Source: Candidatus Cloacimonadota bacterium (lineage in GTDB: Bacteria > Cloacimonadota > Cloacimonadia > JGIOTU-2). From it: DNA of 41,117 nucleotides. Made by a program: the position numbers and the translations under genes. Positions within the stretch are counted from its first letter, which is position 1. The number at the start of each line of letters is the position of its first letter. The stretch spans positions 1-41,117 of the forward strand of contig JAGHCS010000123.1 in the NCBI GenBank assembly GCA_021160355.1. The letters run 5' to 3'. Below the pieces are notes generated by a model. It did no database searches, was not told the DNA's origin, and worked only from the letters and a program-made list of their open reading frames with translations. Positions 1 to 41,117 of this stretch are shown one piece after another.

Positions 1-1820
1 CTTACATCAAGGTATGCTTTATTTACATAAACTACAGTCCCATCAATTTTTGTTAATACAATGTACTGACTTGTAGTTTCAACTATTCTAGAAAGTTTAG
101 TAATCTCATCTTCCGCTTGTTTGCGTTCGGTTATGTCTTCTACAGTGCCGTCATAATACAGTATTTTACCGTGGGAATCCCGAATGGAGCGAGCGCTTTC
201 CCTGACATAAATCTCTGATCCGTCCCGCCGCGTCCAGGCAGATTCCAATCCTTTTACTTCACCTTCCTTTTCGATAATTTCAATGAAATGTTTACGGGAA
301 TATGAGAGATCAAAACCTTCTTTTTCGAGATTTCTTCGGGCAAGTTCATCAAAAGACGAATAACCGAGCATTTTGATTAAAGCTGGATTTGCTAGAAGAA
401 TCTTGCCGTCCGGAGTGGTTCGGTAGAGACCTAAAGTGGCATTTTCATACAAACTGCGGAATCGTTCTTCTGATTGCTTTAATGTTTCCTCTGACTTTTT
501 CCGTTCTGTCACATCGGTAAAAAATATAGCGAGTCCTTCCTCAGTGGGAACGATCCTGTTTTCAAACCACTTGTTATAGGGCGGATAATATTCTTGCATC
601 CGTATGAAAACTCTTTCCTTCATCGCTTTTTCATAGTTGAGATGAAAGGGCTGACCCACGCCCTCGGGAAATTCCGTCCAGATATGCTTGCCGATTATCT
701 CTTTGGGATCACGGCCGAAGATCTTGCCCGCCTTTGCATTCATATAGATATAGCACCAGTTTCTGTCCAGTGAGACAAAGGCATCGTTCATACTTTCAAG
801 AACATCGACCAGACGATCGTGAGCGGCTTGCAACCGATTCTCGGCTTCCTTGTTCGCTGTAATATCCTGTACAAAACCGATCACCCGCACAACTCTGCCT
901 TCGTCATTTCGAATATGCGACCACTTGGAGAACATATATCGCACTTCCCCTGTTGATGGATTCACAATTCGGTGTTCAATTTCTCCGCCGGTTTTCCCCT
1001 CCTGGTTGGATTTCCGGTATACCTCATCCACCATAGAGCGGTCATCTGGATGAATCACGTTCAAGTAATTCTCATAACTAACTTCAAATTTTTCTGGCTC
1101 GACCCCGAAAATGCGGTAGGCCTGCTCCGAGCATGTGAGTTTTTGTTGATCGATGTCATACTCCCAGCTCCCCACATTGCCTAATGCCTGCGATTTTGAA
1201 AGGAGTCCCTGATTTTCCTCCAACTTACGTTGCGTGACCAGACGCTGTTCTTCATTCCTGAGAAGGAGTCCGATAAGCAGCGTGGTTGCCGGAAAGATCA
1301 GCATGATTGGCAGCCAAATGGTTTTAATCACGGTAAATCCGGTTGGTAATGGTATCAGCAGCAACTGACACGCCAGCATGGCAATGTGAGCAACAACTCC
1401 GATGCCAAAGAGGGAAAGCGGTCCATATCTTTCCGGATGGTTATCGACCTTTCGTCGAAAGAACAAACCGATCAGGGGGGTTACGACGATGGTTGCAAGT
1501 CCGGCCCAGACGCCGGCGCCGCCCATTAAAGCACGATAAATGCCTGCTATTAGTGTGGCAATAATAGCCACTGTTCCGCCGCCGTACAAACCCGCCAGGA
1601 TTAAAATAATGGATCGTCCATCGTAGATAATACCGGGAGCGTAGTGAAACGGCATCTTCATGCCTGCCAGCGCAACAATTCCAAAAAGTAATCCCAGAAA
1701 AAGCCTACCCCACAGCGGACTCTTGCTGCGGAAACGTGTCAGCAGGCTGTAAAAAGCGCTCAGCGCTACCAGAAGTGCGGCGTTATGGATCAGATCAACA
1801 ACCATGGAAGAGCTTATCAT
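1..1820 (-). CDS. Sensor/signal-transduction protein, partial (C-terminal part lies outside the window): N-terminal 5TM LytS/YhcK-type receptor domain followed by at least three PAS domains
   Basis: Absent from the supplied ORF track because it runs off the window edge. Reading the reverse complement from ATG 1820-1818, the frame stays open to base 1. Translation begins MISSSMVVDLIHNAALLVALSAFYSLL... About 190 aa form five hydrophobic helices. PAS-like blocks follow, each ending in a characteristic linker (VQDITANKEAE, FTDVTERKKSEE, VEDITERKQAEDE). A fourth block starts at the window edge. Confidence 0.8.
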   Translation of the reverse strand, partial: MISSSMVVDLIHNAALLVALSAFYSLLTRFRSKSPLWGRLFLGLLFGIVALAGMKMPFHYAPGIIYDGRSIILILAGLYGGGTVAIIATLIAGIYRALMGGAGVWAGLATIVVTPLIGLFFRRKVDNHPERYGPLSLFGIGVVAHIAMLACQLLLIPLPTGFTVIKTIWLPIMLIFPATTLLIGLLLRNEEQRLVTQRKLEENQGLLSKSQALGNVGSWEYDIDQQKLTCSEQAYRIFGVEPEKFEVSYENYLNVIHPDDRSMVDEVYRKSNQEGKTGGEIEHRIVNPSTGEVRYMFSKWSHIRNDEGRVVRVIGFVQDITANKEAENRLQAAHDRLVDVLESMNDAFVSLDRNWCYIYMNAKAGKIFGRDPKEIIGKHIWTEFPEGVGQPFHLNYEKAMKERVFIRMQEYYPPYNKWFENRIVPTEEGLAIFFTDVTERKKSEETLKQSEERFRSLYENATLGLYRTTPDGKILLANPALIKMLGYSSFDELARRNLEKEGFDLSYSRKHFIEIIEKEGEVKGLESAWTRRDGSEIYVRESARSIRDSHGKILYYDGTVEDITERKQAEDEITKLSRIVETTSQYIVLTKIDGTVVYVNKAYLDV

Positions 1821-2494
1821 TAAAATTCATATAGTGACTTCAGTAAATCATCCGTTTGTTTTTTGTACCCATTTAATGGTTTTTTTGATAATTGCAACAT
1901 ATTTACATTATAACTTGTAATATACTGCAATATTATCAATTTAGTTCTCTTATATCTTTGCAATATAACCTCATTTCTTATTTTACTTTTCCCATAGAAA
2001 ACATTTATCCAAAATGATTTAAAATAATTTTTTTCTGTCAACACAAATAATTTCTTGCAAAAAACACGCTTGCCTTCAAAAAATTTTAAAACCTTGGGGC
2101 AGAGATTAATTTTAAAATACTTTGTGAACACAATGTCGCTACTACGTAGCTTGAAATCTGTGCTTTCTCACACCGAAAGCTAACCCGTCTTCACTAAAGC
2201 TTCGCCTTGGCACAATTCGGCTACAAATATATTGCTTCTAGGAAGCTGAAAATATACTAATCAGCCAGTCTTTTAAAAGGACACAATCGCATAGCGGTGA
2301 AATCTTTGTAGCTCAACGCGTGAGCTTCGAGTTTAATTCGGGTTGGATCGGAGAATAATATAATAATTGAATAAAGAAAATTCTTAAAATTGACTATCCC
2401 CGTAGCAAGCCACGAGGAATTCTGTTGATTAAAATTTGACAATCAAAAACAACGTCCGCTCTTTATCAAAAAAAATTAATTCTTATAAAAAATC

Positions 2495-2761
2495 ATGAAA
2501 TACGATATTGACCAAACGTGCAAAATATTAAAAGCACTCTCTCATCCAGACAGACTGAAGATTGTGATCGGACTGTATCACGACGAATGTAATGTTTCCT
2601 CCTGTCAGAAGAAAATGGGGCTCCCGCAATCGACTATATCTCAACATCTTAAAACCATCAAAGAAGCAGGAATTTGCGTCAGTATGCGCAAGGGAAATCA
2701 GGTCTGCTATAAAGTGGTTAATGAGTTTGCGATTGAAGTTATCAAAATCATAGAAGGGTAA
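2495..2761 (+). CDS. ArsR/SmtB-family winged-helix transcriptional regulator
   Basis: 88-aa ORF. Family signature LKALSHPDRLKIVIGL ... LPQSTISQHLKTIKEAGI. Cys pair ECNVSSC at the position of the alpha3 sensing site. Confidence 0.85.
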   Translation: MKYDIDQTCKILKALSHPDRLKIVIGLYHDECNVSSCQKKMGLPQSTISQHLKTIKEAGICVSMRKGNQVCYKVVNEFAIEVIKIIEG

Positions 2762-2826
2762 ATTTTTTTTCTTATGTATATCAAATTATTCAAATATAGC
2801 AATAAACAAATAATAAGGAGAATTAC

Positions 2827-3669
2827 ATGAAACACACTATTACACGTAAGGAAGATCTCAATGCTGCTGATTATGTCATTGATGTCATTGCTCCTAAGGT
2901 GGCAAAGAAATTCCGGCCCGGTAATTTCGCTGTGCTAATCACCAGATCCAATGGTGAAAGGATCCCGATGTCCATCGAGAAGGCAGAAGGAGATAAGATC
3001 ACCATGTATATCAAGCGGCTTGGAAAAACATCCCGCGAACTGGATACATGGAATGTGGGTGATGCGCTTTACAAAGTGATCGGACCCATGGGAACACCTC
3101 CCCCGCTTAAGAAATATGGCACTGTTGTTTTTGCATCAGATCTCGTATGCGGGCACGCAGAAAATAATGCAATGTGTAGAGAATTAAAAAAAATTGAAGG
3201 AAATCATGTGATTTCCATCCAGAGTTTTCCTACAAAAGAAGATGTATATCCTGAAAAAGAAAGAGCAAAAAAAGATGCAGATGAATACATCCTTGCAACA
3301 GGAGATGGCTCTGTCGGTAGAAAAGGGCACATGATCGATGTGTTACAAGAATTGTTGGAGGAAAGAAAAATTGATATGGTCTTTGCGGGAGGTGATATAC
3401 CTGCATTACAAAAACTATCCGAATTAACAAAAAAATATAATGTCCCTGTTATGACAACAGTTCGACAAATAATGGTTGACGCAACCGGAATGTGCGGTTC
3501 ATGCCGTGTTTTCATAGATGGAGAGCAGAAACTCGCATGCATCGACGGTCCCATGTTTGATGGACACAAGGTGGATTGGGAAGCTGCAATAAGCCGTTTG
3601 GCTATGTTCAAGGGAAAAGAAGCAGAAGCAATGGAATGCTACAATGAAAAAATGAAGGCGGTGGTATAA
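2827..3669 (+). CDS. NfnA/SudB-like FAD/NAD(P)-binding electron-transfer subunit with C-terminal 2Fe-2S site
   Basis: 280 aa with AAGGAG RBS upstream. Ferredoxin-reductase-type fold and C-terminal motif MCGSCRV...CIDGP, as in PyrK/SudB/NfnA proteins. One-nt TAATG overlap with the following GltD-like gene. Confidence 0.8.
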   Translation: MKHTITRKEDLNAADYVIDVIAPKVAKKFRPGNFAVLITRSNGERIPMSIEKAEGDKITMYIKRLGKTSRELDTWNVGDALYKVIGPMGTPPPLKKYGTVVFASDLVCGHAENNAMCRELKKIEGNHVISIQSFPTKEDVYPEKERAKKDADEYILATGDGSVGRKGHMIDVLQELLEERKIDMVFAGGDIPALQKLSELTKKYNVPVMTTVRQIMVDATGMCGSCRVFIDGEQKLACIDGPMFDGHKVDWEAAISRLAMFKGKEAEAMECYNEKMKAVV

Positions 3670-5045
3670 TGGCTATACAGGAAAGAATACCTATGCGCGA
3701 GCAGGATCCAGAAGTCAGGATCACGAACTTCCTTTCGGTTCCTCTTGGATATTCTGCAGAGGAAGCGGTGGCAGAAGCAAAAAGATGCCTTCAATGTAAA
3801 GTACCTCTGTGTGAAACGGGATGTCCTGTCCGAATGGATATTAAGGATATTATAAATTTAATTGCTGATGAAAAATTCGAAGAAGCATTCCTTCTTTCCA
3901 AAAAAGACAATGCTGTTCCTGCAATGACAGGCCGGGTCTGTCCACAAGAAGATCAATGCGAAGGAAAATGCGTGCTGGATAAAACAGGGCAACCAATAAA
4001 TATTGGAAAATTGTTTGCATTTGTCGCAGACTGGGCACGTGACAACGAGCTCATGGACGAAACCACTCCGCAAGAGAATGGAAAAAAGGTGGCAATTGTG
4101 GGTTCTGGTCCAGCGAGTATTACATGCGCTGTCGATCTTCGTAAGCTTGGTTGTCATGTGACAATATTTGAAGCGCTGCACATGGCTGGTGGTGTGCTCC
4201 AGTATGGAATTCCCGCGTTCAGATTACCGAGAGATGTAGTTGATTATGAACTTTCCTATCTAGAAAAAATCGGTGTGGACATCCAACTCAATCAAGTCGT
4301 GGGACAGAATGTGGACTTCGAAGAACTCAAAAAGGATTACGATGCGATATACCTCGCAACAGGTGCAGGTGCTCCACGATTCCTCAATTGCGAAGGAGAA
4401 AAACTAAAAGGCGTGTACTCAGCAAACGAATTCCTGATCAGGGTAAACCTGATGAAAGCGTATAAATTTCCAAGCTGGGATACTCCCATATTTTGTGGAA
4501 ATAAAGTAGGTGTGATCGGATGCGGAAATGTTGCAATGGATTCGGCACGCTGTGCAAAACGTCTCGGTGCAAAAGAAGTGTATATACTCTACAGGCGGAC
4601 AAAGCAATGTGCTCCTGCTCGTGCAGAAGAAATCCATCATGCAGAAGAAGAAGGCATCATATTCAAAGAAATGATCTCTCCATGCCGTATGCTTGGTAAT
4701 GAGGACGGTTGGGTAACCGGTATCGAAATGGTAAAGACCGAATTCAAGGGAACCGATAAAAGCGGACGCCCAAGACCGGTAAATATTGAGGGATCTGAAT
4801 TCATAATGGAGGTAGATACTATCATTAATGCTCTCGGCACGACACCAAACAGACTATTCCTGAGCAATGTTCCCGAACTGGAAACCCATTCCTGGGGCGG
4901 GATCAAGGTCGATGACAACTTCATGACAAATATTCCGGGTGTTTTTGCCGGTGGTGATGCACTCTCCGGAGGATCTACTGTGATCGAAGCAATGGGCAAC
5001 GGCAGAGATGCTGCCGAATCAATAAATAAATATCTGAACAAATAA
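3669..5045 (+). CDS. NfnB/SudA-like (glutamate synthase small-chain GltD family) NADPH-dependent oxidoreductase
   Basis: 458 aa. N-terminal Fe-S Cys clusters CLQCKVPLCETGCP and CPQEDQCEGKC. FAD fold VAIVGSGPAS and second Rossmann VGVIGCGNVAMD. C-terminal GVFAGGD. Confidence 0.85.
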   Translation: MAIQERIPMREQDPEVRITNFLSVPLGYSAEEAVAEAKRCLQCKVPLCETGCPVRMDIKDIINLIADEKFEEAFLLSKKDNAVPAMTGRVCPQEDQCEGKCVLDKTGQPINIGKLFAFVADWARDNELMDETTPQENGKKVAIVGSGPASITCAVDLRKLGCHVTIFEALHMAGGVLQYGIPAFRLPRDVVDYELSYLEKIGVDIQLNQVVGQNVDFEELKKDYDAIYLATGAGAPRFLNCEGEKLKGVYSANEFLIRVNLMKAYKFPSWDTPIFCGNKVGVIGCGNVAMDSARCAKRLGAKEVYILYRRTKQCAPARAEEIHHAEEEGIIFKEMISPCRMLGNEDGWVTGIEMVKTEFKGTDKSGRPRPVNIEGSEFIMEVDTIINALGTTPNRLFLSNVPELETHSWGGIKVDDNFMTNIPGVFAGGDALSGGSTVIEAMGNGRDAAESINKYLNK

Positions 5046-5065
5046 ATTCTCTCTCACTCAAGCAT

Positions 5066-5104
5066 AAAGAGCCGCCTGAAATTGTTCGGGCGGTTCTTTT
5101 ATTA
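5066..5104 (+). terminator. Rho-independent terminator after the nfnAB-like pair
   Basis: AAAGAGCCGCC - 12-nt loop - GGCGGTTCTTT followed by TATT. Lies about 20 nt after the stop at 5045. Confidence 0.6.
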
Positions 5105-5254
5105 TCTTAAAAAAAACAGAGCTTTCTCTCGCTATCCGCGTTCCAGCTTGAAACACCGGGACAGAAATTGCTCAATTTATTGACATAAATCACATATCAA
5201 AGTTTGTTAAAACACATAAACGAAGGAAAAAATAATGAAGAAAAAGGAACTTAT

Positions 5255-6775
5255 ATGAAAAAGACGATCCTTGTTTCCTTAACACTTGTTACTGCACTAA
5301 TCCTTGTATGCAATTCACTTTCTGCAATTGAGTTATTAAAAGGCAAAACCCTGTACATGCAGGCACAGAATTTAGAGAAAAAAGCCGACTATTTCAACGC
5401 CCTTGAGCTTTATAAACAGGCTCGGCAGGAGCTACTCAATGAAGATGATATTGCCCTTGCAGATCAGTGCCGCCAGGCATGCACGCGGATGATAAAAATA
5501 ACTCTTACCTATACTCACACAGAAGAAGAGATGAGGAAAATGATCAAAGAGAAGTACCCGGATACATCCGACGAACGTATCGACCAGGTCATCGCAGACG
5601 GACGCCTGGCACATCTTGAGATCGGTGGAGAAACCTATTACTTCGACCATTTTTTGAACACGCTCTATCATATTTATCCTGATTTCATGACCGAAGAAGC
5701 AAAAGGGGCATTGGGAAAAATGGGGAAAATCTTTGACATCATGTCTCAGTATTTGTATGAAAAGGATGATATTCCCTCCTGGCAGTCACTCTCGAGTCCA
5801 CTTACTTTCGAGTTCGATGCCTATCTCTCCATTCCAAGAGATTCATTCCCGGATGAAGGAGTACTGCGTGTCTGGATGCCGCTCCCGCTTTCAAATTCAT
5901 CGCAGACAGATATTGTGATTGAATCTATCTGTTCCGAAGAATACATTCCATATCCTGCTCAGCTTGATGGCGATATCGGGTATGTGTATTATGAGTTCCC
6001 GCTGGAAGAAATCCAGGACAGCATACGTATCGGTGCTAAATTTTCTTATACCTCTTATGAAGTTCGATTCAATGTCCATCCGGAAAAAGTTGGTGAATAT
6101 GATAAAACTTCCTTGCTTTATAAGCAATATACGGCATCAGACAAAAATATTGCAATCACACCGGAAATTATACGCACGGCAAGAAAAATTGCCGGAGATG
6201 AAAAAAATCCCTATCTCATCGCAAAGAAATTCTATGATCATATTGTGTACGACCTTGATTACAGCTATATGCCACATGTGGCATTGGAAGCATTGAAAAT
6301 CCCTGAATCCGTCTTTGTTCACGAACACGGTTATGGCGACTGCGGTGCGCAGAGCATGTACTTTTCCGCACTATGTCGTGCAGTTGGAATTCCTGCTCGT
6401 GCTTCCGGTGGCATGCAGCTTTTCCCACTGAGCGCAGCACATTGCGGTGACCACTTCTGGGCGCATATTTTCATGCCAAACTACGGCTGGATACCGGTCG
6501 ACACTTCTGTCGGACAAGCAGCAAAATATATTATTACGATTACAAAAGAACAGCAAACAGATTTTATCGAATACTTTTTCGGTAATATAGATCCATTCCG
6601 TTATCTCATCCAGGTGGATGTTGATGTTCCGCTAGAACCTGCTCCTGAAGAACCTTTATTATTCGGAATGGTGCTCCAGGCGCCAACAGCAGAATGCATG
6701 GAAATGGATGAAAACCCCGGATTACTTTTTATGGAATATTGGAAGATAAGCTGCAAGGAAGTATCTCAACCATAA
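5255..6775 (+). CDS. Secreted transglutaminase-like domain protein
   Basis: The ORF track starts at TTG 5204. ATG 5255 gives a signal peptide, MKKTILVSLTLVTALILVCNSLSA. Transglutaminase-like Cys-His-Asp core: GYGDCGAQSMYF, DHFWAHIF, WIPVDTS. Confidence 0.8.
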   Translation: MKKTILVSLTLVTALILVCNSLSAIELLKGKTLYMQAQNLEKKADYFNALELYKQARQELLNEDDIALADQCRQACTRMIKITLTYTHTEEEMRKMIKEKYPDTSDERIDQVIADGRLAHLEIGGETYYFDHFLNTLYHIYPDFMTEEAKGALGKMGKIFDIMSQYLYEKDDIPSWQSLSSPLTFEFDAYLSIPRDSFPDEGVLRVWMPLPLSNSSQTDIVIESICSEEYIPYPAQLDGDIGYVYYEFPLEEIQDSIRIGAKFSYTSYEVRFNVHPEKVGEYDKTSLLYKQYTASDKNIAITPEIIRTARKIAGDEKNPYLIAKKFYDHIVYDLDYSYMPHVALEALKIPESVFVHEHGYGDCGAQSMYFSALCRAVGIPARASGGMQLFPLSAAHCGDHFWAHIFMPNYGWIPVDTSVGQAAKYIITITKEQQTDFIEYFFGNIDPFRYLIQVDVDVPLEPAPEEPLLFGMVLQAPTAECMEMDENPGLLFMEYWKISCKEVSQP

Positions 6776-6811
6776 TATAGAAAAAATACTCTCGCCAAGG
6801 GAAGGAGAAAG

Positions 6812-7474
6812 ATGAAAATTGTAACAGCACTTTTGATGATAATCGTGTTGTCCTGTTCCGTTGTATACGGGCAAACAGAGAAGGACTCTACGCCCATACA
6901 TTATTTGATGGTTATGTATGGTAAGAATCAACTTTATTTTGATTCTATCAATTCACATCAAATCATATCGATTGGATATAATCCCATGCAAAAAAACAAA
7001 GGATTCGGTCTCAATGCATGGTATCTTAAGGATGATCATACTTCATACTACGGATATAAAGAAAGTTGGATTATTATCCAGCCATCTACTCAATTACTCT
7101 ATGAATCTTTCGCTTTGAAGCTCGGCATAAACGTATGTATCCTCAGCAAAGGAGAGGAATCCGGATTGAAGTTATGGCAGCCTGCGGTTGAAATAAAATA
7201 TGGCATTATAAAGAAGCTTTACTTCTCTGCCGGTTACAGATCCGACATGTTTTTTGGCCGCATTACTGCTAACCTTCATTACATGTTCAATGATAACATT
7301 TCAGAGATAATGCTCGGTTATACTTATAAGGAAGATTGGAATGAGGATTATAATGGATTTACATATAAGTTCAATTATATGATCTTCAGAAAAGTCCTTC
7401 TTCGAGTTTGTGGCAATGTCGATTTTAAGTTTAATTCAAAAGGGATACAGGGGGGTGTCGGGATGTTGTTTTAA
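6812..7474 (+). CDS. Hypothetical secreted protein, possibly a small outer-membrane beta-barrel
   Basis: 220 aa with AAGGAG RBS and signal peptide MKIVTALLMIIVLSCSVVYG. Alternating aromatic/polar strand-like pattern and a terminal ...GVGMLF (C-terminal Phe). No family recognised. Confidence 0.55.
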   Translation: MKIVTALLMIIVLSCSVVYGQTEKDSTPIHYLMVMYGKNQLYFDSINSHQIISIGYNPMQKNKGFGLNAWYLKDDHTSYYGYKESWIIIQPSTQLLYESFALKLGINVCILSKGEESGLKLWQPAVEIKYGIIKKLYFSAGYRSDMFFGRITANLHYMFNDNISEIMLGYTYKEDWNEDYNGFTYKFNYMIFRKVLLRVCGNVDFKFNSKGIQGGVGMLF

Positions 7475-7553
7475 GAGCAATCAGCCATGAACCATTTAAT
7501 TATTTGACAACAAACATAATATTGAAAATATTTCCGCAATTCAGGAGTATTAC

Positions 7554-8384
7554 ATGAAGCTTACTGTTCTTGTGGACAACAATACGTATATCGACCGCTA
7601 CTTCCTTGCCGAACCGGCACTTTCCTACTTTATCGAGGATGAGGAAAAACGGATTCTCTTTGACTGCGGCTATAGCAGTATCTTTTTTGAAAATGCCCGA
7701 AAAATGGGAATCAATCTGCAGTTTCTTGATTATCTCGTACTGTCACACTGCCATCTCGATCACACCTGGGGCATCGAAACGCTGATCCGCGAATATACTG
7801 AAGCACCCCTTGAAAAACAGGACTTCCAAAAACCACTGCTTGTTGCACACCCAAAGATATTTGTCAGCACTTTTGTCGAAGGCGTGGGTGAGATCGGCAC
7901 GATGCTCTCCGAAAATAAAGCCCGTTCGCACTTTGCTTTACAGCTTAGCAAAGATCCCGTTATGCTTACAGAAAATCTCGTCTTTCTTGGTGAGATACCG
8001 CGCGAGTTCTTTTTTGAATCCATGCCCCCGATAGGAAGAAAAGCCGGTGAAGCTCAAGACGACCTCCTGCCGGATGATACTGCGCTTGCATACAGATCAG
8101 AGAAGGGGCTGGTTATCATCACCGGATGTTCCCATTCGGGGATATGTAATATTACCGAGTATGCAAGAAAAGTTTGTGATGAGAAGCGGATTATCGCTAT
8201 TATTGGCGGACTGCACCTTCTTAATCCTCCCAAAGCTCAGCTTGCCGGCACTGCTGAATATATTAAAAAACTCAACCTTACCTCAGTTTATGCCTGTCAT
8301 TGTACAGACTTTCACTCGAAATGCGCCTTGGCAAAGGTTGCTCCGGTAAAGGAAGTCGGCGTCGGATTGTGTGTGAAATTTTGA
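7554..8384 (+). CDS. MBL-fold metallo-hydrolase
   Basis: 276 aa with AGGAG RBS. HxHxDH motif in LSHCHLDHTWG, and a later GCSHSG. Confidence 0.8.
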   Translation: MKLTVLVDNNTYIDRYFLAEPALSYFIEDEEKRILFDCGYSSIFFENARKMGINLQFLDYLVLSHCHLDHTWGIETLIREYTEAPLEKQDFQKPLLVAHPKIFVSTFVEGVGEIGTMLSENKARSHFALQLSKDPVMLTENLVFLGEIPREFFFESMPPIGRKAGEAQDDLLPDDTALAYRSEKGLVIITGCSHSGICNITEYARKVCDEKRIIAIIGGLHLLNPPKAQLAGTAEYIKKLNLTSVYACHCTDFHSKCALAKVAPVKEVGVGLCVKF

Positions 8385-8446
8385 ATGCTTGGTAAAAATG
8401 AACAATGCTTTCGTTCCTTGCAGGGGTGTAAAGAAAAGGATGTCTT

Positions 8447-9088
8447 TTGAAATATAAATTAGTCATACTGGATTTTGACGGCACGCTTGCGGATACCTTT
8501 CATTGGTTCGTGAAGAATATCCGTGCTGTTGCTGACAAATACGGTTTTAAAAATATCACGGATGATGAGGTTGAGTACCTCCGTAATTTCGATGCCAAGC
8601 ACATGATCAAACACGTTGGATTTCCAATACTTAAGCTCCCCCTGATCGCAAAGCATATGCGTGGACTCATGAAAAAAGAGATCCATACGATCACGCTCTT
8701 TGAGGCTGTTCCTGAAATGCTGCACAAACTGCATGATGCGGGACTTTCACTTGCCGTGGTAAGCACTAACTCCCAGGAAAATGTGAAATCCGTGCTTGGT
8801 CCAGACCTGAGTGTCCTGATCTCAGATTTTGAATGCGGTGTATTGCTGTTTGGCAAAGAGGCCAAATTTAAGAAAATTTCTCATAAGTGTAAAATCCCTC
8901 TCTCAGAAGCGATCTATATTGCAGACGAAATGCGCGACCTCGATTCCGCGCGACATGTGGGGCTCGATATAGGATTTGTCTCCTGGGGATATACCAACCC
9001 GGAACCATTGAGAAAATTAAATCCAACGATGTTTTTTGAGAATGTGGAGGAGATTGGTGAAGAATTGATTAAAAACCAGAAATCCTGA
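8447..9088 (+). CDS. HAD-superfamily hydrolase (phosphoglycolate phosphatase-like)
   Basis: TTG start 6 nt after AAAAGGA. Motif I ILDFDGTLADT, motif II VVSTNS, and a later IADEMRD. Confidence 0.85.
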   Translation: MKYKLVILDFDGTLADTFHWFVKNIRAVADKYGFKNITDDEVEYLRNFDAKHMIKHVGFPILKLPLIAKHMRGLMKKEIHTITLFEAVPEMLHKLHDAGLSLAVVSTNSQENVKSVLGPDLSVLISDFECGVLLFGKEAKFKKISHKCKIPLSEAIYIADEMRDLDSARHVGLDIGFVSWGYTNPEPLRKLNPTMFFENVEEIGEELIKNQKS

Positions 9089-9132
9089 ATAGGGAATTCC
9101 TTATTTTCCGACCCGTAAACGCACTCAATACA

Positions 9133-9223
9133 ATGCATTTTTTTATGCATCACCTAATTCTTACTCACAATCGCTGTGCATGAATCCTTTGTCGTGCACA
9201 AAATGTTAAAAAATTGTGCATGA
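9133..9223. repeat. Cluster of TGCA-core palindromes/repeats in non-coding DNA
   Basis: ATGCAT at 9133-9138 and 9145-9150. TGTGCATGA at 9175-9183 and 9215-9223 (exact, 40 bp apart), with GTGCAC at 9194-9199 between them. TGCA cores are spaced 18 and 22 bp apart. Confidence 0.7.
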
Positions 9224-9277
9224 TTTATGGGGAACTCGCATTCTTTCCTAACACAAATATCCAACGTTTCCATTTAC

Positions 9278-9421
9278 GATGCACTTAAGACATGCTCTAT
9301 TAATGTGAGTACTTGTCATAAGTCGGAAACTTGAAAATAAGATTAAAAGATAGTTCATTAAAGAAATGATAACCTTCGGCATGTCTCAAGTACATCTTAG
9401 TCCAGAGCTTGTGACAAGTAC
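9278..9421. repeat. Two interleaved imperfect inverted-repeat pairs sharing a GTACTTG/CAAGTAC core
   Basis: Pair 1: 9278-9295 GATGCACTTAAGACATGC against 9379-9396 GCATGTCTCAAGTACATC (16/18 complementary). Pair 2: 9309-9323 GTACTTGTCATAAGT against 9407-9421 GCTTGTGACAAGTAC (13/15). Order is L1 L2 R1 R2. Confidence 0.7.
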
Positions 9422-9444
9422 GATATAGAACATATTTTGCCTGA

Positions 9445-9543
9445 TACTATACTAATCCTGAGGTATTAAAGAAATTGAATCCGACCTTGTTTTTTGAGAA
9501 GGTTGAGGAGATTGGGGAAGAATTGATTAAATCCGAAAAATAA
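9445..9543 (+). pseudogene. Remnant of the 3' end of a HAD hydrolase gene (second, diverged copy of 8987-9088)
   Basis: In frame it reads YYTNPEVLKKLNPTLFFEKVEEIGEELIKSEK-stop, against GYTNPEPLRKLNPTMFFENVEEIGEELIKNQKS-stop in the intact gene. Preceded by an in-frame TGA at 9442. 68 of 84 aligned nt are identical by hand count. Confidence 0.8.
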
Positions 9544-9563
9544 TTTTTCTTTTCTGGAAATAT

Positions 9564-9597
9564 AAAAAAGCCCTAACATTCCGTCGGGGCTTTCGTT
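9564..9597. terminator. Hairpin homologous to the kbl/HAD bidirectional terminator (orphan copy)
   Basis: AAAGCCC (9567-9573) - 13-nt loop - GGGCTTT (9587-9593), flanked by A-run and T-rich tracts. Aligns with 12838-12873. Confidence 0.55.
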
Positions 9598-9617
9598 ATT
9601 GTATAAGGGGGTTATTA

Positions 9618-9671
9618 TTAATTTTCTTTGTATTTCTTCAGAACACCAAGCACATAATCGATATCAGCTTT
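9618..9671 (-). pseudogene. Remnant of the 3' end of a kbl (glycine C-acetyltransferase) gene
   Basis: Minus strand reads KADIDYVLGVLKKYKEN-stop, against EADIDYVLGVLKKYKETH-stop of the intact kbl (12891-12947). Homology stops abruptly upstream of 9671. Confidence 0.75.
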
Positions 9672-9708
9672 TCTTACATAGAATTTTATCTATTTATAAA
9701 GAAAAAAC

Positions 9709-9737
9709 TTGCGTATTTTTTATTATGGTGTTAAATT
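9709..9737 (+). promoter_or_regulatory. Candidate sigma70-type promoter for the cassette
   Basis: TTGCGT (9709-9714) - 17 nt - TAAATT (9732-9737), with TG two nt upstream of the -10. Weak match and unverified. Confidence 0.3.
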
Positions 9738-9758
9738 GTGTAAAATTATGTTATAGCG

Positions 9759-10448
9759 TTGAATATAGTTGAAAATAATAGAAAAGGAGTCACTCTTTTG
9801 AAAAATGAGATTATGACCCTCGAAGAAGTTGCTGAATATCTTCGCGTTTCTACGAGAACGGTTTATGATTGGGCAAAGAGGGGCGATATACCCTGTGGGA
9901 AGATGGGAACATCTTGGCGCTTTAAGCGGAATGAGATCGAAAATTGGACAACCCGGAAGCTCACTCCTCGTATTAAACAAACCGAGGTTTTACCGGTCGA
10001 TATAAAATCCATCTTAGTGCCTGAAAGGTGCATTGTTTTAAATACGGACAAGAAACAAGTAATCCTGAATAAGCTTATAGACCTATGCTCCACATTGCCG
10101 GGAATCGAATCCCGTAGCATGCTCGCTGAAGCGATCTTCAATCGTGAAAAATTAATGAGTACCGGGATTGGATTAGGTATTGCAGTACCCCACATCCGAT
10201 TCTCAGATGTGAAAGAAATTTGTGCCGCTTTTGCACTCAGTAACACACTGATCACGGATTATGAATCATTGGACGGAAAACCTGTGCAAATCGTTATCAT
10301 GATTATCGCGGGAAGAAATCAACATACCGAGTACATACAGTACTTATCAAAGATAGTATCGATATTACAAGATGAAAATACGAAAATGAAGTTACTCTCG
10401 TGCAAGACCGGTGCCGAGATATATTCAATATTGGTTGAAGACCAATGA
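9759..10448 (+). CDS. Fusion protein: excisionase/MerR-like HTH DNA-binding domain + PTS EIIA type-2 (EIIA-Ntr/PtsN-like) domain
   Basis: The ORF track start at 9759 is TTG. More likely starts are TTG 9798 (8 nt after GGAG at 9786-9789) or ATG 9813. HTH: MTLEEVAEYLRVSTRTVYDWAKRGDIPCGKMGTSWRFKRNEIENW. EIIA-2 domain with His context GLGIAVPHIR. Confidence 0.8.
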   Translation: MNIVENNRKGVTLLKNEIMTLEEVAEYLRVSTRTVYDWAKRGDIPCGKMGTSWRFKRNEIENWTTRKLTPRIKQTEVLPVDIKSILVPERCIVLNTDKKQVILNKLIDLCSTLPGIESRSMLAEAIFNREKLMSTGIGLGIAVPHIRFSDVKEICAAFALSNTLITDYESLDGKPVQIVIMIIAGRNQHTEYIQYLSKIVSILQDENTKMKLLSCKTGAEIYSILVEDQ

Positions 10449-12121
10449 ACGAAACCCTTTTTAATAGCCCCGGCGTATTAGTACTTCTTGGGGTTGGAGT
10501 TTTCGGTGGAATATTGACCGCGGTTATTTTTAAACGTATAAAAATACCTCAGGTGCTTGGATACATGGCGGCTGGATTAATCCTTGGAAGTAGTGGATTC
10601 CATATTATTAAATCTGCCGACATCGTAAAGCTAGCGCCGGTGAACCTTTTCTGCCTGGCAGTCATAGGATTTCTCGTTGGTGGAGAAATTAAATTCGAAA
10701 CCATGAAGAAATACGGCAAACAGTTCACGGCCATTCTTCTGGGAGAAGGATTGCTCTCGTTTATTTTAGTCACCTCTGCCATTAGCGGAATTGTATATCT
10801 GATAAGCGGTAGTATTGCTATTTCTTTTGCCGCCGGTGTTGTATTTGGGGCGATTGCATCCGCAACAGATCCTGCCTCGACAATCGCTGTTCTATGGGAA
10901 TACCGCAGCGGAGGAATCCTCACAACGACCCTCACGGCAATTGTTGCTCTTGATGACGCGCTCGCGATGACGCTGTACGGATTGGGGAGTGGTTTTGCCG
11001 AGCTTTTCGGTCAGGGGCATGCAAACATCGGCATTCAAATTCTTCATGTTGGCATCGAATTATTCGGTTCCCTTGCCCTTGGTATCGTTGTTGGACTTAT
11101 CATTGCTTCAATCCTGAAACGCTCCTCATCACTTGATGCCACGACAGCTTCTGCGATCGGGTTGCTGATGGTAGCAACTGGGATTGCAGATTTCTACTCG
11201 CTGGATGTCATACTTGTATCAATGGCTGCAGGAATAACCGTTGCGAATCGCTATTCCAACCGGTATGAAAGTCTTTCTGGTCGTTTTAAAGCATTTTCAA
11301 CGACAATCTATGTTCTATTTTTTGTGTTCGTTGGAGCGCGGCTCAAACTTCAGGCAATGCCAATATGGCTATGGGCAATTATTGGAGCATACGTGGTTAC
11401 GCGTAGTTTCGGTAAAATATTTGGAACCTGGATTGGATGTCGTATTTCGGGTGCAAGTAACGTTGTTTCGCGCTATGGAGGTATGGGGCTTCTTGCTCAG
11501 GGAGGTGTTGCGGTTGGACTCTCAATTATGGCTGCTCAAAAGCTGGAAGGCATAGAAATCACCGCAGGGCTACCCCTTGGGGATGTCATCATATTCGCCA
11601 TAACGACCACTACTTTTATTGTACAGATCATAGGACCAACAATGGTGAAGATGGCGGCTAAAAAAGCAGGAGAGCTGAATCGTAATATTCTTGCAGAAGA
11701 TATTGCCGCGTCTATGCGCATCTCCGATGTTCCACTCCTGACTCAATTCAAAGCTAATATCTCTATGCCCGTGCGGGAGGTGTTGGCACAATTCTCCCAA
11801 AGCCGTGCGGACATTATTCCTGTAGTGGACAATCACAATATTGTTGTCGGTATAATCGGACTAGATGAACTTCGAGACCTGATGTTCAAAGATGTGACAT
11901 GGAACTGGCTTATAGCCGAAGACATTACATCAAATCCCAAAGCCCTTATACAACCCAGCCAATCCCTTAAAGATGTTTTATCAACCATGGATCAGCTTGA
12001 TGTTCCAAACCTTCTGGTGGTTGACAAGGGTAAGAGGTTGAAGGGAATCGCCTCCAGGCCTGTTATCAGAGACACAATTCGAAACGAATTAGTAAAAAAA
12101 CAAATGCGGCAAATTCCTTAG
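10445..12121 (+). CDS. Cation:proton antiporter (Na_H_Exchanger/CPA family) with C-terminal CBS-domain pair
   Basis: 558 aa with ATGA overlap to the upstream gene. About 12 hydrophobic helices. SATDPAS and ALDDALAM motifs typical of CPA transporters. The last ~150 aa form two CBS-like repeats (…ADIIPVVDNHNIVVGIIGLDELRD…, …VPNLLVVDKGKRLKGIASR…). Confidence 0.8.
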   Translation: MNETLFNSPGVLVLLGVGVFGGILTAVIFKRIKIPQVLGYMAAGLILGSSGFHIIKSADIVKLAPVNLFCLAVIGFLVGGEIKFETMKKYGKQFTAILLGEGLLSFILVTSAISGIVYLISGSIAISFAAGVVFGAIASATDPASTIAVLWEYRSGGILTTTLTAIVALDDALAMTLYGLGSGFAELFGQGHANIGIQILHVGIELFGSLALGIVVGLIIASILKRSSSLDATTASAIGLLMVATGIADFYSLDVILVSMAAGITVANRYSNRYESLSGRFKAFSTTIYVLFFVFVGARLKLQAMPIWLWAIIGAYVVTRSFGKIFGTWIGCRISGASNVVSRYGGMGLLAQGGVAVGLSIMAAQKLEGIEITAGLPLGDVIIFAITTTTFIVQIIGPTMVKMAAKKAGELNRNILAEDIAASMRISDVPLLTQFKANISMPVREVLAQFSQSRADIIPVVDNHNIVVGIIGLDELRDLMFKDVTWNWLIAEDITSNPKALIQPSQSLKDVLSTMDQLDVPNLLVVDKGKRLKGIASRPVIRDTIRNELVKKQMRQIP

Positions 12122-12149
12122 TTGCTGCGTATTAAAAAAGGAGTATTGT

Positions 12150-12629
12150 ATGCCAGGAGAAGCTATTGGAAAACTTACCGTGAGCGATATACGGAAGAGT
12201 GTCGTTGAAAATCCTGCTGTTGTTACGATAGGTACTTCAATAAAAGATGCTTTAATAGAATTAGTTGAGGATCACCGAACACGACATATCTACATAACAG
12301 ATAAAAATGGTAAAATGATCGGTTCTGTTCGAGTTAACAATGTCATTGAATACCTTTTCCCCTATGAAACGCTTTGGCAAAGCAGTTCAGAATATGCAGA
12401 TTTGGGGATTTTCTCAAAAAAGAATCTGGAGGACATAATTAATAGGAACTTCGTGTATGTCCGCGATTCAACAAAGGTTTCAGATATGATAAGCATAATG
12501 TTAAGTGAAAAAATTAATGAACTGCCTGTGCTCGATTCGGAGATGAGAATAATTGGTGAAGTAAATATCCTTGAGGTAATTATCGCATATCTTAAGGATG
12601 ACGGCAATAAACTTTTGACGAACAATTAG
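12150..12629 (+). CDS. Stand-alone CBS-domain pair protein
   Basis: 159 aa with AAGGAG RBS. Two CBS-like repeats (…HRTRHIYITDKNGKMIGSVRVNNVIE…, …INELPVLDSEMRIIGEVNILEVI…). Confidence 0.75.
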   Translation: MPGEAIGKLTVSDIRKSVVENPAVVTIGTSIKDALIELVEDHRTRHIYITDKNGKMIGSVRVNNVIEYLFPYETLWQSSSEYADLGIFSKKNLEDIINRNFVYVRDSTKVSDMISIMLSEKINELPVLDSEMRIIGEVNILEVIIAYLKDDGNKLLTNN

Positions 12630-12837
12630 AGAAAATTTCGATTGCATCAAAATCATTACCAAAATGAAAAAACTATAAAATTATTGATTATTCATAGAAC
12701 GTGATCGAAAAATGTCCTTTGCTGCAATGGTTCTCGTTTTGTGCACTGCTAACGTACGGAACATTAAGAAAAGCATAAAAGACAGCAAATTTGAATATCC
12801 TCGAGTTTAATTCGGGGATTTTATGATTAGCCCTTCA

Positions 12838-12873
12838 CAAAAAAGCCCCAACATGAAATCAGGGCTTTTCGTT
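12838..12873. terminator. Bidirectional rho-independent terminator (kbl operon / cassette)
   Basis: AAAAGCCC (12841-12848) - 13-nt loop - GGGCTTTT (12862-12869), with A-run on one side and T-run on the other. Confidence 0.65.
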
Positions 12874-12890
12874 TATCTTATTAAGTGGTA

Positions 12891-14120
12891 TTAGTGTGTT
12901 TCTTTATACTTTTTCAGGACGCCGAGCACATAATCAATATCAGCTTCGGTATGGTCTGCGTTGACCTGGAATCGGATCTCTTCATCACCCTTTGGCACCA
13001 CCGGGAAGTTCAAACCAGTGCCAAGCACGCCGTTCTCGGTTAGATACTTTACGAGTTCTGCTGTTTTGGGGGTGTCGCGCACCATAAGAGGAACCACCGG
13101 GTGAGGTCCTTCAATCGTTTCGTAGCCAAGATCGATCAAACCTTTCTCGAACTTCGCGGTCATTTCTGCAAGATGCTCAAGTCTCTTCAGCCCTTGCGGA
13201 GAATCGATAATATCGAGCACTTTCAGCACTGCGGCAGCTTCTGAGTTGGTGATCGGGTTTGAGTAAATATACATCGGTGCTTTTTCTCTGAGGTAGGTAG
13301 TGATCGTTTCTGAGGACGTTACATATCCGCCGTTCACGCCAAATGCTTTACCCAGTGTGCCGATCAGGACATCGACCTTCGTGTTTAGATATTCTTCCGT
13401 GCCGCGCCCGGTCTTACCGAGTGCGCCCACGCCGTGTGAATCATCAACGACCGAGAATACACCCTCTTCGAATTTATCATTATATTTCTCACACAGTTCT
13501 ACGATTTTATCGAGTGGTGCATGGTCACCGCGCATACTGAAGATGCCGTCTGTGATGACCATACAGCGTTTGCCTTTGCCCACTGCTTCCTGCATGCGTG
13601 CTTCGAGCTCATCCATATTATTGTGTTTATAGATCATCTTTTCTGCGGGTCGGGAAAGGCGGATCGCTTGGATAATGCAGTTGTGATTCAATTCGTCGCT
13701 GATAACCACAGTTTCTTTAGTCATAAGGGGATAGATCACACCCAAACTTGTTACATAAGCAGAGCTGAAAATCATTGCAGATTCGCGTCCATGGAAGTCC
13801 GCAAGTTTCTTTTCCAGTTCGATATGCGGGGTGTAGGTTCCGCTGATGAAACGAACCGCGCCAGGTCCGACACCAAATTTTTCCGCGGCTTTTTCTTCAG
13901 CTTTTATGACTTCGGGATTTAATGACATACCGAGATAGGAGTTCGAATTCATTTTGATGAATTTTTTCTCTCCATATCCATGTATGCATACGCGGGGTCC
14001 AAATTCGCCTTCGGGCTTGATCACGTCTGTTATCACCATTTCAGCGCCCTTGTCTCTTCCGCTCTCTCTCAAGTCTTTCAGTTCCTTTTCAAGCGCAGTT
14101 TTAATCTTGTTTACTGGCAT
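12891..14120 (-). CDS. kbl: Glycine C-acetyltransferase (2-amino-3-ketobutyrate CoA ligase)
   Basis: PLP-dependent alpha-oxoamine synthase family. Motifs: DELNHNCIIQ, VDDSHGVG, TLGKAFG (PLP Lys). The ORF-track start 14132 is a TTG inside the RBS. ATG 14120 sits 5 nt after GGAGG, giving MPVNKIK... Confidence 0.9.
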   Translation of the reverse strand: MPVNKIKTALEKELKDLRESGRDKGAEMVITDVIKPEGEFGPRVCIHGYGEKKFIKMNSNSYLGMSLNPEVIKAEEKAAEKFGVGPGAVRFISGTYTPHIELEKKLADFHGRESAMIFSSAYVTSLGVIYPLMTKETVVISDELNHNCIIQAIRLSRPAEKMIYKHNNMDELEARMQEAVGKGKRCMVITDGIFSMRGDHAPLDKIVELCEKYNDKFEEGVFSVVDDSHGVGALGKTGRGTEEYLNTKVDVLIGTLGKAFGVNGGYVTSSETITTYLREKAPMYIYSNPITNSEAAAVLKVLDIIDSPQGLKRLEHLAEMTAKFEKGLIDLGYETIEGPHPVVPLMVRDTPKTAELVKYLTENGVLGTGLNFPVVPKGDEEIRFQVNADHTEADIDYVLGVLKKYKETH

Positions 14121-14146
14121 GTATTCCTCCAAATATTTTTATATAT

Positions 14147-15097
14147 TTATTTTATTTTTTTTGATAATACGTCGAGCATGTCTTTCGTCATTGCTTCGAG
14201 ATCATACTCCGGTTTCCAGCCCCATTCTTCACGAGCAGCAGAATCATCCATGGAGTTGGGCCATGAATTGGCAATTGCCTGTCGAACTGGATCAACGTCA
14301 TATTCTAGTTCAAATTCAGGAATGATCTTCTTTATCGATGCTGCGATCATTTCCGGATCAAAGCTCATTGCAGTCACATTAAAGGCATTTCTGTGTTTCA
14401 GTTTTGCGGGATCGGCTTCCATAAGATCGATTGCTGCTTTGATCGCATCGGGCATATACATCATATCCAGGAATGTTCCTTTGCCGAGATTACATGTATA
14501 TTTTTTATTTTTGATCGCTTCATAATATATCTCGACCGCATAATCTGTCGTGCCACCGCCTGGGAGTGTTTCATTTGAGATGATTCCGGGATAGCGTACA
14601 CCTCGTGTGTCCACGCCAAATCGCTTGAAATAATAATCACAAAGCAGTTCTCCGGCAACTTTGGTAACGCCGTACATGGTGCTCGGTCTTTGAATTGTAT
14701 CCTGGGGTGTATTGTCGAGTGGTGTTGACTCTCCGAATGCGCCGATAGAGCTGGGAGTGAAAACAGCACAGCCATGTTCTCGAGCGACTTCCAGCACATT
14801 GTACAATGCATTTATGTTGACGTTCCATGCAAGATTCGGCTTTGCTTCCGCTACTGCAGAAAGGATTGCTGCAAGGTGATAAATTGTGTCGATATTGTAC
14901 TTCTTTACAACGTCTTTTACCTGCTCGAAATTGGTGCAGTCAACCATTTCGCAAGGACCGGAATTTTTAAGGATGTCTCCCGGTTTTGTTCTGTGGAATC
15001 CCGCAACCACATTGTCATTACCAAATCTTTTCCGTAATTCCATTGTGAGTTCAGAGCCAATTTGTCCTACTGCTCCAGTGACAAGAATATTTTTCAT
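14147..15097 (-). CDS. tdh: L-threonine 3-dehydrogenase, SDR/UDP-galactose-4-epimerase-like type
   Basis: 316 aa. MKNILVTGAVGQIGSEL Rossmann fold and YGVTK catalytic YxxxK. Lies immediately upstream of kbl, the classic tdh-kbl pair. Confidence 0.85.
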   Translation of the reverse strand: MKNILVTGAVGQIGSELTMELRKRFGNDNVVAGFHRTKPGDILKNSGPCEMVDCTNFEQVKDVVKKYNIDTIYHLAAILSAVAEAKPNLAWNVNINALYNVLEVAREHGCAVFTPSSIGAFGESTPLDNTPQDTIQRPSTMYGVTKVAGELLCDYYFKRFGVDTRGVRYPGIISNETLPGGGTTDYAVEIYYEAIKNKKYTCNLGKGTFLDMMYMPDAIKAAIDLMEADPAKLKHRNAFNVTAMSFDPEMIAASIKKIIPEFELEYDVDPVRQAIANSWPNSMDDSAAREEWGWKPEYDLEAMTKDMLDVLSKKIK

Positions 15098-15505
15098 TTA
15101 TCCTCCGATTTCAATTTCTAATTTTTCTAATATTACTACTGCAATTGCAGATTCTTTCGTGTGTGAAAGTGATACATGTATCTTATTGATTCCTGCATCG
15201 TCACAGATCTGTTTTGCCGTGTTCTGCATGTGGAGTTCCGGTTTGCCGAGTCCGTTATTGACAACCTCGACATCCTTCCATTTCAAGCCGCCCCGTAAAC
15301 CGGAACCAAGCGCTTTTAAAAATGCCTCTTTTGCGGCAAATCTGGCTGCAAAACATTGTGCCTGTATTGCCAGATTCTCGGCTCTGGTGCAATAGATTCT
15401 CTCACTCTCAGTGAAGAGCATGTTCATGAATTTTTCACCGTAGGAAGCTAACTCTTTTTTGATCCGTTCAACTTCAACAAGGTCTGTGCCAATGCCATAT
15501 ATCAT
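15098..15505 (-). CDS. acpS: Holo-[acyl-carrier-protein] synthase
   Basis: The ORF track extends to 15616. ATG 15505 gives the canonical MIYGIGTDLVEVERI start and forms an ATGA overlap with the murE stop. The stop abuts the tdh start (15098/15097). Confidence 0.85.
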   Translation of the reverse strand: MIYGIGTDLVEVERIKKELASYGEKFMNMLFTESERIYCTRAENLAIQAQCFAARFAAKEAFLKALGSGLRGGLKWKDVEVVNNGLGKPELHMQNTAKQICDDAGINKIHVSLSHTKESAIAVVILEKLEIEIGG

Positions 15506-17058
15506 AGTCTGCTTTTTTTTTCTGCATGATTCTCTGTCAACATTAATTCTCTCATTTTCAGGGCATTTTGCACAACCAGATATTCGCTCCACGGAAGTTC
15601 TTGCGCACCGTAACACATTGTCGTTTCGTGTGCCTTCCCGCAGGTGATGACCGTGTCTCCATCCTGTGCAGAAAGTATCGCTTTTTCTATTGCTTTTTCA
15701 CGATCGGGTATCTTAAAAAAATCTATTCCCTCTTTTCTTCCTTCCTGAATACAGCCCGCAGCAATTTCGTTTATGATGTCATCAACGGATTCGGTACGGG
15801 GATCTTCGGCAGTGATGTATATTTTATCTGCGAGTTTACCTGCGACGATACCCATTTCTTTCCGCTTTTGTACATCACGAAGCCCTGCGCTTCCGAAAAC
15901 AACATGTATTAAACCTTTTGTGAATGAGCGAACTGAATCGAGCGCATTCTCTAGTGCATTAGTGGTATGTGCAAAATCTATAATCATATTGAAATTTCCT
16001 GTCTTATGGGCAATGCGTTCCATCCTGCCCTTTATGTGCTGTAATGACGCAATTGACAAGATGATTTTCTCTTTCGATATGTTCTGCGAGTATGCAACGG
16101 CAACTGCTGCGAGGATATTATAGACATTGTATATTCCAAGAAGATGGCTTTCTACGTTGAATTTATCCTTCCGGGTATGTATTGTAAATTTCAATAGCCC
16201 ATTTTCTTGAGAAATCTCATCAGCCAAAAAATCTGCTTTAGTATTTAGACCAAAAGAAAAATGCTGATCGGCATCATATTTGCTAAAAGTGCCGTAGCTT
16301 GGATCATCATAATTGAGTACACTTATCTTAGGAATGTCATTCTTCTTGTATGACAATGAAAGAAGCTCGAAAAGATGTGCTTTTGCACTGATGTATTCAT
16401 CTCTGGATTTATGGAAATCGAGATGCTCGGAAGTAATGTTCGTGAGTACGGCAATATCATATTCACATGCTTCCACCCTGTACTGTGCGAGCCCGTGAGA
16501 GGAAGTCTCTATGATTGCATATTCCGATCCGGAGGCAACCATTTCTGCTAGATATTTCTGGAGTGAAAGTGCATCGGGGGTCGTGGTATGGAATCCTGTT
16601 TGAAAAGCCTTGTCTCCAATAATTGCATTTATCGAGGTGATCAATCCTGTTTTGTATCCTGCATCGTTCAGAATCTGATGAATGATCGTTGAGGTTGTTG
16701 TTTTTCCGTCAGTGCCAGTGACACCAATAACCTTTAGTTTTCTTGCTGGAAATCCATAAAATGCAGCAGCGATGAGGGCTAACGCTTTTCTCGTGTTTTG
16801 TATCTTTATAAAGGGAATATCTTTACCTTTTGAAACGTACGCTTCGTCCTCAAGGAGGATTGCAGAAGCTCCTTTTTCGAGTGCTTTATTTACATACTTG
16901 TGACCGTTCACATCGACTCCTTTTATTGCGACGAACAGATCACCCTTTTCAAGATTTCTTGTATTAAAAGAGATGCCTGATATGTCAATTTCGCGGACAG
17001 CCTTGTAACCGAGAACGGTATAGTCTTGCAGACTTTTGAGGAGTTTTTGCAGTATCAT
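15502..17058 (-). CDS. murE: UDP-N-acetylmuramoyl-L-alanyl-D-glutamate--diamino acid ligase
   Basis: 518 aa. Mur ligase P-loop GVTGTDGKTT. Motifs TNITSEHLDFH, DFAHT and AEDPR (15796-15807). Confidence 0.9.
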   Translation of the reverse strand: MILQKLLKSLQDYTVLGYKAVREIDISGISFNTRNLEKGDLFVAIKGVDVNGHKYVNKALEKGASAILLEDEAYVSKGKDIPFIKIQNTRKALALIAAAFYGFPARKLKVIGVTGTDGKTTTSTIIHQILNDAGYKTGLITSINAIIGDKAFQTGFHTTTPDALSLQKYLAEMVASGSEYAIIETSSHGLAQYRVEACEYDIAVLTNITSEHLDFHKSRDEYISAKAHLFELLSLSYKKNDIPKISVLNYDDPSYGTFSKYDADQHFSFGLNTKADFLADEISQENGLLKFTIHTRKDKFNVESHLLGIYNVYNILAAVAVAYSQNISKEKIILSIASLQHIKGRMERIAHKTGNFNMIIDFAHTTNALENALDSVRSFTKGLIHVVFGSAGLRDVQKRKEMGIVAGKLADKIYITAEDPRTESVDDIINEIAAGCIQEGRKEGIDFFKIPDREKAIEKAILSAQDGDTVITCGKAHETTMCYGAQELPWSEYLVVQNALKMRELMLTENHAEKKSRL

Positions 17059-18140
17059 TATTCTTCCAAAGAGTCGGATATTTTGCCTTTTTTTATCAAA
17101 CTGCGTAGCGAGACATAGGTTTTTATTCCGCTATTCATAAGCTTGTACCAGAAGGGCTTGAATACAAGGTCGTGCATGCCGATGAACTTCCTGAACTCTC
17201 CGCCAAATCCTTTCTTAAAACGATAGACACCAAAAAGCGGATGTCCTTCTTTGGGGTGTGCCGGCACTCCCCAGAGATCATAGGTTTTGTATCCCTTCGC
17301 TTTTGCCCATTGAATCACATGCCAGTGCAGCGCCTGGTTCGGCATGACATTTCTATACTCATCTGATGAAGCGCCGTACATATACCATATTTTCTGCCCG
17401 AAAGCAAAGATATATACTCCGGCAACAGGAATCCCCTCATAATATGCCATGAATAATCGCACCATGCCCTTGTCTGCCATCAGCTCGATCACTCGCTTGT
17501 AGTACTCAAAATTATGGATGATAAAGGCATCGCGCTTTGCAGTAGTTTCATAGATGTTATAAAATTTCTGTGCGCCTTCCTGCGAGGTTTCTTCTTTTAC
17601 TTCAACCCCTCTTTTCATAGAGAGTCGGATATTGTACCGTGTTTTTGATTCACATCCTGCAAGAATATCCTCGAGAGATTTTGTAAGATCAAGAAAGTAG
17701 GTCGCCCGGGGTTGTATCTGCTTTTTTACAAAATTGAAATTATACTCATGCAATATACCGAGCATTGGTTCGTTATCTTCATCAATTTCAGGATCGATTT
17801 TCAGGACAATGGCATTGTGTTGTTTAGCAATCCCAGAGATTTTATTCATCAAAACAGAAAAATATTTATATTTTGTGACATCGACAACCGGACCTCGTGG
17901 GGCATAGAAAAGACATTTGCCGATATAGGGAATATTTCGTTTTTGGATCGATATGCCACCCACGATTTTTCCATTGTCAAAAACTGCAATACGAATCGGC
18001 ACCCAGCCGGAAATTCTCTTTATCTCTCCCCATTCATAGGATTGAATGATCGGGCATTCGTGGGTTGATGCCACGAACTCATTCCATGCGGAAAATTCTT
18101 CTTCTGTTTCTAAAATCTTACATTCGATATTATCATTCAT
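17058..18140 (-). CDS. FemAB-family peptidoglycan bridge-formation aminoacyl transferase (FemX-like)
   Basis: 360 aa. Blocks match Weissella FemX as I recall it: YAPRGPVVDV, LKIDPEI, IQPRATYFLDLTK, KIWYMYGASS, YDLWGV. TAATG overlap with murE. Confidence 0.85.
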   Translation of the reverse strand: MNDNIECKILETEEEFSAWNEFVASTHECPIIQSYEWGEIKRISGWVPIRIAVFDNGKIVGGISIQKRNIPYIGKCLFYAPRGPVVDVTKYKYFSVLMNKISGIAKQHNAIVLKIDPEIDEDNEPMLGILHEYNFNFVKKQIQPRATYFLDLTKSLEDILAGCESKTRYNIRLSMKRGVEVKEETSQEGAQKFYNIYETTAKRDAFIIHNFEYYKRVIELMADKGMVRLFMAYYEGIPVAGVYIFAFGQKIWYMYGASSDEYRNVMPNQALHWHVIQWAKAKGYKTYDLWGVPAHPKEGHPLFGVYRFKKGFGGEFRKFIGMHDLVFKPFWYKLMNSGIKTYVSLRSLIKKGKISDSLEE

Positions 18141-18233
18141 AGATATTTTGCTATCCTGTGCGTTCAGGTGTGAGAATCAGCATATATCTAACCTGTCAAC
18201 TTTTTCCTGTTTCTAATGAAGGGGGACTAAAAT

Positions 18234-18261
18234 TTGACAGTCTGCACCGCACTTTTATAAA
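18234..18261 (+). promoter_or_regulatory. Candidate sigma70-type promoter for the cyclophilin gene
   Basis: TTGACA (18234-18239) - 16 nt - TATAAA (18256-18261), about 35 nt upstream of ATG 18296. Confidence 0.45.
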
Positions 18262-18295
18262 GCGCTCAATCATAATGAAAAGGAGTTCAGTAATA

Positions 18296-18997
18296 ATGAA
18301 AATCTTCCGATTATTTCTGACAAGCGTCATTTCGATCGTTCTGCTTTCCTGCGGCGGATTCCTTTTTGCACAAGATAATGTACAGATCGAAGAGGAAACC
18401 ATGAAAGACCCGATAGTTAAAATGCACACGAATTATGGCGATATCACAATAAAACTCTATAACGAAACACCGCAGCATAGAGATAATTTTCTTAAATTGG
18501 TCGAGGAATGCTTCTATGACAGCACGCTCTTCCATAGAGTTATAGCCGGTTTTATGATACAAGCTGGTGATCCGGATTCAAAGGGTGCGATGCCCCAAAA
18601 ACAGCTTGGTGCTGGTGGTCCCGGCTACACAGTACCGGCGGAATTCCGTAAAGACCTTATTCATAAAAAAGGCGCTCTCGCAGCAGCTCGCCAGGGAGAC
18701 CAGGTTAATCCTCAAAAGCGTTCATCCGGTTCGCAGTTCTATATTGTTGTAGGACGATCATGGACAGCGGATGAAATGAAAATGATCGAGGAAAGAAAAG
18801 GCATAAAATACACTGACGAGCAGAAAGAAATATATGAAACTCTCGGCGGGTATCCCTTCCTTGATAGAGAATATACAGTTTTTGGAGAAGTTGTTGAAGG
18901 GCTGGATATCGTTGATGCGATCTCTTTGGTAGACACGAATCCTGCCGACAGACCGCTACAGGATGTGGCTATTGAAAGTATGGAGATCGTGGAATAG
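18296..18997 (+). CDS. Secreted cyclophilin-type peptidyl-prolyl cis-trans isomerase
   Basis: The ORF track begins at 18158. ATG 18296 follows AGGAG (18281-18285) and gives the signal peptide MKIFRLFLTSVISIVLLSCGGFLFA. Cyclophilin core FHRVIAGFMIQAGDP ... GSQFYIV. Confidence 0.85.
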   Translation: MKIFRLFLTSVISIVLLSCGGFLFAQDNVQIEEETMKDPIVKMHTNYGDITIKLYNETPQHRDNFLKLVEECFYDSTLFHRVIAGFMIQAGDPDSKGAMPQKQLGAGGPGYTVPAEFRKDLIHKKGALAAARQGDQVNPQKRSSGSQFYIVVGRSWTADEMKMIEERKGIKYTDEQKEIYETLGGYPFLDREYTVFGEVVEGLDIVDAISLVDTNPADRPLQDVAIESMEIVE

Positions 18998-19122
18998 GGC
19001 AGTGTTTTCCTCAGTGAAAACCCGTGCTTTATTAAATTTCTTCAATAAATAACGGCACAAAGATTGACATAGAAAATCACGGTTTTGTTTTTTATATATA
19101 AATTTACCGGAGGTGATACTTA

Positions 19123-19323
19123 GTGACCAAAGTGGTAGTTGGTAAAGACGAGAGCTTTGAAGGTGCTTTTCGCCGCTTCAACCGAAAGGTTCAGCGCTCG
19201 GGTGTTCTTTCTGATATCAAAAAGAACCGTTATTATGAAAAGCCCAGCGATAAAAAGCGAAGAGAACTCAAGGCAACGTTGCGTAAACTTAAACGTAATA
19301 GTTTCAGATATCGTTCGCGCTAA
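19123..19323 (+). CDS. rpsU: 30S ribosomal protein S21
   Basis: 66 aa, GTG start after GGAGG. Typical S21 sequence with FEGAFRRFNRKVQRSGVLSDIKKNRYYEKPSDKKRR. Confidence 0.9.
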   Translation: MTKVVVGKDESFEGAFRRFNRKVQRSGVLSDIKKNRYYEKPSDKKRRELKATLRKLKRNSFRYRSR

Positions 19324-19352
19324 TGTGTGTCGATAATTTTACGTAAACCTCA

Positions 19353-19922
19353 ATGGATATTATTAATATCATTACCCTCGGAATCATTCTTGTTTTCGGG
19401 GGTTTTGGTTTTATATCAGGATTTATCAAGGGAAGTGCCCGGCTCATCGGGTGGATCGTTGCGCTGATTATTGCGATAAAATTAGGTCCGGCTTCCTCTT
19501 CATTTTTCCAGAATGTCTTTCACTTTTCTCCAAAAACCTCGAACATCCTCGGTGGCATTTTGGTGTTTCTGGTCGTCATGGTCATTATTGCATTTATTGT
19601 TAAAATTTTGAAGCGTGTCGTCGAAGCCTTGCACCTGAGTTTTCTGGACAGATTACTCGGTTTTGTTCTTGGCTGTCTTCAGGCAATGATTGTTATCTTC
19701 CTCCTCACGCTTTTCATCCAATTATTACCTATTGCAAAATCGGCGCAGTCAACCATCGTAAATGCATCTTTCGTGGAATGGGGCAATGAAAAGATCGCGA
19801 GAATACTTGATGCGACCAAGCTGGACTCCCAGATCCGCAACAATTCTTACTATCAGGAGCTTCTTAAGCTTAAATTTAAAATACAAAAGGATGTAACGGA
19901 CGCCGTTTCGCCGCTTTCATGA
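19353..19922 (+). CDS. cvpA: CvpA-family membrane protein
   Basis: 189 aa with four hydrophobic helices. N-terminus MDIINIITLGIILVFGGFGFISGFIKG is typical of CvpA. ATGA overlap with mutS2. Confidence 0.7.
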   Translation: MDIINIITLGIILVFGGFGFISGFIKGSARLIGWIVALIIAIKLGPASSSFFQNVFHFSPKTSNILGGILVFLVVMVIIAFIVKILKRVVEALHLSFLDRLLGFVLGCLQAMIVIFLLTLFIQLLPIAKSAQSTIVNASFVEWGNEKIARILDATKLDSQIRNNSYYQELLKLKFKIQKDVTDAVSPLS

Positions 19923-22288
19923 AAAACGCTTTTGAAGAACTGGAATTCAATAAAGTAAAAGCGTTGATTTCCTCTCATTGTGTGTCTCCGCTGGGAGAAC
20001 GGCTTGTTGAAAATCTCGCCCCTCTAAGCGATAAAGCACTCGTAGAAAAGAAACTTTCCGAACTGCAGGACGTATTCAATTACCTTGAACAAAGCCATCA
20101 TTTTGCGATTTCCGGGCTTGGAGATACGGAAAGATTTTTTGACTATTTTAGTAGATATAAACAATTCAATATAGACGAACTCCTCATGTTTGGAAACAAT
20201 ATCCGCATTGCGAACAGGTTGAAGAAAGATCGAGATATTTCACCCGAAAATTTTCCTGAACTTCATTCTATTACGTCAGCCCTCGTTGACATGAAAGAGA
20301 TAGAAAGCAGGTTTGATAAGATATTCGATGCGGCTGGTGAGATCAAGGATACGGCTAGCCCTATTTTATCTTCAATCAGAAAAAACAAATTGAAGACCAG
20401 AAAACGGATTTATTCCGAACTTGAGAGTATTCTCGAAAAAAAAGATTACGAAAATGTTATTCAGGAAAAGGTGGTAACCTTTCGTGATGAGCGATATGTG
20501 ATCCCTGTTCGTGAGGGCGGCGTTACCCAGATGAAGGGCATCGTGCACGGGCGCTCAAAAACCGGCGCATCCTTCTACGTGGAACCCCTTTCGGTAATGG
20601 AGCTTAACAACTCTCTTAATACGCTTTCCGAAGAAGAAAAGCAGGAAATTCATAGAATCCTTACTGACCTCTACAATGAACTGAAGGATCATAAAGAGGG
20701 TTTGGCACAGAATCTTGCTGTTCTTCAGAAGGTCGATTTTCTCAATGCATGCGCTCGCTACTGCAGGAGTATTCATGCTCACGTACCTCTTATTATTAAA
20801 GATACGCAGCTGAGCTTGAAAAATGCCCGCCACCCCCTTCTTTTCAACAGTATAAAAGATCCCAAAAATATTATTCCCTTCTCATTGCATATTGGGGATG
20901 AGTTCAGGGGGATAGTCATTTCCGGCGTGAATACCGGCGGGAAAACTGTCACACTTAAAGCAACCGGACTTCTTACTATGATGGCTCTTTCGGGTTTGAT
21001 GATCCCGGTCGAAGAATCTCAAGTCGGAATGTTTACCTCTTTCTTTACAGACATCAATGACGAGCAATCCATCGAGGATTCGATCAGCACTTTTTCTTCT
21101 CATATTAAGAAGCTCAATGCAATTTTCGTTGGTGCAGATGACTCTTCTCTCATACTCATCGACGAGCTTGGTACCGGCACCGATCCGGAAGAGGGCGCTG
21201 CGTTTGCACAATCTGTAATGGAAGCGTTGATTGCAAAAAAATCAAAAGTGATCATTACCACACATTTGAATAAGCTGAAAATTTTTGCTTCGGAGCATCC
21301 CCTTTGTGAAAACGCTTCAATGCGATTTGATCAGGAAAAACTGCAACCTACTTATCAGCTCGATCTCGGCTTCCCAGGAAACAGCTATGCTCTGGATATT
21401 GCAAAAGAATATCATTCTCCCGAAAATATCGTGGCTCGTGCCCGCGAGCTTATCGATCAGAAAAGCCTTCAGTTGAGTGAACTTCTGAAGAAGACCGAGC
21501 AGCAGAGAATACATCTTTCGCAAAAACTATATGAGTTCGATCTGATGAACAAGCTTCTTGAACAGCAATTGGAGTCTCTCAATAAAAAAGAGCAAAACTG
21601 GAAACAGATCGAGAAAGAGCTAAAACAGAAAGCGCTTCAGGAGTCCGACGAATATCTTTCGGAACTCCGCCGTGAATTCGATCATGAAATTGATGAACTG
21701 AAAAAGCAATTTAAGACAGAAAACCGCATAGAGCATAATCGTGTGCACGATGTAAAAAATAGAATCTCAAAAGAAAGATCCTTAATTGAAAAAAAGAAGG
21801 ATGCGCTCTCCGATATTGAGTTCGTTCCTGCAACAGAGCTCTCCGCAGGTAAAGAGGTTTACATCAAATCCCTGAATCTGGTTGGGAAAGTGCAGTCTGT
21901 TAAAAAAAACACCGCTCGCGTCCTTGCTGAGGGCTTGATCTACAGTGTAAAAAAATCCGACATATATGAAATTCCCAAAGGGGTGGAACACGGTGATCAT
22001 AAGGAAGATATGGACATCTCCGTTCATGCGGATATCGACCACGATTTTGCTTTTGAGCTTAACCTTATGGGGTTGACTTTTGACGAAGCGCGCATAGAAT
22101 TGGACAAGTATATTGACAAAGCAATACTGCTGAATTATCCAAAAGTAAGAATATTACACGGAAAAGGAACCGGTCAGCTCAGGAGGAAGATACGGGAGCA
22201 TTTTAAGAATGACCGGCGCATTAAGGATTATCGTTCGGCTCCACTCCAGGAAGGCGGAGATGGCGTGACTGTAGTGTTATTAATGTAA
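19919..22288 (+). CDS. mutS2: Endonuclease MutS2 (MutS ATPase + C-terminal Smr domain)
   Basis: 789 aa. Walker A GVNTGGKTV and DELGTGTDP. C-terminal Smr: LNLMGLTFDEA...RILHGKGTGQLR. Confidence 0.9.
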   Translation: MKNAFEELEFNKVKALISSHCVSPLGERLVENLAPLSDKALVEKKLSELQDVFNYLEQSHHFAISGLGDTERFFDYFSRYKQFNIDELLMFGNNIRIANRLKKDRDISPENFPELHSITSALVDMKEIESRFDKIFDAAGEIKDTASPILSSIRKNKLKTRKRIYSELESILEKKDYENVIQEKVVTFRDERYVIPVREGGVTQMKGIVHGRSKTGASFYVEPLSVMELNNSLNTLSEEEKQEIHRILTDLYNELKDHKEGLAQNLAVLQKVDFLNACARYCRSIHAHVPLIIKDTQLSLKNARHPLLFNSIKDPKNIIPFSLHIGDEFRGIVISGVNTGGKTVTLKATGLLTMMALSGLMIPVEESQVGMFTSFFTDINDEQSIEDSISTFSSHIKKLNAIFVGADDSSLILIDELGTGTDPEEGAAFAQSVMEALIAKKSKVIITTHLNKLKIFASEHPLCENASMRFDQEKLQPTYQLDLGFPGNSYALDIAKEYHSPENIVARARELIDQKSLQLSELLKKTEQQRIHLSQKLYEFDLMNKLLEQQLESLNKKEQNWKQIEKELKQKALQESDEYLSELRREFDHEIDELKKQFKTENRIEHNRVHDVKNRISKERSLIEKKKDALSDIEFVPATELSAGKEVYIKSLNLVGKVQSVKKNTARVLAEGLIYSVKKSDIYEIPKGVEHGDHKEDMDISVHADIDHDFAFELNLMGLTFDEARIELDKYIDKAILLNYPKVRILHGKGTGQLRRKIREHFKNDRRIKDYRSAPLQEGGDGVTVVLLM

Positions 22289-22334
22289 AAATACTTATTA
22301 TGAAAACATCTATGGTTAGTAATGAAGGAAGCAT

Positions 22335-22533
22335 ATGAGAAATTTACTATTAATTATTTCGTTATTATGTCTCTTGTTTTGTTGTACCGGCACCTTATGA
22401 ACCTGGATAGGTAACTGCAATATTTATTATGGATGAGCAGGGGAAGCAAGTTGCACCGGGTACGTATTTCTATAAGCTGAAGTATGATGGAAATGTGGTG
22501 GTGAAGAAGATGGTTAAAATAACCTTACCCTAA
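22335..22533 (+). pseudogene. Collapsed remnant of a T9SS-sorted secreted protein gene (signal peptide fragment + C-terminal sorting-domain fragment)
   Basis: 22335-22400 encodes MRNLLLIISLLCLLFCCTGTL-stop. 22411-22533 encodes VTAIFIMDEQGKQVAPGTYFYKLKYDGNVVVKKMVKITLP-stop, which resembles the end of the FlgD-Ig/T9SS CTD seen at 40417. Confidence 0.55.
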
Positions 22534-22589
22534 CTTCCTTGGGAAGGATATGGAATAAAAGCGATAGGATGGTATTATAATAAAAATTA

Positions 22590-23075
22590 TTATATTTCTT
22601 CAAAGATACCTGTTTTGCGATTTTTCTGGACTTTATCCCACTTAAAATATTTGCCGTTCATAGAAACATATACACCTGCGGGAAGAGTCTGCACAAATGC
22701 GAGTGCACTTCCGAGGTTGAAAAGCCCATCCGAGCTACCGAATTTATAAGGGATCATCGCGCCGGTGAGTACAATAGTTTTGTTCGTAATGACTCCACCG
22801 AGCACCTTTGCAGTAGCAACCATCATATCAGTACCGTGTGTGATGACAATTTTGTCTTCATCGGCACTTAAACAGTTTTCGAGAATGATCTTTCGGTCTG
22901 CATCGGTCATGCTCAAGCTGTCTTCGAGCATCAAGGTTCGGATTTTCAGATCTAATTTACAGCGACCAAGAAGGAGCATTTCGTTAATGTGTGAATCCTG
23001 AAAAAAAAGCTCGCCGGTGAGTTCGTTGTATTCTTTATCGAAAGTACCGCCAGTCACAAAAATTCTTATTGCCAT
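22590..23075 (-). CDS. Asparaginase-domain protein (N-terminal catalytic domain only)
   Basis: 161 aa. IFVTGGTFDK (TGGT nucleophile motif) and ITHGTDMM (HGTD motif). No C-terminal asparaginase domain. Confidence 0.7.
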   Translation of the reverse strand: MAIRIFVTGGTFDKEYNELTGELFFQDSHINEMLLLGRCKLDLKIRTLMLEDSLSMTDADRKIILENCLSADEDKIVITHGTDMMVATAKVLGGVITNKTIVLTGAMIPYKFGSSDGLFNLGSALAFVQTLPAGVYVSMNGKYFKWDKVQKNRKTGIFEEI

Positions 23076-23086
23076 CTATCCTCGTT

Positions 23087-24409
23087 TTACATCGGGAACA
23101 TCTGTTTTCCCATATCAAAGTGTCCTTTGTTGAAGCGCTTCATCATTTTTTTCATTTGATCAAATTGCTTGAGAAGCTGGTTCACTCGTTGAAGCGAAGT
23201 GCCACTGCCCTGTGCTATTCTCTGACGCCTGCTTCCGTTTATGATGTCCGGATGCTCTCGTTCTTTTTGGGTCATTGAGAGAATGATTGCTTCGATATGC
23301 TCGATCTCATTCTCGTCGACCTTAATATTTTTCATCATTTTTGAGTTGCTGCCCGGAAGCATTTTCAGTATTTCGTCCATCGGACCCATACTTTGCATTT
23401 TTCTGAGTTGATCCAGAAAATCATCGAGTGTGAAAAGATTCTTGCGCAGTTTTTTCTCGAGTTTTTCAGCTTCTTCTTTCTCGAAGACCGTTTCTGCTTT
23501 CTCAATAAGCGAGAGCATGTCTCCCATGCCGAGAATGCGCGATGCAATTCTGTCTGGATGGAATGGTTCGAGATCGCTGAGCTTTTCTCCAATACTGACG
23601 AAACGTATTGGTTTGCTGGTGACTGCCCGTACCGAGAGAGCCGCACCGCCACGAGCATCTCCATCTAGTTTTGAGAGGATAATACCTGTAAGATCGAGCC
23701 GCTCGTTAAACTCCTTTACACTGTTCACTGCATCCTGTCCTGTCATTGCATCAGCCACATAGAGTATTTGATCTGGCCTGATAACCTTTGCAAGTTCCTC
23801 GACCTCTGCCATCATTTTTTCGTCCACATGCAGTCTACCGGCAGTATCGAAGATAACGAGGTTGCGGTATTCTTTCTCTGCAAATTTTAAAGCGCCTTTT
23901 GCGATTTTGACGACCTTTGTCGTATCTTCAGTATATACGGGAACATCAATTGATTTGCCGAGTGTTTCAAGCTGCTTGATCGCTGCTGGTCTGTACACGT
24001 CGGCAGCAACGAGGAGCGGGTCGTATCCATTCTTTTTATAGTGGAGTGCAAGCTTGCCACAGGCAGTAGTTTTTCCCGAGCCCTGCAAACCCACGATAAG
24101 TAATTTTGATGTTCTGTTCTTCGGAAGCGGTTTTTCTTCAGTGTCGGAGGTCATCAAATGGACGAGTTCTTCATTGACGATCTTTACGATTTGCTGCCCG
24201 GGCGTGAGTGATTTCTGCACGCGTTCGCCAAGTGCTTTTTGTTCAACAGATTTTGTAAAATCTTTAACTATCTTATAATTTACATCGGCTTCGAGGAGTG
24301 CGAGTCGAATTTCTCGTAAACCCGCCTTGATGTCTTTTTCAGAAAGCTTTCCTCTCGATTTGAGTTTAGAAAAAACGGAATTGAGCTTATCTGTGAGTGA
24401 TTCGAACAT
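23087..24409 (-). CDS. ffh: Signal recognition particle protein
   Basis: 440 aa. MFESLTDKLNSVFSKL start, GLQGSGKTT, DTAGR, SKLDGDARGG, and a Met-rich M domain. Confidence 0.95.
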   Translation of the reverse strand: MFESLTDKLNSVFSKLKSRGKLSEKDIKAGLREIRLALLEADVNYKIVKDFTKSVEQKALGERVQKSLTPGQQIVKIVNEELVHLMTSDTEEKPLPKNRTSKLLIVGLQGSGKTTACGKLALHYKKNGYDPLLVAADVYRPAAIKQLETLGKSIDVPVYTEDTTKVVKIAKGALKFAEKEYRNLVIFDTAGRLHVDEKMMAEVEELAKVIRPDQILYVADAMTGQDAVNSVKEFNERLDLTGIILSKLDGDARGGAALSVRAVTSKPIRFVSIGEKLSDLEPFHPDRIASRILGMGDMLSLIEKAETVFEKEEAEKLEKKLRKNLFTLDDFLDQLRKMQSMGPMDEILKMLPGSNSKMMKNIKVDENEIEHIEAIILSMTQKEREHPDIINGSRRQRIAQGSGTSLQRVNQLLKQFDQMKKMMKRFNKGHFDMGKQMFPM

Positions 24410-25046
24410 TACGAAGTCCGGTTATTGTTTTTTTATAATCATTGCTTTTAAAAATAAAACTTCCTGCAACGAGGATGTTCACACCCGCTTTTATCACGGA
24501 TTTTGCCGTTTCATAATTTATCCCGCCGTCGATCTCGATCTCTACTGCCCGCGATCCAATTATCTCTTTTACTTTCCTGACCTTTTCCACAGATTCTTTG
24601 ATAAATGCCTGACCTCCAAATCCCGGATGGACGGACATAATAAGCACGTAGTCAATTTCATCAATCACACCCGGAAGTGCGCCGAGCGAGGTTTCGGGAT
24701 TGATTGCAATGCCTGCTTTGACACCACGGCTTCTTATTTTTCGGAATAAGCTTTTGTAATTTGAATCAGTCTCGATATGAAATGAAAGATAGTTGACACC
24801 GGCATCGATGAATTTATCTGCAAAATCTGCAGGATTAGTAATCATGAGATGTGCATCGAATGGAAGTGCTGTAGCTTTGCGGATCTGTTTTACGAGCCCC
24901 GGACCAAAGGTCAAGTTCGGCACAAAATGTCCATCCATAATATCAAGATGCAGCATATCCGCACCTGCTTTCTCAACCGACCTGATCTCTTTTTCGAGAT
25001 GAAGGAAATCCGAGGATAGTATTGAGGGTGCGATCTTAAGTGTCAT
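24387..25046 (-). CDS. rpe: Ribulose-phosphate 3-epimerase
   Basis: The ORF track extends to 25097. ATG 25046 gives MTLKIAPSILSSDF. Motifs HLDIMDGHFVPN and SVHPGFGGQ. 23-nt overlap with ffh. Confidence 0.9.
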   Translation of the reverse strand: MTLKIAPSILSSDFLHLEKEIRSVEKAGADMLHLDIMDGHFVPNLTFGPGLVKQIRKATALPFDAHLMITNPADFADKFIDAGVNYLSFHIETDSNYKSLFRKIRSRGVKAGIAINPETSLGALPGVIDEIDYVLIMSVHPGFGGQAFIKESVEKVRKVKEIIGSRAVEIEIDGGINYETAKSVIKAGVNILVAGSFIFKSNDYKKTITGLRNVRITHR

Positions 25047-25059
25047 AATATTGATGAGT

Positions 25060-25371
25060 TTATGCGGATATTTTTTTGTTTGAAAGAGAAAAAACAATAT
25101 TCTTTATTTGAAAAGGAGGATCGAGCTGGGCATTGAGTTGATCAAGGATCTCGGTTTTTTTCAGCACGAGCTCCTGTAGCCAGACATTATTTTCAACGAG
25201 AATATAGAGAACATTATTATCAAGTTTGAGGATTCGGGTCTTATTGTCGAGAATGTCCCCGACGATCCTTCTCCAGAGAAATGCGGTTTTAATTTCGCGA
25301 GAAAATCCTTTATCAGAAAGATTCTGAATGAGATTTTCTATTATCGAGCTAATTTTTACAAAAGATGACAT
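25060..25371 (-). CDS. DUF721/DciA-like small protein
   Basis: 103 aa. The pattern ...WRRIVGDILDNKTRILKLDNNVLYILVENNVWLQEL... resembles the DUF721 family. Confidence 0.6.
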   Translation of the reverse strand: MSSFVKISSIIENLIQNLSDKGFSREIKTAFLWRRIVGDILDNKTRILKLDNNVLYILVENNVWLQELVLKKTEILDQLNAQLDPPFQIKNIVFSLSNKKISA

Positions 25372-25950
25372 TTACTCGATTTTCTTGGTAAAGACCATAG
25401 AAAGCCCTACCCAGGAGAAAATCGCGAGTAGCAAAACCAGGTAATAGACAGTACTCAGTGCGCCGTAGCTCAAATCATAACCGGACATTGCAAGGGCTGG
25501 AAGAAATGCAGCAATGAACAGAAGAAGGTATCCAAGGACGGAAAAGAGACCTCCGTATTTATTAATAACAAGAATCGCAAAGCCTCCGATAGCAACCAAT
25601 ATTGCTGCAAAAATGAAGATAACGAGTAGGGTTATGAAGGGGAATCCAAAATTGCCAAACACCTGAACCGGCAACAAGCAGCCGATCAGTACTAATATAG
25701 CACCGATAATTTTCTTTGTGATAAGATAACCTTTTGTAGTAACTGTTCTGCGCCTTGAATGCTTTTTAACAAAGAAACCAACGCCAAAAATCACGACCGC
25801 AACAATTATCCAGATGATACTTGTGCGATATGGATCATCGCTGGCAAACCCTATAGCAGCAAATGCACACAGAATAGCAATCCACATGATTACTTCTTTG
25901 ATAATGCTGATAACTTTTCGCATATTTTTACTCTTTCTCTTCTTTTTCAA
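25372..25950 (-). CDS. Hypothetical integral membrane protein
   Basis: 192 aa with about six hydrophobic helices. Start is uncertain: 25950 overlaps rplI by 23 nt, and the alternative ATG is at 25923. No family recognised. Confidence 0.55.
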   Translation of the reverse strand: MKKKRKSKNMRKVISIIKEVIMWIAILCAFAAIGFASDDPYRTSIIWIIVAVVIFGVGFFVKKHSRRRTVTTKGYLITKKIIGAILVLIGCLLPVQVFGNFGFPFITLLVIFIFAAILVAIGGFAILVINKYGGLFSVLGYLLLFIAAFLPALAMSGYDLSYGALSTVYYLVLLLAIFSWVGLSMVFTKKIE

Positions 25951-26380
25951 CCTTGATTTTCAAGGTTCCTTTTATATCGCCTTTGAGTTCGATGGTCACT
26001 TCATGGTCACCAAGCTCTTTAATGTGTTGTTCCATTTTCACGTTGTGCTTGTCAATAATTAATTCTTTTTCCTTGAGTTCGTCCACAATGTCATGCTCGT
26101 TTACAGAGCCATAGAGATGTCCATTTTCATCAGCAAGACGGGTGAAAAGAAGAGATGTTTTTTCAATCTGTTTGATGATCATCTCGGACATTTTCAGCTC
26201 TTCAGCAAGGCGTTTTTCCTCTTCTTCTTTAAATTTCTCGATGAACTTTTTATTTTTATCTGATGCCTGTATCGCAAAACCTTTTGGGAAAAGGAAGTTT
26301 CGCGCATAACCATCGGCGACTTTTACGACTTCACCGACAGTGCCAAGATTCTCAACATTTTTCTTTAGAATAATCTTCAT
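25928..26380 (-). CDS. rplI: 50S ribosomal protein L9
   Basis: 150 aa. MKIILKKNVENLGTVGEVVKVADGYARNFLFPKGFA is canonical L9. Confidence 0.9.
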   Translation of the reverse strand: MKIILKKNVENLGTVGEVVKVADGYARNFLFPKGFAIQASDKNKKFIEKFKEEEEKRLAEELKMSEMIIKQIEKTSLLFTRLADENGHLYGSVNEHDIVDELKEKELIIDKHNVKMEQHIKELGDHEVTIELKGDIKGTLKIKVEKEEKE

Positions 26381-27267
26381 TATTTATCTCCTCTATGATA
26401 TGCAAATTTTCGAATTGGTAACCAGTTGTCAAGAAGACCCACAACTGTAATCACTAGTAATAATATATAACTGAATAGTGGGATTATCATCATGACAATT
26501 CCCAGAAATTTACTCCGTTTCATCATTGACTCTACATAACAATATAGCACCGAATAACCCTGAATGAGATAGAGAAGTCCGACAATAAACAACACATTAT
26601 AGCTGATAAATCTAAACTTGATAATGAATAGAATCAATCCAAGTGCAATTCCCGATTGAATATAATAGGGGAATTTTATCTTGTTGAAATGCCATTTGAT
26701 AGAGCTTCGTTTAGAAAAAATAAGTGCACCCGCAAAGATGCCGACTATGATGCTGATCATCCACAAGGATGCGTTGCCGTAGATCATAATATTCTTCATT
26801 GATTCAAGCGCAGGATACATTGATTCTATCATCTCGGGTGAAAAAACACTCTCGATACTGCCCATGAAGAGTTGATTGCTTTCTTCAGCCAGCAGTTTTA
26901 TATAAGGAAAGAAAAAGAGGTTTTTTAAGACAATGAAGAGTAAGCCGGGAACGAGCGCAATAAGGAAAGCCGGCTCATACTTTTTATAGCGGTGAAGTGC
27001 TGAAGCAAATACGATTGGGCTTACGCCGATACATATCCAGATCTCCAGAGCCTGGAATAAGGGAAGCAGCTTTACAATAACGAGTAGTGCACAAATCGCT
27101 GTAAATATTCCCAGGTAGTGGAGAAGAGCAGGAGATTTCGATGTGCTCGGGACCTCCTGCTCATCTGCTGCAAAAATCAGTTTTGTAACAAAAGGAACAG
27201 CAATAAGGAGTGCAAAGAACCTGGAAAAGAGCGCAACAACCGCTATAAGAACGCAGTAGAGAATCAT
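26380..27267 (-). CDS. Polytopic membrane protein between rpsR and rplI (YybS/DUF2232-like by position)
   Basis: 295 aa with 7 or more hydrophobic helices. Occupies the slot held by yybS in Firmicutes-type rpsF-ssb-rpsR-...-rplI clusters. The family call rests on context only. Confidence 0.5.
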   Translation of the reverse strand: MILYCVLIAVVALFSRFFALLIAVPFVTKLIFAADEQEVPSTSKSPALLHYLGIFTAICALLVIVKLLPLFQALEIWICIGVSPIVFASALHRYKKYEPAFLIALVPGLLFIVLKNLFFFPYIKLLAEESNQLFMGSIESVFSPEMIESMYPALESMKNIMIYGNASLWMISIIVGIFAGALIFSKRSSIKWHFNKIKFPYYIQSGIALGLILFIIKFRFISYNVLFIVGLLYLIQGYSVLYCYVESMMKRSKFLGIVMMIIPLFSYILLLVITVVGLLDNWLPIRKFAYHRGDK

Positions 27268-27282
27268 CAGTATCAGATATTC

Positions 27283-27507
27283 TTAGCCGATATAGGGCAG
27301 AAGCGACATTTGACGAGCCCGTTTGATTTCACGAGCAAGTTTTCTTTGGTGTTTACTGCAGGTACCTGTGATCTTTCTCGGTATGATTTTTCCTGACTCA
27401 ATGATGTATTTGCGTAAGACATCTGTGTTTTTATAATCAATTTCAGTGTCGGGATATTTGCAGAATTTGCAATATCTTTTTCGCATGTTTTTTTTTTGGT
27501 ATCTCAT
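27283..27507 (-). CDS. rpsR: 30S ribosomal protein S18
   Basis: 74 aa. [53 protein letters not shown]. Confidence 0.95.
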
Positions 27508-27531
27508 GTTCTGTTAGATCTCCAATCTTGT

Positions 27532-27951
27532 TTAGAAGGGTATGTCGTCATCGGATTCCTTGTCTTCAGCAACGCTTTTTTGTTCCTTTTCGCCTTCTTG
27601 AACTTCTCTTTCGAGATTCTGGATCCTATTCGCAACTATCTCTACGGTAGTGCGGGTATTTTCCTCTTTATCCTGCCATGTTCGTGATTGAAGTGTTCCT
27701 TCAATAATGACAGGAGAGCCCTTTGAGAGCGTCTCGGAAGCTCGTTCTGCAAGACGAGCCCAGGCAACGATACGAAAGAAACTCGTTTCGGTTTGCCAGT
27801 TGTTGTCAGAATCACGGTACACCCTGTCAACCGCAATGCTCATTGAGGCAACGGGTGTTCCAGAGCCAGTATAACGAAGTTCGACATCCCGTGTTAATCG
27901 TCCGGAGACGATAACATTATTAATTCTCGGCAGATTAAGTTTTTTTGCCAT
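27532..27951 (-). CDS. ssb: Single-stranded DNA-binding protein
   Basis: 139 aa. OB-fold N-terminus INNVIVSGRLTRDVELRYT and acidic C-terminal tip DDDIPF. Confidence 0.95.
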   Translation of the reverse strand: MAKKLNLPRINNVIVSGRLTRDVELRYTGSGTPVASMSIAVDRVYRDSDNNWQTETSFFRIVAWARLAERASETLSKGSPVIIEGTLQSRTWQDKEENTRTTVEIVANRIQNLEREVQEGEKEQKSVAEDKESDDDIPF

Positions 27952-28010
27952 TTTGATCTCCTCCCTCCTCTAAATTGCATGTTACAGCAACTTAGAAAGC
28001 AAAGGGTTTT

Positions 28011-28301
28011 TTAATTTTTTTCTTTTTTAATGACGTTAAATCTTATAATATTTTCGTTCAGGCGATAGAGATTTTCAAGAGCATCTATGTGATGTGGTTC
28101 AAGGGAGAAGTACAGAATTACATAATAGCCCTCGGATTGTTTTTCAATCTCGTAGGCAAGTCTGCGTAATCCCCAGATGTTCACATTATCAATTTCAGCT
28201 TCGCGTTCTGTAAGAAAATTTTTGACTGTTTCGATTGTCTGGTCTGTTTCTTCTTCAGAAAGAGGTTTGATGACGATCATCGATTCGTAGGATTTTTTCA
28301 T
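28011..28301 (-). CDS. rpsF: 30S ribosomal protein S6
   Basis: 96 aa. YESMIVIKP...WGLRRLAYEI is typical S6. First gene of the rpsF-ssb-rpsR block. Confidence 0.9.
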   Translation of the reverse strand: MKKSYESMIVIKPLSEEETDQTIETVKNFLTEREAEIDNVNIWGLRRLAYEIEKQSEGYYVILYFSLEPHHIDALENLYRLNENIIRFNVIKKEKN

Positions 28302-28348
28302 AGCATTCCTTTCGGTTTTATTTTCCGCTCAAGCGGAAGTGCAATCCG

Positions 28349-28936
28349 TCATTCCACGGATAAGGAACAGAGCCTGCTGTATGCAGTGCTCATTTTTTCA
28401 TAATTTTGATATATAAAATATGATGTCAATTCTACCGCTGTTGGGATGATCTCCTGAACTTGTTTGTTTTCTTCTTCCAGGAAATTCATTAACACGAATT
28501 CTTCCAGAGGTATAGTAAGCTCGGAAGCAGATTCGTGAATTTCTGGGAGAATGCCAACACGCATTCGGGGAAAATTCTCAGAGTCCAATAACTCGATCAC
28601 AGATTTCAGTCCGTTATGTCCTGCATCCGAACCTCTGCGGCGGATTCTGATCTTTCCCAGCGGAATGTGCACATCATCTAATATTATTAAAAGATCACTT
28701 TTTTTTATATCGAATTCCTTCATGACAGATGACACTGCCAGTCCGGAAAGATTCATATAGGTGAGGGCTTTAAGAAAAAACCACTCATCTTTTCGGGCGA
28801 GAAGATAGTTCTTGGACTTTTTATAAGGTGGAACCCGTAACTTTTCACAAACGGCATCAAGTATCATAAATCCGATATTATGCCGCGTGGATTCGTATTC
28901 AGGTCCCGGATTTCCAAGCCCGACTATTAATTTCAC
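28349..28936 (-). CDS. pth: Peptidyl-tRNA hydrolase
   Basis: 195 aa. MKLIVGLGNPGPEYESTRHNIGF and GSDAGHNGLKS. Confidence 0.95.
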   Translation of the reverse strand: MKLIVGLGNPGPEYESTRHNIGFMILDAVCEKLRVPPYKKSKNYLLARKDEWFFLKALTYMNLSGLAVSSVMKEFDIKKSDLLIILDDVHIPLGKIRIRRRGSDAGHNGLKSVIELLDSENFPRMRVGILPEIHESASELTIPLEEFVLMNFLEEENKQVQEIIPTAVELTSYFIYQNYEKMSTAYSRLCSLSVE

Positions 28937-28951
28937 GTATATAATTCTTGT

Positions 28952-29596
28952 TTATTCTGCCGATTCTTTCTCAGCAGTTTCTGCACTTTCTTCTTCAGCA
29001 CCTTCAGCAGCTTCTTCACCCTCAAGCTCTTCTTCAACTTCTTCAACTTCCATCTTAGGAGCTAATATTGAAACCAGGGTTGTGTTTGATGGCTGGAGGA
29101 ATTCTACATCAGGATACTTCTCCTGAATATCTTCAATATGAACCGAATCACCAATCTGAAGTTCGGATACATCAACCTCAATAACGTCCGGAAGGTTTTT
29201 GGGCATACAGCGGATTTGAAGCTCACGAATACCAGTATCTATCATGCCGCCTTCCTTAATTCCGGGGGCATCACCAAGGGTGACAACAGGGATTTCGACA
29301 TCAAGACTTTGTCCGGCAGTAACTTCCTGAAAATCGAGATGTACGATTTCTCTGGTGACAGGATCAATTTGCATATCGCGCACAAGGCATCTATGCTCTT
29401 TTTTCCCTATTTGAAGGAAAACAAAACTTTGATGACCGAGACTTTCTTTATAATAATGATAGAAATCCGTATACTCAATTTCAAGTGGTACGGTTTCCAT
29501 GCCACTTCCGTACAAAACTGATGGAATTTTATTTTCGCTGCGAACTAATTTTGCAGCTTTTTTTCCAGTTTCTCTTTTTACAGCTTTAATTTTCAT
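28952..29596 (-). CDS. rplY: 50S ribosomal protein L25/general stress protein Ctc
   Basis: 214 aa. L25 N-domain (RETGKKAAKLVRSENKIPSVLYG), Ctc-type beta-domain and an acidic E-rich tail. Confidence 0.85.
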   Translation of the reverse strand: MKIKAVKRETGKKAAKLVRSENKIPSVLYGSGMETVPLEIEYTDFYHYYKESLGHQSFVFLQIGKKEHRCLVRDMQIDPVTREIVHLDFQEVTAGQSLDVEIPVVTLGDAPGIKEGGMIDTGIRELQIRCMPKNLPDVIEVDVSELQIGDSVHIEDIQEKYPDVEFLQPSNTTLVSILAPKMEVEEVEEELEGEEAAEGAEEESAETAEKESAE

Positions 29597-29599
29597 AAT

Positions 29600-30571
29600 T
29601 TATATAACCTCATCTTCTATATCTTCTATTTTGAATAAGACGCTTACCGATTCCTCGTTATGGATTCTCAAGATCGCTTGAGAAAGAAGAGATGCAATAG
29701 AGAGTTGCTTTATCTTTGAGCTTTTATTTTTCTTTTCGCCAAGAGGAATAGAATCAGTAACAACTAATTCATATATATTGGATTTATCAATTCTTTCCAC
29801 TGCATCGCCGCTTAAGACCGCATGGGTACAGGCACAATAGACCTTTTTGGCACCTTCATTTTTAAGAGCGTCAGCCATTTTGATGACAGAATTTCCGGAA
29901 TCGATAATATCGTCAATGATTATGGTGTTTTTATTTTTCACTTCACCAACAACGTTAAGAAGCTCCAGCTTTCCCTTATTTCCCAGACGACGCTTGTCAC
30001 CAATAGCAATAGTTGCGTTGAGTCCCTTGCCAAGCATTCGAGCTCTCTGCGTACCGCCAGTATCAGGCGCAACTACCACGCAATCTTTAAGATTAAGAGG
30101 TTGGAAATAACTGAGAAATATTGGCAGCATGGAAAGGTGGTCTACTGGAATATCAAAGAATCCCTGGATCTGTTCTGCATGAAGATCGAAAGTAACCACT
30201 CGATTGGCACCGGCAACAGTAAGAAGGTTTGCCACAAGTTTTGCAGTTATTGGTACGCGAGGCTGATCTTTCTTATCAGAACGGGCATATCCGTAGTACG
30301 GTATAACAGCAGTAATCCTGCCAGCAGAAGCCCTATGCAGTGCATCAATCATGATAAGAAGTTCCATAAGATTGTCGTTGACCGGCATACAGATCGGCTG
30401 AACGATAAAAACATCCGTACCTCTCACATTATCCAGGACTTTCACAAAAGTATTATCATTTGAGAATTTGAAAACCTCGGCGCGACTGAGAGGTAATCCT
30501 GCATGTTCAGCAACCTTTTGAGCTAATTCCGGATTAGAATTTCCTGTAAAAATATGAATTTTTGATTTCAT
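29600..30571 (-). CDS. prs: Ribose-phosphate pyrophosphokinase
   Basis: 323 aa. IFTGNSNPELA, YYGYARSDKK, DLHAEQIQGFF, IIDDIIDSGNS. Confidence 0.95.
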   Translation of the reverse strand: MKSKIHIFTGNSNPELAQKVAEHAGLPLSRAEVFKFSNDNTFVKVLDNVRGTDVFIVQPICMPVNDNLMELLIMIDALHRASAGRITAVIPYYGYARSDKKDQPRVPITAKLVANLLTVAGANRVVTFDLHAEQIQGFFDIPVDHLSMLPIFLSYFQPLNLKDCVVVAPDTGGTQRARMLGKGLNATIAIGDKRRLGNKGKLELLNVVGEVKNKNTIIIDDIIDSGNSVIKMADALKNEGAKKVYCACTHAVLSGDAVERIDKSNIYELVVTDSIPLGEKKNKSSKIKQLSIASLLSQAILRIHNEESVSVLFKIEDIEDEVI

Positions 30572-30574
30572 GAA

Positions 30575-31459
30575 TTAATTCTCTATTTGCTCTATTTTGG
30601 TTTCAAATAACCAGTAATTATATTTTTCGAAAAACTTTTTTGCGACCAGAAGCTTTTCTTGCGAAGAAAAAATTCCGAAAACTGTTGAACCACTTCCTGA
30701 CATTAAGCTTCCGATTGCACCCAAATGAATAAGGTGATTTTTGATATCCTGCAATATAGGGTAATGAGCAAAGACCCCTTGTTCAAGTCCATTGTACAGG
30801 TTTTTGCAAATTGCCGTGATGTCGTTGTTGATTATTGCATCGATCATTGCCGTTTTCTTCTCTACGTTAGGTTTGCTGATTACAGACCATGAGTAGGCAT
30901 TCCTGCTGGCGATCTCAATACCGGGATTTACAAGGAGGATGTTCTCAATATTTGGAGTATGAAAAGTGTCCTTGACAATCTCACCTCTTCCACAGAGAAG
31001 AGCAGTTTTATTATCCAAAAAGAAATTGATATCACTCCCAAAAAGCGATACAATCCTGTGCAAATCAGCAAGCGATAGATTGAGATTCCACAATGAATTC
31101 AGAACCTGAATTGTGAGTGCAGCATTTGAGCTGCCGCCACCCAATCCAGCAGAGAGAGGGATGTTCTTTTTTAGTTTAATTTCAACACCATTTTTCACAT
31201 TATATGTATCTTTTAAAAAACAAGCGATTTTGTAAATAATATTCTCTGATTCTTGAAGTGTGTCAGAGGTGCAATAAATTTTTACCTCAGATTTATATGT
31301 CAATCTAAATATCAGATGGTCTGCAAGGGAGATAGGCGCAATAATGGTTTCAACTTCGTGAAAGCCATCATCCCTTTTCTGAATGATATCAAGAAAGAGA
31401 TTAAGCTTTGCCCGAGAGTCTTGAGTGACCTTGACTTTTTCTCTTTTTCTTTTTTGCAC
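30575..31459 (-). CDS. ispE: 4-(cytidine 5'-diphospho)-2-C-methyl-D-erythritol kinase
   Basis: 294 aa. AKLNLFLDI and GHMP kinase motif IPLSAGLGGGSSNAA. No alternative in-frame ATG/GTG/TTG lies before the conserved AKLNLFL, so the 59-nt overlap with the upstream Wzc-like gene appears real. Confidence 0.85.
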   Translation of the reverse strand: MQKRKREKVKVTQDSRAKLNLFLDIIQKRDDGFHEVETIIAPISLADHLIFRLTYKSEVKIYCTSDTLQESENIIYKIACFLKDTYNVKNGVEIKLKKNIPLSAGLGGGSSNAALTIQVLNSLWNLNLSLADLHRIVSLFGSDINFFLDNKTALLCGRGEIVKDTFHTPNIENILLVNPGIEIASRNAYSWSVISKPNVEKKTAMIDAIINNDITAICKNLYNGLEQGVFAHYPILQDIKNHLIHLGAIGSLMSGSGSTVFGIFSSQEKLLVAKKFFEKYNYWLFETKIEQIEN

Positions 31460-33686
31460 CTTTTTCGTCGTCGGCGTAGTAATAATAGTAGTAGTAATAG
31501 TAATATTTATATCCGCTATAATATTTTTTTACTTCGATACCGTTTACCACAACACCAGCAACCTTCACATCAATATTATGAAGTAGGCTTTTCGCCTGCT
31601 CAATGATCTCTCGCTCAGTAGAATTAACACGGATGACGAGCAAGAGCTGATCTACTTTTTTGGAAAGGATCAAGGCATCGGTCACGGCAATAATGGGCGG
31701 GGAGTCCACGATAATGAAATCATATTCCTCACGCAATTTTGCAAAGAGGTCATCCATTTTTTTAGATGAAAGCAGTTCAGAAGGATTCGGGGGAACATGA
31801 CCGGCAGTGATGATATCAAGATTATCCATGCCTGAAGGTTTAATAATATCGTGTATGTCGATATTGTCTGTTGTTAAAAATTTTGAAAGTCCGTTTTCCC
31901 TGGAAACTATAAAAAGATTATGTATCATTGGGCGTCGCATATCGCAGTCGACCAGAACGGTCTTTGAGCGCATTTGAGAGAGCGTGATCGCCAAGTTGCC
32001 GCTGGATGTCGACTTACCTTCTTTAGGGCCAGAGCTTGTGACAAGAAATATCCTTCCGTCACCAGGCACCTTGGCTGGTAATGAGACGGCATTTGTTCTG
32101 AAGGTTCTGTATGCTTCCGCAATAGGTGATTTCGGACTATAATGAGGAACAAGACGAGCGACCATCTGCCGTTGCGTTGTAGTCAGCTCCCCAAGTTTTT
32201 GTTTATCCTTTTCCTTACTCATCTTATCTTCAATATCGGCAAGGTGCTTTTCATCAAGAGGAATGTCTGGAATCGTACCAAGTATGGGCAATTTTACATA
32301 TCTCTCCACATCAGAAAGATTATTTATTTTTGTATTAAGTGATTCAAGCAGGAATGCAGCTCCTATGCCAAGACCAAGTCCGAGTAATAAACCAATAAGG
32401 ATGTTCATTTTTACTTTAGGGGAGACCGGTGATTCTGGAAGATTAGCACGGTTTATGATCCTGATATTGCTGAGCTTTCCTTCTTCAGAAATCTTTGCTT
32501 CTTCATAACGCTGCACAAGCATACTGTAGACTTCTTCATTGATTGCTTTGGATCTTTCCAGTCTTGCGAGCTCTAGTTCTGCATCAGGAAGCCCGGACAT
32601 TCTTACAGAATAATCTTCTACAACAGTCTCAAGTCCCGCAACTTTAGCTGTAGCAGTTTGGAAATTAACTTCTGTAGAGATGATCTCGGTGAATAATTTC
32701 TGCCTTCTATCAAGAGGATTGAAAGAATATTTGTTTACTTCAAGGATTTTATCTATTTCAGATTTCATCTGGCGCTTGATATTATCTATTTCGTTTTGAA
32801 GGGAGATGAGTTGAGGGTGATTTTCTGTATAACCCTCTTTTGTCATGAGGATTGCAAGCTTGCTTTCATTTTCGATAAGTTTTTGACGCAATTGTTCTGA
32901 GACAGGAGATGAGATAGATTCCATTTCCTCGCCGAGTGCTTCATCTATCTTTTTAAGTTCCCCTTTCAGATAATTGAGCTTTTTTTCTACTATCTGTAAT
33001 TCTGTCTGTGCGGAACTCAATTGTGCCTCAAACTCAACCATATTAGTGATCATTTCTTTTGTTTCTTCAGAAAGAGCGAACACCTCATTTGCGATTTTGT
33101 ATGCACGGAGGTCTTCTTCAGAGATTGCTAATTTTTTAGAGGTCACATCGAGTTGTTTTTCCAGAAATTCCCGCACGCTTGTTACTTCAGCTCTGGCATA
33201 TTTCAGGCTTTCATCCTGATAGCTGTCCATAACTGCATTTACTACCGCTTGAGCTTCAGTTGGGTTTGTAGATTTAAAAACAACATCAACGATATCCACT
33301 TCTCGTTCTGCAGAAACATCAATTTCTTTTGCTAATATTCCGCTTGGATTATCCAAAGAAAGGATTGGGAAATTTTCAGCAAAGGGATTTCTTTTTAGTT
33401 TCTCAACAGCGCTTTCCATAACAGAGGGACTTTTTATTACTTCCATCTGGTTGTTGAGATCGTTTCGCCCAAATCCGCCGGTACTGAAAAAGAGGTCTGT
33501 CTGTTTGTTGAGTTCCAGGAGGATCTTTCCATTGCTTTCATAAATGCGAGGTGCACGGACTGTATAATATATTGTTGCAGCCATTACAACCACAAAAATA
33601 ATGGCAATAAGCTTTATATGTCTGAGGATTATTCTATAATAATCTCTTAGTTTAATTTCTTGTTCTTGTTCAGGAAATTGATCCAT
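31401..33686 (-). CDS. Wzc-like polysaccharide co-polymerase/bacterial tyrosine autokinase (fused periplasmic chain-length domain + cytoplasmic BY-kinase)
   Basis: 761 aa. N-terminal TM, long coiled-coil periplasmic region and a second TM (ILIGLLLGLGLGIGAAFLL). Walker A SSGPKEGKST, Walker A' VLVDCDMRRP, Walker B FIIVDSPP. C-terminal Tyr cluster KKYYSGYKYYYYYYYYYY. Confidence 0.85.
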   Translation of the reverse strand: MDQFPEQEQEIKLRDYYRIILRHIKLIAIIFVVVMAATIYYTVRAPRIYESNGKILLELNKQTDLFFSTGGFGRNDLNNQMEVIKSPSVMESAVEKLKRNPFAENFPILSLDNPSGILAKEIDVSAEREVDIVDVVFKSTNPTEAQAVVNAVMDSYQDESLKYARAEVTSVREFLEKQLDVTSKKLAISEEDLRAYKIANEVFALSEETKEMITNMVEFEAQLSSAQTELQIVEKKLNYLKGELKKIDEALGEEMESISSPVSEQLRQKLIENESKLAILMTKEGYTENHPQLISLQNEIDNIKRQMKSEIDKILEVNKYSFNPLDRRQKLFTEIISTEVNFQTATAKVAGLETVVEDYSVRMSGLPDAELELARLERSKAINEEVYSMLVQRYEEAKISEEGKLSNIRIINRANLPESPVSPKVKMNILIGLLLGLGLGIGAAFLLESLNTKINNLSDVERYVKLPILGTIPDIPLDEKHLADIEDKMSKEKDKQKLGELTTTQRQMVARLVPHYSPKSPIAEAYRTFRTNAVSLPAKVPGDGRIFLVTSSGPKEGKSTSSGNLAITLSQMRSKTVLVDCDMRRPMIHNLFIVSRENGLSKFLTTDNIDIHDIIKPSGMDNLDIITAGHVPPNPSELLSSKKMDDLFAKLREEYDFIIVDSPPIIAVTDALILSKKVDQLLLVIRVNSTEREIIEQAKSLLHNIDVKVAGVVVNGIEVKKYYSGYKYYYYYYYYYYADDEKGAKKKKRKSQGHSRLSGKA
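31476..31505 (-). repeat. (TAY)10 trinucleotide run encoding ten consecutive tyrosines
   Basis: Plus strand GTAGTAATAATAGTAGTAGTAATAGTAATA, which is TAC/TAT codons on the minus strand, in frame within the Wzc-like C-terminus. Confidence 0.9.
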
Positions 33687-33700
33687 ATGTCTCTCTCGAT

Positions 33701-34201
33701 CTATTTGTTTTGAATAGTCAAATACAGATTATAAATACTCAATACAGTTGCAAATTTAGCAAGAAAATCTGCAACCCGTTCCATACCATAGAAAACAGTT
33801 CCGGATACTACAACAGTATCTCCCGGTTTGAGAACTGGAATTATACCAAAATTACCAGTATCAAGATATTTTTTTACATTTACCCAAATTACTTCACCCC
33901 GACCCGTTTCTTTGCTGGGACGAACGATCCTGATTTTGGACAATTTTGCGTCTTCAGTAGGACCTCCGGCAAGTGACAAAAGAGTGAGTAGATCGGTGTC
34001 GTCGGGGACGAGGTAGAAACCCGGTTTACGAACTTGTCCCCATATCTGGGTGTAAATGCGCAACTGCTCTTCATCACCCATTGTGCCGGAATAAGAATAT
34101 GCCGAATTTGCGGTCGGAGAAGTTGTCGAAGGACTAACCTGTGCGAAACAGGCAGTACTAAGAACTATAAAACTAATTATTATTACAAAAAGGTGTTTCA
34201 T
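33701..34201 (-). CDS. Short Wza-like polysaccharide export protein (Poly_export + SLBB-like)
   Basis: 166 aa with signal peptide MKHLFVIIISFIVLSTACFA. ...VRKPGFYLVPDDTDLLTLLSLAGGPTEDA... and ...LKPGDTVVV... resemble the Wza family. 14-nt gap to the wzc-like gene. Confidence 0.7.
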   Translation of the reverse strand: MKHLFVIIISFIVLSTACFAQVSPSTTSPTANSAYSYSGTMGDEEQLRIYTQIWGQVRKPGFYLVPDDTDLLTLLSLAGGPTEDAKLSKIRIVRPSKETGRGEVIWVNVKKYLDTGNFGIIPVLKPGDTVVVSGTVFYGMERVADFLAKFATVLSIYNLYLTIQNK

Positions 34202-34228
34202 CTGAACTCCCTTTACTAGTGTGGATGT

Positions 34229-34248
34229 AAATTTTCAATTGAAAATTT
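34229..34248. repeat. Perfect 20-bp palindrome in the lipoprotein/wza intergenic spacer
   Basis: AAATTTTCAATTGAAAATTT equals its own reverse complement. Lies 28 nt upstream of the wza-like start. Confidence 0.8.
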
Positions 34249-34261
34249 TCCGTCAATTTAT

Positions 34262-35032
34262 TTATTGAGTAAAATTAATAATGCGCTCATCAGATTCCGA
34301 ACCTACTGCTTCACTTATTATAAAGAAAGCGTCAATTCTCCAGATATAACTGTAGCCGGGAATGGGAACAAAATCAATCTCAGAGATATTAAAACTTGTA
34401 TCACCGACATTTAAATTTTTTGAATATACAAGGCTGTGTGTTGTATCATAGAAGAGTATTCTATAAGTGTAGCCCAATCCGTCCCATGAAAAATCTATTG
34501 ATTCATTTACAGAAAAAGTGCCATTATTTATCGGAGCCTGCAAACCGGGCACTTCAATAAGTCTGTAGGAGACTGTATCAGAATTTGTGGAGTTTCCTGC
34601 CTCATCAAAAGGAATAATGAAGTATGACCATGTTTTTTGAATGACCGGTTCCTCATATCCTATAAATTTATCATAGTAGGTTGAAGAGTCTGGAATAAAA
34701 GGAATTTGTTCGACAAATGCAGTGTCCCCGTATTCATTAAATCGCCAAATCTCAATATGATGAATATCACCATCCTTTTGCAGGGGAGTGTCATCCCACT
34801 GGATTTTCATCCAGTTATAGGTAAGATTACCACCTGCGGGATAGGCATCGATACCATTATTTTTGTCCGTATAAGCGCACTCCGGATCACCGGGATCGCA
34901 TTTATGGGGTGTCATTGTTACCTTTGAAGGGGGTATGATGTCGTCATTCTCAGCCTTGTCATAACTGCATGCATATGATATGACAACAATGAAAAATATA
35001 AGAGCCGCATATAACCATTTCATACTTTTCAT
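34262..35032 (-). CDS. Hypothetical lipoprotein/secreted protein
   Basis: 256 aa. N-terminal hydrophobic segment followed by ISYACS (possible lipobox Cys). Beta-rich sequence, no family recognised. First gene of the wza/wzc-containing transcription unit. Confidence 0.55.
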   Translation of the reverse strand: MKSMKWLYAALIFFIVVISYACSYDKAENDDIIPPSKVTMTPHKCDPGDPECAYTDKNNGIDAYPAGGNLTYNWMKIQWDDTPLQKDGDIHHIEIWRFNEYGDTAFVEQIPFIPDSSTYYDKFIGYEEPVIQKTWSYFIIPFDEAGNSTNSDTVSYRLIEVPGLQAPINNGTFSVNESIDFSWDGLGYTYRILFYDTTHSLVYSKNLNVGDTSFNISEIDFVPIPGYSYIWRIDAFFIISEAVGSESDERIINFTQ

Positions 35033-35162
35033 TTGTTATTTGTAACGATTTGCTGTCAAACTTTTTAATAAGTATCTAAGATAATTTCAATATGAAAAAA
35101 TTGACGAAAATTACCGTACTCTACAAACAAACATACACATAAATTGTTTTTTAGGAGCATCT

Positions 35163-37646
35163 ATGGAATATCCATTTAGAAAGATCGAAACAAAGTGGCA
35201 GAAGATTTGGGAAAAGAATCGCACCTTTTATGTTGATATGGATGACCCAAGGGAGAAATTTTATCTCTTATCAATGTTTCCATATCCCTCCGGCGTGCTT
35301 CATATGGGGCATGTATCCAATTACTCAATTGCAGACGCCATCGCACGTTATAAGATCATGAATGGATACAAAGTGCTCCAGCCGATGGGGTATGATAGTT
35401 TTGGAATGCCCGCAGAAAACTGTGCGATCGAGAACCATTCTCATCCCGAGATCACGACCCATGAGAATATAGATAAAATGCGCAAGCAGTTCAAAATGGT
35501 CGGTTTTGGTTATGATTGGGATCGAGAAGTGATCACCTGCGATGCTGATTATTATAAGTGGAATCAGTGGTTTTTCCTGAAAATGTATGAAATGGGGCTG
35601 GTGTATAAGAAATCCTCATATGTAAACTGGTGCCCGAGCTGCCAAACCGTGCTTGCAAATGAGCAGGCAGAAGGCGGCATCTGCTGGCGATGTGATTCCA
35701 GAGTAGAGCAAAAAGAGATAGAGCAATGGTTTATAAAAATAACAGATTATGCGGAAGAGCTTCTCGACCACTCGAAGCTGAATAACTGGCCTCAACGCGT
35801 TATTACTATGCAGAAGAACTGGATCGGAAAGAGCTACGGCACGCAGATAATATTCAAGATGGTTGATGAAGATATTGAAATTCCAGTATTTACTACACGT
35901 CCGGACACAATATTTGGATGTACATATATGGTTCTGGCAGCAGAACATCCACTAGTAGAGGACTTCTTACAAGATAATCCCCGCGAAGATGAGATTAGAA
36001 AATTTATCAACGGGGTGATCAACGAAGATAAAATAGAACGCACCGCAGAGGACACCGAAAAGATCGGTATGTTTACCGGTAAATATGTGGTAAATCCAGT
36101 GAATTGTGAGAAAATTCCAATCTGGATTGGCAACTATGTTGTCATGGATTATGGAACTGGCGCAGTAATGTGTGTGCCGGCACACGACCAACGTGATTTT
36201 GAATTTGCCCAAAAATATAAACTCCCGATTCGTATCGTCATACAAAATCCGGACAAGACCCTCGAACTGAACTCGATGAAGGAAGCGTATGTTGACGAAG
36301 GTATTCTTGTGAATTCGAGTCCCTTCAATGAGATGGATAATCGCAAAGCCATTCAAAAGATCACAGAATGGATGGAAGAGAAGGGATACGGATACAAAAC
36401 TGTAATTTATCGATTGAGAGATTGGGGAATTTCCAGACAGCGTTACTGGGGAACTCCCATACCGATTGTTTATTGTGATGAATGTGGTGCAGTTACAGTT
36501 CCTGAAGATGATCTTCCGGTTCGTTTGCCGAAAAATGTTGCAGTTGGGAAAACCCGTAAAAATCCACTCCTGTCCGTACCCGAGTTCCTGAACACAACTT
36601 GCCCGAAATGCGGGGGTCCGGCTCAAAGGGAAACAGACACAATGGATACTTTCTTTGATTCGTCCTGGTATTATGCCCGTTTCTGCGATGCGAACAATAA
36701 TAATGTGCCGTTCGAGAAAGCAAAGGCGAACTACTGGCTGCCCGTCGACCAATACATCGGAGGCATTGAGCATGCTTGTATGCATCTTCTGTATGCGCGG
36801 TTCTTTCATAAATTTATGAGAGATATCGGACTGGTCGTGACCGATGAGCCATTTTCGAACCTGCTCACACAAGGCATGGTCACAAAAGACGGTGCGAAGA
36901 TGTCAAAGTCAAAAGGCAATACAGTCGATCCACAAGAATATATCGACAGGTTTGGCTCTGACACCCTGCGTGTTTTCATGCTATTTGCATCTCCGCCAGA
37001 AAAGGATGTTGAGTGGAACGATGAAGGCGTAAAAGGCGCATTCCGTTTCCTGAACAGGATATGGATGCTGTTCAAAGAAAAGCAAGCTTTCCTGAAAAGC
37101 ATTCCGAAGAGCTATACCAAAGAGGTAGAGATGCCTTCTTATGCAAAAGACCTGCGCTATAGCACTCACTTCACCATAAAAAAAGTAACCGAAGATATTC
37201 ACGAAAGGATGCAGTTCAATACGGCGATTGCAGCGATCATGGAGCACCTGAATAACATTTCTGCATTCCAGTGTGATGAAAGCAGCGAAAAGATTATCCA
37301 AGCAGTCTATTATGAAGCGATTGCAGCACTGCCAAAATTACTTCAGCCATTTGCCCCTCATCTTTCTGAAGAAATTTGGGCTATGCTGGGAAATCAAACC
37401 TCAATTCTGGAAACTTCGTGGATTACATACGATGATAAATATCTTATTAAGGACCAGACAACGTATGTGATTCAGATCAATGGAAAACTGCGCAGTAAAA
37501 TCGTTGTGGGACTTGATACGCCTAAGAAAGAAGTCGAAAAAATCGCTCGTGCAGACGAGAAGGTTCTGAAATATACTGAGGGAAAAGAAATCATAAAAAT
37601 AATTATTATTCCTAAGAAATTAGTGAATATTGTCATAAAAGATTAA
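35163..37646 (+). CDS. leuS: Leucine--tRNA ligase
   Basis: 827 aa. HMGH (HIGH-type) motif in PYPSGVLHMGHVSNY, KMSKS motif GAKMSKSKGN, and CP1 editing domain. Confidence 0.95.
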   Translation: MEYPFRKIETKWQKIWEKNRTFYVDMDDPREKFYLLSMFPYPSGVLHMGHVSNYSIADAIARYKIMNGYKVLQPMGYDSFGMPAENCAIENHSHPEITTHENIDKMRKQFKMVGFGYDWDREVITCDADYYKWNQWFFLKMYEMGLVYKKSSYVNWCPSCQTVLANEQAEGGICWRCDSRVEQKEIEQWFIKITDYAEELLDHSKLNNWPQRVITMQKNWIGKSYGTQIIFKMVDEDIEIPVFTTRPDTIFGCTYMVLAAEHPLVEDFLQDNPREDEIRKFINGVINEDKIERTAEDTEKIGMFTGKYVVNPVNCEKIPIWIGNYVVMDYGTGAVMCVPAHDQRDFEFAQKYKLPIRIVIQNPDKTLELNSMKEAYVDEGILVNSSPFNEMDNRKAIQKITEWMEEKGYGYKTVIYRLRDWGISRQRYWGTPIPIVYCDECGAVTVPEDDLPVRLPKNVAVGKTRKNPLLSVPEFLNTTCPKCGGPAQRETDTMDTFFDSSWYYARFCDANNNNVPFEKAKANYWLPVDQYIGGIEHACMHLLYARFFHKFMRDIGLVVTDEPFSNLLTQGMVTKDGAKMSKSKGNTVDPQEYIDRFGSDTLRVFMLFASPPEKDVEWNDEGVKGAFRFLNRIWMLFKEKQAFLKSIPKSYTKEVEMPSYAKDLRYSTHFTIKKVTEDIHERMQFNTAIAAIMEHLNNISAFQCDESSEKIIQAVYYEAIAALPKLLQPFAPHLSEEIWAMLGNQTSILETSWITYDDKYLIKDQTTYVIQINGKLRSKIVVGLDTPKKEVEKIARADEKVLKYTEGKEIIKIIIIPKKLVNIVIKD

Positions 37647-37647
37647 T

Positions 37648-38439
37648 GTGATACTAAAAAAGAAATCGCTCGGACAACATTTTCTCACCGATGAAAATAT
37701 AGCACAAAAAATTGTACGAACTGCCGATGTACAGAAAAGTGATACTGTATGGGAAATAGGACCGGGCAGCGGAGTACTTACTAAAATTCTAATCGAAAAA
37801 TGCAGGCGATTATATGCATTTGAAATTGATGATGAGTGGTATGGTTTTCTTCAATCACAATACGGAAAAACAGGCATTATACTTGTCAATGCCGATATCC
37901 TCGAAGTTGATTTTCAGAAGTTTTTTCATGGAGAAAAAGTAAAGATTGTTGCCAATCTGCCCTACCAGATCACATCACCTGTACTTTTTAAAATTCTTGA
38001 AAACAGAGAAAAGTTTTCAAGCGTTACAGTCATGATACAGGACGAGGTTGCAGACCGCTTGTGTGCGTCACCAGGAAATAAAGAATACGGCATACTCAGC
38101 GTCAAACTGCAACTCTACTTCAGGATACAAAAGAAATTCATAGTCCCACCGCACGTATTTCGTCCTCAACCAAAAGTGCGATCCGCAGTGGTACAACTAA
38201 TTCCCAGACAGGACATTCCTGAAATTATCGATCATTCACAATTGAGGACACTTATCGATGCTGTTTTTAATCATAGAAGAAAAATGCTGAGAGTGACATT
38301 AAAATCATTTCTGCCAGATAGAGAATATGAATTGTTATCAAAATCATCAATAGATCTCACGCGAAGACCTGAAGAATTATCAGTTCAGGAATTCGTTGAG
38401 CTCTCCAATACTATAGAGACTATGAAAAAAGGAGTATAA
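37648..38439 (+). CDS. rsmA: 16S rRNA (adenine1518-N6/adenine1519-N6)-dimethyltransferase
   Basis: GTG start 2 nt after the leuS stop. KKSLGQHFL, VWEIGPGSGVLT, NLPYQITSP. Confidence 0.9.
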   Translation: MILKKKSLGQHFLTDENIAQKIVRTADVQKSDTVWEIGPGSGVLTKILIEKCRRLYAFEIDDEWYGFLQSQYGKTGIILVNADILEVDFQKFFHGEKVKIVANLPYQITSPVLFKILENREKFSSVTVMIQDEVADRLCASPGNKEYGILSVKLQLYFRIQKKFIVPPHVFRPQPKVRSAVVQLIPRQDIPEIIDHSQLRTLIDAVFNHRRKMLRVTLKSFLPDREYELLSKSSIDLTRRPEELSVQEFVELSNTIETMKKGV

Positions 38440-38440
38440 C

Positions 38441-40180
38441 ATGAAAACTTTTTGGAAAGTCGTGCTTTGGATATTTGCGGTGATCGGTTTGTTGATGATA
38501 CTACTGATCATTATACTTGTCAATTCATTTCCGTCAAAACCGAAAGTGAAGGTCCATCAAAACACCTATCTCGAGCTTTCACTTGGTGGATTACATTACG
38601 ATTATAATGAATACGAAGATATTTTCTTTATAAAGGAAGCGTCATCCATAGGGGATATATGTCGAAAAATCGATTGTGCTATGCAGGACTCGCGGATAAA
38701 AGGCATTATCCTAAAACCCCAACTGTATATGGGTGGTTGGGCGCTTACAAAAGAGCTTCATGACAAGCTTCTCGAATTCAAAGAAACAGGGAAAGAACTT
38801 GTTGCCTATATCGATTTTACGTATGATAAGGGTTATTATCTCGCTTCAACCGCAGAAAAGATCTATTTCAATCCGAGTTCTACAGGAGGTATAGTACTAA
38901 GTGGGATTGGACTGGAATTGAACTATTATGAAGGTCTGATGGATAAGATCGGCATAGAAATGACAGTGCTTCATGAAGGAAAATTCAAAGGGACCGGGGA
39001 GATGTATGATAGAAAAACGATGTCTCCGGAATTGGAAGAAGACCTCACCAACATAGTTGATGGACTTTACGAAGTGTATATTGCTGACCTGCAAATGAGC
39101 AGGAATTTAACTAATAAAGACATTACAGCAATTTTTGATGAAAGGGACGAATATTTTCTTTCCGGAAACCAGGCATTAGAAATGGGGCTTGTCGATCATC
39201 TTGGTAATGAACAAGAGTTCAAGGCACTGGTCATGAAGGATGACCCGGTTCTGAAATTCAGTCTTTATGAACCACATAAGACAAAATTCACGTATAATAA
39301 AATCGCAGTGATCTATGCTCAGGGCGGGATCACATTAACTGAAGCAGGATTTCTGGAAGGTAACTATAGAAGGATAACCAAAGACAAAACATTACGCCTG
39401 CTCGACAGGATTGAAAAAATGAAATCCGTAAAAGGATTGGTACTCAGAGTCGATAGCGGCGGGGGTAGTTCAATAATTTCGGACATTATTCTGGATAGAC
39501 TGGAGGAATTAAACAAGAAAATACCTGTCGTGGTTTCAATGGGAAATGTTGCAGCATCAGGGGGATATTGGATTTCCAGTCTTGCAGATTATATTTTTGC
39601 ACAGCCCACTACCATCACGGGTTCCATCGGCGTGGTCAGCATGATCCCGAACTGGCAGCAGCTCAGAGAGTGGGCGGAAGTGAACACATTTCAGATACAA
39701 CGTGGGAAATATGCAAACTTCTTTTCACTGAACTTCGCACCCTCGGCACAAGCCATTTCAGCATTGCAGAAAGACATGCATGAAATTTATGTTGAGTTCA
39801 AAGACCTCGTTGCGCGCGGAAGGCATTTACCGCTCACAGAAGTTGAAGAAATTGCACAAGGCAAGATATGGACAGGCGTGCAAGCGGTTGAAAATGGGCT
39901 TGTTGATGAATTGGGTGGAATGGATCAGGCAATCATAAAAGCTGCTGAGCTTGCTGGGATTGAAGATTATTCTGTGCTTGTAATGCCCAAAAAGAAAACG
40001 CTGATAGACATTATCCTGAATCGTGAGATATCACTCTCCGCAATAACGCTCCTCAAAATATATGGTGCAATGAACAGTAATCCTCTCACGGATAATATTA
40101 CCAAAACACTGGATCTGATAAAGGATGTGCAGCGCGAGCCGATGCAGCTGAGGATACCCTATAAGTTGGAAATCCAATAA
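38441..40180 (+). CDS. sppA: Signal peptide peptidase SppA, 67K type (tandem S49 domains)
   Basis: 579 aa with an N-terminal TM. Two ClpP/crotonase-like repeats, and motif GNVAASGGYWIS in the second. Confidence 0.85.
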   Translation: MKTFWKVVLWIFAVIGLLMILLIIILVNSFPSKPKVKVHQNTYLELSLGGLHYDYNEYEDIFFIKEASSIGDICRKIDCAMQDSRIKGIILKPQLYMGGWALTKELHDKLLEFKETGKELVAYIDFTYDKGYYLASTAEKIYFNPSSTGGIVLSGIGLELNYYEGLMDKIGIEMTVLHEGKFKGTGEMYDRKTMSPELEEDLTNIVDGLYEVYIADLQMSRNLTNKDITAIFDERDEYFLSGNQALEMGLVDHLGNEQEFKALVMKDDPVLKFSLYEPHKTKFTYNKIAVIYAQGGITLTEAGFLEGNYRRITKDKTLRLLDRIEKMKSVKGLVLRVDSGGGSSIISDIILDRLEELNKKIPVVVSMGNVAASGGYWISSLADYIFAQPTTITGSIGVVSMIPNWQQLREWAEVNTFQIQRGKYANFFSLNFAPSAQAISALQKDMHEIYVEFKDLVARGRHLPLTEVEEIAQGKIWTGVQAVENGLVDELGGMDQAIIKAAELAGIEDYSVLVMPKKKTLIDIILNREISLSAITLLKIYGAMNSNPLTDNITKTLDLIKDVQREPMQLRIPYKLEIQ

Positions 40181-40416
40181 ATACGAATCCAGTTTTTTAG
40201 ATAGAACGCAGAAAAAAAATAACCACTCGGCTTCATCTATATCTAATCGAGACTACGCCGTAACAAGCGAAAGACACGAAAACCATGGAAAATTAAAGAA
40301 AAGGACGCTATTTACGCAGGATATAGTGATCATCACGGATTCAGAAAATAGTGAAGAATTAATTCTTTATTATTATAATTCGAGATAATTTGTGTTAATT
40401 AGTGGTCAAACTTCTT

Positions 40417-41117
40417 TTATTTTAATAGGAGAATTTTTCGGGAATTTATGAATTCATCATCACTTACAATATTACAAAAATATATGCCATTTGCTGAAAT
40501 ATTGCCAGACCTATCATGACCTGACCATTTAAAAGTATATGTTCCATTCACAGGTTGTTCGCAATCAAGCTCTGCAACTGTTTGCCCTTTGATATTTGTC
40601 ACAATGCAATGGATTTTCTGTGCGGATTTTCCTGTATGAAAAGAAATATTAACTGATGTTTGAAAGGGGTTTGGAGAAATGTGCAAGGATGAAATCTGCA
40701 GTTGAGGTTCTTCATTGGCACCGGTGATATAGACAATATTTGACTGAACCTCATACTCGCCATCGCTGAAAACTGCCTGAGCATGAGAATTTATCTGTGA
40801 CGCTGGGATAGAGATAGAAAAAAGACTGCCCATGTCATAAGAATGATTTTGTGGAATGAGTTCAAATTCATTATCAAAACTTTGATCTGTTATAAGATTA
40901 TGCACAAGAGGTAGGTTGTTATCCGGGTCTGTGTAGGTAATGAAAAAGGTAACCGAGTCATTATCAGAGCTAAAGGCGAGTTCGGAAAGTTGGGGTGGAG
41001 CATTTGCACCAATAATATTTTCTTTATGAGTGGGATAAAACAGCACAGCCGGAGTGGAGTCATTTATCGTGATAAGCGGATTCAGATTTATCGTGGCAGT
41101 GAGTGCATCCAATGCAA
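40417..41117 (-). CDS. Secreted protein with T9SS/FlgD-Ig-like C-terminal sorting domain, partial (N-terminus outside the window)
   Basis: The frame is open to the window edge; the ORF-track start 41112 is a TTG and the upstream codon is still open. C-terminus reads ISPNPFQTSVNISFH...NGTYTFKWSGHDRSGNISANGIYFCNIV...RKILLLK. Confidence 0.7.
   Translation of the reverse strand, partial: ALDALTATINLNPLITINDSTPAVLFYPTHKENIIGANAPPQLSELAFSSDNDSVTFFITYTDPDNNLPLVHNLITDQSFDNEFELIPQNHSYDMGSLFSISIPASQINSHAQAVFSDGEYEVQSNIVYITGANEEPQLQISSLHISPNPFQTSVNISFHTGKSAQKIHCIVTNIKGQTVAELDCEQPVNGTYTFKWSGHDRSGNISANGIYFCNIVSDDEFINSRKILLLK

Follow-up and report, generated by a model that had tools for sequence, protein, structure and literature searches.

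How diverged second copies of the ends of two convergent core genes came to lie between inserts without mobile-element genes is the question raised by the locus analysed in the present study. The window, i.e. the whole 41-kb stretch, comprises positions 1-41,117 (forward strand) of contig JAGHCS010000123.1 from a Candidatus Cloacimonadota bacterium (GCA_021160355.1), and was compared with loci of relatives and other assemblies, labelled L001, L002 and so on. The left flanking gene encodes a HAD-family hydrolase, with orthologues in relatives at 80-97% amino acid identity. The right flanking gene, kbl-like and hereafter kbl, has a gene-caller start at 14120 (409 aa) and belongs to the glycine C-acetyltransferase family of aminotransferases; its homologues carry the JGI name glycine C-acetyltransferase. 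The junction contains the following features.

8447..9088, plus strand: intact HAD-family hydrolase gene, 213 aa, left flanking core gene (Pfam HAD_2, 5e-25)
8990..9073, plus strand: repeat copy A, the duplicated 84-nt part of the functional HAD 3' end (local alignment)
9074-9088, plus strand: lineage-specific HAD tail (NQKS and stop), contiguous with the 356-nt element E
9089..9444, no strand: element E, a non-coding insert with operator-like palindromes
9445..9543, plus strand: HAD' remnant, the last ~32 codons with their own stop; A', the repeat proper, spans 9448-9531
9564..9597, no strand: T', relic bidirectional terminator hairpin, homologous to 12839-12873
9618..9671, minus strand: kbl' remnant, the last 17 codons and stop; its inner breakpoint, directly after CAGCTT, abuts the cassette
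9672..12837, plus strand: three-gene ion-transport cassette with its own upstream region (Pfam)
9798-10448, plus strand: HTH_17+PTS_EIIA_2 gene of the cassette (Pfam)
10445-12121, plus strand: Na/H exchanger+CBS gene of the cassette (Pfam)
12150-12629, plus strand: CBS pair gene of the cassette (Pfam)
12797-12819: hairpin in the 3' spacer of the cassette
12838..12873, no strand: T, functional bidirectional terminator, contiguous with the cassette block
12891-12946, minus strand: repeat copy K, part of the intact kbl 3' end
12891..14132, minus strand: intact kbl-like gene, right flanking core gene (Pfam Aminotran_1_2)

Anatomy of the duplicated gene ends

The initial annotation had described copies of the HAD end, the terminator and the kbl end within this junction, and all three were confirmed by alignment, with similarities far above a shuffled background. 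Positions 9448-9531 align without gaps to 8990-9073 (68 of 84 nt identical; local score 88, compared with 17.9 +/- 2.2 and a maximum of 27 for shuffles), and the translations are YYTNPEVLKKLNPTLFFEKVEEIGEELIKSEK and GYTNPEPLRKLNPTMFFENVEEIGEELIKNQKS, each followed by a stop. Positions 9564-9670, which span the hairpin, spacer and kbl 3' end, align to 12839-12946 with a score of 88 (shuffles 18.6 +/- 2.5); the kbl pieces (9613-9670 and 12889-12946) are 81% identical and read KADIDYVLGVLKKYKEN and EADIDYVLGVLKKYKETH up to the stop. The HAD repeat measures 84 nt at 81% identity and the terminator-kbl repeat about 107 nt at 77%, and the longest exact stretches common to the copies are 10-15 nt, located in conserved codons. 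Each HAD copy has its own C-terminal tail, as the direct repeat ends 15 nt short of the present stop codon (9073/9531), and an in-frame TGA at 9442-9444 lies just 5' of HAD'. The HAD copies have a lineage-specific 27-nt block in common (26/27 identical), adjacent to a 57-nt block at 74% identity. The folding energy of the relic hairpin is -12.3 kcal/mol, compared with -9.2 for the functional hairpin. At the joints, the 8-nt CGATATAG occurs at 8965 and 9421, adjoining the joint between element E and HAD', and nothing interpretable as microhomology was found at the CAGCTT joint. Both 3' fragments are orphaned beyond the inserts, and the intact genes are retained on the proximal side.

The divergence between the copies is of the coding type, with pS 0.70 and pN 0.07 for the HAD pair and pS 0.70 and pN 0.06 for the kbl pair, and the differences at codon positions 1/2/3 number 2/2/12 and 1/1/8, respectively. 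Most of them are synonymous, as had been claimed at the outset (18 of 26 coding differences vs 20% expected under neutrality; binomial P=5.7e-8), and the accompanying view that the remnants diverged as functional coding sequence, not through local decay, is borne out by these values. Such divergence under purifying selection indicates that the remnants were functional gene ends until recently.

No integrase or transposase was detected by Pfam in any large ORF of the entire 41-kb window, in which the remaining genes are all housekeeping. Similarly, the Pfam results and the gene tables of the relatives revealed no integrase, transposase, prophage or conjugative genes at the HAD-kbl spot, and no recombinase gene in any relative's insert or in the 41 kb of the window. 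Element E contains the palindrome TGCACAA-N12-TTGTGCA at 9195-9220 and TGTGCATGA at 9175 and 9215. It is 100% identical across five same-species assemblies and 96% identical in L001, and the stretch at its positions 40-118 has a homologue in L008, immediately 3' of HAD. No Rfam match was obtained for E, the folding is unremarkable (z -1.5 and -1.8), its best small ORF (35 aa) has no homologue among 1.84 billion proteins, and no match was found in plasmid or phage collections. An origin of E as a MITE or IS derivative found no support, reflecting the lack of terminal inverted repeats (the palindromes are internal only) and its presence as a single copy within the window and the compared loci.

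Empty site, cargo states and ongoing recombination

A search of relatives for an uninterrupted HAD-terminator-kbl junction, or for one with other inserts, recovered both. In L030 the site is empty: HAD and kbl are convergent and 92 nt apart, the order of HAD end, spacer, hairpin and kbl end is that of window positions 9445-9671, and the segments duplicated in the window are single-copy. Besides the empty state, the relatives showed no fewer than nine cargo states at this site, including the following.

L001: restriction-modification (R-M) system (HNH nuclease + double MTase)
L002: DUF3800 + unknown ORF
L004: 577-aa unknown ORF
L013-19: NYN
L032: 446-aa ORF
L020/L035/L046: GltD/DHODB (+ HTH_5 in L020/L035)
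L003/L041: DHO_dh-like gene + ion-transport cassette

The empty and varied cargo states and the lack of recombinase genes agree with the first description of the site as a hotspot at which DNA is exchanged by recombination, with no recombinase of its own. The parts of the window are separable in these relatives: L001 carries element E and HAD' with its other cargo, and L003 carries kbl' and the cassette with HAD' absent. Breakpoints vary between cargos, and one, at CAGCTT, is identical in the window and L003 beside different remnant alleles. The R-M cargo of L001 cuts HAD' at the equivalent of 9517. In L002, homology to the empty L030 breaks off within the last codons of HAD and starts again precisely at the terminator, the HAD tail being replaced up to that point; almost every lineage has a different C-terminal HAD tail. 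Between the window and L001, the 9050-9517 block diverges by 3.4%, and the adjacent HAD body by 31% at synonymous sites. Moreover, the relationships of kbl among lineages conflict with those of the genes beyond kbl. This conflict, the break in homology in L002 and the variable HAD tails are what would be expected in the flanks of such a hotspot.

The cassette-homologous block, which occupies the same HAD-kbl site in L003/L041, is also present elsewhere, namely in L009/L032/L036 and L046 (two nearby positions, other lineages), and in one setting it lies directly upstream of HAD with no gene remnant. In L009/L032/L036 the cassette is located between a truncated 5' end of an MBL-fold gene and an intact MBL-fold gene; the remnant has the clade-typical sequence (GTGGACAACAATAC), whereas it is the intact 5' end, joined directly to the cassette, that is atypical. 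This case would be an independent second instance of the displacement of a gene end by incoming DNA.

The architecture of the window is found again in four assemblies of different sample origin (L006, L010, L011 and L012; 99.5-99.6% identity), and is no assembly artefact, five independent same-species assemblies being in agreement. Within the species, SNP clusters are observed in both gene ends, HAD and kbl. A dense cluster in repeat copy A, at 9005-9049, mostly copies the remnant: against a background divergence of 0.4%, L010 has 10 SNPs within 9005-9058, 8 of them with the remnant base, and L011 has 12, 9 of them with the remnant base. The remnant of L006, in turn, carries two intact-type bases. 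The contig of L012 runs in the order E-tail, A'/A hybrid, E, A', which is the tandem or circular product of a crossover between the repeats, with a 458-nt unit. These conversion patches and the L012 junction demonstrate that the repeats are recombinationally active in nature.

Which copy is the old resident

For HAD, the allele affinities favour neither copy as the old resident. On the kbl side, pS against the window is 0.59-0.76 for the kbl body in all nine lineages compared, and 0.18-0.36 for the tail (last 17 codons; ~11 synonymous sites) in six of the nine, and the 3' ~200 nt of kbl are unusually similar among lineages. The functional tail and terminator of the window belong to a class with 79-90% identity (n=8: L002, L003, L004, L013, L030, L032, L035 and the L003 remnant), and the kbl bodies of the lineages with this shared tail are saturated. 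The terminator-kbl remnant of the window is 69-71% identical to these widely shared (class-1) alleles and 79-80% identical to the units of L001 and L023, and the divergence of kbl' is that expected of a vertically inherited end. L001 is the closest relative of the window by HAD, and its end unit groups with the window remnant, although this unit can be called native only tentatively, given its location at the end of a contig and an identity to the remnant of only 79%. In L003, the remnant is 86.6% identical to the sister L004 and the intact copy 83.9%, a marginal difference.

The uniform functional kbl tail, the vertical-type divergence of the remnant and the grouping with L001 suggest that the remnant is more likely the displaced resident junction. 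The possibility that the remnants are closer to another lineage than to the resident genes had been raised initially; for kbl' the grouping with L001 and L023 holds, but L001 is the closest relative and points to the resident. Judging from these allele affinities, the small junction at 9445-9671 is most likely a fossil of the former empty junction and not an imported piece, and the functional ends more likely arrived with the inserts or were overwritten afterwards. The direction of events is read from short segments (57-110 nt), no near-identical donor having been found.

Explanations and relation to known systems

Herein, we propose as the best, and on balance the probable, explanation that the HAD-kbl junction is, in a clade of Cloacimonadota, a horizontal-transfer hotspot that operates without mobile-element machinery, and that the remnants are displaced resident ends. 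Host homologous recombination would swap cargo modules between lineages, with crossovers in the last conserved stretches of HAD and kbl. We infer that at least two past events were one-sided, each bringing cargo together with its own copy of the adjacent gene end (on the kbl side also the terminator); the incoming DNA would have entered by homologous recombination in the gene body and been closed by an illegitimate joint a few dozen nt inside the resident 3' end, so that the resident ends were displaced instead of deleted. HAD', the old terminator and kbl' would thus represent the former empty junction, now between two later inserts. Once duplicated, the ends act as ordinary repeats, subject to gene conversion, unequal crossover or excision, and may serve as homology arms that move a module and its scar to other lineages. 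Several points count against this explanation: the 26/27 identical HAD block fits in-situ duplication or later conversion equally well, the identical CAGCTT breakpoint in the window and L003 could reflect a site-specific cut, and homology-facilitated illegitimate recombination is rare in experiments (PMC5361080).

The most closely related alternative, which we regard as unlikely, is an in-situ insertion with a target duplication of 84-110 nt, after which the functional copies were overwritten by diverged alleles and the remnants stayed as frozen older alleles. Direct repeats flanking each insert, a single-copy target in L030 and the lack of mobility genes are the criteria used for such insertions (PMC2853133), the HAD block just mentioned beside its 74% neighbour fits, the SNP clusters reveal present-day overwriting of the functional copy, and L012 displays the tandem amplification via the repeats that has been suggested for insertions of this type. 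However, published repeats are nearly identical, whereas those in the window are 77-81% identical with saturated synonymous sites; extra events would be needed at both genes, and the widely shared class of functional kbl tail is not explained by target duplication alone. This alternative differs from displacement by incoming DNA in the first step only, and in both the remnant is the older resident allele. Distinctly less probable is the site-specific integration of integrase-less satellites that supply a replacement gene 3' end, with the recombinase encoded elsewhere and the repeats as attL and attR. The arrangement of direct repeats with a restored gene end, the common breakpoint beside different remnant alleles, the L012 junction, which is compatible with a circle, and an HTH_17 (excisionase-type) domain in the first cassette protein would all suit a satellite. 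Nevertheless, neither the 41 kb nor the relatives' inserts encode a recombinase, other cargos have other breakpoints with no fixed core (the R-M cargo at the 9517 equivalent, L002 up to the terminator), the exact matches between repeats are only the short stretches in conserved codons, the cassette also occurs beside a 5' gene remnant and upstream of HAD with no remnant, and the HTH_17-EIIA protein has more than 800 homologues in a widespread family of chromosomal regulators.

The initial annotation had read the small junction itself as a foreign copy, i.e. a 227-nt piece of another lineage's empty junction that now separates two inserts. In favour of this are the 69-71% identity of the remnant to class-1 alleles, while the functional unit of the window is clade-typical, and the divergence of both remnants as functional genes. 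Yet a short fragment would have had to land exactly between two unrelated inserts, and its halves have separate histories in separable modules, HAD' accompanying element E in L001, and kbl' accompanying the cassette in L003. On the kbl side, it is the functional tail, not the remnant, that is abnormally similar across saturated lineages, as expected of a travelling piece, and the allele class of the remnant is carried by the closest relative of the window. We consider an imported junction about as improbable as satellite integration and did not retain the foreign-copy reading. As an extension of the displacement explanation, it is conceivable, albeit doubtful, that displaced gene ends act as portable homology arms, by means of which cargo modules would spread themselves with no recombinase. 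A module with a diverged copy of a core-gene end on either side would loop out by host recombination (cf. the L012 junction), reach a related cell and re-insert at the counterpart of that gene end there. If true, this would explain the low divergence of the 9050-9517 block relative to L001 beside the diverged HAD body, the occurrence of one cassette breakpoint beside lineage-specific remnant alleles, and the single class of kbl tail and terminator across otherwise saturated lineages.

Processes of this class have been described (PMC5635113, PMC5361080, PMC2853133), and the site is a clear example of a known process and no novel kind of element. As in hotspots free of mobile elements reported in 2017 (PMC5635113), one core-gene pair brackets varied accessory content, with no integrase and with possible signatures of recombination in the flanking core genes; in contrast, the nested scars observed herein are not produced by a simple double crossover, and this clade is known only from metagenomes. 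In the T6SS effector-immunity arrays of Vibrio cholerae and in the displacement of Rhs C-termini, attributed to homology-facilitated illegitimate recombination (Kirchberger et al. 2017, PMC5361080, and references therein), a module likewise enters via a conserved anchor and the old 3' end is shifted downstream and stays as an orphan; successive events build arrays, which then spread by ordinary homologous recombination. There, however, toxin domains are displaced and immunity genes are kept under selection, whereas the present locus shows short housekeeping-gene ends of no evident use, with displacement from either side of the convergent junction; in neither system is the mechanism proven. Insertion with long target duplication produces repeats of 46-423 bp from a target present only once in the genome without the insert (Nobusato et al. 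2000; Furuta et al. 2010, PMC2853133), and amplification through these repeats has been proposed. The likeness lies in inserts without mobility genes and in repeats that often overlap a gene 3' end; the differences are the near identity of the published repeats, compared with 77-81% and synonymous-type divergence here, and a window cargo that is not R-M, though L001 has R-M at this spot. In integrase-mediated integration of the phage 21 and e14 type, the element supplies a diverged replacement for the 3' end of the target gene, which stays intact, and the displaced original end is located beyond the insert, as at the present locus. Here, however, no integrase, phage genes or common crossover core are found and breakpoints vary among cargos. 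The integration site of these two lambdoid elements is icd (PMC12803456).

Most bacterial horizontal-transfer hotspots have no recognisable mobile elements, and gene gain and loss at these sites have been deduced mainly from statistics. At the HAD-kbl junction, earlier states have left physical scars, including gene ends that still read as coding sequence, a relative with the empty site, about ten cargo states, and ongoing conversion and duplication; thus, even for a phylum that is represented solely by metagenomes, it is possible to retrace which types of recombination event took place and in what order. Annotators should be wary of short in-frame copies of a gene end close to a variable region, which are recombination relics and not new genes or elements.

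Duplicated gene ends at the HAD-kbl junction

The window comes from the core chromosome of an uncultured Cloacimonadota bacterium, Candidatus Celaenobacter antarcticus being the nearest record with a name, and it carries a HAD-family hydrolase gene and a kbl-like aminotransferase gene in convergent orientation. The region is arranged as follows.

8447-9088, plus strand: HAD-family hydrolase gene
9089-9444: element E, a non-coding stretch of 356 nt
9445-9543: HAD', a duplicate of the final ~32 HAD codons that ends in a separate stop
9564-9597: relic hairpin
9618-9671, minus strand: kbl', a duplicate of the final 17 kbl codons
9672-12837: cassette of three genes (HTH_17+PTS_EIIA_2, Na/H exchanger+CBS, CBS pair)
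12838-12873: functional terminator
12891-14132, minus strand: kbl-like aminotransferase gene

The duplicated gene ends described in the initial annotation are real and were well described. Each repeat pair gave a local alignment score of ~88, compared with 18 +/- 2.5 in shuffles, and both pairs were recovered independently by a repeat finder. The HAD and kbl pairs are alike in divergence (pS 0.70, pN 0.06-0.07), and 18/26 differences across the pairs are synonymous against 20% expected (P=6e-8); these differences are overwhelmingly of the type found between functional orthologues. Samples in which the species is present include JGI 3300033148, ENA ERZ27248454 and ERZ27248172, and Ga0164313. 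Four further assemblies, of differing sample origin, show this architecture again at 99.5-99.6% identity; the arrangement is therefore real, and an assembly artefact was ruled out by the five independent assemblies sharing it. The relic hairpin is still intact. Of the nearest homologues that were retrieved and examined, none had the exact remnant endings (kbl ...KYKEN-stop, HAD ...IKSEK-stop), and only related classes (ESK, ENE/ENK) were observed. No tRNA or tmRNA that could serve as a target lies within the window. The 208-nt spacer 3' of the CBS-pair gene contains a terminator-like hairpin at 12797-12819 (ATCCTCGAG...CGGGGAT, then a T-run), immediately before the shared bidirectional terminator.

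Cargo of the site and its neighbourhood in relatives

Relatives were located through their HAD and kbl proteins and by a pattern scan of metagenomes (at least 4 loci), and the two genes enclose very different content across these loci (L-numbers). L030 is an empty site, with only 92 nt between HAD and kbl, terminator included, in exactly the layout of 9445-9671 in the window.

Content between HAD and kbl in relatives
L001 (contig CAYLRQ010000054.1): E, a shortened HAD', type II restriction-modification (R-M) pair
L002: DUF3800 gene and an unknown gene
L004: 577-aa unknown ORF
L013-19: NYN-domain gene
L032: 446-aa ORF
L020, L035, L046: GltD/DHODB genes
L003/L041: two other genes, then kbl' and the cassette of the window

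This varied cargo, together with the absence of integrase, transposase and phage genes from the 41-kb window and from the inserts of the relatives, fits the published description of hotspots without mobile elements, in which turnover occurs by homologous recombination in flanking core genes (PMC5635113). The kbl contexts P0008 and P0006 do not inform on the junction, owing to loss of synteny or a contig end. Near the junction, L030 has further small variable spots whose content is absent from the window, namely a PhdYeFM/ParE toxin-antitoxin pair 5' of SpoIIAA (6221-6789) and an N6_N4 methylase with a BsaWI-like nuclease 3' of the prolyl isomerase gene (14833-16639). The records of L001 and L002 are labelled 'uncultured archaeon' and 'Candidatus Neomarinimicrobiota', and these bin labels look wrong because both loci are close to Cloacimonadota contigs, with HAD 92-94% identical in amino acids to that of the window.

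Far from being exotic cargo, the cassette is a resident of this neighbourhood that has been shuffled. Its regulator family has hundreds of chromosomal homologues, and a foreign composition was rejected, as its GC content is like that of the flanks and it is AT-rich in intergenic parts only. The cassette is observed directly upstream of HAD in L046/L047, and upstream of an MBL-fold gene, itself preceding HAD, in L009/L032/L036. In the latter loci, a decayed, shortened MBL 5' end (MKFTVLVDNNTYIDRYFLG, then stop) stands beside the cassette and an intact MBL gene follows it; the clade-typical sequence is that of the remnant, and it is the intact 5' end, continuous with the cassette, that is atypical. 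This arrangement would be a second, independent resident gene end displaced by a module bringing its own copy.

This second site of the HTH-EIIA/Na-H exchanger cassette, between MBL remnant and intact MBL gene, is observed in L009 (3327-3450 and 5986-6816), L032 (2087-2210) and L036-L039. At the L009-type site, the MBL start codon is in exact fusion with the downstream spacer of the cassette and its ribosome-binding site; the window has this spacer in front of the CBS-pair gene (12122-12149). Codons 8-11 of that gene (KLTV, 12171-12181) read AAACTTACCGT, identical to the first post-ATG codons of the MBL gene (L009, L013, L031), a match that may be microhomology from an old illegitimate joint, or chance. 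A translocation of the CBS gene near GltD in relatives was also considered as the source of the CBS-pair gene and was rejected, the two having no similarity.

Element E might serve as a regulated promoter, or encode a small RNA that stops at the relic terminator. Its folding z-scores are -1.5 and -1.8, and neither E nor the junction 9445-9671 matched a known RNA in Rfam at the gathering score, with chance-level hits only at E<5; plasmids and phages gave no match to either. As a decayed HAD copy, E offers a single 13-nt match inside the shuffle range; as coding sequence, it gave nothing meaningful in tblastx against all loci, and its 35-aa ORF has zero homologues in 1.84 billion proteins. Operator-like inverted repeats are observed in E (TGCACAA-N12-TTGTGCA, plus TGTGCATGA twice; palindromes 9175-9223). 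In the distant lineage L008, ~100 nt 3' of HAD, positions 10711-10791 are homologous to E positions 40-118 and include a perfect palindrome, TCATGCACA-GCGAT-TGTGCATGA. Between the window and L001, E is 96% conserved, far above neutral sites. The whole block 9050-9517 (HAD end, E and HAD') differs by 3.4% between the two, compared with 31% at synonymous sites in the HAD body next to it, and this low divergence might reflect either recent exchange or constraint.

Allele classes and recombination between the repeats

The terminator-plus-tail unit of kbl occurs in two classes. The functional unit of the window is 79-90% identical to eight units (L2, L3, L4, L13, L30, L32, L35 and the L3 remnant). 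In these lineages, the kbl bodies have reached synonymous saturation relative to the window (pS 0.59-0.76), the last 17 codons have a pS of 0.18-0.36 in 6/9 lineages compared (an estimate from ~11 synonymous sites), and hardly any variation is seen in the non-coding spacer; a unit this uniform across lineages with saturated kbl bodies is probably the travelling piece. The remnant unit is 69-71% identical to the functional class and 79-80% identical to the units of L023 and of L001, the closest relative by HAD gene, and its divergence from the functional copy is at the ordinary between-lineage level. From these affinities, together with the uniform tail, the kbl remnant is most likely the former resident end, the functional tail having come with the cassette. 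The inner breakpoint after ...CAGCTT is common to the window and L003 and their remnant alleles differ, as expected if the remnant is the left homology arm in module transfer. In a comparison of 12838-13100 of the window across the relatives, the final ~200 nt of kbl, the spacer and the terminator are 79-90% identical among lineages and their kbl bodies 66-80%. The L002/L030 lineage is ~8-10% farther from the window than L004/L013 in kbl itself and no farther in genes beyond it, which points to a probable allele replacement of the hotspot-flanking gene.

On the HAD side, homology between L002 and the empty L030 ends after GAGATTG, still within the final HAD codons, and restarts at the A-run preceding the terminator. 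The R-M insert of L001 interrupts HAD' at the same GAGATTG motif, and almost every lineage has a different C-terminal tail on HAD; the HAD tail is therefore effectively within the exchanged segment.

The HAD and kbl repeats are recombinationally active now. Among assemblies of the same species that otherwise differ by 0.4%, L010 and L011 have 10 and 12 SNPs within 9005-9058, of which 8/10 and 9/12, respectively, equal the remnant base, and the remnant of L006 has two bases of the intact type. The kbl tail has a smaller cluster (4 SNPs, 12877-12921). Both clusters fall exactly in the two functional repeat copies, with 10-12 and 4 SNPs per ~45 nt and a within-species background of 1 per 250 nt. 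The contig end of L012 carries the E-tail, a hybrid repeat (remnant start, intact end), and then E and the remnant, the order that the repeats would produce by unequal crossover or excision; it indicates a probable tandem duplication or circular form of a 458-nt unit in the L012 sample. Positions 5040-5189 of L012 correspond to 9404-9444, 9448-9500 and 9043-9088 of the window, with the remnant-to-intact switch within TTGTTTTTTGAGAA.

Origin of the duplicated ends

Turnover by host recombination, with occasional one-sided displacement of resident gene ends, is the best supported explanation and is probably correct. Host recombination would turn over the cargo between HAD and kbl, and occasional one-sided events would displace the resident ends. 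The incoming module would bring its own gene-end copy, the functional kbl tail arriving with the cassette, and the remnant may provide the left homology arm for onward movement of the module by recombination. The same kind of displacement has been put forward for T6SS effector-immunity arrays and for Rhs loci (PMC5361080). An insertion with long target duplication, followed by overwriting of the functional copies, seems unlikely, as the repeats lack the high identity by which that family is recognized. Both HAD copies are equally distant from other lineages, and a lineage-specific 27-nt block is 26/27 identical between them beside an adjoining 57-nt block at 74%, a pattern that would fit in-situ duplication and overwriting equally as well as displacement and conversion.

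A site-specific recombinase acting in trans to move the modules is improbable, given that no recombinase gene is present in the window or in the inserts of the relatives, the breakpoints are variable, and the cassette is also found at other locations. The initial annotation interpreted 9445-9671 as an imported foreign junction between two inserts; this interpretation is improbable, since it requires more events and conflicts with the separate histories of HAD' and kbl'. The functional ends, and not this junction, are most likely the ones to be called 'foreign'. With turnover by host recombination as the preferred explanation, the HAD-kbl site is an instance of a known process whose scars are unusually legible.
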